This document shows, piece after piece, positions 1 to 64,000 of a stretch of 64,000 nucleotides of DNA (position 1 is its first letter; each line of letters starts with the position of its first letter). The position numbers were made by a program, and so were the translations under genes. Under the pieces are notes generated by a model. It was not told the origin of the DNA. It saw only the letters and a program-made list of their open reading frames with translations, and searched no databases. This stretch comes from Minisyncoccia bacterium. Its GTDB lineage: Bacteria > Patescibacteriota > Minisyncoccia > Phycocordibacterales > UBA9973. The DNA lies in assembly GCA_038251535.1 (NCBI GenBank), contig JBBSBF010000001.1:2232-66231 (forward strand), written 5' to 3'.

Positions 1-2
1 AA

Positions 3-1202
3 ATGCGAGCCGATCTCGGTCGCGCAGCGGAGATACGCTATGGACATATTCCGATGCTTCAAAAAGAACTTGAGGCAAAGAGTCTCAAACTGAAAAAACT
101 TCAGAAAACTCGTCGTATCTTAAAGGAGGAAATAAACGAAGAAGATATCGCACAAGTTGTTGCACGATGGACCGGTGTACCATTGATGAAAATGCTTGAA
201 GAAGAGCGACAAAAACTCGTCAATATGGAGGCAGAGCTCAATAAACGAGTTGTCGGGCAAAAAGAGGCAATTGAAAAAATAGCAAATGTCATCAGGCGCA
301 ATCGTGCAGGAATCGGAGACCCAAATCGACCGATCGGTTCATATCTTTTCTTGGGTCCAACAGGTGTTGGTAAAACTGAACTCACCAAGACGCTCGCGGC
401 AAGTTTGTTCAATGATGAAAAGGCGCTCATACGAGTTGATATGAGTGAATATATGGAGCGTCATAGTGTGTCAAAACTCATTGGTTCACCTCCAGGGTAT
501 GTTGGATACGATGAAGCAGGACAGTTGACTGAGAGTGTTAAACATCGACCGTACTCCGTGATTCTCTTTGATGAGGTTGAGAAGGCACATCCCGAAGTGT
601 TTAACGTGTTGCTCCAGGTATTGGACGAAGGACATTTGCGTGACGCAAAAGGCCGGCTCGTTAACTTTAAAAATACTGTCATCATTATGACGAGTAATAT
701 CGGGAGTCAATTTATCGAAAAAATGGAAACGATTGGATTTCATGCCAATACAGAGTCCAACGAATACGGCAAGACGAAGGAAAAGGTAGAAGGAGCCCTC
801 AAAGACTACTTCCGTCCAGAGTTTCTCAACCGTATTGATGAAGTTGTCGTTTTTGATATCTTGACGCCAGAAGTGATCAAAGATATAGTCACCCTTCGCA
901 CCGATGTCGTATTGGCGCGTCTCAAGGATAAAGGTATCACTGTCTCAATTGCCGATGATACACTTTCATACCTTGCTCGGGTCGGGTATAATCCACACTA
1001 CGGAGCGAGACCCCTGAATCGTTTGATTCAGAACAAGATTCTCAATCCGATTGCAACACGTATCATTGCTCGATCAATCGAGGAAGGTGATCGTGTGAGC
1101 GTTTCTATGAATAATGATGACATTGTCATCCAAGTTCAAAAAAATAAAAAGAAACGTATTAGTTCTTTCACTGGTCATAAAAAAGAAGCACAGACTTCAT
1201 AA
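3..1202 (+). CDS. clpB: ClpB disaggregase chaperone, C-terminal part (5' end outside window)
   Basis: M-domain-like AEIRYGHIPMLQKELE...VARWTGVPL; second AAA+ module Walker A GPTGVGKTELTK, Walker B ILFDEVEKAHP, sensor/D2-small region; ORF runs from window edge. Confidence 0.9.
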   Translation: MRADLGRAAEIRYGHIPMLQKELEAKSLKLKKLQKTRRILKEEINEEDIAQVVARWTGVPLMKMLEEERQKLVNMEAELNKRVVGQKEAIEKIANVIRRNRAGIGDPNRPIGSYLFLGPTGVGKTELTKTLAASLFNDEKALIRVDMSEYMERHSVSKLIGSPPGYVGYDEAGQLTESVKHRPYSVILFDEVEKAHPEVFNVLLQVLDEGHLRDAKGRLVNFKNTVIIMTSNIGSQFIEKMETIGFHANTESNEYGKTKEKVEGALKDYFRPEFLNRIDEVVVFDILTPEVIKDIVTLRTDVVLARLKDKGITVSIADDTLSYLARVGYNPHYGARPLNRLIQNKILNPIATRIIARSIEEGDRVSVSMNNDDIVIQVQKNKKKRISSFTGHKKEAQTS

Positions 1203-1233
1203 TATGACCAAATCCCTCCCATACGGGAGGAGC

Positions 1234-1316
1234 GCGTCGGTGGTAGAGTGGTCAATTACATCAGACTGTAAATCTGACGCCTTCGGGCTACGCAGGTTCA
1301 AATCCTGCCCGACGCA
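1234..1316 (+). tRNA. tRNA-Tyr (anticodon GTA), long variable arm
   Basis: Acceptor gcgtcgg/ccgacgc, anticodon stem tcaga/tctga with loop ctGTAaa, T-arm gcaggTTCAAATcctgc, discriminator A; 83 nt. Confidence 0.85.
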
Positions 1317-1321
1317 CAATG

Positions 1322-1356
1322 AAAAAATCCCGAGCTTCTAGCTCTGGGATTTTTTC
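1322..1356 (+). terminator. Rho-independent terminator hairpin after tRNA-Tyr
   Basis: aaaaaatcccgagc-ttcta-gctctgggattttttc: imperfect stem followed by a T-run. Confidence 0.5.
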
Positions 1357-1358
1357 AT

Positions 1359-1477
1359 ATGTCTCGGCGTGTGCAGGATTTGAACCGTAGGTGCCTGTTT
1401 TTAAAGAACGAGGCGACTATAAAAACAGTGCATCTCGACCGAAGGGAGAGGCATTTCTGCCCGACGCACAATCACAA
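1359..1477 (+). repeat. tRNA-3'-end-associated element, Tyr-locus copy: conserved ~55-nt core plus duplicated 3' end of tRNA-Tyr
   Basis: Ends ...ttctgcccgacgcacaa, duplicating the last 15 nt of tRNA-Tyr (ctgcccgacgcacaa). Core gaacgaggcgactataaaaacagtgcatctcgaccgaagggagaggc is ~80% identical to the cores at 45886-45938 and 47237-47289. Confidence 0.6.
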
Positions 1478-1671
1478 AAGCTTGGCTTTATGCCAGGCTT
1501 TTGTGATTGTGAGCAAGAGAGCGAGCAAACTGCTTTACTCACATCAGGTTTTGAAAGCCGCAGTCATGCCGGCGGCAGGCGAGGCGGGCGATTAACAAAT
1601 CTTGCCGAAGGAGGCTTCGTGAGTACTTTGGCTTTTATGAATGAAATGAAATAAAAGCTTTAGTAACTCGT

Positions 1672-1695
1672 GACTAAATCCTGCCCCCACATCAA
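1672..1695 (+). repeat. Degenerate third copy of the tRNA-Tyr 3' fragment
   Basis: gactaaatcctgcccccacatcaa versus the tRNA 3' end caaatcctgcccgacgcacaa. Confidence 0.3.
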
Positions 1696-1701
1696 TCTTA
1701 T

Positions 1702-2787
1702 TTGTATTCATCACATCTATCCTGTACCATTCTATGTATGGATACAGAACGCTCTCATTTGAAACCTCGTTTGATAGCAATTGGGGTTATTTTGGTTATA
1801 GGGATATTTACGGCATTGTTTTTTGTGCGACAAGTTGATACCGAACAGCGATCATTGTTATTACAACAGACGCAGTATGCCGCACTTTTAGTGAACGCCG
1901 ACCAAATTGCTCAACTGAGAGGAGATGAGGCAGATATTGATAATCCCGTTTACCAAAAGCTCAAACAACTGTTCACGCAATTTCGAGCGTACAATCCTCG
2001 TATCCGGTTTGTGTACCTCATGGGATATCGACCTAATATCGAAAAAGAATTTTTCTATTTTGATTCTGAACCGGTGACTTCAGGGGATTATTCTCCTCCA
2101 GGGCAACTTTTTGAAGACACGAACAAGAAAGATATCGAGGGATTTGTAAAAGGAAACGCTTATACGAGTGGTCCATATCGTGATGCATGGGGTGAATGGG
2201 TTTCTGGTAATGCCCCCGTCAAAGATCTCAACGGCGAAACAGTCGGCATGGTTGGTATCGATATTGCAACGAGCGTATGGCATAGAGATAGTGCATTCGT
2301 TTGGTCTACTGTGGGAACGATTACGATACTGTTGTCGATACTCGTATTGTTTTTATTGCAGAGAATATATCGCAAACAAGATTCGATTAATGTTTTACAA
2401 GACAAAAATCGCACACTGACGTATAAAGAAAAAAAATTATCAGAAATACAAACTTTGGCACAGCTTGGCAAGATCACTATATATTTTGATGAAGAAACTA
2501 TAGTGGTAGATGAACAACTCGAACATTTATTTCATGAAAAGAAATCACCGATGACAATTGCAGATTTTCTGTTATATACTCATCCGGATGACCAACAGAC
2601 AGTCAAGACAGCATTTGAAGAAATAAAAACCAGCGATAATCAATACAGCTGGTTCGATGCACGCGTTGGTAGTCGTAGTGAAGGATATCGACTCTATCAT
2701 TTCTACGGTACGATCGATCGAAAGGGAAGTGTCAGGGGAGTGAGATTTTCTGGTATTATGCAAGACATTACTGATATTAAAAAATAA
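1702..2787 (+). CDS. Membrane-anchored sensor protein: extracytoplasmic Cache-like region, second TM, C-terminal PAS-like domain
   Basis: N-terminal TM LIAIGVILVIGIFTALFFV, ~180-aa exported domain, second TM ITILLSILVLFLL, C-terminal ~120-aa PAS-like fold. No kinase or output domain. Confidence 0.5.
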   Translation: MYSSHLSCTILCMDTERSHLKPRLIAIGVILVIGIFTALFFVRQVDTEQRSLLLQQTQYAALLVNADQIAQLRGDEADIDNPVYQKLKQLFTQFRAYNPRIRFVYLMGYRPNIEKEFFYFDSEPVTSGDYSPPGQLFEDTNKKDIEGFVKGNAYTSGPYRDAWGEWVSGNAPVKDLNGETVGMVGIDIATSVWHRDSAFVWSTVGTITILLSILVLFLLQRIYRKQDSINVLQDKNRTLTYKEKKLSEIQTLAQLGKITIYFDEETIVVDEQLEHLFHEKKSPMTIADFLLYTHPDDQQTVKTAFEEIKTSDNQYSWFDARVGSRSEGYRLYHFYGTIDRKGSVRGVRFSGIMQDITDIKK

Positions 2788-2790
2788 GAC

Positions 2791-3534
2791 ATGATACGAG
2801 AAGAAAAAATATATTTGTATGGAAAGCATGCGCTGTATGAAGCGCTCATCGCCCGGCCAGCAGTAATAAAAAAAGTATACCTCGATGCAAATGCGGCAAG
2901 TGATACAGAACTACAACTTCTTTTGAAGCAACATGCGATTTCGGTCAATGAAATAAAGGGTACTGATGCCACAAAAAAGGTAGGAGGAAACGCAGTACAT
3001 CAAGGAGTCATCGTAGAGATTGCAAACGAAAAACTTTACACATCGTTTGATGAGATAGTACCCCTTTTGGAAAAGGGGCAGTCACCGTGCTTTGTATTGC
3101 TTGATGAACTACAAGACCCACATAATGTCGGCGCAATCATCAGAAGTGCGGTTGCCTTTGGCGCTTCTGCAATCTTGCTTCCCGAGCACAACCAGTCTCC
3201 TGTTACCGGAACCGTGATCAAAACTTCAGCAGGGATGGTGTTTCGTGTACCTATCGTTCGTATCGGCAATGTAAATCAGACCATACGGCTTTTGAAAGAA
3301 AAAGGAATGTGGACGTATGGGTTGGTACTGGGTGGTACAACGGTACTGAAACAGGCAGTGTTTGATTCACCGACACTATTTATTGTAGGAAATGAATCGA
3401 CAGGTATTCGTGAAAAAACATTGGAACTCTGTGATATAACCCTTACCATCCCGATGCAACCGGGTTGTGAGTCGCTAAACGCATCGGTTGCTACTGCCGT
3501 CGTGCTCTACGAATGGAGTAGAGGACAACGATAA
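2791..3534 (+). CDS. rlmB: SpoU/TrmH-family RNA 2'-O-methyltransferase (RlmB-like)
   Basis: N-terminal L30e-like substrate-binding domain; SpoU motifs DPHNVGAIIRSAVAFGA, LFIVGNESTGI, ESLNASVATAV. Confidence 0.8.
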   Translation: MIREEKIYLYGKHALYEALIARPAVIKKVYLDANAASDTELQLLLKQHAISVNEIKGTDATKKVGGNAVHQGVIVEIANEKLYTSFDEIVPLLEKGQSPCFVLLDELQDPHNVGAIIRSAVAFGASAILLPEHNQSPVTGTVIKTSAGMVFRVPIVRIGNVNQTIRLLKEKGMWTYGLVLGGTTVLKQAVFDSPTLFIVGNESTGIREKTLELCDITLTIPMQPGCESLNASVATAVVLYEWSRGQR

Positions 3535-3556
3535 TCTTTTCTGCTACTATCAACCC

Positions 3557-4918
3557 ATGGAAGACACACAAGACAAGAAAAAGGTGGTCACACGATTCGC
3601 GCCAAGTCCGACTGGACATTTACATATCGGCAGTTACCGTACGGCATTTTTTGCGTACTTGTTTGCCAAAAAAAATAATGGGAAATTCATTATACGCATC
3701 GAAGATACTGATAAAGAACGCTCAAAAAAAGAATATGCTGATGAGATATTTCGTGTTTTTGAAACGATAGGTATCGTGTATGATGAGAAATTTATACAGT
3801 CCGATCATCTCGATCGTCATCGAGCATTGCTCAAGCAACTGATCGAACAAAACAAAGCATACGTCTCTCGAGAAGAAGCAAAAGATGGCAGTGGAGTAAT
3901 CAAAGATATCATCCGATTTCGCAATCCAAATAAAATAGTAAGTTTTACTGATTTGATACGAGGAGAGATTTCTACCGACACGACTGATCTAGGGGATTTT
4001 GTTATCGCCAAGAATCTCGAAGAGCCATTGTTTCATCTCGCCGTTGTTGTCGATGACTATGATGAAGGAATCACGCATGTCATACGAGCAGAAGAGCATA
4101 TTGCAAATACTCCGCGTCAGATACTGATACACGAGGCGCTCGATTTCCCCGTACCGCACTATGCGCACTTGCCCCTAGTCCTTGCGCCTGATAAAACAAA
4201 AATGAGTAAACGCAAAGGTGCAGTACCGGTGATAGAGTATTTGGCACAAGGGTATATGCCTGAAGCGCTTTTGAATGCGATCTGTTTGTGCGGATGGAAT
4301 CCTGGCACTGAGCAAGAGATATTTTCTCGAACTGAGCTTGAACAATTATTTGATCTTGATCGGGTTCATAGAAGCGGGGCAATTTTCAATGAAGAGAAAT
4401 TGAATTGGTTTAACCGAGAATACATCAAGAAACTCTCGCAACAAGAATTTTGGGATCACGCACAATACGGACTTAACTCTAGTATCGTTTTAGATAATGA
4501 AGAACACCGAGAAATCTTGAAAAAACTCGAACCTCTTATTCGTGAGCGCATGGTGAAATTTGAAGATATGCAACTATTTTTTGGACGAGCTGATGGCTTA
4601 GTACCGGGAGAATTTGATTATTTCTTCGTCGAGCCATCGGTAGATCAAAAGATGTTGGTGTGGAAAAATGATACGCTTGAAAATGCAAAACTACATCTCA
4701 CAAAGGCGAAAGAAATGCTTGAACAAGTTGCTGATTGGACAGTAGAAAGCATACAAGCAGTACTGATGCCATATGCTGAGTCTAACGGAAAGGGAAATGT
4801 ATTGTGGCCACTACGAGTGGCACTCTCGGGGAGAGAAAAATCACCCGATCCATTTGAGATCGCAGCAATCCTCGGCAAAGAAAAAACCCTTTCACGAATC
4901 AATACTATCCTTACATAA
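3557..4918 (+). CDS. gltX: Glutamyl-tRNA synthetase
   Basis: Class I HIGH motif RFAPSPTGHLHIGS; KMSKS motif KMSKRKG; anticodon-binding C-terminus. Start taken at the ATG at 3557 (MEDTQDKKKVVTRFAPSPTGH) rather than the overlapping 3488 ORF start. Confidence 0.9.
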   Translation: MEDTQDKKKVVTRFAPSPTGHLHIGSYRTAFFAYLFAKKNNGKFIIRIEDTDKERSKKEYADEIFRVFETIGIVYDEKFIQSDHLDRHRALLKQLIEQNKAYVSREEAKDGSGVIKDIIRFRNPNKIVSFTDLIRGEISTDTTDLGDFVIAKNLEEPLFHLAVVVDDYDEGITHVIRAEEHIANTPRQILIHEALDFPVPHYAHLPLVLAPDKTKMSKRKGAVPVIEYLAQGYMPEALLNAICLCGWNPGTEQEIFSRTELEQLFDLDRVHRSGAIFNEEKLNWFNREYIKKLSQQEFWDHAQYGLNSSIVLDNEEHREILKKLEPLIRERMVKFEDMQLFFGRADGLVPGEFDYFFVEPSVDQKMLVWKNDTLENAKLHLTKAKEMLEQVADWTVESIQAVLMPYAESNGKGNVLWPLRVALSGREKSPDPFEIAAILGKEKTLSRINTILT

Positions 4919-4945
4919 AAATTCCCCTCAAAGAGGGGAATTTTT
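4919..4945. terminator. Bidirectional hairpin terminator
   Basis: aaattcccctc-aaa-gaggggaattttt: perfect 10-bp stem with A/T runs on both sides. Confidence 0.7.
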
Positions 4946-4967
4946 ATCGTTAGGCCTTGTCTATCAA

Positions 4968-5087
4968 TTACATTTCGCTTTCTTCTTCTGCAGTTTCTAC
5001 AGAAGCCATATCGGGAAGTTTACATGTCCAAACGCCGTCTTCTTCTATCCAAGTACCGCCTATTTTCTCGCAATCTTCTTGGTTCAT
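4968..5087 (-). CDS. Small acidic Cys-containing protein (39 aa), hypothetical
   Basis: MNQEDCEKIGGTWIEEDGVWTCKLPDMASVETAEEESEM; intact ORF below the 60-aa track cutoff, convergent on the 4919 terminator. Confidence 0.25.
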   Translation of the reverse strand: MNQEDCEKIGGTWIEEDGVWTCKLPDMASVETAEEESEM

Positions 5088-5180
5088 ATACAGTAAATTA
5101 CAATTATGCTGATAGGTATATATTTTACCAAAAAGTGTCTTTTAGGTAAAGAAGAAAACCTTTGCTACAATCGCCAGGTA

Positions 5181-6422
5181 ATGTATACCTATGACGTTAT
5201 TATCGTTGGTGGTGGAGCGAGCGGTATGATGGCAGCTGGAACTGCCGCCAAAAGAGGCAAGAGAGTCCTGTTGCTTGAAAAAAATAAATCTCTGGGAGAG
5301 AAATTAAAAATCACCGGAGGTGGACGATGCAACATCACCAATGCCGAAGAAGACATCAGGAAGTTGTTGGCGCACTACGGTAAGGCAGAGCATTTTCTCT
5401 ATTCCTCGTTTTCGGTCTTTGGGGTGAAAGACACGTTTAACTTTTTTGAATCACGAGGGTTGCCGCTTGTCGTACAGGCACGTAAGCGGGCGTTTCCATA
5501 TACAGAAAAAGCACCTGATGTTGTTGCAGTGATGAAAAAACACGTAACCGATAGAAACATCACGATAAAAACTGGTGTCACGGTAAGAAATATCAACATA
5601 AAAGATGGTGCGATAAGTGGTGTAGTGATTGGTAAAGATATCTACAGCGCAGCGTCCTACATCATCGCCACCGGCGGTATGTCGCATCCAGAAACTGGCT
5701 CTACGGGGGATGGGTTTGGATGGCTTACAGAGCTCGGGCACACTGTTAAACAATCAACTCCGACGATTGTCCCACTTGCGACTAGAGAGCCATGGTCAAA
5801 GGTACTCTCTGGAACATCATTGTCATTTATGAAGATCACGTTCTTTGCCGATGGCAAAAAGGCGTTCAGTAAAACTGGTAAAGTGTTGTTTACGCACTTC
5901 GGACTTTCAGGCCCACTTATCCTTAACAGCGCAAGTACGGTCGCAGACCTTATACAGGAAGGTAAACTAGTGACGGTAACTATTGACGCGTATCCTGACA
6001 CCGATCTTGGTGCACTTGAAGACAAGATCATCAAAACGCTCGATCAGTATAAAAATAAAATGCTCAAAAATGTACTCGGAGAGATTGTGCCACCCGGGCT
6101 CGCGCCAGGTCTACAACTTTTGCTTGCAAGCGATATCAATTTTGAAACAAAAGTGCACAGCATCAGCCGCGACGATCGCAAGAAGTTGGTGTATGCATTA
6201 AAAGCTCTCCCGCTTACGGTCACCAACCTTATGGGGTTTGACCGCGCAGTTGTCGCAGATGGGGGAGTGACATTGACTGAGATAGACATGAAGACGATGC
6301 GAAGCAAAAAAATCCCCAACCTCTACGTGACTGGGGACTTGCTCGACATCACGCGTCCTTCTGGCGGGTACTCACTGCAGCTTTGTTGGACGACGGGGCA
6401 TGTAGCGGGGCTTAGTTGTTAA
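5181..6422 (+). CDS. HI0933/BaiN-family FAD-dependent flavoprotein
   Basis: N-terminal Rossmann YDVIIVGGGASGMMAAG...LLEKN...GGGRCNITN; family-typical length (~410 aa from M at 5181). Confidence 0.8.
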   Translation: MYTYDVIIVGGGASGMMAAGTAAKRGKRVLLLEKNKSLGEKLKITGGGRCNITNAEEDIRKLLAHYGKAEHFLYSSFSVFGVKDTFNFFESRGLPLVVQARKRAFPYTEKAPDVVAVMKKHVTDRNITIKTGVTVRNINIKDGAISGVVIGKDIYSAASYIIATGGMSHPETGSTGDGFGWLTELGHTVKQSTPTIVPLATREPWSKVLSGTSLSFMKITFFADGKKAFSKTGKVLFTHFGLSGPLILNSASTVADLIQEGKLVTVTIDAYPDTDLGALEDKIIKTLDQYKNKMLKNVLGEIVPPGLAPGLQLLLASDINFETKVHSISRDDRKKLVYALKALPLTVTNLMGFDRAVVADGGVTLTEIDMKTMRSKKIPNLYVTGDLLDITRPSGGYSLQLCWTTGHVAGLSC

Positions 6423-6424
6423 CA

Positions 6425-7003
6425 CTATGCGATAGCTTCACACAATATACCAACCCCAACCTTTTTCTCCGCAGAAAATGGCACAATGGTATGCGGACCG
6501 ACGATTGATTGGATCTTTGCGATACTTTTTTTGACATCATTTGCCTTTAGCTTGTCGATCTTGTTTGCGACGATGATGACGTCTTTCTTTTGTTCAGTCA
6601 GGTAGAGTAGCATGTCTTGGTCGTCAGCTGTTGGTCCAACTTTTGCATCGATGATGAGGACTACTTTGTGTTGAGAGATATTGCGGTTCCCAAAGTACCA
6701 AAGGATACGATTGCGCAAGAGTTCTTTGTCTGCAAATGAACCTTTTGCATAGCCGTAGCCTGGAAGGTCGACAAAGTAGTACTTGTTGTTTATGAGAAAG
6801 AAATTGATTTCTTTGGTAAATCCAGGAGCACTACTTGAGCGTGCCAAATTTTTCTCACCAGTGATACTGTTGATGACGCTTGATTTACCAACGTTTGACC
6901 TTCCGATAAATGCTATCTGAGGGAGTGTGTCATCGGGAAGCCCTTTATCGTCGACGACGGATTTGAGAAATATTGCGCTTTTTATTGTCTTAGTTATCGT
7001 CAT
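6425..7003 (-). CDS. engB: Ribosome-biogenesis GTPase EngB/YsxC
   Basis: G1 GRSNVGKSSVIN; G3 DLPGYGY; G4 NKIDK; ~190 aa. Confidence 0.85.
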   Translation of the reverse strand: MTITKTIKSAIFLKSVVDDKGLPDDTLPQIAFIGRSNVGKSSVINSITGEKNLARSSSAPGFTKEINFFLINNKYYFVDLPGYGYAKGSFADKELLRNRILWYFGNRNISQHKVVLIIDAKVGPTADDQDMLLYLTEQKKDVIIVANKIDKLKANDVKKSIAKIQSIVGPHTIVPFSAEKKVGVGILCEAIA

Positions 7004-7752
7004 TTCGTGAGCATAGCACGAATGTAGGCTTTGGTCTCATCGATGTTTTTGACCGACACGCACTCGATACCAGAAGCCTTCGCTGGCTCATCGTTGCCAC
7101 CCGGGTAGAGCGCATCGCCAACAAAGACCATATCGGAGATGGGTATCGATAAAACTTTTGATAATTGCTGGATGCCATACGTTTTGTCGATACCTTTTTT
7201 AGTAATATCAATAGAATTCGTTCCTCCTATATGCACTGTGTATTGTGGTAAACGTTTTATGAAATAAAAAATAATTTCTTTCCGCTTTGATCTATCTGGA
7301 TCCCACGAGCTCTTTTCCTGAAGTGGAGCATCTTGGCCGAGCGCTGAAAAGGTTATTTGTGAACCCCGGTCCTCTATTTGTGCGCCGTGAATTTTTTCAG
7401 GAATATTGCCAGTTGCAAAGGCAGCTTCGTGCAGCATTGTAGTAATCTCGTCACTTTCGACGAGTGATAGCGTGTGCATATAAATTTCTTGCCAATCATT
7501 ATGTGTGTAGCGATACATGGCCGTGCCAGATGTTGGAAGGAGGTATAGTTTTTGGTACTGGAGAGAGGAGAGTGGTAATTGTGAGAGAAACTGTTTTTTG
7601 TACTGGGCGAGTGATCCACCACTCATCACGGCGATATAGTGGTCGTGATCAATCAACTGCTTCAACAATGTTGCCATCTCGCTATCGAGAGGTTGCTTGC
7701 TTTCGGCGAGCGTACCATCGAGATCAAATACGATTACTTTTTTGGACATCAT
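7000..7752 (-). CDS. HAD-superfamily phosphatase (IIB/PMM-like), possibly a sugar-phosphate phosphatase
   Basis: Motif I VIVFDLDGTL; motif IV FVGDALYPGGND; ~250 aa; 4-bp overlap with engB. Confidence 0.7.
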   Translation of the reverse strand: MMSKKVIVFDLDGTLAESKQPLDSEMATLLKQLIDHDHYIAVMSGGSLAQYKKQFLSQLPLSSLQYQKLYLLPTSGTAMYRYTHNDWQEIYMHTLSLVESDEITTMLHEAAFATGNIPEKIHGAQIEDRGSQITFSALGQDAPLQEKSSWDPDRSKRKEIIFYFIKRLPQYTVHIGGTNSIDITKKGIDKTYGIQQLSKVLSIPISDMVFVGDALYPGGNDEPAKASGIECVSVKNIDETKAYIRAMLTK

Positions 7753-7757
7753 AACTA

Positions 7758-9650
7758 TTAGGAAAGTGTTTCTAGAATTTTGGATAATTTGGCAGTTGCA
7801 ACACCGGTGACTGCATCAGCAGCGCCGTAGTAAATATATAGTGTATTACCTCGTTTGACCAAGCCACATGGGAACACAACGTTGTTAACGATACCGTTCA
7901 ATTCATAAAACGCCTTTGGTTCAAACAACGGCAGTGCAGTTCGTGCCAAAACAATGGTCGGATCATCGAGATCGAGGAGTGCGGCACCGACGCTGTAGAC
8001 ACTGGTCGGGGATACGCCGTGATACAAGAGCAACCAACCTTTTTTTGTCTTGATCGGCGGAGCACTGATACCAACTTTTCTCCCGTCCCACATTCCACGT
8101 CTCGGAGAAAGTACTTCGATACAGCGCGATACTTTTTCTTTTGAAAAATCAAATGTGGGGAGAACGTCTGCGCAGATGTTGCTATCGATACGGTGCAGCA
8201 CGACGTATCCTGCCTTTGTTTTTCCTGGAACGATGCACCCGTCTTTGTCATCAACTGATGGAGGAGTGATCAGTAATGGTTCTGACCAGTTTTTCCATTT
8301 TTTGTCGAGGAAGTCTGCTTTGGAAATAAAACTTGACGCAACTCGAGGTAGATTGCCATCATATGCAGTATAAAAGATATATATGAAATCTCCCATGACG
8401 ACAGCTCTCGGATCTTCACATCCTGAGTTTCCTGGGCGCTGTTTATTTTCATATATTCCCCGAGGTACGTAGATCGGCTTACTTCCTCGTTCGGAAATCG
8501 TAACGCCGTCTGTTGATGCGGCCCATCCAACAGTCGATGTATCATCGTCCGACATTGCTCGATAGAGTATGTAGATAGTACCAGCGAGTTCGATTGCTGC
8601 AGGGTTAAAGACTCCGTGTGCTTCCCACGCTACCTTTGGTCTTGGTGCGAGTATTGGATTGTTGGCAAATCGGGTAACGATGTCTTTCTGTCGGTACATT
8701 GCTCCAATGAGACTCTTTAGGTTTACACTTGCTCTACAGCAGTGGGTGTCTGATCCACCATAGTATATATCGAGCATATCACCGCGAATAATCGCACCTG
8801 AAGGAAAGATAATCCTTGATATGGTGCCGATTTTTTCATAAAAAAGTTCGGGTACCATAAACGGCTTGTTGGTGTTGCCGATGATTTTGCGAGGTTTCTT
8901 GAGATCAAGTAAAAGACTCTGGATACCAAATATTGGAGTACCGTTTCGGTATTCTTGGATATGCGAATAGATCAGGAGCCATCCTTCTTTGGTTTTGACC
9001 GGTGGACTGCCAATCTCTACTTGTTCGTTGTCGTTGTGAGGAATGACGAGTGTACATTCATCAACGTGTTCGTACCAGTTGTTCCAAAAATCCATATCCC
9101 AGAGTTGCTCGATTGTATCAAATTCTGCAACGGCTATCTTGGTATGTGGTCGATCGGTATCGACGGTAAGGAGTGCACAGATTTTTCCATTGATACGCTC
9201 AGGAAATAACGACATTGCCTTTGCGTTAAACGGTGTTACCAGATGTTTTTCTGACACAGTTTCCAAGTCGTCACTGATCGCGAGCGCTACCTTTATGTTG
9301 TCAGGACCAAAGGGAAAGTTAGAGATAGCGGTATAAAAGATGTAATATCTCCCTTCAAACTTTGTCACTCTCGGGTCTTCGCAGCCGTATCGTTCGTAGT
9401 CTTCGTCAGTGGTTATAAATGGTCGTCGATCGGTGAAATCAACACCGTTTGTGCTGACCGCCTTGCCGATGATTGATTTGGGGATGCGTGGTTCGGCCAA
9501 AAGCTCTGGATGCGACATCGCACGATACAACAAGTGAGTAGTTTTTCCAATTTTTATAGGACAGCCGTTAAATGTTGCTTCAGCCTCCCATGGATGTTCG
9601 GGGATAGGTGAGAGTATAGGATTGTGTGGGTATCGGTGGATGGTAAACAT
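7758..9650 (-). CDS. Tandem GH130-family glycoside phosphorylase (two GH130/DUF377 modules, mannoside-phosphorylase-like)
   Basis: Both halves carry FNPAAI/FNGCPI...LYRAMS...GCEDPR...YIFYTAYDG signatures; 630 aa is about twice a single GH130. Confidence 0.75.
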   Translation of the reverse strand: MFTIHRYPHNPILSPIPEHPWEAEATFNGCPIKIGKTTHLLYRAMSHPELLAEPRIPKSIIGKAVSTNGVDFTDRRPFITTDEDYERYGCEDPRVTKFEGRYYIFYTAISNFPFGPDNIKVALAISDDLETVSEKHLVTPFNAKAMSLFPERINGKICALLTVDTDRPHTKIAVAEFDTIEQLWDMDFWNNWYEHVDECTLVIPHNDNEQVEIGSPPVKTKEGWLLIYSHIQEYRNGTPIFGIQSLLLDLKKPRKIIGNTNKPFMVPELFYEKIGTISRIIFPSGAIIRGDMLDIYYGGSDTHCCRASVNLKSLIGAMYRQKDIVTRFANNPILAPRPKVAWEAHGVFNPAAIELAGTIYILYRAMSDDDTSTVGWAASTDGVTISERGSKPIYVPRGIYENKQRPGNSGCEDPRAVVMGDFIYIFYTAYDGNLPRVASSFISKADFLDKKWKNWSEPLLITPPSVDDKDGCIVPGKTKAGYVVLHRIDSNICADVLPTFDFSKEKVSRCIEVLSPRRGMWDGRKVGISAPPIKTKKGWLLLYHGVSPTSVYSVGAALLDLDDPTIVLARTALPLFEPKAFYELNGIVNNVVFPCGLVKRGNTLYIYYGAADAVTGVATAKLSKILETLS

Positions 9651-9673
9651 GCTGTTTGTTTTTTATTAAATAA

Positions 9674-10813
9674 TCATGCGCTCGTATCGCGGCCGTACTT
9701 CTTGAGCCACTTGAGGAGTTCGTCGAGTGGAGTGCGTGCGACGCATACATATTTGTCGCCACCACCATAGTACACGAACAAATCTGATTCATGAACGACT
9801 GCACCAGAAGCGTAGATCACTCCAGGCTTTGAATCATTTTCATAATGAAATTCTGGAGAAAGTATGGGGTGCGGAGAGCGATAGAGAATCTTTTGAGGAT
9901 TATCGATGTCGAGTATCATTGCACCAAGTTTGTATTTATTTGGATCGCGATGATCCATAGAGTGATACAACAGTAGCCATCCCAAACTGGTCTTGATCGG
10001 CGGAGCACCGGCACCACGGACCATCGAGTCCCAGTGCTCCTTTCGTCCGTAGTAGTTGTGAGCGCCATCGTGCGGGGGACGGCTTTTGATCGGAGAAAGT
10101 TCGAGGGTACGTACATCCTCGACATACTCCACGAGGATTTCTGGTGAGATGCCGTGAAGTATTGCAAATTTTCCATGTATTTTTTCTGGAAAGAGTGACC
10201 AGTTTTTATGTGGTTCGCCTTTTGGAGATATAAGGATAGGCTTTGCCCAATCCCATCGGTTTTGTTTCAAGTCATCGAGTGATATAGAAGTAAGAGCAAC
10301 TCGTATCGATTGCCATCCTTCAAATGCGACATAGGTCATGTACACTCGACCGTCTATCACTACCATTTTTGGATCTTCACATCCTGCCCAACCTCCACCG
10401 GAACCGTAGAGTACTTGGTCGTATGTTTGCTCAACAGAAGGGATTATTGAATTTTCAGGAGTTGCTTGATATACCGGATACGGAGAGCGCTCACTAAAGG
10501 TAACACCGTCCTGCGAAGTACTATGTCCGATCTGAGATGTACCACCGCGACCAATAGCACGATAAAAAAGGTGAATCATCCCATTGTCGTCTTTGACTGC
10601 GGCGGGATTAAAGGTACTTTCGTTTTCCCATTCGCGATGTTCTTGGGGACTGACTAGTGGGTTGCATACCTCACGAGTCAAATGATAAGGGGGTGCGTTT
10701 TTACTACTAGATTTGCGACGTATCCTGCGCAAGACATACGAAATCGCAAAAATGCAAAACAAAAATGCAAGCAGCACTAAAAAAAATATGTTTGAAAACA
10801 GGGATTCAATCAT
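9674..10813 (-). CDS. Membrane-anchored GH130-family glycoside phosphorylase
   Basis: N-terminal TM IFFLVLLAFLFCIFAISYVL followed by FNPAAVKDDNGMIHLFYRAIG...GCEDPKMV...YMTYVAFEG. Confidence 0.75.
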   Translation of the reverse strand: MIESLFSNIFFLVLLAFLFCIFAISYVLRRIRRKSSSKNAPPYHLTREVCNPLVSPQEHREWENESTFNPAAVKDDNGMIHLFYRAIGRGGTSQIGHSTSQDGVTFSERSPYPVYQATPENSIIPSVEQTYDQVLYGSGGGWAGCEDPKMVVIDGRVYMTYVAFEGWQSIRVALTSISLDDLKQNRWDWAKPILISPKGEPHKNWSLFPEKIHGKFAILHGISPEILVEYVEDVRTLELSPIKSRPPHDGAHNYYGRKEHWDSMVRGAGAPPIKTSLGWLLLYHSMDHRDPNKYKLGAMILDIDNPQKILYRSPHPILSPEFHYENDSKPGVIYASGAVVHESDLFVYYGGGDKYVCVARTPLDELLKWLKKYGRDTSA

Positions 10814-10818
10814 AGAGT

Positions 10819-11172
10819 TTATGTTCGACCATACAGGTCTTCGACTCTAGTAATATCATTTTCATCAAAATCCCCGTACGCAATCTCAAGTACAACCAAC
10901 GGTTCAGTGTTTGCCTGGAGTCGATGGAGCATGTCACGAGGAATGGCATAATCACCTCCAACGATGATATCGGCAGTGGATAGTCCGATCGTAATAGTTC
11001 CGTTACCCGATATAACATGCCATTGTTCATCGCGCTTGCTATGTTTTTGTAAACTAAACGCTTGACCGCGCTCTATAGTCAGCAACTTTACAGTCAGTGG
11101 TGCGTTGTGTACAAAGGTTATAAATTTCCCCCATGGTCTTTCTTCGGTTACTGGTTTTGAAGTTCCATCCAT
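10819..11172 (-). CDS. Cupin-fold protein, type II phosphomannose-isomerase C-terminal-domain-like
   Basis: ERPWGKFITF...ERGQAFSLQKHSKRDEQWHVISGNGTITIG cupin motifs; 117 aa. Confidence 0.65.
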   Translation of the reverse strand: MDGTSKPVTEERPWGKFITFVHNAPLTVKLLTIERGQAFSLQKHSKRDEQWHVISGNGTITIGLSTADIIVGGDYAIPRDMLHRLQANTEPLVVLEIAYGDFDENDITRVEDLYGRT

Positions 11173-11251
11173 GCTTTATTTTACTATAAAACATAGCGCT
11201 TTGTACACAATATCCCCACCTATTTTTTCTGTGGTAGTCTACAATACTCGT

Positions 11252-11671
11252 ATGAAATTATCGGACATCATGATATTTGCAAAAAGACGAAGTCTGAGAA
11301 GAATGGTTCGTCGAAAAAAGGCACCCAAACCCATACCTATCGAGGTTCAGCGTGCCGCTCGAGTGCTCGTTCATCAAAAACTCGCGCAGTTCAACCTGTC
11401 GTATGCTTTTCAGTACCATAGAGTGGCGATACGAAACCAGTCGACTCGATGGGGGAGCTGTTCGAGTAAGGGAAATCTCAATTTTAACTACCGCATCATT
11501 TTTTTACCGCCCGAACTCCAAGACTATCTGATCGTTCACGAGCTTTGCCATCTCAAAGAACTCAATCATGGGAAGAAATTTTGGGAGTTGGTATCACAGA
11601 CGATCCCAGACTACGAACGACGCAAAAAAGCGCTGCACTCGATGGATCGTATGATTGGACACCATGCATAA
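11252..11671 (+). CDS. YgjP/DUF45-family zinc metallohydrolase
   Basis: WGSCSSKGNLNFNYRIIFLP...LIVHELCHLKELNHGKKFWELV (HExxH). Start chosen at MKLSD within the 11105 ORF, because the upstream part overlaps the cupin gene on the other strand. Confidence 0.75.
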   Translation: MKLSDIMIFAKRRSLRRMVRRKKAPKPIPIEVQRAARVLVHQKLAQFNLSYAFQYHRVAIRNQSTRWGSCSSKGNLNFNYRIIFLPPELQDYLIVHELCHLKELNHGKKFWELVSQTIPDYERRKKALHSMDRMIGHHA

Positions 11672-11686
11672 TGCTATACTGTCGCT

Positions 11687-12052
11687 ATGAGTTCAAAACG
11701 AATACTCCTCCTGTGTACGCTACTGGTACTTGTCCTCTATGTAGTAGAGGTACGAAAGGAAAGCAATATTTCAACTGTTATTCCGTCAATTGAAACAACG
11801 ACCAACTATGATGAGGGCGAAACAGTTGAAAAATACATTCGAACGCTCGATGTGACAACCTTGACGGGGGTTAATCCTGTACTGGGTGGGAACATGTATC
11901 TCACAGCGGTCAGAGTGGATACGCTGTCCCATACTGCTGTGATCGAGTACGAAGATGGACACATTGCGGGGAACGCATCGATTTCTTATACCTTTGATTC
12001 GGTGACTGGGGGAGTGACTGTCGTCAAAGTTACCCCGGAGAGTACCCAATAG
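11687..12052 (+). CDS. Hypothetical exported protein (N-terminal signal/TM)
   Basis: MSSKRILLLCTLLVLVLYVV hydrophobic N-terminus; no recognisable domain. Confidence 0.45.
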   Translation: MSSKRILLLCTLLVLVLYVVEVRKESNISTVIPSIETTTNYDEGETVEKYIRTLDVTTLTGVNPVLGGNMYLTAVRVDTLSHTAVIEYEDGHIAGNASISYTFDSVTGGVTVVKVTPESTQ

Positions 12053-12108
12053 TACATTTGGTAGAAACTTGTGTATAATTGAGCTATTAGCAATAAATCG
12101 TAAATTGT

Positions 12109-12471
12109 ATGCAAGTAATATTTTTAATCGGACGAATTCTCCTCGGTGGATACTTTCTCTATAGCGGATACAATCACTTCGCAAACCTCGCAGGGATGAC
12201 TGGCTATGCAAAAATGAAGCGTGTGCCTATGGCAAAGGCATCAGTGATCATCAGTGGTGCCATGCTTGCGCTTGGCGGGTTAGCCATCCTTGCGAACCGA
12301 TTTGCAATCCTCGGGATGCTCCTCCTTGTTCTCTTTTTGATCCCAACGACATTTATGATGCATGCCTTTTGGAAGGAACAGGATCCTGCAGCTCGGATGA
12401 CAGAACGTGTCAGCTTTATGAAAAACATCGCAATCCTCGGTGCACTCCTCCTTCTTGTTTCGATTGGATAA
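12109..12471 (+). CDS. DoxX-family membrane protein
   Basis: RILLGGYFLYSGYNHF...; four TM segments; ~120 aa. Confidence 0.7.
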   Translation: MQVIFLIGRILLGGYFLYSGYNHFANLAGMTGYAKMKRVPMAKASVIISGAMLALGGLAILANRFAILGMLLLVLFLIPTTFMMHAFWKEQDPAARMTERVSFMKNIAILGALLLLVSIG

Positions 12472-12496
12472 ATGATCAAAATAATAGAGAAATAAA

Positions 12497-12519
12497 AAAA
12501 GCCACCTGTGGTGGCTTTC
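12497..12519. terminator. Bidirectional hairpin terminator
   Basis: aaaaaaagccacc-tgt-ggtggctttc between convergent genes. Confidence 0.65.
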
Positions 12520-12529
12520 AAATACTTTT

Positions 12530-12751
12530 TTAACCATGGGGAATGGGATTTCGCATTTCTGTTTTATCACATTTGTGACAAATATGTTTCCGGAAATACA
12601 CCGGCGAGCCATTTCTCTTGGATTTTCTACACGTTGTATCTCTACTAATCATATGCCATTCGTGCTCGCAAAACATTTGAATAATGATGCGGTGGAATAT
12701 AGTTTTATACCCCCGTATGGGATATGAAGCTTGACCTATAGTTACTCCCAT
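12530..12751 (-). CDS. Small Cys/His-rich (zinc-ribbon-like) protein, hypothetical
   Basis: ...CEHEWH...CRKS...CHKCDK...; convergent on the 12497 terminator. Confidence 0.35.
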   Translation of the reverse strand: MGVTIGQASYPIRGYKTIFHRIIIQMFCEHEWHMISRDTTCRKSKRNGSPVYFRKHICHKCDKTEMRNPIPHG

Positions 12752-12996
12752 AATTTGTTAATTTAGTTTTCTTCCATATTACATCTTTCACATTTTTTAT
12801 CAATAACAAAAAAGTCACCAACAGCAGGGGGATTTAGTCCAATTATTTATTTCTTTCTCATCACGAGTAGTGCAAATCCGAAAATCAATCCTAATACTGA
12901 CCAGAAAATTCCGTATTTTTAAATATCCCCTATTGGTCAGACCTGTAGGAGAAGTAGCGAGGGTAGGAATGGTGGGTACGGTGGCCTGGTATACTG

Positions 12997-14688
12997 GTGG
13001 AGATGACTCAATCTCAAGCACTCGATATATTGAAAACAGGGGCAAATGTTTTTTTAACTGGAGAACCCGGGTCTGGCAAGACTCATACGGTCAACGTCTA
13101 TGTGGAGTATCTGCGCGCGCATGGGATCGAACCAGCGATCACTGCGTCGACCGGTATTGCTGCGACACACATTCATGGGCAGACGATTCATTCGTGGAGT
13201 GGTATCGGGATCAACCGTACACTTTCACCGTACGATATCGATCGTATTGCAACCACCGAACACGTCGTCAAACGAATACAAAAAACAAAAGCGCTCATTA
13301 TCGATGAGATCTCAATGATCGATGCTACCACACTTGATATGGTCGATACTATTCTTCGAGCGATCAAGCAAAACGATGAGCCATTTGGTGGTATACAGAT
13401 CGTGATGGTGGGGGATTTTTTTCAACTGCCACCGATCACACAAGTAGGGCAACAACCACACTTTGCTTTTGTAGCCTCAGTGTGGGGTCGGATGAAGCCA
13501 GTCATTTGTTATTTGACCGAACAACATCGCCAACGAGATACTGAGTTTCTCTCCCTTCTCTCTGCAATACGAAAAAATACCTATGGTCCAGAAGATCACC
13601 GTGTTATCGAACGCAAGCTCTATCAACCAACTGACGATGTCATCCATGACTTTACTGCAACACGATTGTTTTCTCACAATAAAAATGTCGACGCGATCAA
13701 CACCGTAGAGCTCAACAAACTACCGACTCTTTCAACGTGTTTTCTGATGCAAAGCAAGGGGAGGGAAACACTTGTCGCGCAATTAAAAAAGGGTTGTCTT
13801 TCTCCCGAAGAACTCGAACTAAAGATCGGTGCAGTGGTCATGTGTACAAAAAACAACCAACAAAAGGGCTATGCAAATGGGACTCTGGGCACGGTCCTTG
13901 GATTTGAGCCGGGAACGAAGTTTCCCATTATCGAAACAAAAGATGGCATACGTATCACGATCGAACCAGCAGAATGGATCATCGAAGAAAACGGTAAAAC
14001 AAAGGCAATGATTACGCAAGTCCCGCTTCGGCTCGCGTGGGCTATTACGATTCACAAAAGTCAGGGAATGAGTCTCGATGCGGCAGTGATGGATCTGCGA
14101 GATGTCTTTGAATACGGACAAGGATACGTTGCACTCTCGCGAGTCCGCTCACTCGACGGGCTACATATTTTGGGTTGGAATAGACAGGCGTTTTTGGTCC
14201 ACCCTCAGATTTTGGAAAAAGATCAGTATTTTATGCGTCAATCCGAATCAGCGGCTGCGATTTTTGGCGATATGTCGCAGATAGAACGAGAAAAGATGCA
14301 GCACAACTTTGTCCTCGCCTCAGGAGGAGTGGTAGATCGTGTTAAGAAGAAATCAACAAAGAAAGTTGCAGGGGATACGTTTCAAACAAGTCTTGCGCTT
14401 GTGTTACAAGGCAGGTCTATCGGAGAGATTGCAAAGGAGCGCAGCTTGGCCCCCGTGACCATCATTGGGCATATAGAAAAACTCGTACAACAACGTAGGT
14501 TGGGCGTTGCCGATATTATCTATCTTATCGATAAAAAAACGTTCAGTGGATTTGAAGATATCAAGGCGACATTTGTAAGTCTGGACACATCTAAACTTAC
14601 TCCGATACGTGAACATTACAATGGTAAGTTTACCTATGAACAATTGCGGTTCGCTCGGATGCTGATAGAGCTCGGTTATCCACACTAA
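12997..14688 (+). CDS. PIF1/RecD-like SF1 ATP-dependent DNA helicase with C-terminal HTH
   Basis: Walker A LTGEPGSGKTH; Walker B LIIDEISMID; GDFFQLPPI; UvrD_C_2-like ITIHKSQGMSLD; C-terminal helix-turn-helix region. Confidence 0.85.
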   Translation: MEMTQSQALDILKTGANVFLTGEPGSGKTHTVNVYVEYLRAHGIEPAITASTGIAATHIHGQTIHSWSGIGINRTLSPYDIDRIATTEHVVKRIQKTKALIIDEISMIDATTLDMVDTILRAIKQNDEPFGGIQIVMVGDFFQLPPITQVGQQPHFAFVASVWGRMKPVICYLTEQHRQRDTEFLSLLSAIRKNTYGPEDHRVIERKLYQPTDDVIHDFTATRLFSHNKNVDAINTVELNKLPTLSTCFLMQSKGRETLVAQLKKGCLSPEELELKIGAVVMCTKNNQQKGYANGTLGTVLGFEPGTKFPIIETKDGIRITIEPAEWIIEENGKTKAMITQVPLRLAWAITIHKSQGMSLDAAVMDLRDVFEYGQGYVALSRVRSLDGLHILGWNRQAFLVHPQILEKDQYFMRQSESAAAIFGDMSQIEREKMQHNFVLASGGVVDRVKKKSTKKVAGDTFQTSLALVLQGRSIGEIAKERSLAPVTIIGHIEKLVQQRRLGVADIIYLIDKKTFSGFEDIKATFVSLDTSKLTPIREHYNGKFTYEQLRFARMLIELGYPH

Positions 14689-14747
14689 TATTTTTATGGG
14701 TACGATTTTGTATTATACTGTAGGTATTATCAGTAAGAAGCATTTTG

Positions 14748-14810
14748 ATGGCAAAAGGAAACAACAGTCAGAAAAAGGAAGCAAAAAAACCGAAGAAGGC
14801 AAAGAAATAA
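14748..14810 (+). CDS. Very small Lys-rich peptide (20 aa), hypothetical
   Basis: MAKGNNSQKKEAKKPKKAKK, followed by its own hairpin terminator at 14841-14869. Confidence 0.25.
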   Translation: MAKGNNSQKKEAKKPKKAKK

Positions 14811-14840
14811 TTTGCCCGTTTCGACAAACCGATATTAAAG

Positions 14841-14869
14841 AAAGACCGTAACGAGCGGTCTTTCTTTTT
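14841..14869 (+). terminator. Rho-independent terminator
   Basis: aaagaccg-taacgag-cggtctttctttttg. Confidence 0.6.
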
Positions 14870-14924
14870 GCGTAATATATGGTAGAGTAATTTCAAACAT
14901 TCACAATTTAAAAAGGAGGAAAAA

Positions 14925-15599
14925 ATGAGTGAACTGACTACGCTCACTAAAGAAGATTACATATTCGCAGATGAGTTGCTTAAGCAAATAGGATATTCAA
15001 TTATCAAGAAGAAAGACAAGAGTCAAGATTTTTTCAGACTAAAACTTGAAGCGCCACGTCGCATTACAGGAAGCGAAATTGGTTTCTATTATTCCAACAA
15101 GGAATACACGGCAAAATTTTGGACATCATTTTTATTTGAGGAAGAGAAATTTCGCGATAAAGGAAAAGATGCATTTTGGCCCATCATTACGCAAGGTGAT
15201 GCGTTAGTATATAGTGCTAAACCAATATATCGTAACGATAGAGAAGCATTACTAAAAGCTCTACGGTATGCGTGGATCAATAAATGGAAAATAGATAATA
15301 TTCCACTGTGTCCATATTGTAATGCTCGAATGATTATCTTTCGAAAGAAAGACACACGATGTTATATGTATGCGTGTAAAAAAATCGAAAGTCACCCTAA
15401 TGGTAAATGGCGGTTTAGAAGTTGGGATTATGGACTTAAAGAAAATGCACAAGCGTTTGTACAAATCAGACGTGATGCGACTGTCAAGTATAAGCAGCGT
15501 ATGAAAGCGCTGGGTAAAAATCCTATTCCTGCAGCAGTACTACGAAAAAGATGGAAGATTGGAAACAATAGTAATTTTATCGAGAATCGTTTTAGGTAA
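14925..15599 (+). CDS. Hypothetical protein with C-terminal CxxC...CxxC zinc-ribbon
   Basis: CPYCNARMIIFRKKDTRCYMYACKK; SD-like aaaggagg upstream; terminator hairpin aagccttgtttgaacagggctttttt at 15605-15630. Confidence 0.5.
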   Translation: MSELTTLTKEDYIFADELLKQIGYSIIKKKDKSQDFFRLKLEAPRRITGSEIGFYYSNKEYTAKFWTSFLFEEEKFRDKGKDAFWPIITQGDALVYSAKPIYRNDREALLKALRYAWINKWKIDNIPLCPYCNARMIIFRKKDTRCYMYACKKIESHPNGKWRFRSWDYGLKENAQAFVQIRRDATVKYKQRMKALGKNPIPAAVLRKRWKIGNNSNFIENRFR

Positions 15600-15657
15600 T
15601 TTCTAAGCCTTGTTTGAACAGGGCTTTTTTTATGTACAATTTGCTATACTAAACCAT

Positions 15658-17562
15658 ATGACCGTTCCGTATGATCCCGAACACATCACGTATTTTGCTG
15701 AAACTGATGCACGCAATCAGCGGATTAAATTTGGCATCAAAAGTCGTGATCGTACACGCCACATGTACGTCATCGGTAAAAGTGGCGTAGGGAAGTCGAC
15801 ACTTTTAGAAAACATGGCGATCCAAGACATCCAGCACGGAGAAGGTGTTGCAGTCCTGGATCCTCACGGAAGCTTTGCTGAAAAGATGCTCGAGTATATC
15901 CCCGAACACCGCATCAAAGACGTCGTGTATTTTGCTCCGTTTGATACGGACAACCCGATATCGTTCAACGTACTCGAAGACGTGGGTGCAGATCGTCGAC
16001 ACCTCGTCGTTTCGGGACTGATGAGTACGTTTAAAAAGATTTGGGTTGATGCATGGAGTGCGCGTATGGAGTACATCCTGACCAACACACTCCTCGCACT
16101 TCTCGAGTATCCAGGGGCAACACTTCTCGGAGTGAACCGCATGCTTTCTGAAAAAGGATTCCGGAAAAAAGTGGTAGAGAACATCACCGATGCGGCGGTC
16201 AAGGCGTTTTGGACTGAAGAATTTGCAAACTATACGGAACGAATGGCAGCAGAGGCAGTGCCCGCAATCCAAAACAAGATTGGGCAGTTCACCGCAAATC
16301 CACTCGTGCGCAACATCATCGGCCAATCCAAATCAACCTTTGATCTACGCAAGGTAATGGATGAACAAAAGATACTGATCATCAACCTCTCCAAAGGACG
16401 CATCGGAGATACCAACACGAGTCTTCTCGGTTCGATGATCATTACCAAGATATATCTTGCAGCCATGAGTCGTGCAGAGCTTTCACAGAGTCGTATGGGA
16501 GGACTACCCAACTTTTATTTCTACGTTGATGAATTTCAATCGTTTGCAAACGAGACGTTTGCCGATATCCTTGCAGAAGCTCGGAAATACAAACTTGCGC
16601 TTATCATTGCGCATCAGTATGTAGCACAAATGGAGGAAAAGGTGCGTGATGCAGTATTTGGAAACGTTGGTACGACGGTGTCGTTTCGCGTGGGACCACT
16701 CGATGCCGAGCTCTTGGAAAAAGTCTTTGCACCACAGTTTACGCAAAACGACATCATCAACCTCGGGATGGCTGAGATTTATCTTTCACTCATGATCAAC
16801 GACATCGGGTCACCACCGTTTTCTGCTCGGACTCTCGCACCCTTGGCGCGTCCTGCTATAACATTTCGCAATGACGCAATCGAATCATCGCGTAGTCAGT
16901 ACGCATTTCCAAAAGAAACAGTAGAAAAAAACATCGCAGAATGGTTTGCCGCAGGTAGCGAGCCGGTGGAGGATAAAACACAAAAGAAAACTCGTTTTGT
17001 AGAGGGTGATCGATCAGTGCAAGCATTTTCTCCGCGACCTTCGTACCCAGAGATACGGACCGCTTCAACAGGTCCTGGACAGACAAAGACCCCGCACACA
17101 TTTCCACCTAAAAAAGTAACACCAGCAACCCATAAACCATTTGCCAAAGCATTGATAAAGCCCGTAGTCTCGCAGGTATCCACAGATTCTCCGGCTCCGC
17201 AATCTGATGTAGTACAAAAAGAAGATAACCCACAGCCGTCTTTGACACTAAAGCATCTCCTGGATTCTCTCGATACTACCGCTCCACCGATAGTAATGAA
17301 AGATAAACCAGAATCCCCATTTGTCGGTGAGAAGCCACTTCGCGAAAGTGTTTCGCCAGTCAAACACGCCGAACGCGGTCCTACAGAGAAAAATCGCGAC
17401 CTTCTCAAAATGGCGCTACAAAAGGCAACTCAGCAACAACCATTGCGGACAGAAAAAACAGAAACTGAAGCAGTGAAAACGGTGTCTGCTGACAGCACAA
17501 CATTAACGGCAAACCACACGAGCGAAGTTTCTTCCGATGCCCTAAGGCAACTATTGGAATAA
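15658..17562 (+). CDS. P-loop ATPase of the VirD4/TraG/HerA-FtsK (DUF87-like) superfamily with a long disordered P/T/S-rich C-terminal tail
   Basis: Walker A VIGKSGVGKSTLLEN; Walker B-like FYFYVDEFQSF; LALIIAHQYVAQ motif; no N-terminal TM; last ~200 aa low-complexity. Confidence 0.6.
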   Translation: MTVPYDPEHITYFAETDARNQRIKFGIKSRDRTRHMYVIGKSGVGKSTLLENMAIQDIQHGEGVAVLDPHGSFAEKMLEYIPEHRIKDVVYFAPFDTDNPISFNVLEDVGADRRHLVVSGLMSTFKKIWVDAWSARMEYILTNTLLALLEYPGATLLGVNRMLSEKGFRKKVVENITDAAVKAFWTEEFANYTERMAAEAVPAIQNKIGQFTANPLVRNIIGQSKSTFDLRKVMDEQKILIINLSKGRIGDTNTSLLGSMIITKIYLAAMSRAELSQSRMGGLPNFYFYVDEFQSFANETFADILAEARKYKLALIIAHQYVAQMEEKVRDAVFGNVGTTVSFRVGPLDAELLEKVFAPQFTQNDIINLGMAEIYLSLMINDIGSPPFSARTLAPLARPAITFRNDAIESSRSQYAFPKETVEKNIAEWFAAGSEPVEDKTQKKTRFVEGDRSVQAFSPRPSYPEIRTASTGPGQTKTPHTFPPKKVTPATHKPFAKALIKPVVSQVSTDSPAPQSDVVQKEDNPQPSLTLKHLLDSLDTTAPPIVMKDKPESPFVGEKPLRESVSPVKHAERGPTEKNRDLLKMALQKATQQQPLRTEKTETEAVKTVSADSTTLTANHTSEVSSDALRQLLE

Positions 17563-17563
17563 T

Positions 17564-18871
17564 ATGAAGTACAGTATCCTCATTCTAATCTTTTGTTGGT
17601 TATTGAGTGCATCGTATGCGAATGCTCAAATACACATCACCGAGATAGCATGGATGGGTACTGCCAACAGTCAGTATTCAGAATGGATAGAGCTATACAA
17701 TGACGCGACAACTTCGGTAAATCTTGCAGGTTGGAAGCTGTACGAATCAAGCAGTACGCTCATCATCGCTCTTTCCAAAACGATTGCAGCGCAAGGGTAT
17801 TTGTTAGTTGAACGAACGACGGCAAGTGCTCCCGATGCAGTACCAGGAGTTGATGATGAGGCAGGTTCTTTTGGTGGTGGAGGACTTGCCAATACTGGTG
17901 AGAAACTCATTCTCAAAGATGCAAATGGGAGTACAGTCGAATCACTGGACTTTAGTAGTGGGTGGCCAGCCGGAGATGCAACAACAAAACAAACGATGCA
18001 GTGGACGGGGAGTGATTGGATTACTGCCGACCCAACCCCAAAGGCACCGACAGCTACCTCACAAGGCACCACTGAGGATACTGTACCGACCGTCGAAGAT
18101 TCCGATCCCATCCCAAAAGTATCTCCCAACAAGCCGTACATTGCATTTGAAATACCACCTGTAGTGTATAGCGGTACCGCACATGAGTACAACGCTCATC
18201 CAGTTTATGAATACAACTATCAGTTTGATACAGGTAACATGTACTGGAACATGGGGGACGCGACGATGTATCGACAAAGCGCAATCGCGCCCGTCGTGCA
18301 CACGTATCAGTTTCCTGGAACGTACACGATCTCGTACTCGTTCGCAGATCCTGAAAACCGCCAACTTCCACTCACTGGCACCAAAAAAATAACCGTCGTA
18401 GCTCCCACGTTATCACTCACCACGCTCAATCACAAAGCACTCGTCATACAAAACAATGCACCACAGCCGATCGATCTAACGGGATGGAAACTCAATACGC
18501 CTGATAAGGTCATAGCGATACCTGACCAAACGATCATCGCCGAAGGAGCAACTATCGCATTACCATTTTCTATACTTTCGATTACGAGCGATACGTATTT
18601 TTCTATCACTGATCCTTCAGGTGTACTCGTGGCAACTACAAAGCCTGGGCAGGTACCAGTTGTAACATCGCGATCTTCAGCGCCTACCACTGTCCTGGCT
18701 GACGAATCAACCCTTACTCCTTCGGCTGAAATTACAGAAAATCCGACAACACCTTCACCAGAAAAAGCTCCAACAAACAAGCGCACCAGGACATATATTC
18801 TTGGTGCGCTTGGTATATTCGTTATAGCCTTGTCGTTACTCCTTGAGCGTTTTATGGCTCGACAGGAGTAG
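17564..18871 (+). CDS. Secreted lamin-tail-domain (LTD) protein with C-terminal membrane anchor
   Basis: Signal peptide; LTD signature ITEIAWMGTANSQYSEWIELYN...GWKL repeated (second LTD near residue 290); C-terminal TM ILGALGIFVIALSLLL. Confidence 0.65.
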   Translation: MKYSILILIFCWLLSASYANAQIHITEIAWMGTANSQYSEWIELYNDATTSVNLAGWKLYESSSTLIIALSKTIAAQGYLLVERTTASAPDAVPGVDDEAGSFGGGGLANTGEKLILKDANGSTVESLDFSSGWPAGDATTKQTMQWTGSDWITADPTPKAPTATSQGTTEDTVPTVEDSDPIPKVSPNKPYIAFEIPPVVYSGTAHEYNAHPVYEYNYQFDTGNMYWNMGDATMYRQSAIAPVVHTYQFPGTYTISYSFADPENRQLPLTGTKKITVVAPTLSLTTLNHKALVIQNNAPQPIDLTGWKLNTPDKVIAIPDQTIIAEGATIALPFSILSITSDTYFSITDPSGVLVATTKPGQVPVVTSRSSAPTTVLADESTLTPSAEITENPTTPSPEKAPTNKRTRTYILGALGIFVIALSLLLERFMARQE

Positions 18872-19604
18872 CAGTTGTAGTCTTGGTTTCTGGGGAAACA
18901 ATGGGGGTAATACTATCGGGTATTGAAGTAGCTTCAACTTCCGTCGTGATTGCATCAACTTCTTTTGAGATGATTATTACTTCTTGGTCAGAAACTTTTT
19001 GAATGGTTGCGTCAACTGCGATGAGTGCGGCGTCGTTGTTTGATCCGTCACTGTTTTCGGTATTTTCGATGACGAGTTTATTTGCTTTGAGCGTTTCCTC
19101 GAGTGATGTAGTTGCACTGAGTGCTGCATTAGGAGCAACGGCACTGAGGGTATTGAGGTCAACTGAAAGGTTTTTGATGTGTGTATCGAGTGCTTTTTGT
19201 ACTGTTGCTTGCTTTGCCTTGGTTAAGGTCTTTGACTCTGCCAATGTTTTTATTTCGTTGACTCGATTTTCTACACGCTTTGCTCCGTAGGCAACTTTTT
19301 CTTGTGGAGTGTTCTGAAAGAAACCTTTTACTTCTTCGTTTACATTGAGTTTGAATGCGTAGAGCGGATCTCCCGGGAGGGCATTGTCAGCAACGGCAGA
19401 GATAGTCCCACCGATAAATATGAAAAACAAAAAACTCGAAAGTGCAATGCGCAAGCCGTGGTAGATGCCGCGTTGCAACAATGAATGACGATATACACTT
19501 TCTTGCTGCATGATGTGCGCAAGGTGCGCGCGTATATGACCACGCTCACTTTCGGAAAGCTTGATATCTTTTACTTGCACAAGTTGTTCAAAATTATATT
19601 TCAT
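18852..19604 (-). CDS. Putative membrane anti-sigma factor
   Basis: Immediately downstream of, and overlapping, the ECF sigma gene; single TM LSSFLFFIFIGGTIS; extracytoplasmic helical domain. Confidence 0.5.
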   Translation of the reverse strand: MKYNFEQLVQVKDIKLSESERGHIRAHLAHIMQQESVYRHSLLQRGIYHGLRIALSSFLFFIFIGGTISAVADNALPGDPLYAFKLNVNEEVKGFFQNTPQEKVAYGAKRVENRVNEIKTLAESKTLTKAKQATVQKALDTHIKNLSVDLNTLSAVAPNAALSATTSLEETLKANKLVIENTENSDGSNNDAALIAVDATIQKVSDQEVIIISKEVDAITTEVEATSIPDSITPIVSPETKTTTATPVEP

Positions 19605-20157
19605 TATATTGTTTTCGTAATTTTTTGATGATCCGGTGTATCTGCACAGTCATAGCATTTACGCTTTTGTTATACAGGAGGGCGATTTCTTCGATAGGTT
19701 TTTCTTCGGTATAGCGCAAAAAGATGATCTGGTAGCTTTCGTCATCGAGGATATCGAGGATTTTGCGGATGTCTTGAATATCATCGTTGCGCAAAATCTC
19801 GTCAGTATCTTTGTTGGACTCCGGGTCATATCCTGCCTCCATCAGCATGTCGAGAGAGCCAGCTTTTGACTTTTTGTAATAATCAATCAGCGCATTTTTG
19901 GCAGCTCTATAAAGAAACGCTTCCGGATACTCGATTTCTTTGCCGGACGAAAGATATACCCACGTTTTTGTGAATGTGTCTTGGGTAATATCAACCGCAA
20001 TAGCGCGAATACCGACGCGAAAGTATATAAAACGGAATATTGCATCTTGGTATTTCTCGACCATTGCCATGAAAACCCCTTCAATATCAGGGCCCTTTTG
20101 TATTGGATCAATCTTATCTTGTGACGATTCAGGAACTTCCACCTTACAAGTATACAC
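19594..20157 (-). CDS. ECF-type RNA polymerase sigma-70 factor
   Basis: Region 2 (FRFIYFRV) and region 4 FLRYTEEKPIEEIALLYNKSVNAMTVQIHRIIKKLR. Confidence 0.8.
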   Translation of the reverse strand: MYTCKVEVPESSQDKIDPIQKGPDIEGVFMAMVEKYQDAIFRFIYFRVGIRAIAVDITQDTFTKTWVYLSSGKEIEYPEAFLYRAAKNALIDYYKKSKAGSLDMLMEAGYDPESNKDTDEILRNDDIQDIRKILDILDDESYQIIFLRYTEEKPIEEIALLYNKSVNAMTVQIHRIIKKLRKQYNEI

Positions 20158-20217
20158 GAACTATGTTCTAAAAACCCCTCTCGTGCGTTGTGCCTTCTGA
20201 CAATGTATACTTATGGC

Positions 20218-21477
20218 ATGAAAATCAAGACCAAAACCCCTCATGTAGTTGTCGTCGGTGGCGGGTTTGCAGGTATTGAGGTAGTGAAGACACTCCGCGC
20301 AATCGATGCAACTGTTGATATTACACTTGTGACAAAAAGTCGTATTTTTGAATACTATCCCGCGCTGTATAAACTGGTCACCGGAGCTCTCCCAATAGAG
20401 GTCTCAGTACCGGTCGAAAAAATAGTTCCAAAAAACAAGGTACATATTGTCTATGCAACATATACTGCATTGGATCAGGAACGACAAGTTATAACGATCA
20501 ATGATGGAGATGATACAACGAGAGAAGTTGCGTATGACTACCTCGTGCTTGCGCTCGGAAGTGAGACCAACTTTTTCAACATCAAAGGCTTGCCCGAACT
20601 TTCGTACAGTTTCAAATCAGTTACTGCAGCGCTCGCACTGAAGCAGCATTTTTGTGAATTGTTTTCCAAAGCGCATACGATGACCAAAGAAATACTCGTC
20701 TCGATGCTCCACGTCCTTATCGTCGGTGCTGGTCCATCAGGAGTAGAGCTTGCGGGGGATTTGCGAAGTTATCTCAGTCGACTTGCGAGAGAATTTGCAG
20801 TTGATCCGGGGCTCGTCACGATTGATCTGATCGAAGCTGCAGGTAGAGTACTACCGTCTATGCCCGAAAAAGTTTCATTCATTGCAGAAGCACGGTTGCG
20901 AAAAATGGGAGTCAACATTTTTGTCAATCGAGCACTTGCTTCCCAAGAAGTCGAAGAAGTCATACTCAAAGATATGTCGATGAACTCACATACGGTGATA
21001 TGGACTGCCGGGACTCGCATCAACACCGCATATACGGCAATCCCCAATATCCAACTAGACGAACATAAACACGTCATAGTGTCAGAAACACTTTCATTAC
21101 CACACGACAATCATGTGTTTATTGCTGGAGATGGCGCGGCGACGAAGTACGGGGGACTCGCACAATCTGCGATCGAGCACGGGAAATACATCGCGATGAC
21201 GATTGACGCAACGATCAAAAATAAGAAAGTCAAACCCTTTGTACCGATCCGACCAACCTTTGTTATCCCGATCGGAGTCGACTGGGCGATTCTCAACTAC
21301 AACAACTTTGTTATGACAGGATTTATTCCCTGGATACTACGAAGTATGGCTGATTTTCGGTATTTTTTGCATATTGTGCCATTGTCGTACGTGTTTGGGG
21401 TTTTTGAACAAGGAAAAAAATACCGCAAAACACAAGGCGGATGCCCGGTACCTCCCACTGAGAAAACGATTTCATAG
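20218..21477 (+). CDS. ndh: Type II NADH dehydrogenase (NDH-2)-like FAD/NAD(P)-binding oxidoreductase
   Basis: PHVVVVGGGFAGIE...; second Rossmann ILVSMLHVLIVGAGPSGVELAG; start at MKIKTK. Confidence 0.75.
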   Translation: MKIKTKTPHVVVVGGGFAGIEVVKTLRAIDATVDITLVTKSRIFEYYPALYKLVTGALPIEVSVPVEKIVPKNKVHIVYATYTALDQERQVITINDGDDTTREVAYDYLVLALGSETNFFNIKGLPELSYSFKSVTAALALKQHFCELFSKAHTMTKEILVSMLHVLIVGAGPSGVELAGDLRSYLSRLAREFAVDPGLVTIDLIEAAGRVLPSMPEKVSFIAEARLRKMGVNIFVNRALASQEVEEVILKDMSMNSHTVIWTAGTRINTAYTAIPNIQLDEHKHVIVSETLSLPHDNHVFIAGDGAATKYGGLAQSAIEHGKYIAMTIDATIKNKKVKPFVPIRPTFVIPIGVDWAILNYNNFVMTGFIPWILRSMADFRYFLHIVPLSYVFGVFEQGKKYRKTQGGCPVPPTEKTIS

Positions 21478-21528
21478 CTATTGACTTAATTTTAAATATA
21501 TGTAGTATTGTAAAAAAATACTACAACC

Positions 21529-22605
21529 ATGAAAGTACAGTTATTTAATAAACCAAAGAAGCAAATACTTTTTGTCCGTTATTTCTTATTATGTTTCTAT
21601 CTACATCAAAAGAAAATAAATACGGAAGGAAAAAAAGCATGGCTACGGGCCATCTTTCTTCAAATCCAATACGGATTGGATATTGTCATTTTTTCATCTA
21701 CCTCCTATATTTCACACAAAACTATAACAAAAGGTAGAAAATGGGAATTTCCGAATGATCTTAATGTAGTTAGTATAGAAAAAAGAAAAGCTAATTATTG
21801 TATGCACTTTTCTTTTAACGAAAATCCGAAAGAGATACTCAATCAAGGAACCGTGTTTTATGTAAAAAAAGGACACTGGTTTATAAAAAGGTTCCCAATC
21901 GAAGAGTTTTTTCGCTCAAACAATATATTTACGTTTGAGACCAGGCCGGTAATTTCAAAAATGAGAGCACTTCCGTTAAGAGGAAGTATTGGTCCAGAAC
22001 AAAAACTAGTTATTGATTATCCAAAGGAAATTGCTGCATTAGAACTTGAGATTAAGAGATTGGAGATTAACAAGGATGAGCGCTTAAAACAATCACCACT
22101 TTCTGATGAAATAGTTGCGTTGAATGATGAGATACAAAAAGCAAAAGAACACCTCTTGTTTTTTGTAAAAAATGGCCATGTTGCATATGAATCAGTCCCT
22201 GCTTTACTTGCGCACTCAAAAATTGAGGATGCTATAGCGCATGAATATGCCAAGAAAATACGCAATCTTGATCTGAGCATTGCTCTAACAGACGCGTCAG
22301 AAATAGTCCCCACTAAGAAGGATCAACTATTTATCACCCAAACAAAAGATTTGGAGGAGCTGGTTAGAAAGAACGATGCTATGCCAGCTATTCACGTTTC
22401 AAAAAAAATAGACACTGATTTCCAGGCTTTATGCAAAAATGCACAGCAGCGCATAGAGAAAAAAGATATGTCATCCGCGAAACTATTGTTTGTTTTTTTG
22501 AAAACCAGGAAAGAAAAAGATTGGGTTTCGTTTAAGGAAAGTGTAATAATTCCCATAAACCACAATTTTTTTCGCCCCCACCGTTATGAGAGGAAAAGTT
22601 CGTAA
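21529..22605 (+). CDS. Hypothetical protein (coiled-coil region); start uncertain
   Basis: Long intact ORF, no recognisable motif; terminator at 22611. Confidence 0.4.
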   Translation: MKVQLFNKPKKQILFVRYFLLCFYLHQKKINTEGKKAWLRAIFLQIQYGLDIVIFSSTSYISHKTITKGRKWEFPNDLNVVSIEKRKANYCMHFSFNENPKEILNQGTVFYVKKGHWFIKRFPIEEFFRSNNIFTFETRPVISKMRALPLRGSIGPEQKLVIDYPKEIAALELEIKRLEINKDERLKQSPLSDEIVALNDEIQKAKEHLLFFVKNGHVAYESVPALLAHSKIEDAIAHEYAKKIRNLDLSIALTDASEIVPTKKDQLFITQTKDLEELVRKNDAMPAIHVSKKIDTDFQALCKNAQQRIEKKDMSSAKLLFVFLKTRKEKDWVSFKESVIIPINHNFFRPHRYERKSS

Positions 22606-22610
22606 CCTAG

Positions 22611-22636
22611 AGCCGCATTCACTGCGGCTTTTTTAT
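22611..22636 (+). terminator. Rho-independent terminator
   Basis: agccgca-ttcact-gcggcttttttatt. Confidence 0.7.
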
Positions 22637-22850
22637 TGTTTAATTTTTCGTAACACCATGGGTATCTTTTTAAAATCATTCATACAATGTTCGCGTAGTC
22701 GACCGTTGTACAGAGCTGCAGCAGGGAACTAACGAAGATGTATCCAATTGAATGCTGCCTTTTTTTCAGTACGGTATATAGCTCAATAAATCGAAGTTTT
22801 CCACAGTCATTATTGTAGACACACAAAAAGTATTTTATAATTTAGTAATA

Positions 22851-25800
22851 ATGAAAAAATTGAAAAGGTACGGTGTACTTTTTATTTTCTTCGCCTCACT
22901 ATCTCTTTGCCATACAAGTTCTGTTTTTGCTGCGACAATTATACAAGATGTCATTACGACAGACACAATGTGGACTAAGGACAATAGCCCCTACGTTATT
23001 TCTGGCATCGTTGACGTAAATCCAGGCGCGACGTTGTCGATACAAGCGGGAACAATTATTAAATTTGAAGATAATGCAACTATTGAAATCTTTGGTGCAA
23101 TGGCCATCATGGGTACTCAGACTGAACCAGTCTACGCTACATCAATCGCTGACGATTCTATTGGTGGAGATACAGACAATAATGGCATAACAGACCCTGC
23201 TAACATTACAAATTCATTTGTTAACTTTGCCTTTTTGTCGCCACAAGGTGTACAGAAAATGGACTATCTACACTTTAAATATGGGCAAGTTTATATTGAT
23301 AGTGGAAATCTAGATATTGCTTACTCACTATTTGAACATAGCGCTATTTCTGCAGATACATCTACTATACATATCAGCGCTACTTCTTTCTTGGATCCAG
23401 ATTTAATAGCTTTAGACGCAAACAATAATACCACGATAGTCGCTGATACAATTACTATACAAAATGGCAAAACTGATGGTGTAAATATATATGATAATAG
23501 TAGTCTTGTAATGAGTAATTCAACTATTGATACACTCTACGGTAGTGCGATTGTTGGATTTAACACATCGGCAATCACCATAAAAAATACAAATATTGAT
23601 TCAGCTGATATAGGTATTGAAATATTTAACCACACCTCTCTTGTTGCCGACAACACAACTATCGCTCATATGCAGTATGCAGGTGTAAGTGTCTATGAGA
23701 CATCAACTGCAAAGATTACAAAGAGTTTAATTACTGATACGTATGATGGTGTAGAAATATTTAACAATTCAATTGTCAATTTAGACCACGATAAAATACA
23801 AGACTCCTTAGATACGGGAATCATCAGTTTTGGCAATTATGGCAGCAATAGTATTGATATATCGAACACTGATATTTCGCAAAACTTTGTTGGTATCTAT
23901 TCCATAAATTTTACCCACATAAATACTTTTATCGATAATAGTATTTATAACAATGTTAATGGAGCTCAAACATTTGAAACAAATACTATCGATATGAAAA
24001 ATAATTGGTGGGGGGGTGTAACAGGACCAACACATCCATCCAATCTTCTCGGCACGGGGGATGTTGTCAGTGATTACATTTTATTTACCCCATGGCTAAC
24101 GATAGACCCTATTAACCCTACAGCCGTTATTCCTTTACAGTATTATGCCAAACTAGATGCTTCAGGCGTTATCAATCTCTATGAATTGCCAGATACAACA
24201 AGTCTGCTTGTGAAGACACTGCCACATGATTGGATTGTCAAAGTGCTTTCTGTTGATCCCGTGATAGCCAATGGGTCACTGTGGTACAAAGTAGAAGATC
24301 CTACAGATGGTAGCCAGATGTGGACAATTGCTGCACCAGCCTCAATCTCTACGCCTATTTATCTTCCGTATAATGAAAATAACCAAGGGGTATACCAGCA
24401 GTCTGGAGTAGATATACTGACAACCAAAGCTTCTCGCGCACAGTCGATCGTAAATGCAATTGATCATTATTATGGCAATACGAGTACTACTCCTTCAATA
24501 GATAGTTCCGATGATCACTCGCTCAAGATTTCAACACTCGTTCAAGCTGGATTTCCCAAAGAATTAATCATGGCAATTGCAGCGCAGGAAAGCGGTGGAA
24601 TTAATTTTAATAATGAGTATGTAAGTTTTGATTACGGGCATGGTGTAATGCAAGTTACACCAGATGCATATAAAAATGAAAAACCGGGTGGAAAATTTAC
24701 TAACAACAAAGAAGATAGTAGAGGCGTACTAAGTGATATACATTTAAAAAAGTGTGATGAAGTAAATTCAGATAATTATAAAAAATGTTATAAAAACACA
24801 GAAAGTTTTAATAATAAATTAAAATCATATGATAATTATCAACACGACCCAGTAAATTTTGTATACAAGCAATATACCAACACTACTCAATCAATCTTTG
24901 CAAATATCAAAGACGGGTTAGGTATTCTCAGCAGCAAATACAGACATGTCTTTGTTCACCCGTGCTCCAGTAGTGTCACTTATGGGGGAGAAGTATTTAG
25001 TTGTACAGATATTGATATGATAAAGGCAGTGTGGGGATACAACGGAGCGGTGACGACGCCGGCAAACAATTATTTGAAATTAATATCCCAAAAGCTCACA
25101 AACCTAAATGCATATTTTGCAAATCACTCATATCCCAACAGCGATCACCTGATCCAAAAGCTTGCGATCGCTAACGACAATAGAATAGAGCTCAAGGCGC
25201 ACAGCCCTATTGCTATTGAGGCGATAGATTCCCAAGGTCGTGTCACGGGATTAAACAATGCCGGTGATATGTTAAGTGATATTCCCAATTCTTATTATGA
25301 TCCTGAAGACGAGACGGCGTTGATCCTTTTCCCAGAGGATACCTATACGTATCAAGTCACTGGTGACGGTACGGGTCCGAGTTATGGATTTGATATTACT
25401 ATAGAGCGTGATAGTGCAAGTCCGCTCGTATTTCAAGCGAGCGACATTCCCATTGCTGAAGGAGAGATACATACGTTTCATATTGATGAAGCAGTGCTTG
25501 CTGCGGGAGGAAATGGCACCACGATCGATATAGACTCCGATGGCGATGGCACTCCCGAAAAGACTATTACTACCGGGGCGTTACTCAACGATACGACGCC
25601 TCCGTTGATCGACGAGACGTTGATCGCCCCAAACTATATCCTTGGCGATAAGATAAATCTCAAAAAAATAATTAGTGATAACCAAACCAAAAAAAAGAAT
25701 ATTGTCCTGTCAGCGACATGGGATATGGTGCCACTTGCCCTGACAAACAATACGATTATCCTCCCTTCAATCGGATCACACTCATTGACAATAACTGCGA

Positions 25801-26201
25801 CAGATCAGGTAGGTAATACAACAACATTAATCAAATCAATTCTGGTCACTTATATATTCAAAGGTTTTAAACCAGTGTCATTTGATACTATTTCCTTCGA
25901 TCAAAACAATAAAGTCCCTATTAGATTTAGCTTGAAATCAAAAAACGGAATAGTCATTCCACTACTTCATCCAACCCTGTCTATCGTTCGATCTGCGGAT
26001 GGGTATCATTTGCCAGTCAACCCTGATACCTTTGACGAAGATCCCAATTGCGATTCTGATGACGATTGTTTCATCAACCATCACAATAGATATAAATATG
26101 TTGTTCCGGGCAATTCGTTTCCGTCTCTTGGACAATGGATAATTACAGTTGGATTAGATGATGGGAAGAGTTATACTGCTACTGTGAATATAATTTCTTA
26201 A
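22851..26201 (+). CDS. Giant (1116 aa) secreted surface protein: parallel beta-helix repeats plus an internal lytic-transglycosylase (SLT/lysozyme-like) motif
   Basis: Signal peptide MKKLKRYGVLFIFFASLSLCHTSSVFA; repeated N/T/I-rich ~22-aa beta-helix (PbH1-like) units; IAAQESGGINFNNEYVSFDYGHGVMQVTPDAY matches the SLT E-S...G-(L/V)-M-Q signature. Confidence 0.7.
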   Translation: MKKLKRYGVLFIFFASLSLCHTSSVFAATIIQDVITTDTMWTKDNSPYVISGIVDVNPGATLSIQAGTIIKFEDNATIEIFGAMAIMGTQTEPVYATSIADDSIGGDTDNNGITDPANITNSFVNFAFLSPQGVQKMDYLHFKYGQVYIDSGNLDIAYSLFEHSAISADTSTIHISATSFLDPDLIALDANNNTTIVADTITIQNGKTDGVNIYDNSSLVMSNSTIDTLYGSAIVGFNTSAITIKNTNIDSADIGIEIFNHTSLVADNTTIAHMQYAGVSVYETSTAKITKSLITDTYDGVEIFNNSIVNLDHDKIQDSLDTGIISFGNYGSNSIDISNTDISQNFVGIYSINFTHINTFIDNSIYNNVNGAQTFETNTIDMKNNWWGGVTGPTHPSNLLGTGDVVSDYILFTPWLTIDPINPTAVIPLQYYAKLDASGVINLYELPDTTSLLVKTLPHDWIVKVLSVDPVIANGSLWYKVEDPTDGSQMWTIAAPASISTPIYLPYNENNQGVYQQSGVDILTTKASRAQSIVNAIDHYYGNTSTTPSIDSSDDHSLKISTLVQAGFPKELIMAIAAQESGGINFNNEYVSFDYGHGVMQVTPDAYKNEKPGGKFTNNKEDSRGVLSDIHLKKCDEVNSDNYKKCYKNTESFNNKLKSYDNYQHDPVNFVYKQYTNTTQSIFANIKDGLGILSSKYRHVFVHPCSSSVTYGGEVFSCTDIDMIKAVWGYNGAVTTPANNYLKLISQKLTNLNAYFANHSYPNSDHLIQKLAIANDNRIELKAHSPIAIEAIDSQGRVTGLNNAGDMLSDIPNSYYDPEDETALILFPEDTYTYQVTGDGTGPSYGFDITIERDSASPLVFQASDIPIAEGEIHTFHIDEAVLAAGGNGTTIDIDSDGDGTPEKTITTGALLNDTTPPLIDETLIAPNYILGDKINLKKIISDNQTKKKNIVLSATWDMVPLALTNNTIILPSIGSHSLTITATDQVGNTTTLIKSILVTYIFKGFKPVSFDTISFDQNNKVPIRFSLKSKNGIVIPLLHPTLSIVRSADGYHLPVNPDTFDEDPNCDSDDDCFINHHNRYKYVVPGNSFPSLGQWIITVGLDDGKSYTATVNIIS

Positions 26202-26204
26202 ATT

Positions 26205-26846
26205 ATGAAACCGAAGTACAAGACAAATTATTACATGTTGCTGTTAGTCACAATAACGGGCGCTATGTTTGTATATTTTATAATGCAAAAGATATATTTT
26301 AATACGCAAAGTAATGATGTTGTCTACGACAACATAAATATTATAAAAACTGTTGTTGTGGGTAGGATTACCAAAGGCAGTGTCGGAAACTTATCATTTT
26401 TCTATCCAAATAATTGGCATTTAACAACTGAAAATAACAGCATTGGACTTAAACCTGAATTTAAAATAAGTAATTTAAATACTGATATTTATAGCTTGGA
26501 TTTTATTGTAACTTACTTGAAAGACGATAATAAAGAAAGATTAACGACATCAGATTGGATTCAAAAAAACACAGACAGTGGAACAGGAGATCAAAAAGGA
26601 AAAGATATTGTAGTTGGAGATATTCGAATGTATCATGAATTTTATAATGACCGAACGAGCGATGAGCTCGGTTATTTTTCTCCAGTTGTACTTACAATAA
26701 CTCATGGAACCGACGTGTATGAAATATTTATGCACGAAATACCCACTGAACTAGACCCTGATCTTTCTCCTACAGATATCCAAGCCGCAAAAGAATATGA
26801 ACAAACAGTTAATCAAATTCTCCAGAGTTTTAAATTTTCTGACTAA
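26205..26846 (+). CDS. Hypothetical membrane-anchored protein
   Basis: N-terminal TM YYMLLLVTITGAMFVYFIM; no known domain. Confidence 0.45.
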   Translation: MKPKYKTNYYMLLLVTITGAMFVYFIMQKIYFNTQSNDVVYDNINIIKTVVVGRITKGSVGNLSFFYPNNWHLTTENNSIGLKPEFKISNLNTDIYSLDFIVTYLKDDNKERLTTSDWIQKNTDSGTGDQKGKDIVVGDIRMYHEFYNDRTSDELGYFSPVVLTITHGTDVYEIFMHEIPTELDPDLSPTDIQAAKEYEQTVNQILQSFKFSD

Positions 26847-27426
26847 CTATCTTTCGCATTTTTTTTAATATGAGTGGGATTTGTTTGAAATCTGAAAGGA
26901 GAGTTGCGCGCATACCGCCGTTGTAGAGTGCAGCAGCAGGATGGTAGAGGGGGAGGAAATGAGTTGTTGGGATATCGGGGAATTTTTTGAGGAGGAGTTT
27001 GCCATGAGCTGTAGAAATCTTTTCGGTCGGGAAGAAATCATTCATTGAGTGCCGTCCCAAAAAAACGATGAGTTCAGGGTTTATAAGTGCGAGTTCGGCA
27101 TGAAGCCACCCCTTACACGCATTCTTTTCTTCATCAGACGGATCTCGGTTGTCAGGCGGTCTGTATTTGACGATATTGGTGATGTACACACTGCCACGTT
27201 TGAGGTTGATTGAGGCGAGCATTTCATCGAGAAACTTACCTGCAGCACCGACAAAAGGTACTCCTGTTTGATCTTCTTTTTTTCCCGGGGCTTCTCCGAT
27301 AAACACAACTGAGGCCGCAGGGTTGCCATTTCCAAATACAGGTTGAGTAGCAGTTTTTTTGAGTTCGCAGGTATTTGTCTGTGCCCAGTGATGGTTGAGT
27401 TCGGTGAGCTCGAGTGTGGTTGCCAT
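26830..27426 (-). CDS. Uracil-DNA glycosylase, family 4
   Basis: VVFIGEAPGKKEDQTGVPFVGAAGKFLD...; HPAAALY motif. Confidence 0.85.
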   Translation of the reverse strand: MATTLELTELNHHWAQTNTCELKKTATQPVFGNGNPAASVVFIGEAPGKKEDQTGVPFVGAAGKFLDEMLASINLKRGSVYITNIVKYRPPDNRDPSDEEKNACKGWLHAELALINPELIVFLGRHSMNDFFPTEKISTAHGKLLLKKFPDIPTTHFLPLYHPAAALYNGGMRATLLSDFKQIPLILKKMRKIVSQKI

Positions 27427-27465
27427 ATGGTTTGATTATAACTCGGATTTTGCTATAGTAATCGG

Positions 27466-27768
27466 ATGTCTATCAAATCATTTTTAATCAAAAAGACACT
27501 CCAGATGAAAGGCTTGTCCAAAGAACAAGCAGAAAAGATCGCAACTGAACTCGCGGCAAATCCCGAACTCGCCAAAAGCCTCAAATCACTTGAATCCAAC
27601 CCCGAGGTCAAAGAACTCTTTGAAAAGATTCAAAAAGATATCGAGGAAAAGAAAAAAGGTGGCATGGCAGAGATGTACGCGGCAGTAGCAGTGATGGAAA
27701 AATATAAAAGTCAGATTGCTAAATATAAAGATGAACTCGCACCGTTAATGCAATTGATGAGGAAATAA
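27466..27768 (+). CDS. Hypothetical small helical protein
   Basis: 100 aa, charged/helical; no motif. Confidence 0.4.
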   Translation: MSIKSFLIKKTLQMKGLSKEQAEKIATELAANPELAKSLKSLESNPEVKELFEKIQKDIEEKKKGGMAEMYAAVAVMEKYKSQIAKYKDELAPLMQLMRK

Positions 27769-27985
27769 AAAAGAAACCCAAGATGTAGATCTCAGGTTTA
27801 AAGCGTCATTGTTGGCTGCAATATTCTGTTTAGTTGTAAGTAAATGCCAATCCGCATCGACACCCCTAGTCTTAAAGTACCTCACTTATTGGAGCAACCA
27901 GGACCAGACCAGATTCCTGTGTATTAAATATAATAATAGGTTTTTTTAATACTAAGTCAATATAGCTACTTTTCATGGACATTAT

Positions 27986-28366
27986 ATGCAACATTATGTT
28001 CGGAATAGAGTATATGGTAGGATAGGAAAAACATTTTCTATGCAAAGTAAAAAAGAGCTCTCTAGGCTTAAAAATCAAAACATCCTTGAATATATTGTAA
28101 AACACGGAGTATGGAGATTGAAAAGAGGAAGAAGGCTTTCAGCTACACTCCCAATGCCATATAATATACTCAATCCGGAAAAGGCATTTAAGGCCGCAAA
28201 AGAAATGCTAGATCATACGAAATCAAATAGAGCAAGAATGAGAATTCGACGCCAAATGTTGCTCACTGGACAAACACCACTTGAAGCAATGCTTGGTGTC
28301 CGCCCTCCAAATGAACCACCATGGCCTGGAGCACGAAGAGTTCCGCATACCACCAATTGGTATTAA
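27986..28366 (+). CDS. Hypothetical protein
   Basis: 126 aa basic protein; no motif. Confidence 0.35.
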   Translation: MQHYVRNRVYGRIGKTFSMQSKKELSRLKNQNILEYIVKHGVWRLKRGRRLSATLPMPYNILNPEKAFKAAKEMLDHTKSNRARMRIRRQMLLTGQTPLEAMLGVRPPNEPPWPGARRVPHTTNWY

Positions 28367-28433
28367 TCTACATACAGCCATCCTATAAGATGGCTTTTTT
28401 CTTTTCTTCATATTTCTGCTAGTATAAAGCTCT

Positions 28434-29423
28434 ATGAGTTTAAGTATCGGTATTGTCGGGCTTCCCAATGTGGGCAAAAGTACGCTCTTTAATGCGTTGA
28501 CCAAAAAGAGTGTGCCGGCAGAAAACTATCCCTTTTGTACGATTGATCCATCAGTCGGTATCGTTGCGGTACCCGATGAACGGCTCTGGAAGCTCTCTCA
28601 GTTGTCACACTCAGCATCGACGATCCCTGGCGCGATCGAGTTTGTCGATATCGCAGGACTTGTCGCCGGCGCGTCCAAAGGAGAGGGTTTGGGCAATAAA
28701 TTTCTCACCAACATTCGTGAAGTAGATGCGATTGCACACGTCGTGCGTGTCTTTGCAGACCCTTCAGTTATCCACGTCGCCAACACGATCGATCCGTTGA
28801 ACGACATTGGTGTCATTAATCTTGAGCTTATACTCTCTGATATGGAGATCGTATCCAAGCGCATTGGGACACTCGCAAAGGATGTGAAAAAAGGTGACAA
28901 GGGCGCACTCTCTGAGGAAGCTATTTTGAAAAAGATCGAAACAGTCCTCGAGGCAGGGCAGCTCGCAAAAGATGCGGGTATATCGACAGAGGAGCAACTC
29001 ATCATCAAATCGCTCAATCTCCTCACCCTCAAGCCGATGCTCTATGTGTTAAACACCTCTGAGGCAAATGAAAATGTCGTATTTGAAGTTCCGGGTGCAT
29101 TTGTCAAAATAGATAGCGTATTTGAGACAGGATTTGATGACCTGATAACTGAAAGCTACAAACTCCTCGGACTCGAGACATATTTTACGACAGGGGAAGA
29201 CGAGACGCGTGCGTGGACTATAGCCGTAGGAAGCACAGCCCCGATCGCAGGTACGGCGATCCACACTGATTTTAAAGACAAGTTCATACGCGCCGAAGTG
29301 GTGTACTGGAGCGATCTCCTCGAGGCGGGGAGTTATACAGAGGCAAAGGCAAAAGGAAAAGTACGGACAGAAGGCAAAGACTATATCGTCAAAGATGGAG
29401 ATGTGATTGAATTTAAGATCTAA
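28434..29423 (+). CDS. ychF: Ribosome-binding ATPase YchF (Obg-family)
   Basis: G1 IGIVGLPNVGKSTLFNALT; IEFVDIAGLVAGASKGEGLGN; C-terminal TGS-like domain. Confidence 0.85.
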   Translation: MSLSIGIVGLPNVGKSTLFNALTKKSVPAENYPFCTIDPSVGIVAVPDERLWKLSQLSHSASTIPGAIEFVDIAGLVAGASKGEGLGNKFLTNIREVDAIAHVVRVFADPSVIHVANTIDPLNDIGVINLELILSDMEIVSKRIGTLAKDVKKGDKGALSEEAILKKIETVLEAGQLAKDAGISTEEQLIIKSLNLLTLKPMLYVLNTSEANENVVFEVPGAFVKIDSVFETGFDDLITESYKLLGLETYFTTGEDETRAWTIAVGSTAPIAGTAIHTDFKDKFIRAEVVYWSDLLEAGSYTEAKAKGKVRTEGKDYIVKDGDVIEFKI

Positions 29424-29556
29424 CATACATGTATTGTTGATTTACATTCAATCACGTCGCGTAGTCATAAGCCCAGCAACGAAGCGACGCCGAGTGAATG
29501 TAAAATTTTATGGACATATGCATCAAATTTCACATATGATACAACACCTGTATTGA

Positions 29557-29585
29557 TTGACAAGTATCATAAAAGGTGCTATAAT
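29557..29585 (+). promoter_or_regulatory. Consensus sigma-70 promoter (TTGACA-17 nt-TATAAT)
   Basis: ttgaca agtatcataaaaggtgc tataat; perfect hexamers, 17-nt spacer, ~30 nt upstream of the small ORF at 29617. Confidence 0.6.
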
Positions 29586-29616
29586 AGAAGAAATTAAACC
29601 ATTAAATTCCTTGAAT

Positions 29617-29730
29617 ATGAAAAAGTTTCTCAAAGCAGTAGTTATTATTATAATAATACTTTTAATTGCATCATTGTTTCAAAATACAGGGCCAAACATG
29701 GAAAATCCTAAAATCCATGTACGACCGTAA
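29617..29730 (+). CDS. Small hydrophobic peptide (37 aa), hypothetical
   Basis: MKKFLKAVVIIIIILLIASLFQNTGPNMENPKIHVRP; single TM; driven by the consensus promoter. Confidence 0.35.
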   Translation: MKKFLKAVVIIIIILLIASLFQNTGPNMENPKIHVRP

Positions 29731-29741
29731 ATTTAAAATAA

Positions 29742-30254
29742 TTATTTCTTCTTTAAGCTCTCAATTTCATTTGAGAGTTTTTTTAATGTCTCCTGTATCG
29801 AGATGAGCATGTCGTGCTCTTTCTTTTCTTGTTGTGCTTCTGTAGTGTCGTCTTCTTCTATTTCTTCGATATCTTCCTGGATCTCATCAACGTCTTCTTG
29901 GATTTCGTCCACATCCTTTTGGATCTCATCAACGTCTTTTTCAATCTCTTCCACGTCTTCTTGGATCTCGCCGACGTCTTCGGCGATCTCTTCTATGTCG
30001 GCCGTGTTTTTGTTCACGGACATTTGGATAAATATAGAGAGATAGATCGCCTCGAGCGATACGATCGTTGTCATGACAAGCAGCATTCGATCAAATGGAA
30101 CCCCAAAAATGGGAAGAGAGAATGCCACAACAAAGAGTATCGTGTGCGTCACGAGTGACGCCGTCGATCCGATCCACTTTGTCGCAATATCTGCCCCACG
30201 TTCCAATTTGATGTTACTTCGTTTTGAGAAAGGCATAGGTATATGTTGTAACAC
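29742..30254 (-). CDS. DUF1003-family membrane protein with C-terminal acidic heptad tandem repeats
   Basis: ADIATKWIGSTASLVTHTILFVVAF (DUF1003 N-terminal signature), two TMs, then (E/D)(D/E)V(D/E)EIQ repeated ~8 times. Confidence 0.6.
   Translation of the reverse strand: MLQHIPMPFSKRSNIKLERGADIATKWIGSTASLVTHTILFVVAFSLPIFGVPFDRMLLVMTTIVSLEAIYLSIFIQMSVNKNTADIEEIAEDVGEIQEDVEEIEKDVDEIQKDVDEIQEDVDEIQEDIEEIEEDDTTEAQQEKKEHDMLISIQETLKKLSNEIESLKKK
29850..30000. repeat. 21-bp tandem repeat array inside the DUF1003 gene (encodes EDVDEIQ heptads)
   Basis: atcttc(c/t)tggat(c/t)tc(a/g)tc(a/c)acgtc units reiterated. Confidence 0.7.
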
Positions 30255-30316
30255 AAAACCGAAATATAAAAAAATTTGTAATAAAAAAGACCCCTTTTCC
30301 GAGGGGTCTTACTAGA

Positions 30317-31390
30317 TTAACTTGCCATTTTTTTTTCTTCATCAAAGACAAGTTTTTTTAAATTTTCAAAACCTGGTGCAGTGCTTAATGCGCGGGGTTT
30401 TTTGCTGTACTGAAGAGATCTTAATACAATTGCCATTAGTACATTTGGAGCAATTCTTGTCGGGGTTTTTTCTGGTGAAGATATACTACCATTAAAAATC
30501 CGATTTGCTTCCTTTTGGAAATGCCATTCATCGAGACCAACCATATGTCCTTCTTCCAAAAGTCTTGGATCTCTCGGATTAAACTTCATGTTTTTTATAG
30601 ACATTTCTGTGATGGCTATATCCCGATAAACATAGGCAAGGTTAACAAAAGGGCGTTTAGAAGTTGAGATATACACGTTTCCCCGGGAATTTTGACAAAT
30701 AACCACATTAGCGGATACTCCCTGTGAAGTTTTTGCAATGGTTGTCATCTGTGGATCATCGGTTTGAATAAATGCAACTTTGATTTTAAAGTCTTTGTAT
30801 CGAATTTTTTCCACTATTGCATTCTTTCTGCAATAGTTTGCTGATTCATGGGAAAATTGATCTTGTGAAGCTATAAGCCATTGAAATGGCTCTATGGCAC
30901 GTTGAAGCATATATGTTTGCGCTTCATGACTTGTGCCATGATACAGTTGCCCCCTCCTTATGTGAGAAGAAAAACTCAAGAAATCATCTTCGCTTTTCCT
31001 GTCGCTTTTGACCAAGCCATTTAACATTTTTTCGATACCATTTCCTTTGAGTTTTAATGCTCGCGCAACTAATGTTGTTGAACACTCAAATTGTCGTATT
31101 TCTTCTGGAAGGTAGTGTTCGTCGTATGGGCTGTCCATAGTGCCAACAAATATTACTCCTTTGTCTTCCCATTGCTCCCAGTTCAATCCCTCGTAAATAG
31201 TAATACCTGCCGGTACAAAGAGGAATTTTTTTTGTTCGATCGCGTTAGTAATGCCGGGATGAATTTCATCACCATAAAAGCTCAATTCTGCATAACTCGC
31301 TGCCTCTTCGTCGTGGAAGTTTATGTGCGTACCAACAGTGTGGCACTCCTTGCCGGGCGTATAGCTCCGGAATTGAAAATTTTGATTCAT
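30317..31390 (-). CDS. Hypothetical protein (357 aa)
   Basis: Intact ORF; no recognisable motif. Confidence 0.4.
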   Translation of the reverse strand: MNQNFQFRSYTPGKECHTVGTHINFHDEEAASYAELSFYGDEIHPGITNAIEQKKFLFVPAGITIYEGLNWEQWEDKGVIFVGTMDSPYDEHYLPEEIRQFECSTTLVARALKLKGNGIEKMLNGLVKSDRKSEDDFLSFSSHIRRGQLYHGTSHEAQTYMLQRAIEPFQWLIASQDQFSHESANYCRKNAIVEKIRYKDFKIKVAFIQTDDPQMTTIAKTSQGVSANVVICQNSRGNVYISTSKRPFVNLAYVYRDIAITEMSIKNMKFNPRDPRLLEEGHMVGLDEWHFQKEANRIFNGSISSPEKTPTRIAPNVLMAIVLRSLQYSKKPRALSTAPGFENLKKLVFDEEKKMAS

Positions 31391-31505
31391 TTGTAAAGAA
31401 TTTATTTGGTTAAGAAATATTTTTACTTATTATAGCATATTGTAATCAAAAGTCAATGTATTGAGGATTGCCTAAAAATGACCTATCTGCTATAGTTTTG
31501 CCACT

Positions 31506-31664
31506 ATGTCACAAGATAACCTCATCAAATTGACCAATAAAGAAACAGGGGAAACCTATTGGAGTACTAAAAACCGCAAAAAGCTTGCCGGTATCAAAAT
31601 CGAGTCAAACAAGTATTCGAAAAAACTTCGCAAAGTTGTGAAGTTTAAAGAGTCAAAGAAATAA
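31506..31664 (+). CDS. rpmG: 50S ribosomal protein bL33
   Basis: MSQDNLIKLTNKETGETYWSTKNRKKLAGIKIESNKYSKKLRKVVKFKESKK (52 aa) matches the bL33 pattern (TKN-K/R...KLE...KY...RK.V.FKE.K). Absent from the ORF track because it is <60 aa. Confidence 0.75.
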   Translation: MSQDNLIKLTNKETGETYWSTKNRKKLAGIKIESNKYSKKLRKVVKFKESKK

Positions 31665-31673
31665 ATAGTAGAT

Positions 31674-31702
31674 AAAATACCTTCCGATCGGAAGGTATTT
31701 TA
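31674..31702. terminator. Hairpin terminator between rpmG and tRNA-Trp
   Basis: aaaatacc-ttccgatcggaa-ggtatttt. Confidence 0.7.
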
Positions 31703-31705
31703 TTG

Positions 31706-31776
31706 CGGGCGATAAGGGAATCGAACCCCTACCAAAGGTTTTGGAGACCTTCGTTCTACCACTAAACTAATCGCCC
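31706..31776 (-). tRNA. tRNA-Trp (anticodon CCA)
   Basis: Reverse complement gggcgat...aaggt-ctCCAaa-acctt...ggggTTCGATTcc...atcgccc-g; 71 nt. Confidence 0.85.
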
Positions 31777-31813
31777 AGAACTTTAATACTATATCAAAAT
31801 AGGCGCAATCGAG

Positions 31814-32686
31814 CTATTTCCCATATTTCTTAAACCACGTACGCTGACGTTTGGCATAGTTCCAGATTTCTTTTTCTAGTTTCTCAAGCATATCTGATTT
31901 GGAAAGTTTATCCTGAGCTGTGTCGAAGGGTTTATCCTGAGCTGTGTCGAAGGGTTTATTCTGTAAGTACTGCGCGATGTATCGGTACTCAAGTCCCAAC
32001 GCTTCGAGGCGTTTCCATGAGACTCCACTGTCATGAAGTCTCTGTACTTCGCGTACCATACCCGACTTCATTCGTTTGAACAGTCGATCGTGAATGCGTT
32101 GCTTCAACACGTCGTCAGGGAAGTCGAGGTAGTGCCACTCGACGACGTACTTTGAGATACGGGTGACTTTTGGTACAGAGCCGAGAGATTTGGCTATCTC
32201 GATTGCACGAATCAGTCTGACTTTGTTTTTGGTATCGATAGTTTCAAATCGTTTTGGATCGAGTACTCCGAGTTGTTGAGCCAGCTGCTCTGTCGAAAAC
32301 TTCTCAAGCTTTTTGCGTAGTGCAGTGTTTGGTTTAACGACCGGGAAATTTTGTCCGTATACGACGCTATCGATATAGAACCCAGTCCCGCCGCATATGA
32401 TCGGTACCTTGTTGCGCTTCAAGATATCTCTGATCGCCTTGTCGGCAAGCGTTTGGTACTGTGTTACTGAACATGTGCGTTTGGGACTTACGACGTCCAG
32501 GAGGTGATGCCGAACACCACGCATTTCTTTCTTTGTAATTTTTCCACTTCCAATATCGAGCCCACGGTAGACTTGGCGGGAATCAGCAGAAACAATCTCG
32601 CCACCAATTTGTTTTGCTCGCGTTACTGCATAGTCGGACTTACCAGTAGCAGTTGGACCGCAGATGACGATAATTTTTTCTTTCAT
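31814..32686 (-). CDS. miaA: tRNA dimethylallyltransferase MiaA
   Basis: P-loop IIVICGPTATGKSDYAV; start at MKEKIIV; the longer ORF to 32839 would overlap tRNA-Leu. Contains an in-frame 24-bp tandem duplication. Confidence 0.85.
   Translation of the reverse strand: MKEKIIVICGPTATGKSDYAVTRAKQIGGEIVSADSRQVYRGLDIGSGKITKKEMRGVRHHLLDVVSPKRTCSVTQYQTLADKAIRDILKRNKVPIICGGTGFYIDSVVYGQNFPVVKPNTALRKKLEKFSTEQLAQQLGVLDPKRFETIDTKNKVRLIRAIEIAKSLGSVPKVTRISKYVVEWHYLDFPDDVLKQRIHDRLFKRMKSGMVREVQRLHDSGVSWKRLEALGLEYRYIAQYLQNKPFDTAQDKPFDTAQDKLSKSDMLEKLEKEIWNYAKRQRTWFKKYGK
31906..31953. repeat. 24-bp perfect tandem duplication inside miaA (encodes KPFDTAQD twice)
   Basis: tttatcctgagctgtgtcgaaggg x2. Confidence 0.8.
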
Positions 32687-32688
32687 TG

Positions 32689-32771
32689 TGCCGGAGAGAG
32701 GACTTGAACCTCCACACCCTTGCGAGTATTCGATTTTGAGTCGAACGCGTCTACCATTCCGCCACACCGGC
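32689..32771 (-). tRNA. tRNA-Leu (anticodon CAA), long variable arm
   Basis: Reverse complement gccggtg-tggcggaatggtag...tcga-ctCAAaa-tcga...ggaggTTCAAGTcctct-ctccggc-a; 83 nt. Confidence 0.8.
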
Positions 32772-32942
32772 AATGTACAAAATATACTGCGTATTTTGTA
32801 TCCCTTTCGGGACCATTGCCGGTGTGTCGGCCACATCATTCCATTCTGATATAAAGCAAAGCAGTTTGCTTTATATCCACACCTGCAATTTCCTTATTCT
32901 ACAGTGCATTTTGGGGATTGCAAGAAAGAGTTTTGGGGATAC

Positions 32943-32970
32943 TTGACATATATTTTGTATAGTGTATACT
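32943..32970 (+). promoter_or_regulatory. Candidate sigma-70 promoter (TTGACA-16 nt-TATACT) with no protein gene downstream
   Basis: ttgaca tatattttgtatagtg tatact; the next plus-strand CDS is 350 nt away. Confidence 0.35.
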
Positions 32971-33251
32971 ATAGTTGAGTAAATAATAATTGTTCATCAA
33001 AAAAATCAAAAGTATGACACGACGGCAAAGGTTAAATTTAACAAAAAAAGTTGAATGTTTACAAAGCGCGGGCCGCTTGAAAGCCCAACTCATAGTAATC
33101 GCGTAAGCTGCCGGCCAGGTTAAAAGAATTGCCCATGCAAAAAAAGTATCAAACCGTGCGTGTAGAAGGCACGCAAATTAAATTACATTTTAGTAATACA
33201 TAGGATATTAATGCAGATGTGTCTGCAGCATGCACCCCGCATGCTATCACA

Positions 33252-33287
33252 ATCCCTCCAATAGATTTTGGAGGGATTATTTTTTTT
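33252..33287 (+). terminator. Rho-independent terminator
   Basis: atccctccaa-tagatttt-ggagggat + tttttttt. Confidence 0.65.
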
Positions 33288-33317
33288 ACCTATTTATTTT
33301 TATGCTATTATATCTCC

Positions 33318-34364
33318 ATGTCTGAACTCTATACCAACTCCATTTTCTTCATCGACACCGACAAGATATTGCCCAACCCATTTCAACCTCGTCGTGAGTT
33401 TGAAGAAGGCCCACTCAAAGATCTCGCAGAGTCTATCCGTCAGTACGGCGTGCTTCAGCCACTCGTCGTTTCTCGTATTGAAAAAGAAACGGGAGATGGG
33501 GGACTGATCACTGAGTACGAACTTATCGCCGGAGAGCGTCGACTTCGCGCATCTCGTCTTGCAGGACTTTCACAGGTACCTGCCATCATTCGAGTGGGAG
33601 ATGACTCCATGATGAAGCTCGAGATCGCCATCATAGAAAACTTGCAGCGAGAAGACCTCAACGCAGTTGAGCGTGCACGAGCGTTTGAACGTCTTGTCAG
33701 CGAGTTTAAGTTCACTCATACACAGATCGGTCAAAAGATGGGAAAAAGTCGTGAATATGTTTCCAACTCAATCCGTCTTTTGGCACTCCCGCAAGAGTTT
33801 CTCGACGCGCTCTCAGCTGGCAAAATCAACGAAGGTCATACTCGGCCGCTCATGATGCTCTCGACTCGCCCCGAAGAACAAATGACGTTATTCAAAGAAA
33901 TCATGATGCGCAAGATCAGCGTTCGCGAAGCAGAGCGTATCGCTCGCCGGATTGCCGTCGACAAAGTGCGCAAAAAAGAATTGCTTCCAAGTACTGAGCT
34001 CATGGAGATCGAACAAAAACTCCAAGAATCGTTGGGTACCCGTGTCCACATCGAACCGCGTGAAGTAGGAGGGAAAATCACGATTGATTATTTCTCTCCG
34101 GAAGATCTCGATACGATCATTTCTGTACTCGGTACGCACGAACATGCGCACAAAGGCCCACTCGAAACCCTCAAAAATCTTTTTATAAAAAAGGACGAAG
34201 AAACCACAACGCCAGTATCGGCTGAACTTGAGCCAGCTACACTTCTATCAGTCCAAGAAGCCAAAGAAGAAGTCGCACTCTTGGATGATCGAGACAAAGC
34301 AGAGGCAGTACAAGCCGAAGAAGACGTTGATGACCTCTACAATGTCAAAAACTTCAGTCTTTAG
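33318..34364 (+). CDS. parB: Chromosome partitioning protein ParB/Spo0J
   Basis: ParB box LIAGERRLRASRLAGL; HTH region; start at MSELYTNSIFFIDTDKILPNPFQPRREF. Confidence 0.85.
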   Translation: MSELYTNSIFFIDTDKILPNPFQPRREFEEGPLKDLAESIRQYGVLQPLVVSRIEKETGDGGLITEYELIAGERRLRASRLAGLSQVPAIIRVGDDSMMKLEIAIIENLQREDLNAVERARAFERLVSEFKFTHTQIGQKMGKSREYVSNSIRLLALPQEFLDALSAGKINEGHTRPLMMLSTRPEEQMTLFKEIMMRKISVREAERIARRIAVDKVRKKELLPSTELMEIEQKLQESLGTRVHIEPREVGGKITIDYFSPEDLDTIISVLGTHEHAHKGPLETLKNLFIKKDEETTTPVSAELEPATLLSVQEAKEEVALLDDRDKAEAVQAEEDVDDLYNVKNFSL

Positions 34365-34372
34365 GATATAAA

Positions 34373-34400
34373 TTGACAACACTAGATTTTTGCGTATAGT
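34373..34400 (+). promoter_or_regulatory. Sigma-70 promoter (TTGACA-16 nt-TATAGT)
   Basis: ttgaca acactagatttttgcg tatagt, 40 nt upstream of the 34441 ORF. Confidence 0.5.
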
Positions 34401-34440
34401 AGATTTATAACACAACATTGTTCATTTTAAACGAATTGCT

Positions 34441-34848
34441 ATGAAAGTATTCATTTTCCTGATTCTTATGTTTGCATTTCTACAAGATAATGCGCAATAT
34501 AATCGACAGAATAGGCGAGGATATTTAAACAATACTAGACCTCGTAACTACCGTGTAAACAATACGTATTCTTACGGCCTGAGAAATAGTAATAACCTAT
34601 ACAGTAATGGATATTACAATCAATATCTGCCTGTAGTACGACCTGTGTATTCAGATAATAATTTATACAGTAACGGTTTTTATAATCAATACCCAAGGAT
34701 ATATCGAGCACCTCGCTGTATCGGATATCGATCCTATTATGGCCAGCGGAGAAATATATTTAACCAACTGGTTTCGATATTATTACGGGAACCTATTTAC
34801 GAAACAGTGCCGTACGAACAACCATATTATTTTACCAACGGTTATTAA
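34441..34848 (+). CDS. Small secreted Tyr/Asn-rich repeat protein
   Basis: Signal peptide MKVFIFLILMFAFLQ; repeats NLYSNG(Y/F)YNQY(L)P; 135 aa. Confidence 0.5.
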   Translation: MKVFIFLILMFAFLQDNAQYNRQNRRGYLNNTRPRNYRVNNTYSYGLRNSNNLYSNGYYNQYLPVVRPVYSDNNLYSNGFYNQYPRIYRAPRCIGYRSYYGQRRNIFNQLVSILLREPIYETVPYEQPYYFTNGY

Positions 34849-34884
34849 ATAGTTACAAAGTAAGCACCTCTATGGGGTGCTTTT

Positions 34885-36351
34885 TTATTTTTTACTACTA
34901 AAAAATTTATCGATCAATCCTCCGTGTTCGGCTATATAACTACGAATCCTACGTTTTGCAAAGCTTGTCTTTGTGTACTCGAGCCATTTGCTCGATGGAT
35001 GAGTATGTTTACTCGTCTGGATTTCAACGATGTCCCCGTTGTGGAGCACTGTCTTTAGTGGAGCCATCTTGCTGTTGACCCGTGCAGACGAAACAGCATC
35101 TCCGATGTCAGAGTGTATGGCGTAGGCAAAGTCGATCGGGGTGGCTTCTTCGGGGAGATCGATGACGTCGCCTTTAGGGGTGAAGACAAAGATGCGCGCC
35201 TTGAACAGATCCATGTGGAGCTGTTGGAGGAACTTACTCGGACTTCCCGGGATATCACCGACATCTTTGAGACTATCGATCCACGCCAGATGGTTGTGAG
35301 TTGAAGGTACTTTCTTTTTTGAAGTATCTAGTTCTTTGTATACGAGATGCGACGTGATTCCCATCTCTGCTTCGTGATGCATGTCGATAGTTCTGATCTG
35401 TACTTCGATAATGCCGAGTTCGGTGACGACGGTTGTGTGAAGCGATTGATAGCCGTTTGGTTTGGACAGCGCGATGAAGTCCTTGATACGTTTTGGGATA
35501 GGTTTCCACAGCATATGGATGAGTCCGAGCACTTGGTAACAGTCGGTGACCGAGTTGGTAATGACGCGCAACGCGACAATGTCGTAGACGAGTTCAGTAT
35601 TCATATTGTACTTGATCAATTTTTTGTACGTTGAGTACGTTGCCTTTACTCTCGACAATATCTGACTAGAAATAGAAAATGTCGCAAGTGTTTCGGTAAT
35701 CTTTTTGTGTGCAAAGTCTGCAACTTTTTGTGCCTCTGGCACGATGTCTTCCATAATCTTTTTTGTTGCCACGTATTCCTTGGGGAATGCAAATGGAAAT
35801 GCAAAATCCTCAAGCATGTTTTTGAGCTTTTCCATACCGAGACGCCCTGCAAGTGCGGCGTGTACTTCGATGGTTTCAAGCGCGATACGTTTTTGTTTTT
35901 CGGGTGGGACGTGTTGGAGAGTAGAGACGTTGTGAAGACGATCGGCGAGTTTGATGATGAGCACGCGCAAGTCTTCGGCCATCGCCATGAAAAATTTGCG
36001 TAGGCTCTCGACGTGCCGTTCTGCGCCATGGTATTTGAGATGTCCGAGCTTCGTTACTCCTTTGACGAGGAAAAGTATGTCATCTCCAAATGCCTCACGC
36101 ATCTCTTCTTCGCTCGTATCCGTATCTTCGAGTACGTCGTGCAAAAGCGCACCGATGATAGTCTCAGTGTCCATGTTGAGTCGTGCGCAGTTTTCTGCGA
36201 CTGCAAGCGCGTGGGTGAAGTAGGGCTCGCCGCTATTTCTTTTCTGCGATGCATGTTTTTCTTTAGCAAACTCAAACGCTTTTTCAATGAGTGCCTTGTC
36301 AGCATCCGTCAGCGGATGAGTGATAAGCGAAAAAAGGGAATCGGGATTCAT
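34885..36351 (-). CDS. Bifunctional (p)ppGpp synthetase/hydrolase, RelA/SpoT homolog (no ACT domain)
   Basis: HD domain HDVLEDT; RelA_SpoT synthetase domain; TGS domain near the C-terminus. Confidence 0.85.
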   Translation of the reverse strand: MNPDSLFSLITHPLTDADKALIEKAFEFAKEKHASQKRNSGEPYFTHALAVAENCARLNMDTETIIGALLHDVLEDTDTSEEEMREAFGDDILFLVKGVTKLGHLKYHGAERHVESLRKFFMAMAEDLRVLIIKLADRLHNVSTLQHVPPEKQKRIALETIEVHAALAGRLGMEKLKNMLEDFAFPFAFPKEYVATKKIMEDIVPEAQKVADFAHKKITETLATFSISSQILSRVKATYSTYKKLIKYNMNTELVYDIVALRVITNSVTDCYQVLGLIHMLWKPIPKRIKDFIALSKPNGYQSLHTTVVTELGIIEVQIRTIDMHHEAEMGITSHLVYKELDTSKKKVPSTHNHLAWIDSLKDVGDIPGSPSKFLQQLHMDLFKARIFVFTPKGDVIDLPEEATPIDFAYAIHSDIGDAVSSARVNSKMAPLKTVLHNGDIVEIQTSKHTHPSSKWLEYTKTSFAKRRIRSYIAEHGGLIDKFFSSKK

Positions 36352-36436
36352 CTACTAATAATACCTTAATTTTTAGGGAAAGTATGAAATATTGACATCA
36401 GAAAAATAAAATGTAATATCAAAAAAAAATAGTATC

Positions 36437-36859
36437 ATGATAAATCAAATAAATGCAAAACAACTCTTTTTGCTTTGTGCATTAAGGCACAAGTCAGTTC
36501 GAGCAAAAAACCTTGAGGTGTATAGTTGGACTATACGTCATAGCCATGAACATATCGAAAGAGCTAATAAAGCACTTGAAGATAAATCGAGAACGTATAA
36601 AGAAGTAATGGCTACTATCAAAGAAGAAATAAAAGATAAATTTCCAGTTCATGAATCCCGCTTCAGAAATTTTATTGTTTACGATGGACAGATGGGATGC
36701 GATCTGACAGATCAGGATGAAGATATGGCTTGGTATTCAAACTGTAGCCATGGTTGGGATTATAGTGGCATGTTCGAAATTGAGCAGTCACTTTCAAGAA
36801 GAGAACAAGATTTCCTTTTTTCTTTTCTTGAAATAAGTAGACCAAAAGTATTTATTTAG
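36437..36859 (+). CDS. Hypothetical protein (140 aa)
   Basis: Intact ORF with upstream TTGACA-N16-TAATAT promoter at ~36393. Confidence 0.4.
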   Translation: MINQINAKQLFLLCALRHKSVRAKNLEVYSWTIRHSHEHIERANKALEDKSRTYKEVMATIKEEIKDKFPVHESRFRNFIVYDGQMGCDLTDQDEDMAWYSNCSHGWDYSGMFEIEQSLSRREQDFLFSFLEISRPKVFI

Positions 36860-36906
36860 CAAAATTCCAAAATAGGATTATTAGAATTTTTTCTGATAAT
36901 CTTTTT

Positions 36907-39192
36907 TTATTTCTTTTTCTGAAACCCTCTCGGTTTTTTTTCTTGCGCGAGGAGCTCGAGCGCTTGGTCGAGGGTGATCGTGTAGGGATCAAGCGGCTTT
37001 TTGATCGAGCGGAAGTTTCGTTCATGTCCGACGTATGGACCAAAGCGGCCGATGTTTGCGATGATGTCTTTGCCATCGCTCGGGTGTGTTCCGAGGATGC
37101 GAGGAAGTGCGAGGTAGTGGAGTGCCATGTCGAGCGTTACCGTACTTGGGTCGATCTCTTTGGGGATGCTTGCCATTTTTGGTTTCGCAATTTTTGCAAG
37201 TGCTGCTTTTTCTTCTTTTGCGGCGAGTTTTTGTTCAGGAGTTTTTTTTATGAGTTTTCCATTTTCGTCTCTCGCAGCTTTTGTTGCGACTTTTTTGGGT
37301 GCTCGGGTGCCGAGTTGTACATAGGGTCCGAAACGACCTACGAGGACAAATATTGGGAGTTTTGTCTCTGGGTCGATACCGACCGGCTCATCTTTTTTGA
37401 TTTCGGTGCCATCTATCGTGAGAGCGCCTTCGCAGTCAGGGTATCGATCACATGAGATGAACTTGCCACCACGGCCGAGTTTGACGATCATACTACTCCC
37501 ACAAACAGGGCATCTGAACTTTGGATCAGCGGCTTCGAGGATCGTTGCTTTATCAAGCTTGTCCTTTTCTTTGACTTCTTTTTGAAATGGACCATAAAAG
37601 TCTTTGAGTGTTTTTACATAATCACGTTCGCCGTTGGCGATCTCATCAAGTTCGTTTTCCATTTCGGCTGTAAAAGTGTCAGAAATATACTGCATAAAAT
37701 TTTGTTCGAGAAATGTCGATACGACCATGCCAGTATCGGTAGGTTTGAGAGAGCGACCGATCTTTTCTATGTAACCTCTCGTTTCAATCGTGCGAATGAT
37801 GGCTGCGTAGGTACTTGGTCTGCCGATGCCACGTGCTTCGAGTTCTTTCACCAAGCCTGCTTCAGAATATCTGTTAGGTGGCTGTGTTTGTTTTTCGGTA
37901 TCGAGTATGTCGACGAGGTCGAGCGACTCTTTTTCTTTGACCAACGGTAGTTCGACGTCTTCTCCGCGGGCATCGGGGTCTGCGATGAGCCATCCAGGGA
38001 ACAGCACTCTACTTCCCGTAGTAGTGAAGTCAGGGATACTCTCTGTACTCTCTACATTTGCGACCATGCGCGTTTTGAGTACTTTTGCATCAGCCATTTG
38101 TGAAGCCACGGTGCGTTCCCAGATGAGTGCGTAAAGTTTTTTCTGCTCTTCATTGTTTCCTGTAGAAAATTTCTCAACATGCGTTGGTCGGATCGCCTCA
38201 TGAGCTTCTTGGGCATTTTTTGCCTTTGTTTTGTAGGTACGTATTTCTAAGTATTCCTTGCCGTACTTTTTCTCAACTATTTTTGAGATAGCGGCGAGTG
38301 CGACAGCAGAAAGAGTGGTTGAGTCAGTACGCATATAACTGATATGTCCGGCTTCGTAGAGTTTCTGTGCGACCTGCATGGTGCGGCTCGGGGAGAAGCC
38401 AAGTCGCGAACTCGCTGCTTGCTGCAATGTCGAAGTAGTAAAGGGAGCACGAGGGCTTCTCTTTTGTTCACTTTCTTTTAGTTCTTTGACAAACCACGGC
38501 TCCTTTTTTCCGATAGCGATGATTCGATCAACTTCTTTTTTTGCTCGTGGTTCGTCGACGCAAGTCACTGTGATAGTAACACCTGTGGTTGTTTTGAAGT
38601 CTGCAGTTAGTACCCAGTATGTTTCAGGGATAAATGCATCAATCTCGCGTTCTCGTTCGACGAGTATGCGTAGTGCAGGGGATTGTACTCGGCCCGCAGA
38701 GAGTCCATATCGAACCTTTTTCCAGATGATACCAGAGAGATCATAGCCGACGAGACGATCAAGCACGCGGCGTGCCTCCTGGGCTTTTCTGAGATTGGTA
38801 TCGACACTACGCGGATGAGTAAGGGCGAGGGTTATGGCTTCTTTGGTGATTTCATTAAAGGTCACTCGAGAGATCGGGGACTTGACCTTTTTGTCTGCTT
38901 TCAAGAGCTCTTCGATATGCCATGCGATCGCCTCACCTTCGCGGTCCATATCAGTAGCGAGAATGATTTCGCCAGCTTTTTCTGCCAGTGAACGGAGTTC
39001 GTCGACTACTTTTTCTTTGCCTTTACTGATCTCATAGTGCGGCACAAAACCAGCATCGATATCAATGGCTTTTTTTTGGGACTTGGGCAAATCACGGATA
39101 TGTCCGACCGAAGCGCGCACGGTATATGCACCATCGAGATACTTCTCAATAGTTTTTGCTTTTGAAGGGGATTCGACGATCAATAATTTCAT
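36907..39192 (-). CDS. topA: DNA topoisomerase I
   Basis: Toprim start MKLLIVESPSKAKTIEKYL; active-site region; C-terminal zinc-ribbon CPVCGSSM...C..C. Start set at MKLL rather than the upstream ORF start. Confidence 0.9.
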   Translation of the reverse strand: MKLLIVESPSKAKTIEKYLDGAYTVRASVGHIRDLPKSQKKAIDIDAGFVPHYEISKGKEKVVDELRSLAEKAGEIILATDMDREGEAIAWHIEELLKADKKVKSPISRVTFNEITKEAITLALTHPRSVDTNLRKAQEARRVLDRLVGYDLSGIIWKKVRYGLSAGRVQSPALRILVEREREIDAFIPETYWVLTADFKTTTGVTITVTCVDEPRAKKEVDRIIAIGKKEPWFVKELKESEQKRSPRAPFTTSTLQQAASSRLGFSPSRTMQVAQKLYEAGHISYMRTDSTTLSAVALAAISKIVEKKYGKEYLEIRTYKTKAKNAQEAHEAIRPTHVEKFSTGNNEEQKKLYALIWERTVASQMADAKVLKTRMVANVESTESIPDFTTTGSRVLFPGWLIADPDARGEDVELPLVKEKESLDLVDILDTEKQTQPPNRYSEAGLVKELEARGIGRPSTYAAIIRTIETRGYIEKIGRSLKPTDTGMVVSTFLEQNFMQYISDTFTAEMENELDEIANGERDYVKTLKDFYGPFQKEVKEKDKLDKATILEAADPKFRCPVCGSSMIVKLGRGGKFISCDRYPDCEGALTIDGTEIKKDEPVGIDPETKLPIFVLVGRFGPYVQLGTRAPKKVATKAARDENGKLIKKTPEQKLAAKEEKAALAKIAKPKMASIPKEIDPSTVTLDMALHYLALPRILGTHPSDGKDIIANIGRFGPYVGHERNFRSIKKPLDPYTITLDQALELLAQEKKPRGFQKKK

Positions 39193-39294
39193 ATAAGTAG
39201 TTGCAGTAGTACCACGTGGAGAATTATTTAGCAAATTAGAAACATTTTTCAAATAAAAAACCGCCATATAATTGAATTAATACGGCGGCTATTT

Positions 39295-39786
39295 TTATGC
39301 GGCTTTTAAAGCTCTTCTTGAGATTTCATATAAACTTTTCAGCAAAGCTCTTTGCCTAAAAGGGATTTGGTCATTATTTACATCTAACACAAAAATGATT
39401 ACATCATCTATATCTTTTAATATTTCTTTAAATAAAGAAATAGCAATTAGAAATTGTCTTTGTGATGGCTTAATTCGAATATTTTTTTCAAAAGCACGAT
39501 CTTCAAATTTGATTACATGCTTTTTGACTAGGGCTCGCTTGCCGATTTGAGCCTTTGCATCAAATATTTCTTTTAGTATACGTCTATTGTGAATGCAGTT
39601 TGATATTTCTTCATTATCAATTAAATGCAATTCTTCAATGGTTGTGACGCCCAGACGTAGTGCTAATCGTTTTATAGAACCACTTGATAAGTTCTTTAAA
39701 AAAAATAACGGAATTTGTGCATTGCATACAATTTTCTTAGGAGGATTACCTTTTGAGTATTTACTCCGAATTACAGATACGATCAT
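39295..39786 (-). CDS. Hypothetical protein (163 aa), possible helix-hairpin-helix motif
   Basis: SGSIKRLALRLGVTTIEEL resembles an HhH/RNAP-alpha-CTD-like motif; between dprA and topA. Confidence 0.4.
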   Translation of the reverse strand: MIVSVIRSKYSKGNPPKKIVCNAQIPLFFLKNLSSGSIKRLALRLGVTTIEELHLIDNEEISNCIHNRRILKEIFDAKAQIGKRALVKKHVIKFEDRAFEKNIRIKPSQRQFLIAISLFKEILKDIDDVIIFVLDVNNDQIPFRQRALLKSLYEISRRALKAA

Positions 39787-39830
39787 AGTTAAAGATTTGG
39801 TTTGAAAGTACTCTACAACAAAAGTTTGAT

Positions 39831-40700
39831 TTACACAATACGCTGGACAAACCCCATACTTTCAGTGATCGCACCCTTGATTTCGAGTGTAGAAAAGATG
39901 ACGTTGGCGCTACTGGGGTCGAGGTCGAGTTCGCGCATAATCTGCTCTTTGGTTTTGGGTTCGTTCAGTGTTGCGAGCACTCGTTCTTCGTCGGTATTTA
40001 ACATCAGATATGCTGAAACATCTCCGGTCGGCTTTTCGGCAAAACCGAGTTCTTGGAGGATGTCTTTTGTCTCGGTGATCGGCGTTGCACCGAGTCTGAT
40101 GAGCCAGTTCGTCCCTTTGGAGTTTGGAGACGTGATGGTCCCTGGGACGGCGCCAACGATCTTGTTGTACTCAGTGCCAAGACGTGCGGTGATGAGGGTC
40201 CCTGATTTTTCTTCTGCCTCGATAATGATAACCATGTCTGAGAGTCCTGCCTTGAGGCGATTGCGACGGGGAAATGTCCAGATGGCACCACGAGTGTCGT
40301 GTGGAAATTCTGAAACGAGTGCGCCGCCTGACTGCAAGATCTCTTCGGCGAGTCCGCGGTGTTGTGCTGGATGCAAGACATTCCAGTTGAGTCCTGAGCC
40401 AGGGAACGCAATGGTAGGAAGTCCGGCGTCGAGTGCTGCTCGATGTGCGATGGAGTCGATACCGATGGCAAGTCCTGAGACGATCGTGACGGGATATCCC
40501 GCAAGCCCTGCGATCAAAGCTTGGCAGACACTTTTGCCGTAGCTGGTGTAGTTGCGACTTCCAACGACGGTGATGTACTTTGTTCCTTTCGCTTGAGTAA
40601 GTGACCCACGCATAAAGAGTGACTTGGGAGGTTGGGGAATTTCGGCGAGTGCCGGGAATGCGTCAAAGGGATCAATCGTTGTGATAGGAAACCGCTCCAT
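39831..40700 (-). CDS. dprA: DNA processing protein DprA (Smf)
   Basis: Rossmann-like motif VVGSRNYTSYGKSVCQALIAGLAGYPVTIVSGLAIGIDSIAHRAAL; start at MERFPITTID. Confidence 0.85.
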   Translation of the reverse strand: MERFPITTIDPFDAFPALAEIPQPPKSLFMRGSLTQAKGTKYITVVGSRNYTSYGKSVCQALIAGLAGYPVTIVSGLAIGIDSIAHRAALDAGLPTIAFPGSGLNWNVLHPAQHRGLAEEILQSGGALVSEFPHDTRGAIWTFPRRNRLKAGLSDMVIIIEAEEKSGTLITARLGTEYNKIVGAVPGTITSPNSKGTNWLIRLGATPITETKDILQELGFAEKPTGDVSAYLMLNTDEERVLATLNEPKTKEQIMRELDLDPSSANVIFSTLEIKGAITESMGFVQRIV

Positions 40701-40733
40701 TGAATAATTGTACCATTTTGGTACTATGTCCTT

Positions 40734-41999
40734 ATGCTCGATATTAAATTTATCAAAGAAAACCCCGACCTTATCAAAGACGCAGTTCGTAAAAAACACC
40801 TTTCATTTGATGTCGACGCGCTCCTGTTGGTTGAAGAAAAACGAAAAGCGGCGCAAGCGTTGTTTGAAACATTGCGCACTGAGCAAAACACTCTCTCGGA
40901 TGAAATTCCCAAAACAACTGATGGGGCAAAACGAGCCGAACTCATCGAATCGTTGAAACCACTCAAAGAAAAAGTACAAGCAGCCGAAGAAGACATCAAG
41001 ACCATCATGAAAGAGTGGCATACGCTCATGCTCCAGGTACCCAACGTGCCAGATGTATCAGTTCCAGAAGGAGCAAATGATGAAGAAAATGTTGAGTGCA
41101 AAATTTGGGGAGAGCAACCGATGTTTGATTTTGAGGTGAACGATCATGTAGAGCTTATGGAAAAGCTCGATATGGTGGACTTTGATAGAGGAACCAAAGT
41201 TGCAGGTTTTCGTGGGTACTTTCTCAAAAACGATGCAGTGTTGTTGCAGTTTGCATTGTGGCAGTACTGTATGCAACATGTCATCGCAAAAGGATTTTCG
41301 CCATTTGTCGTTCCTTCGTTGGTTACCAAACACTCTTTATATGGTACTGGGTATTTACCTCAAGGTGAAGAAGATTTGTACAAGACACAAGACGACGATT
41401 ACCTCGCAGGTACAGGAGAAGTAGCAATGATGTCATACCATTCTGATGAAGTGTTGGCAGTAGGCGATCTTCCCAAAAAATATGTGGCCTTCTCACCGTG
41501 TTTTCGTCGTGAAGCGGGAAGTCACGGCAAAGATGTAAAAGGGCTCATTCGAGTGCATGAATTTTACAAACTAGAACAAGTCGTACTCTGTGAGGCAAGT
41601 CACGAGATGTCAGTAAAATACCACGAAGAAGTCACCGCAAATGTTGAAGAATTGTTGCAGGCGCTTGGGCTGCATTATCACATCGTGACGAACTGCGGTG
41701 GAGATCTCGGACTAGGACAAGTCAAAAAATATGATATCGAAGTATGGATGCCAAGTCAGAAAAAATTTCGCGAGACACATTCGGCCTCATATTTTCATGA
41801 TTTTCAGACACGACGACTCAACATCAGATACAAAGATGCCGAGGGGAAACTTCGCTATGCACACTCACTCAACAACACACTCATCGCAACACCATCACGG
41901 ATGATCCCCGCTATTATAGAAAATTTTCAACAGCCCGATGGTCGTATCAAAGTGCCCGAAGTCCTTCGTCCATATGTTGGTAAAGAGTATCTTGGATAA
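40734..41999 (+). CDS. serS: Seryl-tRNA synthetase
   Basis: N-terminal coiled-coil arm; class II motifs (FRREAGSHGKDVKGLIRVHEF; GLGQ...). Confidence 0.9.
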   Translation: MLDIKFIKENPDLIKDAVRKKHLSFDVDALLLVEEKRKAAQALFETLRTEQNTLSDEIPKTTDGAKRAELIESLKPLKEKVQAAEEDIKTIMKEWHTLMLQVPNVPDVSVPEGANDEENVECKIWGEQPMFDFEVNDHVELMEKLDMVDFDRGTKVAGFRGYFLKNDAVLLQFALWQYCMQHVIAKGFSPFVVPSLVTKHSLYGTGYLPQGEEDLYKTQDDDYLAGTGEVAMMSYHSDEVLAVGDLPKKYVAFSPCFRREAGSHGKDVKGLIRVHEFYKLEQVVLCEASHEMSVKYHEEVTANVEELLQALGLHYHIVTNCGGDLGLGQVKKYDIEVWMPSQKKFRETHSASYFHDFQTRRLNIRYKDAEGKLRYAHSLNNTLIATPSRMIPAIIENFQQPDGRIKVPEVLRPYVGKEYLG

Positions 42000-42001
42000 G
42001 T

Positions 42002-42829
42002 ATGTATGAACGGACATACCATAAAACAGTACTGAAACAAGACAGTAATGCAAAAAAGCAAAAACCCTTTCCATGGAAACTTTTCTTGTTCATCGTCGGT
42101 ATTGTGTTCGTCGTCGTTGGTATCGTCTTGTTGATCAAGCTCCCCAAATTTCAAGTGAGTCAGATACATGTAGAAGGCACGCACGTTGCTGATCCGATGG
42201 ATGTATCACAGTCCGTCATGGCTCTCCTTCAAGGTCAACATTTATGGATACTACCAAAGTCGAGCATTTTTTTAGTATCTACCTCAAGCATTTCTCATGC
42301 AGTGTTGCAGTCATATCCTCGATTTAAAACAATAGAAGTAACGCGTGACTCGATGCACTCGCTACGAGTAGTCGTATCCGAATACACTGGTCTGTATCTC
42401 TGGTGTGATAGCGATCAGGTGTGTTCATTTATGGATGAACAGGGTACCGTGTTTGCCGATGCGCCATATTTTTCAGGTAATGCATATCTCAAAATATATA
42501 AAGGAGAGCGAAAGCCGTACCCGTTCGATCCGCTCGATGATCAGGAGCGAGCTAAGATTGCGTTGATACAAGATCGACTCAAGGCGATCGACGTCGAACC
42601 GATTTCATTTTTATTTATTTCAGAGCACAATCTTTCAGTGGTATTTGATCATAGTAAGCACGACGCGAACATTATATTTGATCCAGCAAAAGATACTGAA
42701 GCTGCACTCGACATACTCTATAGCGCACTTCGTACTGAACCACTGTCGAGTCAGTATCGCGATGCATCAAAGGTACTCGAATACTTGGATGTTCGATTTG
42801 GAAATAAGGTAATTTATAAATTCCACTAG
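42002..42829 (+). CDS. FtsQ/DivIB-like cell division protein (TM + POTRA)
   Basis: N-terminal TM LFLFIVGIVFVVVGIVLLI then a POTRA-like beta-alpha region; 275 aa. Confidence 0.5.
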   Translation: MYERTYHKTVLKQDSNAKKQKPFPWKLFLFIVGIVFVVVGIVLLIKLPKFQVSQIHVEGTHVADPMDVSQSVMALLQGQHLWILPKSSIFLVSTSSISHAVLQSYPRFKTIEVTRDSMHSLRVVVSEYTGLYLWCDSDQVCSFMDEQGTVFADAPYFSGNAYLKIYKGERKPYPFDPLDDQERAKIALIQDRLKAIDVEPISFLFISEHNLSVVFDHSKHDANIIFDPAKDTEAALDILYSALRTEPLSSQYRDASKVLEYLDVRFGNKVIYKFH

Positions 42830-42830
42830 T

Positions 42831-43901
42831 ATGAATTTTTGGCAAACACTGCGACATGAGCGAAAGCCGTTTTTTTGTGTCGCACCCATGGCTGATGTGA
42901 CCGATGCGGCATTTCGTCGTCTCATTGTTCGATACGGCAAACCAGACGTCATGTGGACTGAGTTTGTCTCTGCCAACGGACTGATGAGTGGCGGGCGTGA
43001 GGTGCTCGCTCGCGACCTGGTGTATAGCGAAGGAGAGCGACCGATTGTGGCACAGCTTTTTTCTTCAGATCCGGTGATGATGGAAGGTGCAGTGAAGCTT
43101 GCGTGTGAGCTTGGGTTTGATGGAGTAGATATCAACATGGGTTGCCCTGACAAAACGATCGAGAAGCAAGGATCGGGAGCCGCAATGATCAAAGACCCCG
43201 ATGCAGCACTTGCCGTTATTAACGCCGCGAAGCGTGCGATCAAGGCCTCGGGCAAAGATATCCCACTTTCAGTCAAAACACGTGTTGGGTACAACAGCGT
43301 GCAGATCGATACCTGGATACCGATGCTCCTCTCTACGGGTATCGCCGCGCTGTCCGTGCATGCACGCACTCGCAAAGACATGTCAAAAGTTCCTGCTCAG
43401 TGGGACTATATCAAACAGGTCGTCCTCCTTCGTGACGCTCTTGCACCCGACACGGTCGTCATCGGTAACGGGGACGTGACGAGTCTCCATGACGGGAGAG
43501 CAAAGGCAACGATGAGTGGCTGCGACGGCGTGATGGCAGGGCGTGCACTGTTTGGAAATCCATGGTTTTTTGACGAGAGTAGGGAAGTCAATGCAACGCT
43601 TCCAAAGCGATCGATGTTTTACAAGGTGCCACTACTGAAAATGTTTTTTGATACAAAGCGTGGCGCTCCGATGTCAAAAACAAATCCGATCACGATAGAA
43701 GAACGGCTCCATGTTTTAGTGGAGCACACAGAGCTTTTTGAAGAACTTCTGGGTGATATCAAAAGCTTCGCCATCATGAAAAAACATTTCAAGGCGTACT
43801 GCACAGGGTTTACTGGTGCAAAAGAGTTGCGTATACAACTCATGGAGACCAAGAGCAGTGAAGAGACGAGACATATTGTGGAAGGATTTCTAAAGAATTG
43901 A
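42831..43901 (+). CDS. dus: tRNA-dihydrouridine synthase
   Basis: FCVAPMADVTDAAFRRL; TIM-barrel FMN site; ...GNGDV... motif. Confidence 0.85.
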   Translation: MNFWQTLRHERKPFFCVAPMADVTDAAFRRLIVRYGKPDVMWTEFVSANGLMSGGREVLARDLVYSEGERPIVAQLFSSDPVMMEGAVKLACELGFDGVDINMGCPDKTIEKQGSGAAMIKDPDAALAVINAAKRAIKASGKDIPLSVKTRVGYNSVQIDTWIPMLLSTGIAALSVHARTRKDMSKVPAQWDYIKQVVLLRDALAPDTVVIGNGDVTSLHDGRAKATMSGCDGVMAGRALFGNPWFFDESREVNATLPKRSMFYKVPLLKMFFDTKRGAPMSKTNPITIEERLHVLVEHTELFEELLGDIKSFAIMKKHFKAYCTGFTGAKELRIQLMETKSSEETRHIVEGFLKN

Positions 43902-43916
43902 CAAAAATGTATACTT

Positions 43917-44417
43917 ATGGTATTGTTTCAAAAAATATTATTTATGAGACATGAAGATATAACAGCTATTGTAGGTGGAGCTGTAGAAACAAATTTACAA
44001 CTTACAAACCACGCCTGCTCATTAAAAGAAATTTTGAAAGAAAAAGAACAGAAACTTGATTTATCACATCATAACGTGAAAAGTCAGATTAGGTTTGTAA
44101 TAAACAATTATTACGACCATAATAATGATTACTTTTCTGATTTTTTAAATCAACAAGTGCCCGCAGGGCATGAAAAAGATTATGGATTGGAAATACAACA
44201 TGTTGCGGATCGGTTCGGAGCAAGCAATCTACTGTATCTGACTTATGCTATCAAGCACACATTACTGACTGGTACGCGTACAGAAGTTGTACTCAAAGAT
44301 AAGCAGACTCTTGAAAAATTGGAAGATTTTTTCTCAGGAATTGAAAAAGCGCTTGATCTGTTTATTCAGCGAATTGCAGTTGATAATACATATGTGGTTA
44401 TAGATAAGAAAAAGTAA
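43917..44417 (+). CDS. Hypothetical protein (166 aa)
   Basis: Intact ORF; terminator at 44425. Confidence 0.4.
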   Translation: MVLFQKILFMRHEDITAIVGGAVETNLQLTNHACSLKEILKEKEQKLDLSHHNVKSQIRFVINNYYDHNNDYFSDFLNQQVPAGHEKDYGLEIQHVADRFGASNLLYLTYAIKHTLLTGTRTEVVLKDKQTLEKLEDFFSGIEKALDLFIQRIAVDNTYVVIDKKK

Positions 44418-44424
44418 ATAAGTA

Positions 44425-44455
44425 AATCCCTGCCCAAAAAAGCAGGGATTTTTTA
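44425..44455 (+). terminator. Rho-independent terminator
   Basis: aaatccctgc-ccaaaaaa-gcagggattttttaatt. Confidence 0.7.
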
Positions 44456-44474
44456 ATTCTGTTACAATAGCGCT

Positions 44475-45533
44475 ATGAAAGATGCGATGCTAAACCAGGT
44501 GTTTTACCGAAAATATCGGCCAGATGATTGGAAAAAAGTCATCGGGCAAGAACACATCGTATCAGTACTCGAAGCATCCATACGAAACAACACCTTTTCT
44601 CACGCGTACCTGTTCACGGGTAGCCGTGGTACGGGCAAAACGTCAGTTGCCCGTATCTTTGCGGCTTCTCTTGGTACTAACCCCGAAGACATCAATGAGA
44701 TCGATGCCGCATCAAACCGGAGTATCGACGACATCCGAGAGTTGCGCCAAGCAGTACGCGTGTTGCCGTTTTCATCAGTGTTCAAGGTTTACATTATCGA
44801 CGAGGTACACATGTTGACCAAGGATGCATTCAATGCACTTTTGAAGACGCTCGAAGAGCCACCGGCGCATGTGATATTTATCCTCGCGACAACAGAGCAG
44901 GGCAAAGTACCTGAGACGATACTCTCGCGATGTCAGGTGTTTTCGTTCAGAAAACCAACAGAAAAAATACTTGCACAAACGCTGCGTGATGTCGCCACGA
45001 AAGAATCATTTACCATCGACGCAGAGTCGGCGTCCTTGATCGCTTTTCTTTCTGAAGGATCGTTTCGCGATGCGCTCGGCATGCTGCAAAAGATTTGCTC
45101 AGGTTCCCCGACTCGAGTGATCACGAGAGAGGTCGTAGAGATGATCACTGGCGCCCCGACGCTCTCGACCATCACCGAGCTCTACCGCGCACTGATCGTA
45201 CGAGATATCGATCTCGCGTACCAGACACTCGCTCGTGCACAGGCACATCACACTGATATGATGCTGTTGGCGAGCCTGTTTCTCGATGTTATGCGTGCAT
45301 CTCTCATGTATCGGTATGCGCCGTCGATGCGAGAGACATTTGAAGATGAGCATTCGGAGGTGTATGTCGAGCTTGTCAAAGCGGGTGCGATCGAAGGTAT
45401 GGAGGCGATATCATCTCGCGGCGTTATCGCGATGATTACGGCGATTGAGCGCATCGCGTACGCAGCAGTCCCGGCGTTACCGCTCGAACTCGCGATGATC
45501 GAGATGATGGGGATTGAATCTTCGTTGAAATAG
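44475..45533 (+). CDS. dnaX: DNA polymerase III subunit gamma/tau, short form
   Basis: Walker A FTGSRGTGKTSVARIFA; Walker B YIIDEVHML; sensor SRCQVF; 352 aa. Confidence 0.85.
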   Translation: MKDAMLNQVFYRKYRPDDWKKVIGQEHIVSVLEASIRNNTFSHAYLFTGSRGTGKTSVARIFAASLGTNPEDINEIDAASNRSIDDIRELRQAVRVLPFSSVFKVYIIDEVHMLTKDAFNALLKTLEEPPAHVIFILATTEQGKVPETILSRCQVFSFRKPTEKILAQTLRDVATKESFTIDAESASLIAFLSEGSFRDALGMLQKICSGSPTRVITREVVEMITGAPTLSTITELYRALIVRDIDLAYQTLARAQAHHTDMMLLASLFLDVMRASLMYRYAPSMRETFEDEHSEVYVELVKAGAIEGMEAISSRGVIAMITAIERIAYAAVPALPLELAMIEMMGIESSLK

Positions 45534-45565
45534 CATACATTTTGTGTTATAAAATATCAGCGTCT

Positions 45566-45760
45566 CGGGGAATCGTTCTCATGCTCCCGTTTTCTTAAAC
45601 CGAAGGTTTGTAGAAAACGCAGTGCAGAGAGAGCGAAGCTCGAATCGTAGTACGACGCGAGTCCTACTATTGGGGAATCGTCTGGTGGTGGGAATACAAA
45701 TGAATCTGCTTTCATTTGTATCCGGTTCCGAAGGAATGCAGTGCTTTTTGTAAACAAAGC
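45566..45760 (+). repeat. Cluster of partial tRNA-Gln copies (5' acceptor/D-arm and T-arm fragments) with an 11-bp perfect hairpin
   Basis: ggggaatcgt appears at 45567 and 45672 as well as at the true tRNA start 45762; gcgagtcctac at 45655 mimics the T-arm 3' half; hairpin atacaaatgaa-tctgct-ttcatttgtat. Confidence 0.5.
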
Positions 45761-45831
45761 TGGGGAATCGTCTAATGGTAGGACAACGGATTTTGGTTCC
45801 GTTTATCTAGGTTCGAGTCCTAGTTCCCCAG
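45761..45831 (+). tRNA. tRNA-Gln (anticodon TTG)
   Basis: Acceptor tggggaa/ttcccca; anticodon arm acgga-ttTTGgt-tccgt; T-arm ctaggTTCGAGTcctag; discriminator G; 71 nt. Confidence 0.85.
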
Positions 45832-45959
45832 CTTTGAGTGCAAATCACTGCAAGGGGATTTTGGTTCCGTTTACTATAGGTCCCTATTTTTAATGAACGA
45901 AGTGATTATAAAAATAGTGGATCTCGACCAGCGGAAGAGGCGAGTCCTAGTTCCCCAGC
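45832..45959 (+). repeat. tRNA-3'-end-associated element, Gln-locus copy A1
   Basis: Pseudo anticodon arm ggggattttggttccgttta, conserved core gaacgaagtgattataaaaatagtggatctcgaccagcggaagaggc, then cgagtcctagttccccagc (exact copy of the tRNA-Gln 3' 17 nt). Near-identical to 47182-47307. Confidence 0.7.
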
Positions 45960-46009
45960 AAACAAAAAACTGTATTTAATAAATACAGTTTTAAAATAGT
46001 TTTTTAATT

Positions 46010-46354
46010 TTAAGCAATGCCTAAAATCTTCCGCTCTTCCGGTGAAAGCTTTTTAAGTGCAGCTTCTTTAATTTTCAAAATTTCTTTTTCATCATCAAAG
46101 TGCAAGGCTGTTCTTGATTCATTCATAGTAAATCCATTTTTACCGTCTGAAAGTACAAATACTTCATCAACCTTTACTCTGTTAGAGTCATTTTGTTGCC
46201 CAGCAAATGCTTTAGCAACATCAGGGTTTTTGAAGAAACCAAGAGAAACAGGATTTAGTCCGTCTACGTCTACTCGGTAGACTTCGCTCATGAGAACAAT
46301 TTTATAAGAACTTAAATCTTGTCCAATGAGTTTCTCAAGAAATTTGTTTATCAT
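46010..46354 (-). CDS. Hypothetical protein (114 aa), cassette ORF 1
   Basis: Intact ORF with minus-strand terminator aaaaaactgtattta-ataaatacagtttt at 45962-45995. Confidence 0.45.
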   Translation of the reverse strand: MINKFLEKLIGQDLSSYKIVLMSEVYRVDVDGLNPVSLGFFKNPDVAKAFAGQQNDSNRVKVDEVFVLSDGKNGFTMNESRTALHFDDEKEILKIKEAALKKLSPEERKILGIA

Positions 46355-46400
46355 TGTATGGTAGTTTTAATTTAAATGGATATTATAATATTTCCTTTAT

Positions 46401-46442
46401 TTGTCAATCAATATGGTTCTAACATCGTCCCAGACCCCTAGC
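46401..46442 (+). repeat. Cassette boundary repeat R1
   Basis: ttgtcaatcaatatggttctaacatcgtcccagacccctagc. Confidence 0.65.
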
Positions 46443-46480
46443 AAATAAAAAACTGCATCAATTGTTGATGCAGTTTAAAG

Positions 46481-47101
46481 CTATCTATTCCAGAAATAGG
46501 CGAACAGGAAAATAATCACACCGCCACAGATAACAATCCATAAACGTAAGAGGAAGACCCTGATAGGAGTGTCGTGTACTTCAATAGGTGAACTAAACCA
46601 ACCAAAAGGACTTATAAAGCGTTTAATAATATTTTTCTGTATTGCTGAATAGATGATTACCCATTCTGCAACAAAAACATCTTTTCCGTTTTGGTTCATT
46701 CCTTTGATCTGCCAGATACATTCTGCGTGACATTTTGTCTCTGGAAGTTTTTTCTGTAAAAGTGTATAGGTATACATTATCTTATCTCCCATATTTACAG
46801 GGCGTAGGTAACGAATATTGTTATAACCTTTTGCAATAATTTCTGTAGGTTCGGCAAACTTGAGAATTTTAAAAATAAAACTTTCAGCTTGTGCCAGTGT
46901 GCTAATACCATGTCTAGCTAATCCGCCAAGTTTTGATTTGAAGTTTGTGGTCGTAAAGGGGTTAATATGAATGGGATTTAAATCGCCAGTCAAAAATCCA
47001 AACAGGAGTGTCCACAAGTATTTCGCCTTTTTCTTTGGGGAAGTATAGGTGTAGTTTTCTGGAATAGTAGCTATGTCTGAGTAAGATTTAAGGTACAACA
47101 T
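46481..47101 (-). CDS. Hypothetical protein with C-terminal TM (206 aa), cassette ORF 2
   Basis: Intact ORF; minus-strand terminator ctgcatcaa-ttg-ttgatgcag at 46453-46475. Confidence 0.45.
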   Translation of the reverse strand: MLYLKSYSDIATIPENYTYTSPKKKAKYLWTLLFGFLTGDLNPIHINPFTTTNFKSKLGGLARHGISTLAQAESFIFKILKFAEPTEIIAKGYNNIRYLRPVNMGDKIMYTYTLLQKKLPETKCHAECIWQIKGMNQNGKDVFVAEWVIIYSAIQKNIIKRFISPFGWFSSPIEVHDTPIRVFLLRLWIVICGGVIIFLFAYFWNR

Positions 47102-47140
47102 GCTATATGATTTTTCTGTATATTACATACTATTTATAAT

Positions 47141-47181
47141 TTGTCAATAATTCGGTTCGAATATCGTCCCAGGCCCTCAGC
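47141..47181 (+). repeat. Cassette boundary repeat R2 (tRNA-T-arm-like)
   Basis: ttgtcaataattcggttcgaatatcgtcccaggccctcagc; followed directly by element copy A2, exactly as the tRNA-Gln 3' end is followed by A1. Confidence 0.65.
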
Positions 47182-47307
47182 TTTGAGTGCAAATCACTGC
47201 AAGGGGATTTTGGTTCCGTTTACTATAGGTCCCAATTTTAAGAAAGGGAGTGATTATAAAAATAGTGGATCTCGACCAACGGAAGAGGCGAGTCCTAGTT
47301 CCCCAAC
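47182..47307 (+). repeat. tRNA-3'-end-associated element, copy A2
   Basis: ~95% identical to 45832-45959; ends gagtcctagttccccaac. Confidence 0.7.
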
Positions 47308-47364
47308 AAGTAAAAATAAGCAATAAAAAAAGAAGCAATTTTAATGCTTCTTAATAACTTTGTA

Positions 47365-47640
47365 CTAAAACCCATCTAATAAAAGTCTTGTGAACGCTAT
47401 CGTCCACATGACGATCAATCCGTATATATCTGCAGGAATTGTTTTCTGTGCCCCAGAATGTATGCCGTAGCCGATTCGACCAATGAAGATCGTACCCGAT
47501 AGAAAGGCAAAGAGGAAACTGGAGTGTATATGATGAGTAGTTATTCCAAAATATAATTCGTACCCGCCACCAATAGTTACATAAATAAATACAATGATTT
47601 TTGTTATGTTGCCCCATTTAGCAGCTTTTAGACTATTCAT
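47365..47640 (-). CDS. Small membrane protein (91 aa), cassette ORF 3
   Basis: Three predicted TM helices; preferred over the overlapping W/C-rich 47351..47617 frame; terminator hairpin at ~47318-47348. Confidence 0.4.
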   Translation of the reverse strand: MNSLKAAKWGNITKIIVFIYVTIGGGYELYFGITTHHIHSSFLFAFLSGTIFIGRIGYGIHSGAQKTIPADIYGLIVMWTIAFTRLLLDGF

Positions 47641-47685
47641 TTGTAAACGTTTTAATTAATTGTATTATAGCATTATTATTCTATA

Positions 47686-47729
47686 TTGTCAATGTAATAC
47701 AAGTTCTAACATCGTCCCACAGCCTCAGC
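47686..47729 (+). repeat. Cassette boundary repeat R3
   Basis: ttgtcaatgtaatacaagttctaacatcgtcccacagcctcagc. Confidence 0.65.
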
Positions 47730-47776
47730 TCGTAAAATGGAAATAAAAAAGTCTCTCAAAAAAGAGAGACTCTGGT

Positions 47777-48178
47777 TTAATTATTTCCCGCATTTTTCTT
47801 TGAAAGTAAATCAAGCTGCATGTCGATATCTATATCTTCCAATTTTGTATTTGGAAGATCGATTTGTAGACCAATACTTACAGAAAATTTATGCCCTTCA
47901 TTATTTAGGATACCTTGCAATTTTTCTTGAAGGAAAAGGTATTCACCCATAGGGGGTAAAATAATTTCTATTTCTTCAACAATTATTCCTTTGCGTACAC
48001 AGCTTCCTGCAAGAAACCCTATAATATGAAGTAGCTCTTTTTCAAACCCACGCATGTCTTCATTTTTGATAATAACAGGAATAGAAGCGGGTAAAGATTT
48101 TGTATAGGGAAGTATAATTTTAAAGAACTGGTTAGGTTGACGAACACAATACACAGTTTCAAAAGAAGTATTTATCAT
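47777..48178 (-). CDS. Hypothetical protein (133 aa), cassette ORF 4
   Basis: Intact ORF; minus-strand terminator agtctctc-aaaaaa-gagagact at 47748-47771. Confidence 0.45.
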   Translation of the reverse strand: MINTSFETVYCVRQPNQFFKIILPYTKSLPASIPVIIKNEDMRGFEKELLHIIGFLAGSCVRKGIIVEEIEIILPPMGEYLFLQEKLQGILNNEGHKFSVSIGLQIDLPNTKLEDIDIDMQLDLLSKKNAGNN

Positions 48179-48217
48179 CTTTTATTGTTTTTAGTATAAT
48201 GCTATATATTAACAATA

Positions 48218-48259
48218 TTGTCAATGATTTTAGTTCCAATATCGTCCCACAGCGCCAGC
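48218..48259 (+). repeat. Cassette boundary repeat R4
   Basis: ttgtcaatgattttagttccaatatcgtcccacagcgccagc. Confidence 0.65.
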
Positions 48260-48296
48260 AAACACAAAGGAATCGAACTTTTAGTATAATTAAGGC

Positions 48297-48845
48297 ATGT
48301 CAATAAAAATTACATATTTTGTTCATGGGACTACGACTGATAATGAGAACAATATTTCTTCAGGATGGAAAGATGTCCCACTTTCTGATCTCGGAATTAA
48401 GCAATCAATAGAACTAAAGGAACAAACGAAATATCAGAAATTTGATATAGTATTTTGCTCTGATTTAAGGCGCGCAGTTGATTCAGCAAAACTATCTTGG
48501 GAAGGCATGTATGAGATTATTCCTGATGCACGACTACGAGAATGTAACTACGGAAGCTTGAATGGTGCATCATCAGACATAGTTGAACCAATGCAGGAGG
48601 ACGAATGTATTGTGAATAAATTTCCAGAAGGTGAAAGTTATGAAGACGTCAAGATTAGAATTACAGACTTCCTCAAATTTCTAAAAGCTAACTATGATGG
48701 CAAACATATTGCAATAGTTGCTCACAAGGCTCCACAACTAGCTTTGGACGTTTTGATCAAAGGTAAGATATGGAAACAAGCGCTCGCCGAAGATTGGCGT
48801 AAAACTAGGTCTTGGAAACCCGGCTGGGAATATCAGGTTAACTAA
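48297..48845 (+). CDS. Histidine phosphatase superfamily (phosphoglycerate-mutase-like) protein, cassette ORF 5
   Basis: ITYFVHGTTTDNENN (RHG-type catalytic His in the hGtT context)...GWKDVPLSDLGIKQS...; 182 aa. Confidence 0.65.
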   Translation: MSIKITYFVHGTTTDNENNISSGWKDVPLSDLGIKQSIELKEQTKYQKFDIVFCSDLRRAVDSAKLSWEGMYEIIPDARLRECNYGSLNGASSDIVEPMQEDECIVNKFPEGESYEDVKIRITDFLKFLKANYDGKHIAIVAHKAPQLALDVLIKGKIWKQALAEDWRKTRSWKPGWEYQVN

Positions 48846-48848
48846 TCA

Positions 48849-48876
48849 AAGTTCTAACAACGTCCCACAGCGCCAG
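48849..48876 (+). repeat. Cassette boundary repeat R5
   Basis: agttctaacaacgtcccacagcgccagc. Confidence 0.6.
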
Positions 48877-48912
48877 CAAGTAAGTTTCAACATAATTTGA
48901 TATAATCATTTC

Positions 48913-49491
48913 ATGAATGAAGAAATGAAAAGTGGTCCGAGCCCTGAAGAAAAACAAAGATTAGAAAAGATTGCACAAGAAAAGGAAGAAAGTGAATGGT
49001 TACAAGATTACTTATCGAGACAACCTCAAGAGGAAGTGACTACTCCAGAAGAAGCTGCTGAGCTCGTGGCACGTTTTGAAAAATTGACATTGGCCTTTGA
49101 TGCAGCCCATTCTCTTGAGGCATTGCTATCAATAGAAGAAATTTCTTCTGACCTTGCGGAGTTGTACCTCAATGCCCCCATACTCGACAATCCATTACGG
49201 ATAATTGCGGATATAAAAACTTTAGAAAAGCACAATCCTACACACGTACCTATCTATAAAGCAAAGATTGAGAGGCTTCAGTCTTTGGTGTTGAACGACG
49301 AAGAGAAAAGAATATATAACTTGCGAATGGCTGCGCGTAAAGATTATGATTATATGAATATGATATTGGGATTTATTAAAAAATGTTCTTCTTTACCCAG
49401 TGATCAAGTTGAAGCACTTGCAAAACGAAGTAAGACTTACTCAAACGCTATTGGAATACTCAGAAACAATAAAATTGTTCACGATCTTTGA
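48913..49491 (+). CDS. Hypothetical protein (192 aa), cassette ORF 6
   Basis: Intact ORF between R5 and R6. Confidence 0.45.
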   Translation: MNEEMKSGPSPEEKQRLEKIAQEKEESEWLQDYLSRQPQEEVTTPEEAAELVARFEKLTLAFDAAHSLEALLSIEEISSDLAELYLNAPILDNPLRIIADIKTLEKHNPTHVPIYKAKIERLQSLVLNDEEKRIYNLRMAARKDYDYMNMILGFIKKCSSLPSDQVEALAKRSKTYSNAIGILRNNKIVHDL

Positions 49492-49505
49492 TTTTGGCGC
49501 AAATA

Positions 49506-49533
49506 GGTTCCAACATCGTCCCACAGCGCCAGC
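49506..49533 (+). repeat. Cassette boundary repeat R6
   Basis: ggttccaacatcgtcccacagcgccagc. Confidence 0.6.
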
Positions 49534-49846
49534 AAAATAGTTATAAAAAAACCACCCGAAGGCAGTTTAAAATAAGTGTCCAAGTAAGAACAGACTAGGA
49601 CCGTTAAAGGTACGGCCGACGTTCTCGAGAATGATCTTGCTTTGTATTTCGAGTCAGTCATATCAAATGCAGTCTGTATACTTAGACACTTATTAGGTAA
49701 TCAATTCTTCATTCAGCTCTATCTTCTGGGAAATGATAAGGATGTCCGGTCTTGTACTTCAAGATCCTTTGCAGAAGCGGGTGCAGAGATGACAGAAAAC
49801 GTAATTCAATTTGAATGTAGCATAGCTCTTAAAAAAGTTCAAACAT

Positions 49847-49863
49847 CAACCTAGACCTTCAGC
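49847..49863 (+). repeat. Cassette boundary repeat R7 (degenerate)
   Basis: gttcaaacatcaacctagaccttcagc; followed by AAATAAAAAG and a minus-strand terminator, as for R1. Confidence 0.4.
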
Positions 49864-49901
49864 AAATAAAAAGAGTGGCTGTTAGCCACTCTGCAAGTAT
49901 A

Positions 49902-50243
49902 TTATTTATTGCAATATTTTTTTGCTGCGGTATGTAAAACTTTAGGAATATTATTCAGAGCAAGAATCGATTTCGTTTGATATACATACGAAAGTTTCAA
50001 GGATTGAAAATTTTTAACAAAATATTGTTCCACTGATTCTATCGAATCAGTTTCTACTTTTTCATTTCTTGCACATTTACAGATGAACTGAATGAAATCA
50101 CTTTCACACTCAGCTATTTTGATATGAGGTACATTTCTGAGGGGAACAGTTTCTATTTTAGAATTTTCTCTCCGCCTTGTGAATAATACAATTGCAATTA
50201 TTATTGCAACAAAAAGCACTGATAAAATAAATATTAATGTCAT
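49902..50243 (-). CDS. Hypothetical protein with N-terminal TM (113 aa), cassette ORF 7
   Basis: Intact ORF; minus-strand terminator agagtggct-gtt-agccactct at 49872-49892. Confidence 0.4.
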   Translation of the reverse strand: MTLIFILSVLFVAIIIAIVLFTRRRENSKIETVPLRNVPHIKIAECESDFIQFICKCARNEKVETDSIESVEQYFVKNFQSLKLSYVYQTKSILALNNIPKVLHTAAKKYCNK

Positions 50244-50284
50244 ATCTATATATTTTATTCTACTATACTCAATTTAATTTATAT

Positions 50285-50309
50285 GTCAACATCAACCCAA
50301 ACAGCTAGC
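50285..50309 (+). repeat. Cassette boundary repeat R8 (weak)
   Basis: gtcaacatcaacccaaacagctagc. Confidence 0.25.
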
Positions 50310-50344
50310 GAACACTTTTCGGTCAGATTTGATACAATGAAATT

Positions 50345-50554
50345 ATGCAAAAAATAGCAACACGGATATTTATCTACGCATCTATCGTTTTTGGAATTAT
50401 CGGTATGTTGATTGTGGTGACTGCTTCTGGACCAGATATGCCGGATTCAACTGCAACCAAGGTATTGATCCGGCTCTTGTTCGCTACGGTCTTTGTGATC
50501 CTGCCTTCGTTTGCTCTAAGTCTGGCCAGTAAGTACCTAAACGATAAATCATAA
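50345..50554 (+). CDS. Small two-TM membrane protein (69 aa), cassette ORF 8
   Basis: Hydrophobic ORF after R8. Confidence 0.35.
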   Translation: MQKIATRIFIYASIVFGIIGMLIVVTASGPDMPDSTATKVLIRLLFATVFVILPSFALSLASKYLNDKS

Positions 50555-50579
50555 GTACACCACATCCTTAGTTTGTAAA

Positions 50580-51290
50580 TTGGAAATAAAAAAAGCACCT
50601 ACGGGAAAACAAATGAAACTGGTAACGTACAAATTTTTAGAAAACATCATCAACGTTTTTCGCGGGCGTACTATCCTTTGGCACATCTTATTTTGGGGAG
50701 TCAGCTTTGTGTTAGTGAGCAGCGGATTTGACTGGTGGTACTTTGAGCACACTCGTGGAGCGACGGTCCAAGCGATATTGTTCCCACCGGTATTTCTCGG
50801 AATGCTTGTTCCGTTTGGTATGTTCTTCGTGCTCATCACCTGTGGAATGGTGCGAAAAAGTACATCTCTCATACACACTGCCTTTGCCACTGCTCAAGCG
50901 GGCATCCTCGGCTTTGGTATTTCTTCACTCTACAAAGTGTTCACTGGTCGCTCAGGACCACCTGGATTTAGGTCAATGGTGAGTACACTATCCGACACGA
51001 GTCATGGGTTTAAGTTTGGATTTTACCGAGGTGGGGCCTTTCAAGGCTGGCCTTCGTCGCATACTACGGTGGCATTTGCTATGTCAGCCGCTCTTGTTGC
51101 GCTCTATCCCGGCAACGACACAAAGAGCAAGGTCATTCGTTTTGTCGCCATGCTCTATGCGCTCTATATCGGCATCGGAGTCTCAGTCAACATTCATTGG
51201 TTTTCTGACTTTGTCGCCGGAGCTATCTTGGGGACACTCATCGGGCTCGTCGTCGGCAAAGCTTTTTACAACCGATTAAAAAGGCAATAA
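50580..51290 (+). CDS. PAP2-family (type 2 phosphatidic acid phosphatase-like) membrane phosphatase
   Basis: Multi-TM; PAP2 motif elements R(S)GPPGFRS, PSSHT, S...H...D (SVNIHWFSD). Confidence 0.75.
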   Translation: MEIKKAPTGKQMKLVTYKFLENIINVFRGRTILWHILFWGVSFVLVSSGFDWWYFEHTRGATVQAILFPPVFLGMLVPFGMFFVLITCGMVRKSTSLIHTAFATAQAGILGFGISSLYKVFTGRSGPPGFRSMVSTLSDTSHGFKFGFYRGGAFQGWPSSHTTVAFAMSAALVALYPGNDTKSKVIRFVAMLYALYIGIGVSVNIHWFSDFVAGAILGTLIGLVVGKAFYNRLKRQ

Positions 51291-51320
51291 AGAACCTCTC
51301 AACTCTGCTATACTGATACT

Positions 51321-52244
51321 ATGAAAAATAAAATCATTTTTGTAGTACTCAGTCTTGTCGCCATTGTTGTTGTCGGGATATTGTTACAAGGTCATTCGAG
51401 CAACAACATACCGGTACCAGACAACAACACCGCAAGTCCAAAAAACGCTACCTATACAGTCGATGGTCAGGCAGTGACGTTGGTAGATGGTCAGGCGAGT
51501 GTACCTGCTGCTCCTGGTTCAGCATCCAACATCACTACTCAATATGTCGGCGATGAAGTGTCGCATGATTTTGATGGTGATGGCAGGATGGATACTGCAT
51601 TTATATTGACTCAAAACACTGGTGGGAGTGGGACGTTTTATTATGTTGTAGCAGCGCTCAATACAGCAAATGGATATGTGGGTTCTGATGCAGTGCTTCT
51701 CGGAGATCGTATTGCGCCTCAAACGTTGGAAATGTCACAAAATCCATCTACTCCAGATGTGCTCGTCGTTAACTACAGTGATAGGAAACCACAAGAATCT
51801 TTTGTAGTTGCGCCATCAGTTGCAAAGACCATCTGGCTCAAGCTCGATACCAAAACAATGCAGTTTGGTGAAGTCGCACAAGGCTTTGAAGGTGAAGCGA
51901 ATCCATCCAAAATGTCTCTGGGTATGAAGACGTGGAGTTGGGTACAAACGATATACAGCAATGATACAAAGGTAACACCAAAGACAAATAAATTTACCCT
52001 TACCTTTAAAGCCAACAAAACTTTTTCTGCAACAACGGACTGTAACGGCGTGGGTGGGGAATACATCGTGAGTGATGAAAAGATTTCGTTCACCAACATG
52101 CTCTCTACGCTCATGTACTGCAAAGGTTCACAAGAGCAGGACTTTACCAAAATGCTAAGTGAAGCACAAAGCTACATGTTCACTGCAAAAGGCGAACTGG
52201 TTTTCATGTTGAAATACGACAGCGGATCGGTGATTTTCAAATAG
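51321..52244 (+). CDS. Secreted protein with C-terminal META (HslJ-like) domain
   Basis: Signal/TM N-terminus; C-terminal FTLTFKANKTFSATTDCNGVGGEYIVSDEKISFTNMLSTLMYC. Confidence 0.55.
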   Translation: MKNKIIFVVLSLVAIVVVGILLQGHSSNNIPVPDNNTASPKNATYTVDGQAVTLVDGQASVPAAPGSASNITTQYVGDEVSHDFDGDGRMDTAFILTQNTGGSGTFYYVVAALNTANGYVGSDAVLLGDRIAPQTLEMSQNPSTPDVLVVNYSDRKPQESFVVAPSVAKTIWLKLDTKTMQFGEVAQGFEGEANPSKMSLGMKTWSWVQTIYSNDTKVTPKTNKFTLTFKANKTFSATTDCNGVGGEYIVSDEKISFTNMLSTLMYCKGSQEQDFTKMLSEAQSYMFTAKGELVFMLKYDSGSVIFK

Positions 52245-52301
52245 AAATTAGCAAGAACCGTTCTTGCTAAACACCACGACCAAAGATGATATACTAGGGT
52301 T

Positions 52302-52466
52302 ATGCATAATCAAATTGTAAATCATCAAGACTTTTTTGGGACACTATGGATTATCGGGTGGCTCTTTTCGATCGGGTACCTCAACCTAACGTTTTGGAAA
52401 GGGGTTCTCGCACTTTTTGTGTGGCCGTATTTCATGGGAATAAAGTTCCACAATACAAAAAACTAA
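52302..52466 (+). CDS. Small membrane protein (54 aa), hypothetical
   Basis: MHNQIVNHQDFFGTLWIIGWLFSIGYLNLTFWKGVLALFVWPYFMGIKFHNTKN; hairpin agcaagaaccgttcttgct upstream. Confidence 0.3.
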   Translation: MHNQIVNHQDFFGTLWIIGWLFSIGYLNLTFWKGVLALFVWPYFMGIKFHNTKN

Positions 52467-52522
52467 GTTTTGATTAAACCGTCAACAAAGTCCGGTATTG
52501 TGTCATGTGATATACTGATGCT

Positions 52523-52990
52523 ATGAAAAAATTATTGATTGTAATCCTGCTTATTGTAGCAGTAGTGTTGATCGCACGGTCTACTAAAAAGACTTCAGCA
52601 CCAGTAGAAGTACCAACAACGACCCAAACATCCGCCATTGTCGGCTGTTATGTTGCAGGGACAGATAAAGATGTATTTACCATGCACATTGCGAGTCAGG
52701 AAGGACAAGCGGTGGCGGGGGATTTGAAGTTTAACAACTTTGAAAAAGATAGCTCGAGCGGTACCTTTACTGGTACATATACCAATGACACCTTGATCGG
52801 GGATTATACGTTCAACTCAGAAGGAACGACATCGGTGATGCAAGTCGCATTCAAAAAATCCGGACAAGACTTTGTCCGAGGATACACTGATGTGAACGCT
52901 GACGGAACGCAGTTTACCGATGTCTCAACACTGACATACGACGCGTCATCACCGTTGAATGTATTTAAAAAAGGGGAATGCGCTCTGTAA
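52523..52990 (+). CDS. Secreted hypothetical protein (155 aa)
   Basis: N-terminal signal/TM KLLIVILLIVAVVLIA. Confidence 0.45.
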   Translation: MKKLLIVILLIVAVVLIARSTKKTSAPVEVPTTTQTSAIVGCYVAGTDKDVFTMHIASQEGQAVAGDLKFNNFEKDSSSGTFTGTYTNDTLIGDYTFNSEGTTSVMQVAFKKSGQDFVRGYTDVNADGTQFTDVSTLTYDASSPLNVFKKGECAL

Positions 52991-53046
52991 TACGTCCGAT
53001 ACTGTTGTAGAAAAAAAGCCACTCATTTGGGAGTGGCTTTTGTATG

Positions 53047-53583
53047 TTATGCACTTTTTTCGGCATAGCATGTGTTTTGAATTATGAATTTTCCGTATGG
53101 TTCACTGATACTTATGAATTGAGCATCCGTGTTGTGCGGCAAAAATAATCCTTTACGGCTATGTTCTAAATATACATGCTCCGCGTGGATTAAATTTCGG
53201 GCGATGTTATTGTTTGCCCATAGTACGATCATGGAGATTTCCGCATTAATACGGAATATCTGTTTTGGTTTGTAACGATAGAACTCAACTGCTTCTGAGA
53301 ATGTACGGCACTTACCGTTGCTCTTTTCTATTCTGTACGCCCTCTTACGGCTGTCATAATAGGTGCCGGTGCAGTCGTTTCTTGTGCGTACATTCAAACA
53401 AGCTTTTAAAACAGGAATCCAAAAAAAGATACATCTTTTTTCTAAAACAAATTTATTTGTAGCTGTTTGGTGAATACGATAATTTTTTGGTAAACAAGCT
53501 TCTGTAGTTTCGGTAGTGAGGGGTTTATTTTCCATTATTAATTTTTTATGTAGCCTACTGCTAGAAACAGACGTTGTCAACAC
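53047..53583 (-). CDS. Hypothetical protein (178 aa)
   Basis: Intact ORF, basic, Cys-containing; weak resemblance to HNH/NUMOD-type nuclease motifs (NNNIARNLIHAEH) that cannot be confirmed by eye. Confidence 0.35.
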   Translation of the reverse strand: MLTTSVSSSRLHKKLIMENKPLTTETTEACLPKNYRIHQTATNKFVLEKRCIFFWIPVLKACLNVRTRNDCTGTYYDSRKRAYRIEKSNGKCRTFSEAVEFYRYKPKQIFRINAEISMIVLWANNNIARNLIHAEHVYLEHSRKGLFLPHNTDAQFISISEPYGKFIIQNTCYAEKSA

Positions 53584-53626
53584 GTCGTTTGAATGAGATA
53601 TATAAGCATGGTATAACAGTCATGCA

Positions 53627-55135
53627 ATGATAAAAACCATATCAATCAAAAATATCTCACAATCATTCTTGGAAAAGAATATTTTGGATCAAGTATCATT
53701 TAAAGTCACCGCACATGAACGGATGTGTATTGTCGGCGACAACGGCACGGGCAAATCAACACTGTTGAAAATCATCGTCGGTGAGATCGAGCCGACCGCA
53801 GGAAGCATTGAACACAACGGCCATATCCGCTGTTACTACGTTCCTCAGGAGTTCACACCTGAAAATGCGGCCCTGACTATCGAGGCATATATACAAAAGC
53901 ACGGTAGTGTAACTCTTTACAAGAAAATATTTGCCGTTGGACAAAGTCTCGGATACAACCTCGAAAAAAACATGCACATGCAGTGCGCACTCCTCTCTGG
54001 TGGACAACAAAAGGTACTCGCGCTTTCGGTGGGGATTGCAAATGCACCCGACTTTTTGCTCCTCGATGAACCAGAAAACCACCTCGACATCGTGAGTCGA
54101 CTCGAGCTCATGGTACAACTACAGGAATACCGTGGTGGTATTTTGTTCGTGTCACACGATCGACTGATGATTGATTCGGTTGCGACAAAGGTAGCCGAGG
54201 TCGCGACAAAGAAAGTATATATCTCAGAAGGAACGTACGAAGATTACATCGAAAACAGACTCACCCGCATCGCAGGACTGCAACGCAGTTTTGATACTGA
54301 CACCAAACGCATCAAGCAACTGCAAACGATGCTTCCGATTCTTGCGCAAAAAGCATATCGTGGCAAAGACGTGCCGACCTATCTCAAACGCAAAGAAGAG
54401 CTGCGACTGTTGAAAGAAAAACAGGCAGACAGTCCGCGCGCAGATGATACCCGAACAAAAATCAAGCTCGCACACTCGGGAAGTGCGCTACACAACGGTA
54501 AATTGCTCTGCCGTATTACCGATGCAACGTTTGGGTATGACAAAGGAGGGAGCGATATCTTTCGAGATATTTCAGTCGATGTTCGAATTGGTCAACACAT
54601 CGTGTTGCTTGGAAGAAACGGATCGGGTAAATCTACTTTTCTCAAGGCGCTCACCGGAAACGTATCACTCACCAGAGGATCGATCGCGTGGTCTCCTGAT
54701 ATAACGACGAGCTACTTTGATCAACATGCCGTGTTTGACCCCGGGCAAACTCCCGTCGAGATCGTTGTCGAAGCGCTCGCGTGTGATGACAACAAGGCTC
54801 GTGCGCATCTCGGTGCGATGAAATTTACCAAAGAAAAAATGGAAACCATGGTCGGAGAACTATCGGGAGGTGAGCGGATGCGTTTGCGTTTTGCACTCGT
54901 GTTTGGAAGTAAACCAGATGTCATCATTTTGGATGAGCCAACAAACCATCTCGACGAAGTGACCTGGCAAATACTACTCGATGCTTGTAATGCGACGACG
55001 AGCACGATACTGCTCGTTACGCATGATTATGAATTTATAGAAAATCTCGAGTCAAAGTTGTTTTGGCTTATAAAAAACCATGTCTTACGAGAGAGATACA
55101 AAGATCTCAAGGATATCATTGAAGAATTGAGATAA
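53627..55135 (+). CDS. ABC-F family ATPase (two tandem ABC domains, no TM; Uup/EttA-like)
   Basis: Two Walker A sites (GDNGTGKSTL, GRNGSGKSTF); two signature motifs (LSGGQQ, LSGGERMR); two Walker B sites (LLLDEPENHLD, IILDEPTNHLD). Confidence 0.85.
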   Translation: MIKTISIKNISQSFLEKNILDQVSFKVTAHERMCIVGDNGTGKSTLLKIIVGEIEPTAGSIEHNGHIRCYYVPQEFTPENAALTIEAYIQKHGSVTLYKKIFAVGQSLGYNLEKNMHMQCALLSGGQQKVLALSVGIANAPDFLLLDEPENHLDIVSRLELMVQLQEYRGGILFVSHDRLMIDSVATKVAEVATKKVYISEGTYEDYIENRLTRIAGLQRSFDTDTKRIKQLQTMLPILAQKAYRGKDVPTYLKRKEELRLLKEKQADSPRADDTRTKIKLAHSGSALHNGKLLCRITDATFGYDKGGSDIFRDISVDVRIGQHIVLLGRNGSGKSTFLKALTGNVSLTRGSIAWSPDITTSYFDQHAVFDPGQTPVEIVVEALACDDNKARAHLGAMKFTKEKMETMVGELSGGERMRLRFALVFGSKPDVIILDEPTNHLDEVTWQILLDACNATTSTILLVTHDYEFIENLESKLFWLIKNHVLRERYKDLKDIIEELR

Positions 55136-55152
55136 ATGGTATACTAGGAGCA

Positions 55153-56013
55153 ATGAATGTACGAATAGCAGTAATATTGTGTTTATCCCTTTCATTTCTA
55201 GGGGTTACAAGTACTTATGCGATAGATCCGCCACAAATAACGGCAAAGGGGATTGCAATATATGGATGGAAAGACAATGTAGCAACTCCGATCTTGCTTA
55301 AAAAAGAACATCAACTTTTTCCAATCGCGAGTTTGACCAAACTAATCACGGCAAAGATCGCCGAGGACCTCTATCTGCCGGATAGAGTATTTACTATCAG
55401 TAAGGTAGCCGCTGCAACCGAAGGCACGATACCGGGTATAGTCGCCGGAGCGACGTTCACTCGCGATGATTTGCTCAAGGCACTCTTGATCAACTCGAGT
55501 AACGATGCGGCAGTTGCACTGATGGAGCCAGTTGGAGCAAAGACATTCATCGATCGCATGAACGATGAGTTGCATACGAAAAATTATACTACGACTTCGT
55601 TTATCAATCCTTCTGGATTGGACCCAAGTAAAAAAAGCAAACTCAAACCAAACCGTTTGACACCGTATCATCTCACTGAAATACTCAATGATATATACCT
55701 AAATGATTCTTTTTTGGCGGGGATCCTCGACAGTAACAATGTCGAGATTACCAATCTAACTGACAACACACCGGTGTCGCTCAAGCAAACCAATGCGTTG
55801 TTTCGGGATGACATATATAAAAATAAAATGTGGATGAGTAAGACTGGGCTGACCAATATGGCAGGACAAAACCTTGCCTTTGTCACTGACGGAGGGACCG
55901 CCTATGACTATGTGACGGTAGTGTTTTTGGGGTCAAAGGGGAGAACAGTGGATTCAAAGAAACTACTGGATTGGCTCGACCTCGTCGTCAATAATCAAAA
56001 CTATGGAGGATAA
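55153..56013 (+). CDS. D-alanyl-D-alanine carboxypeptidase (serine peptidase S11, PBP5-like)
   Basis: Signal peptide; SxxK IASLTK; SxN SSND; 286 aa. Confidence 0.75.
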   Translation: MNVRIAVILCLSLSFLGVTSTYAIDPPQITAKGIAIYGWKDNVATPILLKKEHQLFPIASLTKLITAKIAEDLYLPDRVFTISKVAAATEGTIPGIVAGATFTRDDLLKALLINSSNDAAVALMEPVGAKTFIDRMNDELHTKNYTTTSFINPSGLDPSKKSKLKPNRLTPYHLTEILNDIYLNDSFLAGILDSNNVEITNLTDNTPVSLKQTNALFRDDIYKNKMWMSKTGLTNMAGQNLAFVTDGGTAYDYVTVVFLGSKGRTVDSKKLLDWLDLVVNNQNYGG

Positions 56014-56095
56014 ATCAAATTCGTGATTATCAATACTGATTGATTGTTGAAAAAGGAGTATACTGGGGGTATTATCATAATAGATCAACACACTA

Positions 56096-56197
56096 TGAAC
56101 CAACAAAAAGGAAACACGAACGGTACTCTATTGGTAGTAATCCTCGTCGTCATTGTCGGGTTTGTTGTCTGGTATGTGACGTCGCTTAATACATAAC
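56096..56197 (+). CDS. Small single-TM peptide (33 aa), hypothetical
   Basis: MNQQKGNTNGTLLVVILVVIVGFVVWYVTSLNT. Confidence 0.25.
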
Positions 56198-56340
56198 CAC
56201 AGCCTCAAGGAGTCCAAATCAATCTCGGTGGTACCTCTAGGCAACAATAAGACAATAAACGATCTTGGTTGACTGGGAAGTAGATTTTGGGAAAGCATTT
56301 CGCATGATATGCATCAATAATACCAAGGCTCAGGTCCGAG

Positions 56341-56369
56341 TTGACATTCAAAACAAAGGGTGTTATCAT
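56341..56369 (+). promoter_or_regulatory. Sigma-70 promoter (TTGACA-17 nt-TATCAT) upstream of the DEAD-box helicase
   Basis: ttgaca ttcaaaacaaagggtgt tatcat. Confidence 0.5.
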
Positions 56370-56448
56370 AGCTCATTATTCTAAATATATTGTGTTATTG
56401 ACTACTCGGTCAGGTTGACACAGTAGAACAATAAAAATAACACAACAT

Positions 56449-57726
56449 ATGATCATCACGAACACGCGCCCAGCGCGAAAAACAACACGTACTTTTTCTA
56501 GTAAAACAAGCGCACCATCTCGACCCTCTTCGGGTTCTCGCTATTCGAGCGCAAAACCATCGTACGGTGGGAGTCGATATGGCGCCAAGCGTCCGACGAG
56601 CAACCGACGCGGACCCAAAGCAGACTTCATCGACGAAAACCGGTTTATCAACAAAGCAGCCGTAAATGAAGTGGAAGTAGTATACAATCCAAAACACACG
56701 TTTTCTGATTTCAATATTCACGAACAGCTTGGGATAAACCTCGCAAAGAAAAATTTTATTCACCCTTCTCCGATCCAAGATCAGGCGATCCCCGTGCTCC
56801 TCGAAGGTAAAGACGTTATCGGTATTGCAAGTACTGGTACTGGCAAGACTGCGGCGTTTTTGATCCCGATCATCAACAAGTTTGTCGAAGACCGTCGTCA
56901 TCAGGCGATGATACTCACTCCAACACGTGAACTCGCACAACAAGTCGAAGAAGAATTTCGAATCTTTACCGTAGGGATGCGTCTCTACAGTGTCTCTGCA
57001 GTTGGTGGACTTCCGATCACGAAACAGATTCGTGAGATCGATCAAGGTGTTCATATCGTCATTGGTACTCCAGGACGAGTCAAGGACCTCATCGCTCGCG
57101 GCAAAATCAAAATGGCTGACTTCAACACGATCGTCCTCGATGAGGCTGATCGAATGCTTGATATGGGATTTGTCGATGACATGCGTGAGATACTCGGGGC
57201 GATGCCAAAGGAAAAGCACGGGATGTTTTTCTCTGCAACGTTTTCTGGTCCGATCAAAGCACTTTGTAGCGACTTTTTGCGCGATCCAGTGACGATCTCA
57301 CTTAAAACACGTGATACCTCAGCAAGCGTTGATCAAGACGTTATTCGTGTACCTCGTGGGATGGAAAAGATCGAAGTGCTTCAGGACTTACTCAATAAGC
57401 CTGATTTCAAGAAAGTGCTCATTTTCCGTGAGACAAAACGAAATACTGACGATCTCGCAAAAGATCTCAAGAAACGTGGATTTTCTGCTCTGGCACTTCA
57501 TGGAGACATGCGCAGTCGTGAGCGAATGCGCGCAGTTGAATCCTTTTCAAAAGGCACAACTGCAATTGTTGTTGCAACAGATGTTGCAGCACGAGGTATC
57601 GACATCCCTGATATCACCCACGTTATCAACTATGACGTACCTTCGACATACGATACCTACATTCACCGTATTGGACGAACGGGCCGTGCCAACAAAAAAG
57701 GTGTGGCATTGACATTTGTTCGGTAA
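56449..57726 (+). CDS. DEAD-box ATP-dependent RNA helicase with N-terminal Arg/Ser-rich extension
   Basis: Q motif; motif I ASTGTGKTAAF; motif II VLDEADRML; SAT; HRIGRTGRA. Confidence 0.9.
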   Translation: MIITNTRPARKTTRTFSSKTSAPSRPSSGSRYSSAKPSYGGSRYGAKRPTSNRRGPKADFIDENRFINKAAVNEVEVVYNPKHTFSDFNIHEQLGINLAKKNFIHPSPIQDQAIPVLLEGKDVIGIASTGTGKTAAFLIPIINKFVEDRRHQAMILTPTRELAQQVEEEFRIFTVGMRLYSVSAVGGLPITKQIREIDQGVHIVIGTPGRVKDLIARGKIKMADFNTIVLDEADRMLDMGFVDDMREILGAMPKEKHGMFFSATFSGPIKALCSDFLRDPVTISLKTRDTSASVDQDVIRVPRGMEKIEVLQDLLNKPDFKKVLIFRETKRNTDDLAKDLKKRGFSALALHGDMRSRERMRAVESFSKGTTAIVVATDVAARGIDIPDITHVINYDVPSTYDTYIHRIGRTGRANKKGVALTFVR

Positions 57727-57747
57727 GTAACTTTTACTATGCTTTGA

Positions 57748-57819
57748 GCCGTTGATCGGGATTGAACCGATGACCTCCCCATTACCAATGGAGTGCTCTA
57801 CCAACTGAGCTACAACGGC
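57748..57819 (-). tRNA. tRNA-Thr (anticodon GGT)
   Basis: Reverse complement gccgttg-ta-gctcagttggtagagc...ctcca-ttGGTaa-tgggg...atcggTTCAATCccgat-caacggc-t. Confidence 0.8.
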
Positions 57820-57980
57820 ATTTAATTGAACCTATAAAAAGATACCACAAAAACTTCTTTTTTCAACATAATTGATATTAGGGTGGTTTAACCTGGCTTT
57901 GTCTTTTTTAATTTTTCTGTTATAGTGGAGTGCTTAAGTTCTGCCCCATAGCGGGCCTTTATTTTATAAAAAACAACATT

Positions 57981-59780
57981 ATGGAAATTCGAAATATCGC
58001 AATCATTGCCCATGTGGACCATGGAAAAACAACACTAACAGACAAAATGCTCGCCTTTTGCGGAGAGGTGCTTGATGGCGCGTCTATGGACTCCAACGCC
58101 ATCGAACTCGAACGTGGGATCACCATCTATGCAAAAAACACTGCAGTTTTTTACAAAGATACAAAAATCAATATCGTCGACACTCCTGGACACGCGGATT
58201 TTGGCTCAGAGGTAGAGCGTGTATTGCGAAGCATTGACTCAGTGCTCTTGATTGTCGATGCGCAAGAAGGACCAATGCCTCAAACTCGCTTTGTTTTGAA
58301 AAAATCCCTCGAACTCGGTCTCAAACCCATCGTCGTCATCAACAAGATAGATAAACCAGGAGCTGATTGTGCTGGTACGCACGATGCAGTGTTTGAACTC
58401 TTTATGGAGCTCGGCGCTACTGATGAACAACTTGATTTCACTACCGTCTATGCGATTGGGCGAGATGGAGTAGCTATGCGAGAACCAAACGATGAGAAAA
58501 AAGATCTCGCGCCACTTTTTGATACGATCCTTGAAAAAGTCCCGGTTGCGATCAACGATACGACCAAGTCATTTCGTATGCAGGCATTTAACCTTGCGTA
58601 TGACAACTTTCTCGGACGTCTCGCCGCAGGACGTGTGTATGAAGGAATTGCAAAGGCAGGAGACATCGTATTTGTTAAAACGATTGATGGCGAAGCTCGA
58701 CAAGCAAAGATCACCAAACTCTTTACCTTTCACGGTATGAAGCGTGAAGAAGTAGCCGAGGCGGTTGCAGGAGACATCGTCATGGTGGCAGGTATTCCGG
58801 ACATCTTTATCGGAGAGACCATCAGTACGGACAAAAACGCCGAACTATTGCCTGCGATCACGATCGATGAACCGACTATTGTGTTGGACTTTTTGGTCAA
58901 CAACTCACCGTTTGCAGGGAAAGAAGGGAAGTTTGTAACGAGTCGACAGATTCGAGAACGACTTGAGCGAGAGCTTGAAGTGAACGTTGGACTCAAGGTT
59001 GATTTCACTGCAAACCCTGATCGTATCGCCGAAGGCTTTACGGTGTTTGGACGCGGAGAAATGCACATTGCAGTCTTGCTCGAAACCATGCGACGAGAAG
59101 GATACGAAATCCAAGTCTCACAACCACAGGTCATCATCAAAGAAATAGAAGGCAAAAAGAGCGAGCCGTTTGAAGAAGTCACGATCGACGCACCTACCGA
59201 ACATCAGGGCGTTATTATCGAGAAGCTCGGCATGCGTGGGTTTATCATGGGAGATATGAAGTTGCACTCAACTACCGTGCGCATGGTGTTTACTGGTCCT
59301 ACTCGTGGACTCCTCGGATATCGAAACCAGTTTCTCGTTGATACAAAAGGCGAGGGCATCATGAGTGCTCGTGTGCTCGGGTTCCGTGCCTACGCAGGTG
59401 AGATCACGCGTCGCCAAGTTGGAAGCATGATCTCTATGGAAAACGGCAAGGCACTCGCATTTGCGCTCTGGGGACTACAAGATCGTGGCACGCTCTACAT
59501 CGGTCCGCAGACGGAAGTCTACGAAGGTATGGTGATCGGAAATACCAGTAAGGGTGAAGAAATGAAAGTAAACCCAACAAAAGGAAAGCAACTCACTAAC
59601 ATGCGTGCATCAGGAACTGATGAAGCAGTAACGATCATCCCACCTTGGACGATGACGATCGAACGTGGACTGGAAGTCATGAGTGATGATGAATTTCTCG
59701 AAGTTACTCCGATGAGCGTACGCTTGCGCAAGCAGTATCTCAATGAGACAGAACGGACGAAGGCGAAACGAGGGAAATAA
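57981..59780 (+). CDS. typA: Translational GTPase TypA/BipA
   Basis: [19 protein letters not shown]; [14 protein letters not shown]; NKIDK; EF-G-like domains II-V. Confidence 0.9.
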
Positions 59781-59784
59781 AAAA

Positions 59785-59802
59785 CCATCACGTACGTGAT
59801 GG
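59785..59802 (+). terminator. Hairpin terminator after typA
   Basis: ccatcacgtacgtgatgg, a perfect palindrome. Confidence 0.55.
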
Positions 59803-59811
59803 AATATTTGT

Positions 59812-60066
59812 CTATGAGAGTTGTATATGCTCCCATGTAAAGGCCATTGCATAAAATATTGTGCAGCAAATAGCAACCAAAAAAAAGATTTTTTTAGCGA
59901 TCTTTATATCCCTTTTGGATTGTTCTATCTCGCTAAAATGACGAAGGGAATGATCGCTTGATTTTACTAACTGGTGTAAATGACTGTGTGCATTCAAAAT
60001 CACCCATATCACTATCCCCGAAAGCAGGAAGCATACGGTCGCAAGTATCAAGAAATATATTTTCAT
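59812..60066 (-). CDS. Small two-TM membrane protein (84 aa)
   Basis: IYFLILATVCFLLSGIVIWVIL...FFLVAICCTIFYAMAF. Confidence 0.4.
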   Translation of the reverse strand: MKIYFLILATVCFLLSGIVIWVILNAHSHLHQLVKSSDHSLRHFSEIEQSKRDIKIAKKIFFLVAICCTIFYAMAFTWEHIQLS

Positions 60067-60080
60067 ATTAAATGTAGTTT

Positions 60081-60824
60081 TTGCAATATTACAACTTATC
60101 TGGTACTATGTCAACCATGAACGAAAAACGACTCAAAGAATTTTGGAACAAGGAATACAACGACCCAGGGATGTTTGCGCTCTCAGATGAAGTGAGCGCT
60201 GACTTGGTGAAATTTACTCGTTGGATGCAAAAGGAGTATGGCAAGGATGCCATCCGCTCTGATACTACTGTCGTAGATGCAGGGTGTGGTAATGGTCGCA
60301 ATCTCCTTTGGCTCAACGAGATGTATCGTGTGCGCGGATATGGATATGACATTTCCGAAATAGCGATTGCACAAGCGCAGGCAATAGCAGTCAAACAAAA
60401 GTGGGGGAGCAAACTCGCATTTTCTGTCCGTTCTCTTGATGAGCTTATCGCACTTCCAAATGACAGCGTTGATATCGTCATCGACGCGATGAGTAGTCAC
60501 TTTCTCAAGAACGTCGAACGAGCGAGATTTATCTTAGAAGTTGCACGAATACTCAAACCGCAGGGAGTGCTTTTTTTCAAGTCATTTTACGCAGAGCGCG
60601 ATACACACACGAAAGAAATGCTTGAGAAATACGGCGCAGGCGAAGAAAATGCATACATCCATCCCAAGCTCAAAGTGTACGAATACGTTTGGACCGACAA
60701 GGCACTAGAGGAATCGTTTGGTGAGCAGTTTGTCATGATGAAAAAAGAAGCGTCGGGTAAGCACCACATCAAAGGCAAACCCGCCAAACGTCGCAGTATC
60801 GTGTGTTATTTTGAGAAGAAATAA
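60081..60824 (+). CDS. Class I SAM-dependent methyltransferase
   Basis: Motif I VVDAGCGNGRNLL; motif post-I GYDISE; true start may be an internal Met (MSTMNEK / MNEK). Confidence 0.7.
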   Translation: MQYYNLSGTMSTMNEKRLKEFWNKEYNDPGMFALSDEVSADLVKFTRWMQKEYGKDAIRSDTTVVDAGCGNGRNLLWLNEMYRVRGYGYDISEIAIAQAQAIAVKQKWGSKLAFSVRSLDELIALPNDSVDIVIDAMSSHFLKNVERARFILEVARILKPQGVLFFKSFYAERDTHTKEMLEKYGAGEENAYIHPKLKVYEYVWTDKALEESFGEQFVMMKKEASGKHHIKGKPAKRRSIVCYFEKK

Positions 60825-60827
60825 AAA

Positions 60828-60846
60828 ATCCCACAAAGTGGGACTA
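60828..60846. terminator. Bidirectional hairpin terminator
   Basis: aaaaaatcccac-aaa-gtgggactaaaaa between convergent genes. Confidence 0.6.
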
Positions 60847-61278
60847 AAAATGAATACGATGCCAAAGAGTTGGTGAATGCAAAATTTGGCTTATCGCCAT
60901 AATAATCATCCACATCACTACGTCTAGAGCAAAAAAAATAATTAATTGTTTATTGCGTTTCGTAGATATTCGAATTTTGAGGAAAGGGATTTTATACGTT
61001 TCCTTTACCTGAGTCGGTTCTTCGTAAAAGTTTCCAACATCGATGCAAGCCGCAACAATAAAGACGAAAGAAATACTGATAAAAATCCAGAAAGAACAAA
61101 ACAACAACGCAGCAAAGGTAATCATGTGGCGAATGATTAAAAACCACATAAATGCAAAGCTGATAAGTGGATCTTTGCGCATGCTCAATAGTTGAACAAG
61201 CACGATGAAACCATATATCGCAACAATAAAAAGCTGACTTGTCGTTGTTGTGCTTTCATTAAAAAATGAAGTCATCAT
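60844..61278 (-). CDS. Multi-TM membrane protein (144 aa), hypothetical
   Basis: Four hydrophobic helices. Confidence 0.45.
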   Translation of the reverse strand: MMTSFFNESTTTTSQLFIVAIYGFIVLVQLLSMRKDPLISFAFMWFLIIRHMITFAALLFCSFWIFISISFVFIVAACIDVGNFYEEPTQVKETYKIPFLKIRISTKRNKQLIIFFALDVVMWMIIMAISQILHSPTLWHRIHF

Positions 61279-61368
61279 AGTAAAGTTTTGATTGACTTTA
61301 CTTTTTTTATAGGGAATGTCAAATAACGCCTTTTAAAAAAACATAAATTACTATAGGATATCTTTGTT

Positions 61369-61441
61369 GCCACCTTAGCTCAGTTGGTAGAGCACAGCTT
61401 TCGTAAAGCTGGGGTCCCGAGTTCGATCCTCGGAGGTGGCT
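61369..61441 (+). tRNA. tRNA-Thr (anticodon CGT)
   Basis: gccacct-ta-gctcagttggtagagc-a-cagct-ttCGTaa-agctg...cgaggTTCGATCctcgg-aggtggc-t. Confidence 0.85.
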
Positions 61442-61460
61442 CAAGAATAGAGAGGTAGAT

Positions 61461-62654
61461 TTGAACAAAAAGCGCTATACTAGAGGTATGAAGGTACCGC
61501 TCAAGCAAAAATTGCCTCCAAAACCCCGTGTATTGTTGTTTTATGATGCGGACCACCAGATAGATGTAGCACACCCTCTCTACTCAGAGATCACCGTGTT
61601 TGGAGAAAAGTTCGAAGAAGTGCATGTCATCGTTACGCTCAAACAACTACCCAACAAGTTTCCCTTTGCGAGTACTCTCGGATCAAATATATTTCTTTAC
61701 TACATTTGTGAAGGCAGCATTATATTTACCTTTGATGAGATTCGGCCATTTTTGCGTTATCACCTCGTATGGAGAGCGAGATTTCGTCCTGACCTCATAC
61801 TCAACTATTCGGAGCGCAGTACGATATGGATCGCGTATTTCTTTGCGAGACACTATCAGCGCCCGCTCACCATGGTGACGTCGGGTACATTTTTAGACCT
61901 CCCTTTTTTCTCTCGCATGCAACTGCGTCAGTATATAGTTGCAAAGAGTGCAACGCAGATCATTGCTCCAGGGGAATTCATTGCAAATAACCTCATTAGT
62001 CGAATTCATGTTAGAACAGAAAAAGTTTCTGTGATAACACCAGCCATTGATATGAAATTTTTAGAAGGAAAGATTGCTCCAATCAGTTTTGCCAAACAAT
62101 TTCCTCCAAGTGTTTTTTTTCTCGTCAGCCATGTTACTGCCGCACACCAGAGAGATTTGGCATTTTTGTTGAATGTCTATACTGAGATTCATGCGCGATA
62201 TCGATGGGCTGGATTGGTGCTCATGGTGCCGAGCGCCCATGTTGGAGCGATTGAAAAAATCGTTGCGACAAAACAGGATACATCTATCAACGTTGTTGGA
62301 GCAGACGATACGATCGGCAATTATTTTGCAGGAGCGAATATATTTTTGTCAGTATCCGAATCAGCCGACACCACAAAAGCATTGATCCAATCGCTGAGTC
62401 TCCATACGCCAGTAGTCACTACTGCCACTCCTACTGCAAAAGAAATATTTACCGGATCGAGATACGAGCAGTTTGTGCAACCCTTTGGAGATGTCCGCGC
62501 GTACAGCGCCGCAGTCATTGAGCTGATCGAACATCAACAGGTGCGAGACGAGTATCGACTAAACGCATCAGTGTTGTTGGATAAAATTAAAGTGCAAACG
62601 GTGCCAGGGTATATGGCGACTCTCATCGCAACCATAACAAAGACTGTAGAATAA
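61461..62654 (+). CDS. Glycosyltransferase, GT-B fold (group 1/GT4-like)
   Basis: Two-Rossmann-domain architecture; C-terminal donor-binding region (...VVTTATPTAKEIF...); no strong motif legible by eye. Confidence 0.5.
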   Translation: MNKKRYTRGMKVPLKQKLPPKPRVLLFYDADHQIDVAHPLYSEITVFGEKFEEVHVIVTLKQLPNKFPFASTLGSNIFLYYICEGSIIFTFDEIRPFLRYHLVWRARFRPDLILNYSERSTIWIAYFFARHYQRPLTMVTSGTFLDLPFFSRMQLRQYIVAKSATQIIAPGEFIANNLISRIHVRTEKVSVITPAIDMKFLEGKIAPISFAKQFPPSVFFLVSHVTAAHQRDLAFLLNVYTEIHARYRWAGLVLMVPSAHVGAIEKIVATKQDTSINVVGADDTIGNYFAGANIFLSVSESADTTKALIQSLSLHTPVVTTATPTAKEIFTGSRYEQFVQPFGDVRAYSAAVIELIEHQQVRDEYRLNASVLLDKIKVQTVPGYMATLIATITKTVE

Positions 62655-62655
62655 T

Positions 62656-63537
62656 ATGGATGCGGAAATGATACAAAAGCAAATACTTGAGATAGAACAC
62701 GCGATGACGCAGAATAATTTTTGGCAAGACAAAGTAGTGGCACAAGAAAAGATAAAGCTACTCCAAGAGCTCAAGGATCAGTTGCTAGGGGGTGAAAAGT
62801 ATGACAAAGGAAATGCAATCATCACTATTTTTTCTGGAGCAGGAGGGGACGACGCCGAGGACTTTAGCGCCATGTTACTGCGTATGTACTCTAAATACAT
62901 TGAACAAAAAGGCTGGGGACTACAACCGCTTCATGAACACACCAATGATCATGGAGGATATCGCAATGTGGCGTTTGAGGTCGAGGGAAAGGGTGCATTT
63001 GGTGCACTAAAAAACGAATCAGGCGTGCATCGATTGGTACGTATTTCACCGTTCAATGCAAATGCGAAACGGCACACCTCGTTTTCGCTCGTAGAAGTTA
63101 TTCCTAAACTTACCAAGGCAGATACGACAGTGGTGATCCCAGAGAAGGATCTTGAGATATCATTTGCGCGTTCTGGTGGGCCAGGTGGACAAAATGTAAA
63201 CAAACGCGAGACAGCAGTTCGTATCGTACACATGCCAACGGGGCTCGCGGTGCATGTGACGAGTGAACGCAGTCAAGAACAAAATCGCGAGCGAGGACTC
63301 GAGTTGTTGAAAGGGAAGCTCTACAAACGTCAAGAAGAAGAACGCATAGCCCGCGAAAAGGGTCTCTACATCTCAAAGACAACAGAAATCGAATGGGGCA
63401 ATCAGATTCGTTCGTACGTATTGCATCCGTACAAAATGGTCAAAGACCACCGTACTGGTGTAGAGACCGGTAATGTTGATAAAGTCTTGAACGATGGCGA
63501 TATTGATGAGTTTATTGAGGCAGAACAATCGCTGTAA
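62656..63537 (+). CDS. prfB: Peptide chain release factor 2 (short form, no programmed frameshift)
   Basis: SPF tripeptide RISPFNANAKRHTSF; GGQ motif SGGPGGQNVNKRETAVRIVHMPTG; 293 aa. Confidence 0.85.
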   Translation: MDAEMIQKQILEIEHAMTQNNFWQDKVVAQEKIKLLQELKDQLLGGEKYDKGNAIITIFSGAGGDDAEDFSAMLLRMYSKYIEQKGWGLQPLHEHTNDHGGYRNVAFEVEGKGAFGALKNESGVHRLVRISPFNANAKRHTSFSLVEVIPKLTKADTTVVIPEKDLEISFARSGGPGGQNVNKRETAVRIVHMPTGLAVHVTSERSQEQNRERGLELLKGKLYKRQEEERIAREKGLYISKTTEIEWGNQIRSYVLHPYKMVKDHRTGVETGNVDKVLNDGDIDEFIEAEQSL

Positions 63538-63577
63538 AAAAACTTTAGAACTCAATATGTTATACTAAAACATTGTT

Positions 63578-64000
63578 ATGATAAAATTTGTAAATGTCTC
63601 CAAAGTCTATCCAAATGGTTCAGTTGCCCTAGAAAATATCAACCTCGATATTGCCACAGGGGACTTCGTAACTATTATCGGCCCATCGGGTGCTGGCAAA
63701 ACGACACTGACCAAACTCATACTTTCCGAAGAAGAACCAACTGAAGGATCAGTATTGTTTGAAAACATCGATATCAACACGCTCTCTCGAGGAGAAACCA
63801 CACAGCTACGTCGTCGTGTCGGGACAGTATTTCAAGAATTTCGACTACTCGGAAGCAAAACTGCATATGAAAATATCGCCTTTGCAATGGAAGCCGCGGG
63901 TAAAAGTGATGAAGAAATAGTCTCTGATGTACCACACGTCCTGCAACTCGTTGATTTACAGGATCGAATGTTTCATTTCCCAAATCAACTATCCGGTGGA
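63578..64000 (+). CDS. ftsE: Cell-division ABC transporter ATP-binding protein FtsE (3' end outside window)
   Basis: MIKFVNVSKVYPNGSVALENINLDIATGDFVTIIGPSGAGKTTL...; the signature LSGG sits at the window edge. Confidence 0.8.
   Translation, partial: MIKFVNVSKVYPNGSVALENINLDIATGDFVTIIGPSGAGKTTLTKLILSEEEPTEGSVLFENIDINTLSRGETTQLRRRVGTVFQEFRLLGSKTAYENIAFAMEAAGKSDEEIVSDVPHVLQLVDLQDRMFHFPNQLSGG

Follow-up and report, generated by a model that had tools for sequence, protein, structure and literature searches.

What is the short repeat that follows two different tRNA genes in this genome, and how did it come to lie there? The window examined is a stretch of 64,000 nucleotides from a Minisyncoccia bacterium (assembly GCA_038251535.1, contig JBBSBF010000001.1, positions 2,232 to 66,231). 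A sequence-only reading of it had described three loci, one after a tRNA-Tyr and two attributed to a tRNA-Gln, in which a conserved core of about 55 nt precedes a copy of the tRNA 3' end. It had proposed as explanations a footprint of tRNA-targeting integrative elements, a small non-autonomous mobile element, an intron-like or ribozyme-like insertion in a tRNA pseudogene, and possibly an outward-firing promoter. We report here that the repeat is real and belongs to a family of tiny gene-less DNA insertions found after tRNA genes in Saccharibacteria-like (CPR) bacteria. It looks like a miniature mobile element rather than a tRNA intron, a ribozyme or a promoter.

Results

Three copies in the window

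All three loci exist at their reported coordinates, so the initial observation holds. The pattern ATCTCGACCRNNGGRAGAGGC matches at 1432, 45921 and 47269, each time on the + strand, whereas 0.01 matches are expected from shuffled sequence. A covariance model scored the three copies at 91, 93 and 79 bits (E 1e-18 to 1e-22). ARAGORN and Rfam placed tRNA-Tyr (GTA) at 1234-1317 (+; 63.7 bits with the Rfam tRNA model) and tRNA-Gln (TTG) at 45761-45832 (+). The exact duplicated tRNA 3' ends are 16 nt for Tyr (CTGCCCGACGCACAAT, 1305-1320 and 1457-1472) and 19 nt for Gln copy 1 (CGAGTCCTAGTTCCCCAGC, 45814-45832 and 45941-45959), while Gln copy 2 (47289-47307) matches at 18 of 19 nt. An 18-nt copy of the tRNA-Gln anticodon arm (GGATTTTGGTTCCGTTTA, 45856-45873), noticed in the sequence-only reading, is also real. 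The Tyr and Gln1 cores are 81% identical over 64 aligned positions, as the sequence-only reading had stated.

Three corrections are nevertheless required. First, the conserved part is about 65 nt long rather than 55: it starts at (G/A)TAGGT(G/C)CC and includes the 5' strand of a stem whose 3' strand is the "TATAAAAAT box". Second, in the Tyr copy and in all non-Gln relatives, the left flank is an inverted copy of the tRNA T arm and 3' end (14 nt exact, 1373-1386 against 1295-1308), which had been overlooked. Third, Gln copy 2 is not downstream of a tRNA, but follows a 27-nt array repeat that resembles the tRNA-Gln 3' end.

Anatomy of the unit

A unit thus has four parts: a spacer, which is often a terminator hairpin, an inverted copy of the tRNA's own T arm and acceptor 3' strand, a conserved core of about 65 nt, and a direct copy of the tRNA from the middle of the T loop to 1-4 nt past its end. 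The Gln copies depart from this scheme in lacking the inverted arm.

In the Tyr copy, the spacer (1318-1363) is an intrinsic-terminator-like hairpin (arms 1319-1331 and 1346-1358, then a T run) followed by CATATG, and a similar TTTTTTCATAT(T)G tail follows the spacer hairpin in L023 (L numbers designate the CPR loci fetched for comparison). The left arm (1364-1386) is the reverse complement of the tRNA-Tyr T arm (GCAGGATTTGAACC, exact at 1373-1386). It pairs with the tRNA 3' region across the terminator as a nested palindrome, 14/14 nt around a 13-bp terminator stem, and its duplex energy with the cognate tRNA is the best of 8 tRNAs. The core (1387-1452; model hit 1382-1458, 91.3 bits) contains GTAGG, an AT-rich hairpin P2 (about 1390-1434, which includes the TATAAAAAC strand) and a candidate hairpin P3, CTCGACC-GAA-GGGAGAG (about 1434-1450), and it ends in GGC. 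The right arm (1453-1472) is the direct copy of the tRNA-Tyr 3' end. Beyond it, 1473-1686 is probably an older, decayed tandem copy, although this assignment is tentative. It has a terminator hairpin whose stem extends into the preceding tRNA-end copy (arms 1467-1486 and 1492-1511), a degenerate core (1623-1681; a weak model hit of 11.4 bits, E 1.2) and a second partial tRNA-Tyr 3' copy, AAATCCTGCCC (1676-1686), with an 11-nt direct match. All these features are on the + strand.

In Gln copy 1, also on the + strand, the spacer (45833-45853, TTTGAGTGCAAATCACTGCAA) has a small AGTG/CACT hairpin. The left arm (45854-45877) is a direct copy of tRNA-Gln positions about 27-53 instead of an inverted 3' end, and its GGGGA can pair with TCCCC of the right arm. 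The core (45878-45940; model hit 45871-45947, 92.7 bits) has P3 and a P2 with a G-C to C-G swap relative to other copies, and the right arm (45941-45959) copies the tRNA-Gln 3' end at 19/19 positions. Gln copy 2 (47182-47307, +; spacer 47182-47202, left arm 47203-47226, core 47227-47288, right arm 47289-47307 with one mismatch) lies 1.35 kb distal, inside an array of single-gene cassettes and directly after the array repeat 47154-47181. Its P2 is damaged, with one base lost and the apex changed (model hit 78.7 bits; folding z -0.26 against -1.77 for copy 1). Both Gln copies sit as ORF-less units in this array, which is seeded at the tRNA-Gln, and the same array type is present in the relative L025. 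The gene-carrying cassettes of the array end in the 27-nt direct repeat, for which a search for an inverted partner found none; these cassettes are thus not hairpin sites of the same type.

Over the copies, P2 is 94% paired, five of its pairs show compensatory changes, and 0 of 500 shuffles reached the observed score. An invariant G.U pair favours folding of the + strand. P3 is invariant, and so is neither supported nor refuted. The L002 unit folds with z -4.3 as RNA, with an arm helix of 17-18 bp, and with z -3.7 as DNA.

A family of units at tRNA 3' ends

Eight more loci in public CPR genomes and metagenomes carry the same core, each 5-70 nt downstream of a tRNA and on the same strand (Lys three times, Arg-TCT, Arg-GCG, Gly-GCC). 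The core pattern is rare: 4 loci were found among 185,579 species genomes and 4 among 241 million metagenome records, where nine of the 13 hits were chance matches in GC-rich coding DNA. There is therefore no sign of recent bursts. A viral-contig scan with a 16-base core pattern gave six hits, all chance matches of the same kind, and blastn of the core against 50,697 phage and 72,556 plasmid records found nothing meaningful. The covariance model, run over about 240 kb of fetched CPR loci, found no further copy with this core (family A) apart from one weak hit beside tRNA-Tyr. All 11 copies lie on the strand of their tRNA, and all but Gln copy 2 lie directly downstream of it; the core sits next to at least seven tRNA species in different genomes. 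Ten of the 11 have the same compact layout of 110-190 nt with no internal genes, and no conserved ORF was found in the unit.

The arms match their own tRNA. L023 has a 22/22 inverted copy, L033 has a 56-bp perfect palindrome made of the tRNA 3' end plus a terminator, and cognate duplex energies were best or tied in 6 of 8 copies. The direct repeats are 16-21 nt exact. The same architecture also occurs with unrelated cores (L022 at Pro and Gly-TCC, L033 at Lys-CTT) or with the core reduced to 5-10 nt (L034, L029); whole units range from 60 to 190 nt. In the loci fetched, 15 of 35 tRNAs carry a direct repeat (at least 11 nt) or an inverted repeat (at least 9 nt) of their own 3' end within 300 nt downstream, and 0 of 35 upstream, although several of these loci were fetched because they contain the element.

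Empty sites, decay and incongruence

In four relatives the tRNA-Gln is followed directly by AAAC/AAAT, and the spacer of Gln copy 1 is absent. In the window this flank follows the right arm instead, which defines an insert of exactly 127 nt including a 19-nt duplication. Similarly, the tRNA-Lys locus is empty in L015, L029 and L032 and occupied in L001 and L003, with homologous downstream promoter and gene. Such presence or absence could however reflect deletion between the direct repeats rather than insertion, and the direct repeat could belong to the element rather than being a target duplication. The distal Gln copy 2 and the distal Tyr remnant are degenerate, while the proximal copies are intact. 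Core similarity follows neither the genome nor the tRNA: against 81% identity between Tyr and Gln cores of the same genome, Tyr is 91% identical to the L002 Arg core and Gln1 is 92% identical to the L004 Lys core. Finally, L012 and L015, from two diverged genomes, are 123/124 identical across the whole unit, against about 75-80% identity in the flanking genes and about 60% in the Val-Arg spacer. This high conservation fits a selected host function as well as a young mobile element.

Searches for known families and for a recombinase

Rfam 15, run at gathering thresholds on the whole window and at E<=10 on three element regions, returned only tRNAs and noise, all sub-threshold hits on the element being far below their thresholds. 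A match to a known intron or ncRNA family, which had been set beforehand as an outcome that would refute the observation, was thus not obtained. Promoter scans called no sigma-70-type site within 1359-1477, 45833-45959 or 47182-47307, with the reservation that CPR promoters may differ from this consensus. A Pfam scan of all 59 window ORFs of at least 100 aa found no recombinase or transposase domain (no Phage_integrase, recombinase, resolvase or Y1_Tnp); the closest were a TrwB-like coupling ATPase and a PIF1 helicase. Literature searches on CPR or Saccharibacteria integrons, cassettes, tRNAs and integrases, on folded attP sites and on cis-mobilizable elements listed no paper that appeared, by title and abstract, to describe this element.

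Discussion

An insertion cassette specific for tRNA 3' ends?

We tentatively interpret the unit as a miniature, gene-less, non-autonomous insertion element, specific for the 3' end of tRNA genes, whose spacer often supplies a terminator for the tRNA. The proposals of the sequence-only reading are therefore partly supported: the small non-autonomous mobile element is the one best supported here, by the empty orthologous sites, the exact target duplication, the decay of distal copies and the incongruence of the cores. What the analysis establishes is that the unit is an insertion with an exact target duplication, subject to the reservations on deletion and on the origin of the repeat given above, that it is present or absent at orthologous sites, that copies next to the tRNA are intact and distal ones decayed, and that one core accompanies at least seven tRNA species. 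The mechanism is inferred: conservative site-specific recombination between the T-loop-to-3'-end segment of the tRNA gene and the identical segment carried by the element, with a crossover in the T loop or at the very end of the tRNA, catalyzed in trans by a recombinase encoded elsewhere, as none is in the window. New units would enter next to the tRNA and push older ones outward, as in integron arrays, tycheposon islands and ssrA islands. With lower confidence, we also infer that the inverted arm, paired with the tRNA-end copy, forms a long hairpin on the + strand reproducing the double-stranded target from a single strand. This would be the form that the recombinase reads, as with integron attC sites and the CTX-phi attP hairpin, the core being the variable tip.

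Several points weigh against this view. The helper is hypothetical, no autonomous, gene-carrying relative with the same core was found, and copy number is low. That one core becomes associated with different tRNA arms by exchange through the conserved T-loop motif flanking it on both sides is only a guess. Moreover, a hairpin is not required for the Gln array, since its gene-carrying cassettes have no inverted arm.

Comparison with described systems

Integron gene cassettes are likewise small promoter-less or ORF-less units inserted one after another at a fixed site, the newest next to it, and attC is an imperfect inverted repeat that folds on one strand, with a conserved stem structure and a variable tip. 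Here the arms also pair and the tip ranges from 5 nt (L034) to about 70 nt (family A). However, there is no intI gene or attI beside the array, as dnaX/holB lies upstream of tRNA-Gln, no RYYYAAC/GTTRRRY pair of boxes is present, the seed is a tRNA gene, and the stem copies the target sequence.

In the CTX-phi attP(+) hairpin (IMEX elements that use XerCD), two inverted copies of the chromosomal target are separated by several tens of nucleotides, so that the single strand folds into a double-stranded replica of the target, and repeated integration at one site gives tandem arrays. In our units, inverted and direct copies of the tRNA 3' end flank the core, or flank the spacer when paired with the tRNA itself. 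The target here is a tRNA 3' end and not dif, the unit has no genes, there were no true matches in viral contigs or phage records, no Xer-type binding motif was identified, and use of single-stranded DNA is an inference only.

Accretion of islands at tRNA or tmRNA genes, as for the tycheposons of Prochlorococcus (10.1101/2020.12.28.424599) and, reportedly, the ssrA islands of Dehalococcoides (PMC3146451), shares site-specific insertion at the 3' end, partial tRNA copies as direct repeats next to an intact tRNA, later arrivals pushing earlier ones outward, and degenerate remnants deeper in the island. Those elements are kilobases long, carry their own tyrosine or serine recombinase, and are not reported to have an inverted copy of the target or a conserved hairpin core.

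Cis-mobilizable elements (CIMEs) and MITEs are gene-less units that keep only the sequences needed for recombination and depend on an enzyme supplied in trans. CIMEs are kb-sized and flanked by attL/attR of a known ICE, and MITEs have constant terminal inverted repeats and short target duplications. Here the repeats are copies of the particular target tRNA and differ from site to site, and the ends of the unit (start of the spacer and end of the core) are not inverted repeats of each other.

IS200/IS605-type transposons, their PATE derivatives and REP elements have strand-specific hairpins, no ORF in the derivatives, and insertion immediately 3' of a specific sequence, with which an internal sequence can base-pair. 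One-strand hairpins are present in our units, and C-GAA-G triloops, a type expected to be unusually stable in DNA, recur. Those elements use 4-nt guides and make no target duplication, whereas a direct repeat of the target is present here, which could belong to the element rather than being a duplication; hairpin sequences are unrelated, and no Y1/HUH transposase was seen in the window, which is only part of the genome.

Other identities were considered and dropped: a retron ncRNA (no reverse transcriptase nearby), a guide RNA of TnpB, IS110 or CAST (no such genes, and arms longer than known guides), a casposon-like 14-15 bp duplication (no terminal inverted repeats), a C/D-box guide (bacterial host, no boxes) and the primer-binding site of a retroelement (the layout does not fit).

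Alternative explanations

An unlikely alternative is a structured small RNA mimicking the top half of the neighbouring tRNA. The two arms would form an acceptor/T-stem-like helix ending in the tRNA's discriminator, with P2 and P3 in place of the T loop. It would be made by read-through from the tRNA promoter and would act on tRNA-handling enzymes or on the tRNA itself, because the left arm is antisense to the tRNA 3' end. The constant strand, the compensatory changes and G.U pair of P2, the folding of the L002 unit, and a whole unit as conserved as the tRNAs between L012 and L015 are in its favour, but stem covariation cannot tell RNA from single-stranded DNA. In Tyr, L023, L033 and L004, a strong terminator hairpin with a T run lies between the tRNA and the unit, with no room for a promoter after it, and no promoter-like site lies inside the copies. 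In L033 the palindrome runs straight through the terminator T run, so its right arm would not be transcribed when termination works. The unit is dispensable at orthologous sites, it has no Rfam match, and in L023, L003 and L033 the right arm is decayed while the left arm stays perfect, so the arm-arm helix is not always kept.

It is equally doubtful that the units are passive scars, the att-side ends of larger tRNA-integrating islands or prophages whose interior was lost, with the core as an arm of the original attP that bound integrase. This corresponds to the footprint of the sequence-only reading, which was right about the kind of process, site-specific insertion at a tRNA 3' end, but wrong as a footprint. 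Direct repeats of a tRNA 3' end are the classic signature of integrase-mediated integration, described for tycheposons (10.1101/2020.12.28.424599), the relatives L026 and L027 have a large serine recombinase at the far end of the island beside tRNA-Gln, and 1.2 kb of genes separate the two Gln copies. However, independent deletions would not produce the same compact layout, with the same internal boundaries, in ten of 11 copies in different genomes and at different tRNAs. No full-length element with this core was found in the genome, metagenome, viral, phage or plasmid collections, and 123/124 identity between genomes whose neutral DNA is about 60-80% identical is not how scars behave.

Less likely still, the units could be locally generated palindromes: the terminator hairpin would be extended by template switching so that it copies the tRNA 3' end in inverted form, and the core would spread between such sites by gene conversion through the T-loop motif. 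The left arm is indeed the mirror image of the tRNA 3' end plus its own flank, centred on the terminator loop, as in L033, L023 and the window Tyr copy, the terminator after the Tyr right arm also extends its stem into the preceding tRNA-end copy, and the core is bounded by T-loop-derived sequence (TCGAACC on the left, CGAnTCC on the right). Rather than explaining the direct duplication, the clean 127-nt insertion and the spacer features shared at different tRNAs, this process leaves them aside, and a conserved core in different genomes still needs horizontal movement.

Finally, an outward-firing promoter with TATAAAAAT as -10 box, or an intron or ribozyme in a duplicated tRNA pseudogene, is very unlikely and not supported, even though an AT-rich TATAAA-like box is present in every copy and the Gln copies look like a partial tRNA-Gln with the core in place of the T loop, because no promoter or Rfam family was detected, the box pairs with CTATTTTTA upstream with compensatory changes, several copies are bracketed by terminator hairpins, downstream contexts differ (including convergent genes and terminators), the upstream tRNAs are complete (63-64 bits), and only the Gln copies carry a direct partial tRNA copy.

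Implications for CPR genomes

A more far-reaching possibility, which we regard as improbable on present evidence, is that these units are the recombination sites of an undescribed cassette system in CPR bacteria. An unlinked recombinase would insert tiny gene-less cassettes next to tRNA genes, and single-gene cassettes as well in the tRNA-Gln array, by reading a single-strand hairpin whose stem is a replica of the tRNA gene's 3' end. This would be in effect an integron/CTX-phi-like, target-mimicking mechanism transplanted to tRNA genes, with the core as an exchangeable tip that can move between arms through the universal T-loop motif.

CPR bacteria (Patescibacteria) have very small genomes, and little is known about how they gain and lose DNA. 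Our results point to a compact, recurring device at their tRNA genes, which in this window is tied to an integron-like array of single-gene cassettes beside tRNA-Gln that relatives share with different gene content. If the hairpin is the recombination substrate, this would be a third independent case, after integron attC and CTX-phi, of recombination on folded single strands, and one in which the site copies its target, which would make target choice readable from sequence. In practical terms, these units explain assembly breaks next to tRNAs, such as the Logan contig that ends right after dnaX, and they mark hot spots of gene flux in uncultured lineages.

Verification of the repeated unit

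The three loci described in the sequence-only reading were recovered. The most conserved stretch, ATCTCGACCRNNGGRAGAGGC, occurs three times in the window, all on the + strand, whereas 0.01 occurrences are expected from shuffled sequences. The tRNA-Tyr gene (1234-1317) and the tRNA-Gln gene (45761-45832) lie just upstream of two of the copies. The duplicated tRNA 3' ends are exact over 16 nt for Tyr and 19 nt for Gln copy 1, and match at 18 of 19 nt for Gln copy 2. The 18-nt copy of the tRNA-Gln anticodon arm, also reported by that reading, is real, and the Tyr and Gln1 cores are 81% identical. Thus the observation holds, whereas the interpretation first proposed for it was only partly supported.

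Anatomy of the unit

Part of the structure had been missed. In the Tyr copy, the sequence to the left of the core, GCAGGATTTGAACC (1373-1386), is the exact reverse complement of the tRNA-Tyr T arm (1295-1308), and is nested around a terminator hairpin at 1319-1358. The conserved part is also longer than first reported: it begins at (G/A)TAGGT(G/C)CC, and the "TATAAAAAT box" is the 3' strand of an AT-rich stem, P2, whose 5' strand is CTATTTTTA. This stem was predicted by RNAalifold on ten sequences. Counted on the alignment, it is 94% paired, five pairs change on both sides (for example A-U to G-C in Tyr and G-C to C-G in Gln), and none of 500 shuffles reached the observed score. An invariant G.U pair favours the + strand, which is the strand of the tRNA, as the one that folds. 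A second small candidate hairpin, P3 (CTCGACC-nnn-GGrAGAG), is invariant.

Relatives in other genomes and metagenomes

A scan of 185,579 species genomes revealed four loci, three labelled Saccharibacteria and one labelled Paceibacterota, and a scan of metagenome contigs gave four true loci among 13 hits. In every case the core lies 5-70 nt downstream of a tRNA, on the same strand. The tRNAs are Lys (loci L001, L003 and L004), Arg-TCT (L002, L012 and L015), Arg-GCG (L023) and Gly-GCC (L022). Each copy ends in a direct copy of that tRNA, from about C56 of the T loop to 1-4 nt past the discriminator, and begins with a more or less decayed inverted copy of the same region, which in L023 matches at 22 of 22 positions. 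Left arms match their own tRNA best or equal best in 6 of 8 copies. No true match was found in viral contigs, phage records or plasmids, and no Rfam family matched.

Occupied and empty sites

The region relA-topA-dprA-serS-ftsQ-dus-dnaX-tRNA-Gln is syntenic in four relatives, whose dnaX is 74-79% identical. In these, the tRNA-Gln is followed at once by AAAC or AAAT. In the window, the tRNA is followed by TTTGAGTG..., and the AAAC flank comes after the right arm. The unit is therefore a 127-nt insert that includes a 19-nt duplication, although these data alone cannot distinguish insertion from later deletion between the direct repeats. Similarly, the tRNA-Lys locus (trmH, tRNA-Lys, thioredoxin-like gene) is occupied in L001 and L003 and empty in L015 and in two further CPR loci, L029 and L032, with a recognisably homologous downstream promoter and gene.

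The 5' side of the tRNA-Gln gene also differs from that of relatives (45560-45760). The spacer between dnaX and tRNA-Gln measures 227 nt in the window, but only about 50 nt in relatives L025 and L026. It holds two extra direct copies of the tRNA-Gln 5' end (GGGGAATCGT at 45567 and TGGGGAATCGTCT at 45671), a CGAGTCCTA piece of the T loop/stem (45658) and a perfect 11-bp hairpin (ATACAAATGAA/TTCATTTGTAT), and it folds very stably (-80 kcal/mol). It looks like a mirror-image set of insertions on the 5' side of the tRNA. The only other assembly carrying this exact dnaX protein, L024 (Logan contig SRR19962010_789818), ends about 80 nt after the gene, just before the repeat-rich tRNA-Gln region, where the repeats apparently break short-read assemblies.

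Polarity and possible serial events

At tRNA-Gln, the proximal copy is intact, whereas the copy 1.35 kb further out has a damaged P2 and a mismatch in its right arm. At tRNA-Tyr, the intact unit is followed by a second terminator whose stem again reaches back into the preceding tRNA-end copy (arms 1467-1486 and 1492-1511), then by a degenerate core (1623-1681, 11.4 bits, E 1.2) and by a second partial tRNA-Tyr 3' copy (1676-1686). We read this, tentatively, as an older unit pushed outward by a newer one.

Inferred movement between genomes and tRNAs

Whereas the two cores of this one genome are 81% identical to each other, the Tyr core is 91% identical to the Arg core of L002, and the Gln core is 92% identical to the Lys core of L004. 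Between L012 and L015, the flanking genes are about 75-80% identical and the Val-Arg spacer about 60%, but the whole unit (spacer, left arm, core and right arm) is 123/124 identical, and identity falls immediately after the right arm. This fits either a young mobile element or strong selection on the whole unit.

Units with unrelated or minimal cores

The same layout (spacer or terminator, inverted tRNA 3' end, hairpin region, direct tRNA 3' end) occurs with unrelated cores after tRNA-Pro(TGG) and tRNA-Gly(TCC) in L022 (250-860, - strand) and after tRNA-Lys(CTT) in L033, another CPR locus (2150-2400, - strand). In L033, the tRNA 3' end plus a terminator forms a 56-bp perfect palindrome. Minimal versions, with almost no core, exist in the CPR loci L034 (2300-2380; 58-nt insert, 13-nt direct repeat, 9-nt left arm 5 nt before the right arm), L029 (3620-3700; 60 nt, 15-nt repeat) and L035 (2790-2866); the tRNAs in these three loci are among Lys(TTT) and Arg(GCG). 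Among 35 tRNAs in the CPR loci examined, 15 have a direct repeat (at least 11 nt) or an inverted repeat (at least 9 nt) of their own 3' end within 300 nt downstream, and none upstream. Several of these loci were retrieved because they contain the element, so that the fraction is inflated. Five or six of the positive tRNAs were bystanders.

A short motif, CGA(A)GTG, recurs in spacers and cores. In the form (A)CGAAGTG(A), which forms an AC-GAA-GT mini-hairpin, it was seen in otherwise different units at L001 1548-1556, L002 about 2735-2745 (- strand), window 45899-45909 and L022 about 410-420 (- strand). GCGAAGC and CCGAAGG triloop hairpins are also common. Many loops are C-GAA-G triloops, a type generally known to be unusually stable in DNA.

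Genomic context

Directly after tRNA-Gln lies an integron-like array (45960-50310) of single-ORF units of 330-740 bp. Each ends in a 27-nt direct repeat, GTTCYAAYATCGTCCCACAGCGCCAGC, that resembles the tRNA-Gln 3' end (repeats at 46415, 47154, 47702, 48232, 48850, 49506 and 49836, and a weaker one at 50282). Each repeat is followed by CAGC then AAA(T/C), and usually by a terminator, and minus-strand ORFs carry their own TTGACA/TATAAT promoter next to the repeat. Relative L025 has the same repeat (9665, 10213, 10696 and 11311) and layout with other genes, ending at the same META-domain gene. The two Gln copies occupy the positions of ORF-less units in this array, whereas a search of the gene-carrying units revealed no inverted partner of the repeat.

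No integrase is nearby, and no recombinase or transposase domain was found in any of the 59 window ORFs of at least 100 aa. In two relatives, L026 (9388-17047) and L027 (9048-17041), the variable island after tRNA-Gln carries defence genes (two ThsB-TIR proteins, a restriction enzyme with two methylases) or assorted small genes, and a large serine recombinase gene sits at its far end. In L027, the 3' end of that gene overlaps a tRNA-Ala. Elsewhere in the window, a PIF1-type helicase with an HTH domain (12997-14688), a TrwB/T4SS coupling-protein-like ATPase (15610-17562) and a lamin-tail-domain protein (17564-18871) lie close together (12997-18871), and may be related to DNA transfer or DNA uptake. 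Seven tandem copies of a 21-nt period (29849-30016) lie inside the minus-strand ORF 29742-30254 (weak DUF1003 match), and constitute a coding heptad-like repeat.

Possible mode of action and relation to other systems

Our analysis shows an insertion with target duplication, subject to the reservation on deletion between the repeats, that is specific for the tRNA 3' end, modular, decaying with distance from the tRNA, and predicted to fold preferentially on the + strand. From this we infer that insertion would occur by conservative site-specific recombination between the T-loop-to-3'-end segment of the tRNA and the same segment in the element, catalysed in trans, with new units entering next to the tRNA. 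With less confidence, we further infer that the inverted arm and the tRNA-end copy form a long hairpin that rebuilds the duplex target from one strand, as in integron attC sites and the CTX-phi attP, the core being the variable tip. Two points favour a role at the DNA rather than the RNA level. Terminators separate the tRNA from the unit in several copies, and in L033 the palindrome runs through the T run of the terminator. In L023 and L033, the left arm is perfect while the right arm has decayed. This suggests that the functional pairing is between the left arm and the tRNA-proximal copy, the distal copy being a displaced remnant.

Other explanations were considered. An RNA mimicking the top half of the tRNA and scars of larger islands are both unlikely, to an equal degree. 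Locally generated palindromes, with gene conversion of the core, are less likely still. A promoter, an intron or a ribozyme is very improbable.

The unit behaves like a cassette or cis-mobilizable element at a tRNA-seeded island, such as tycheposons (10.1101/2020.12.28.424599) and ssrA islands (PMC3146451), and its hairpin logic resembles that of attC and of the CTX-phi attP. However, it fails the defining tests of each: we found no intI, attI or R boxes, no dif or Xer, no integrase of its own, and no constant terminal repeats. We therefore do not assign it to any of these families. None of the papers listed by our literature searches appeared, by title and abstract, to describe it, although the collection searched is incomplete. 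The finding is real and not due to chance, and the unit is best described as tRNA-targeted integrative DNA of a new, very small form, with an inferred target-mimicking hairpin.
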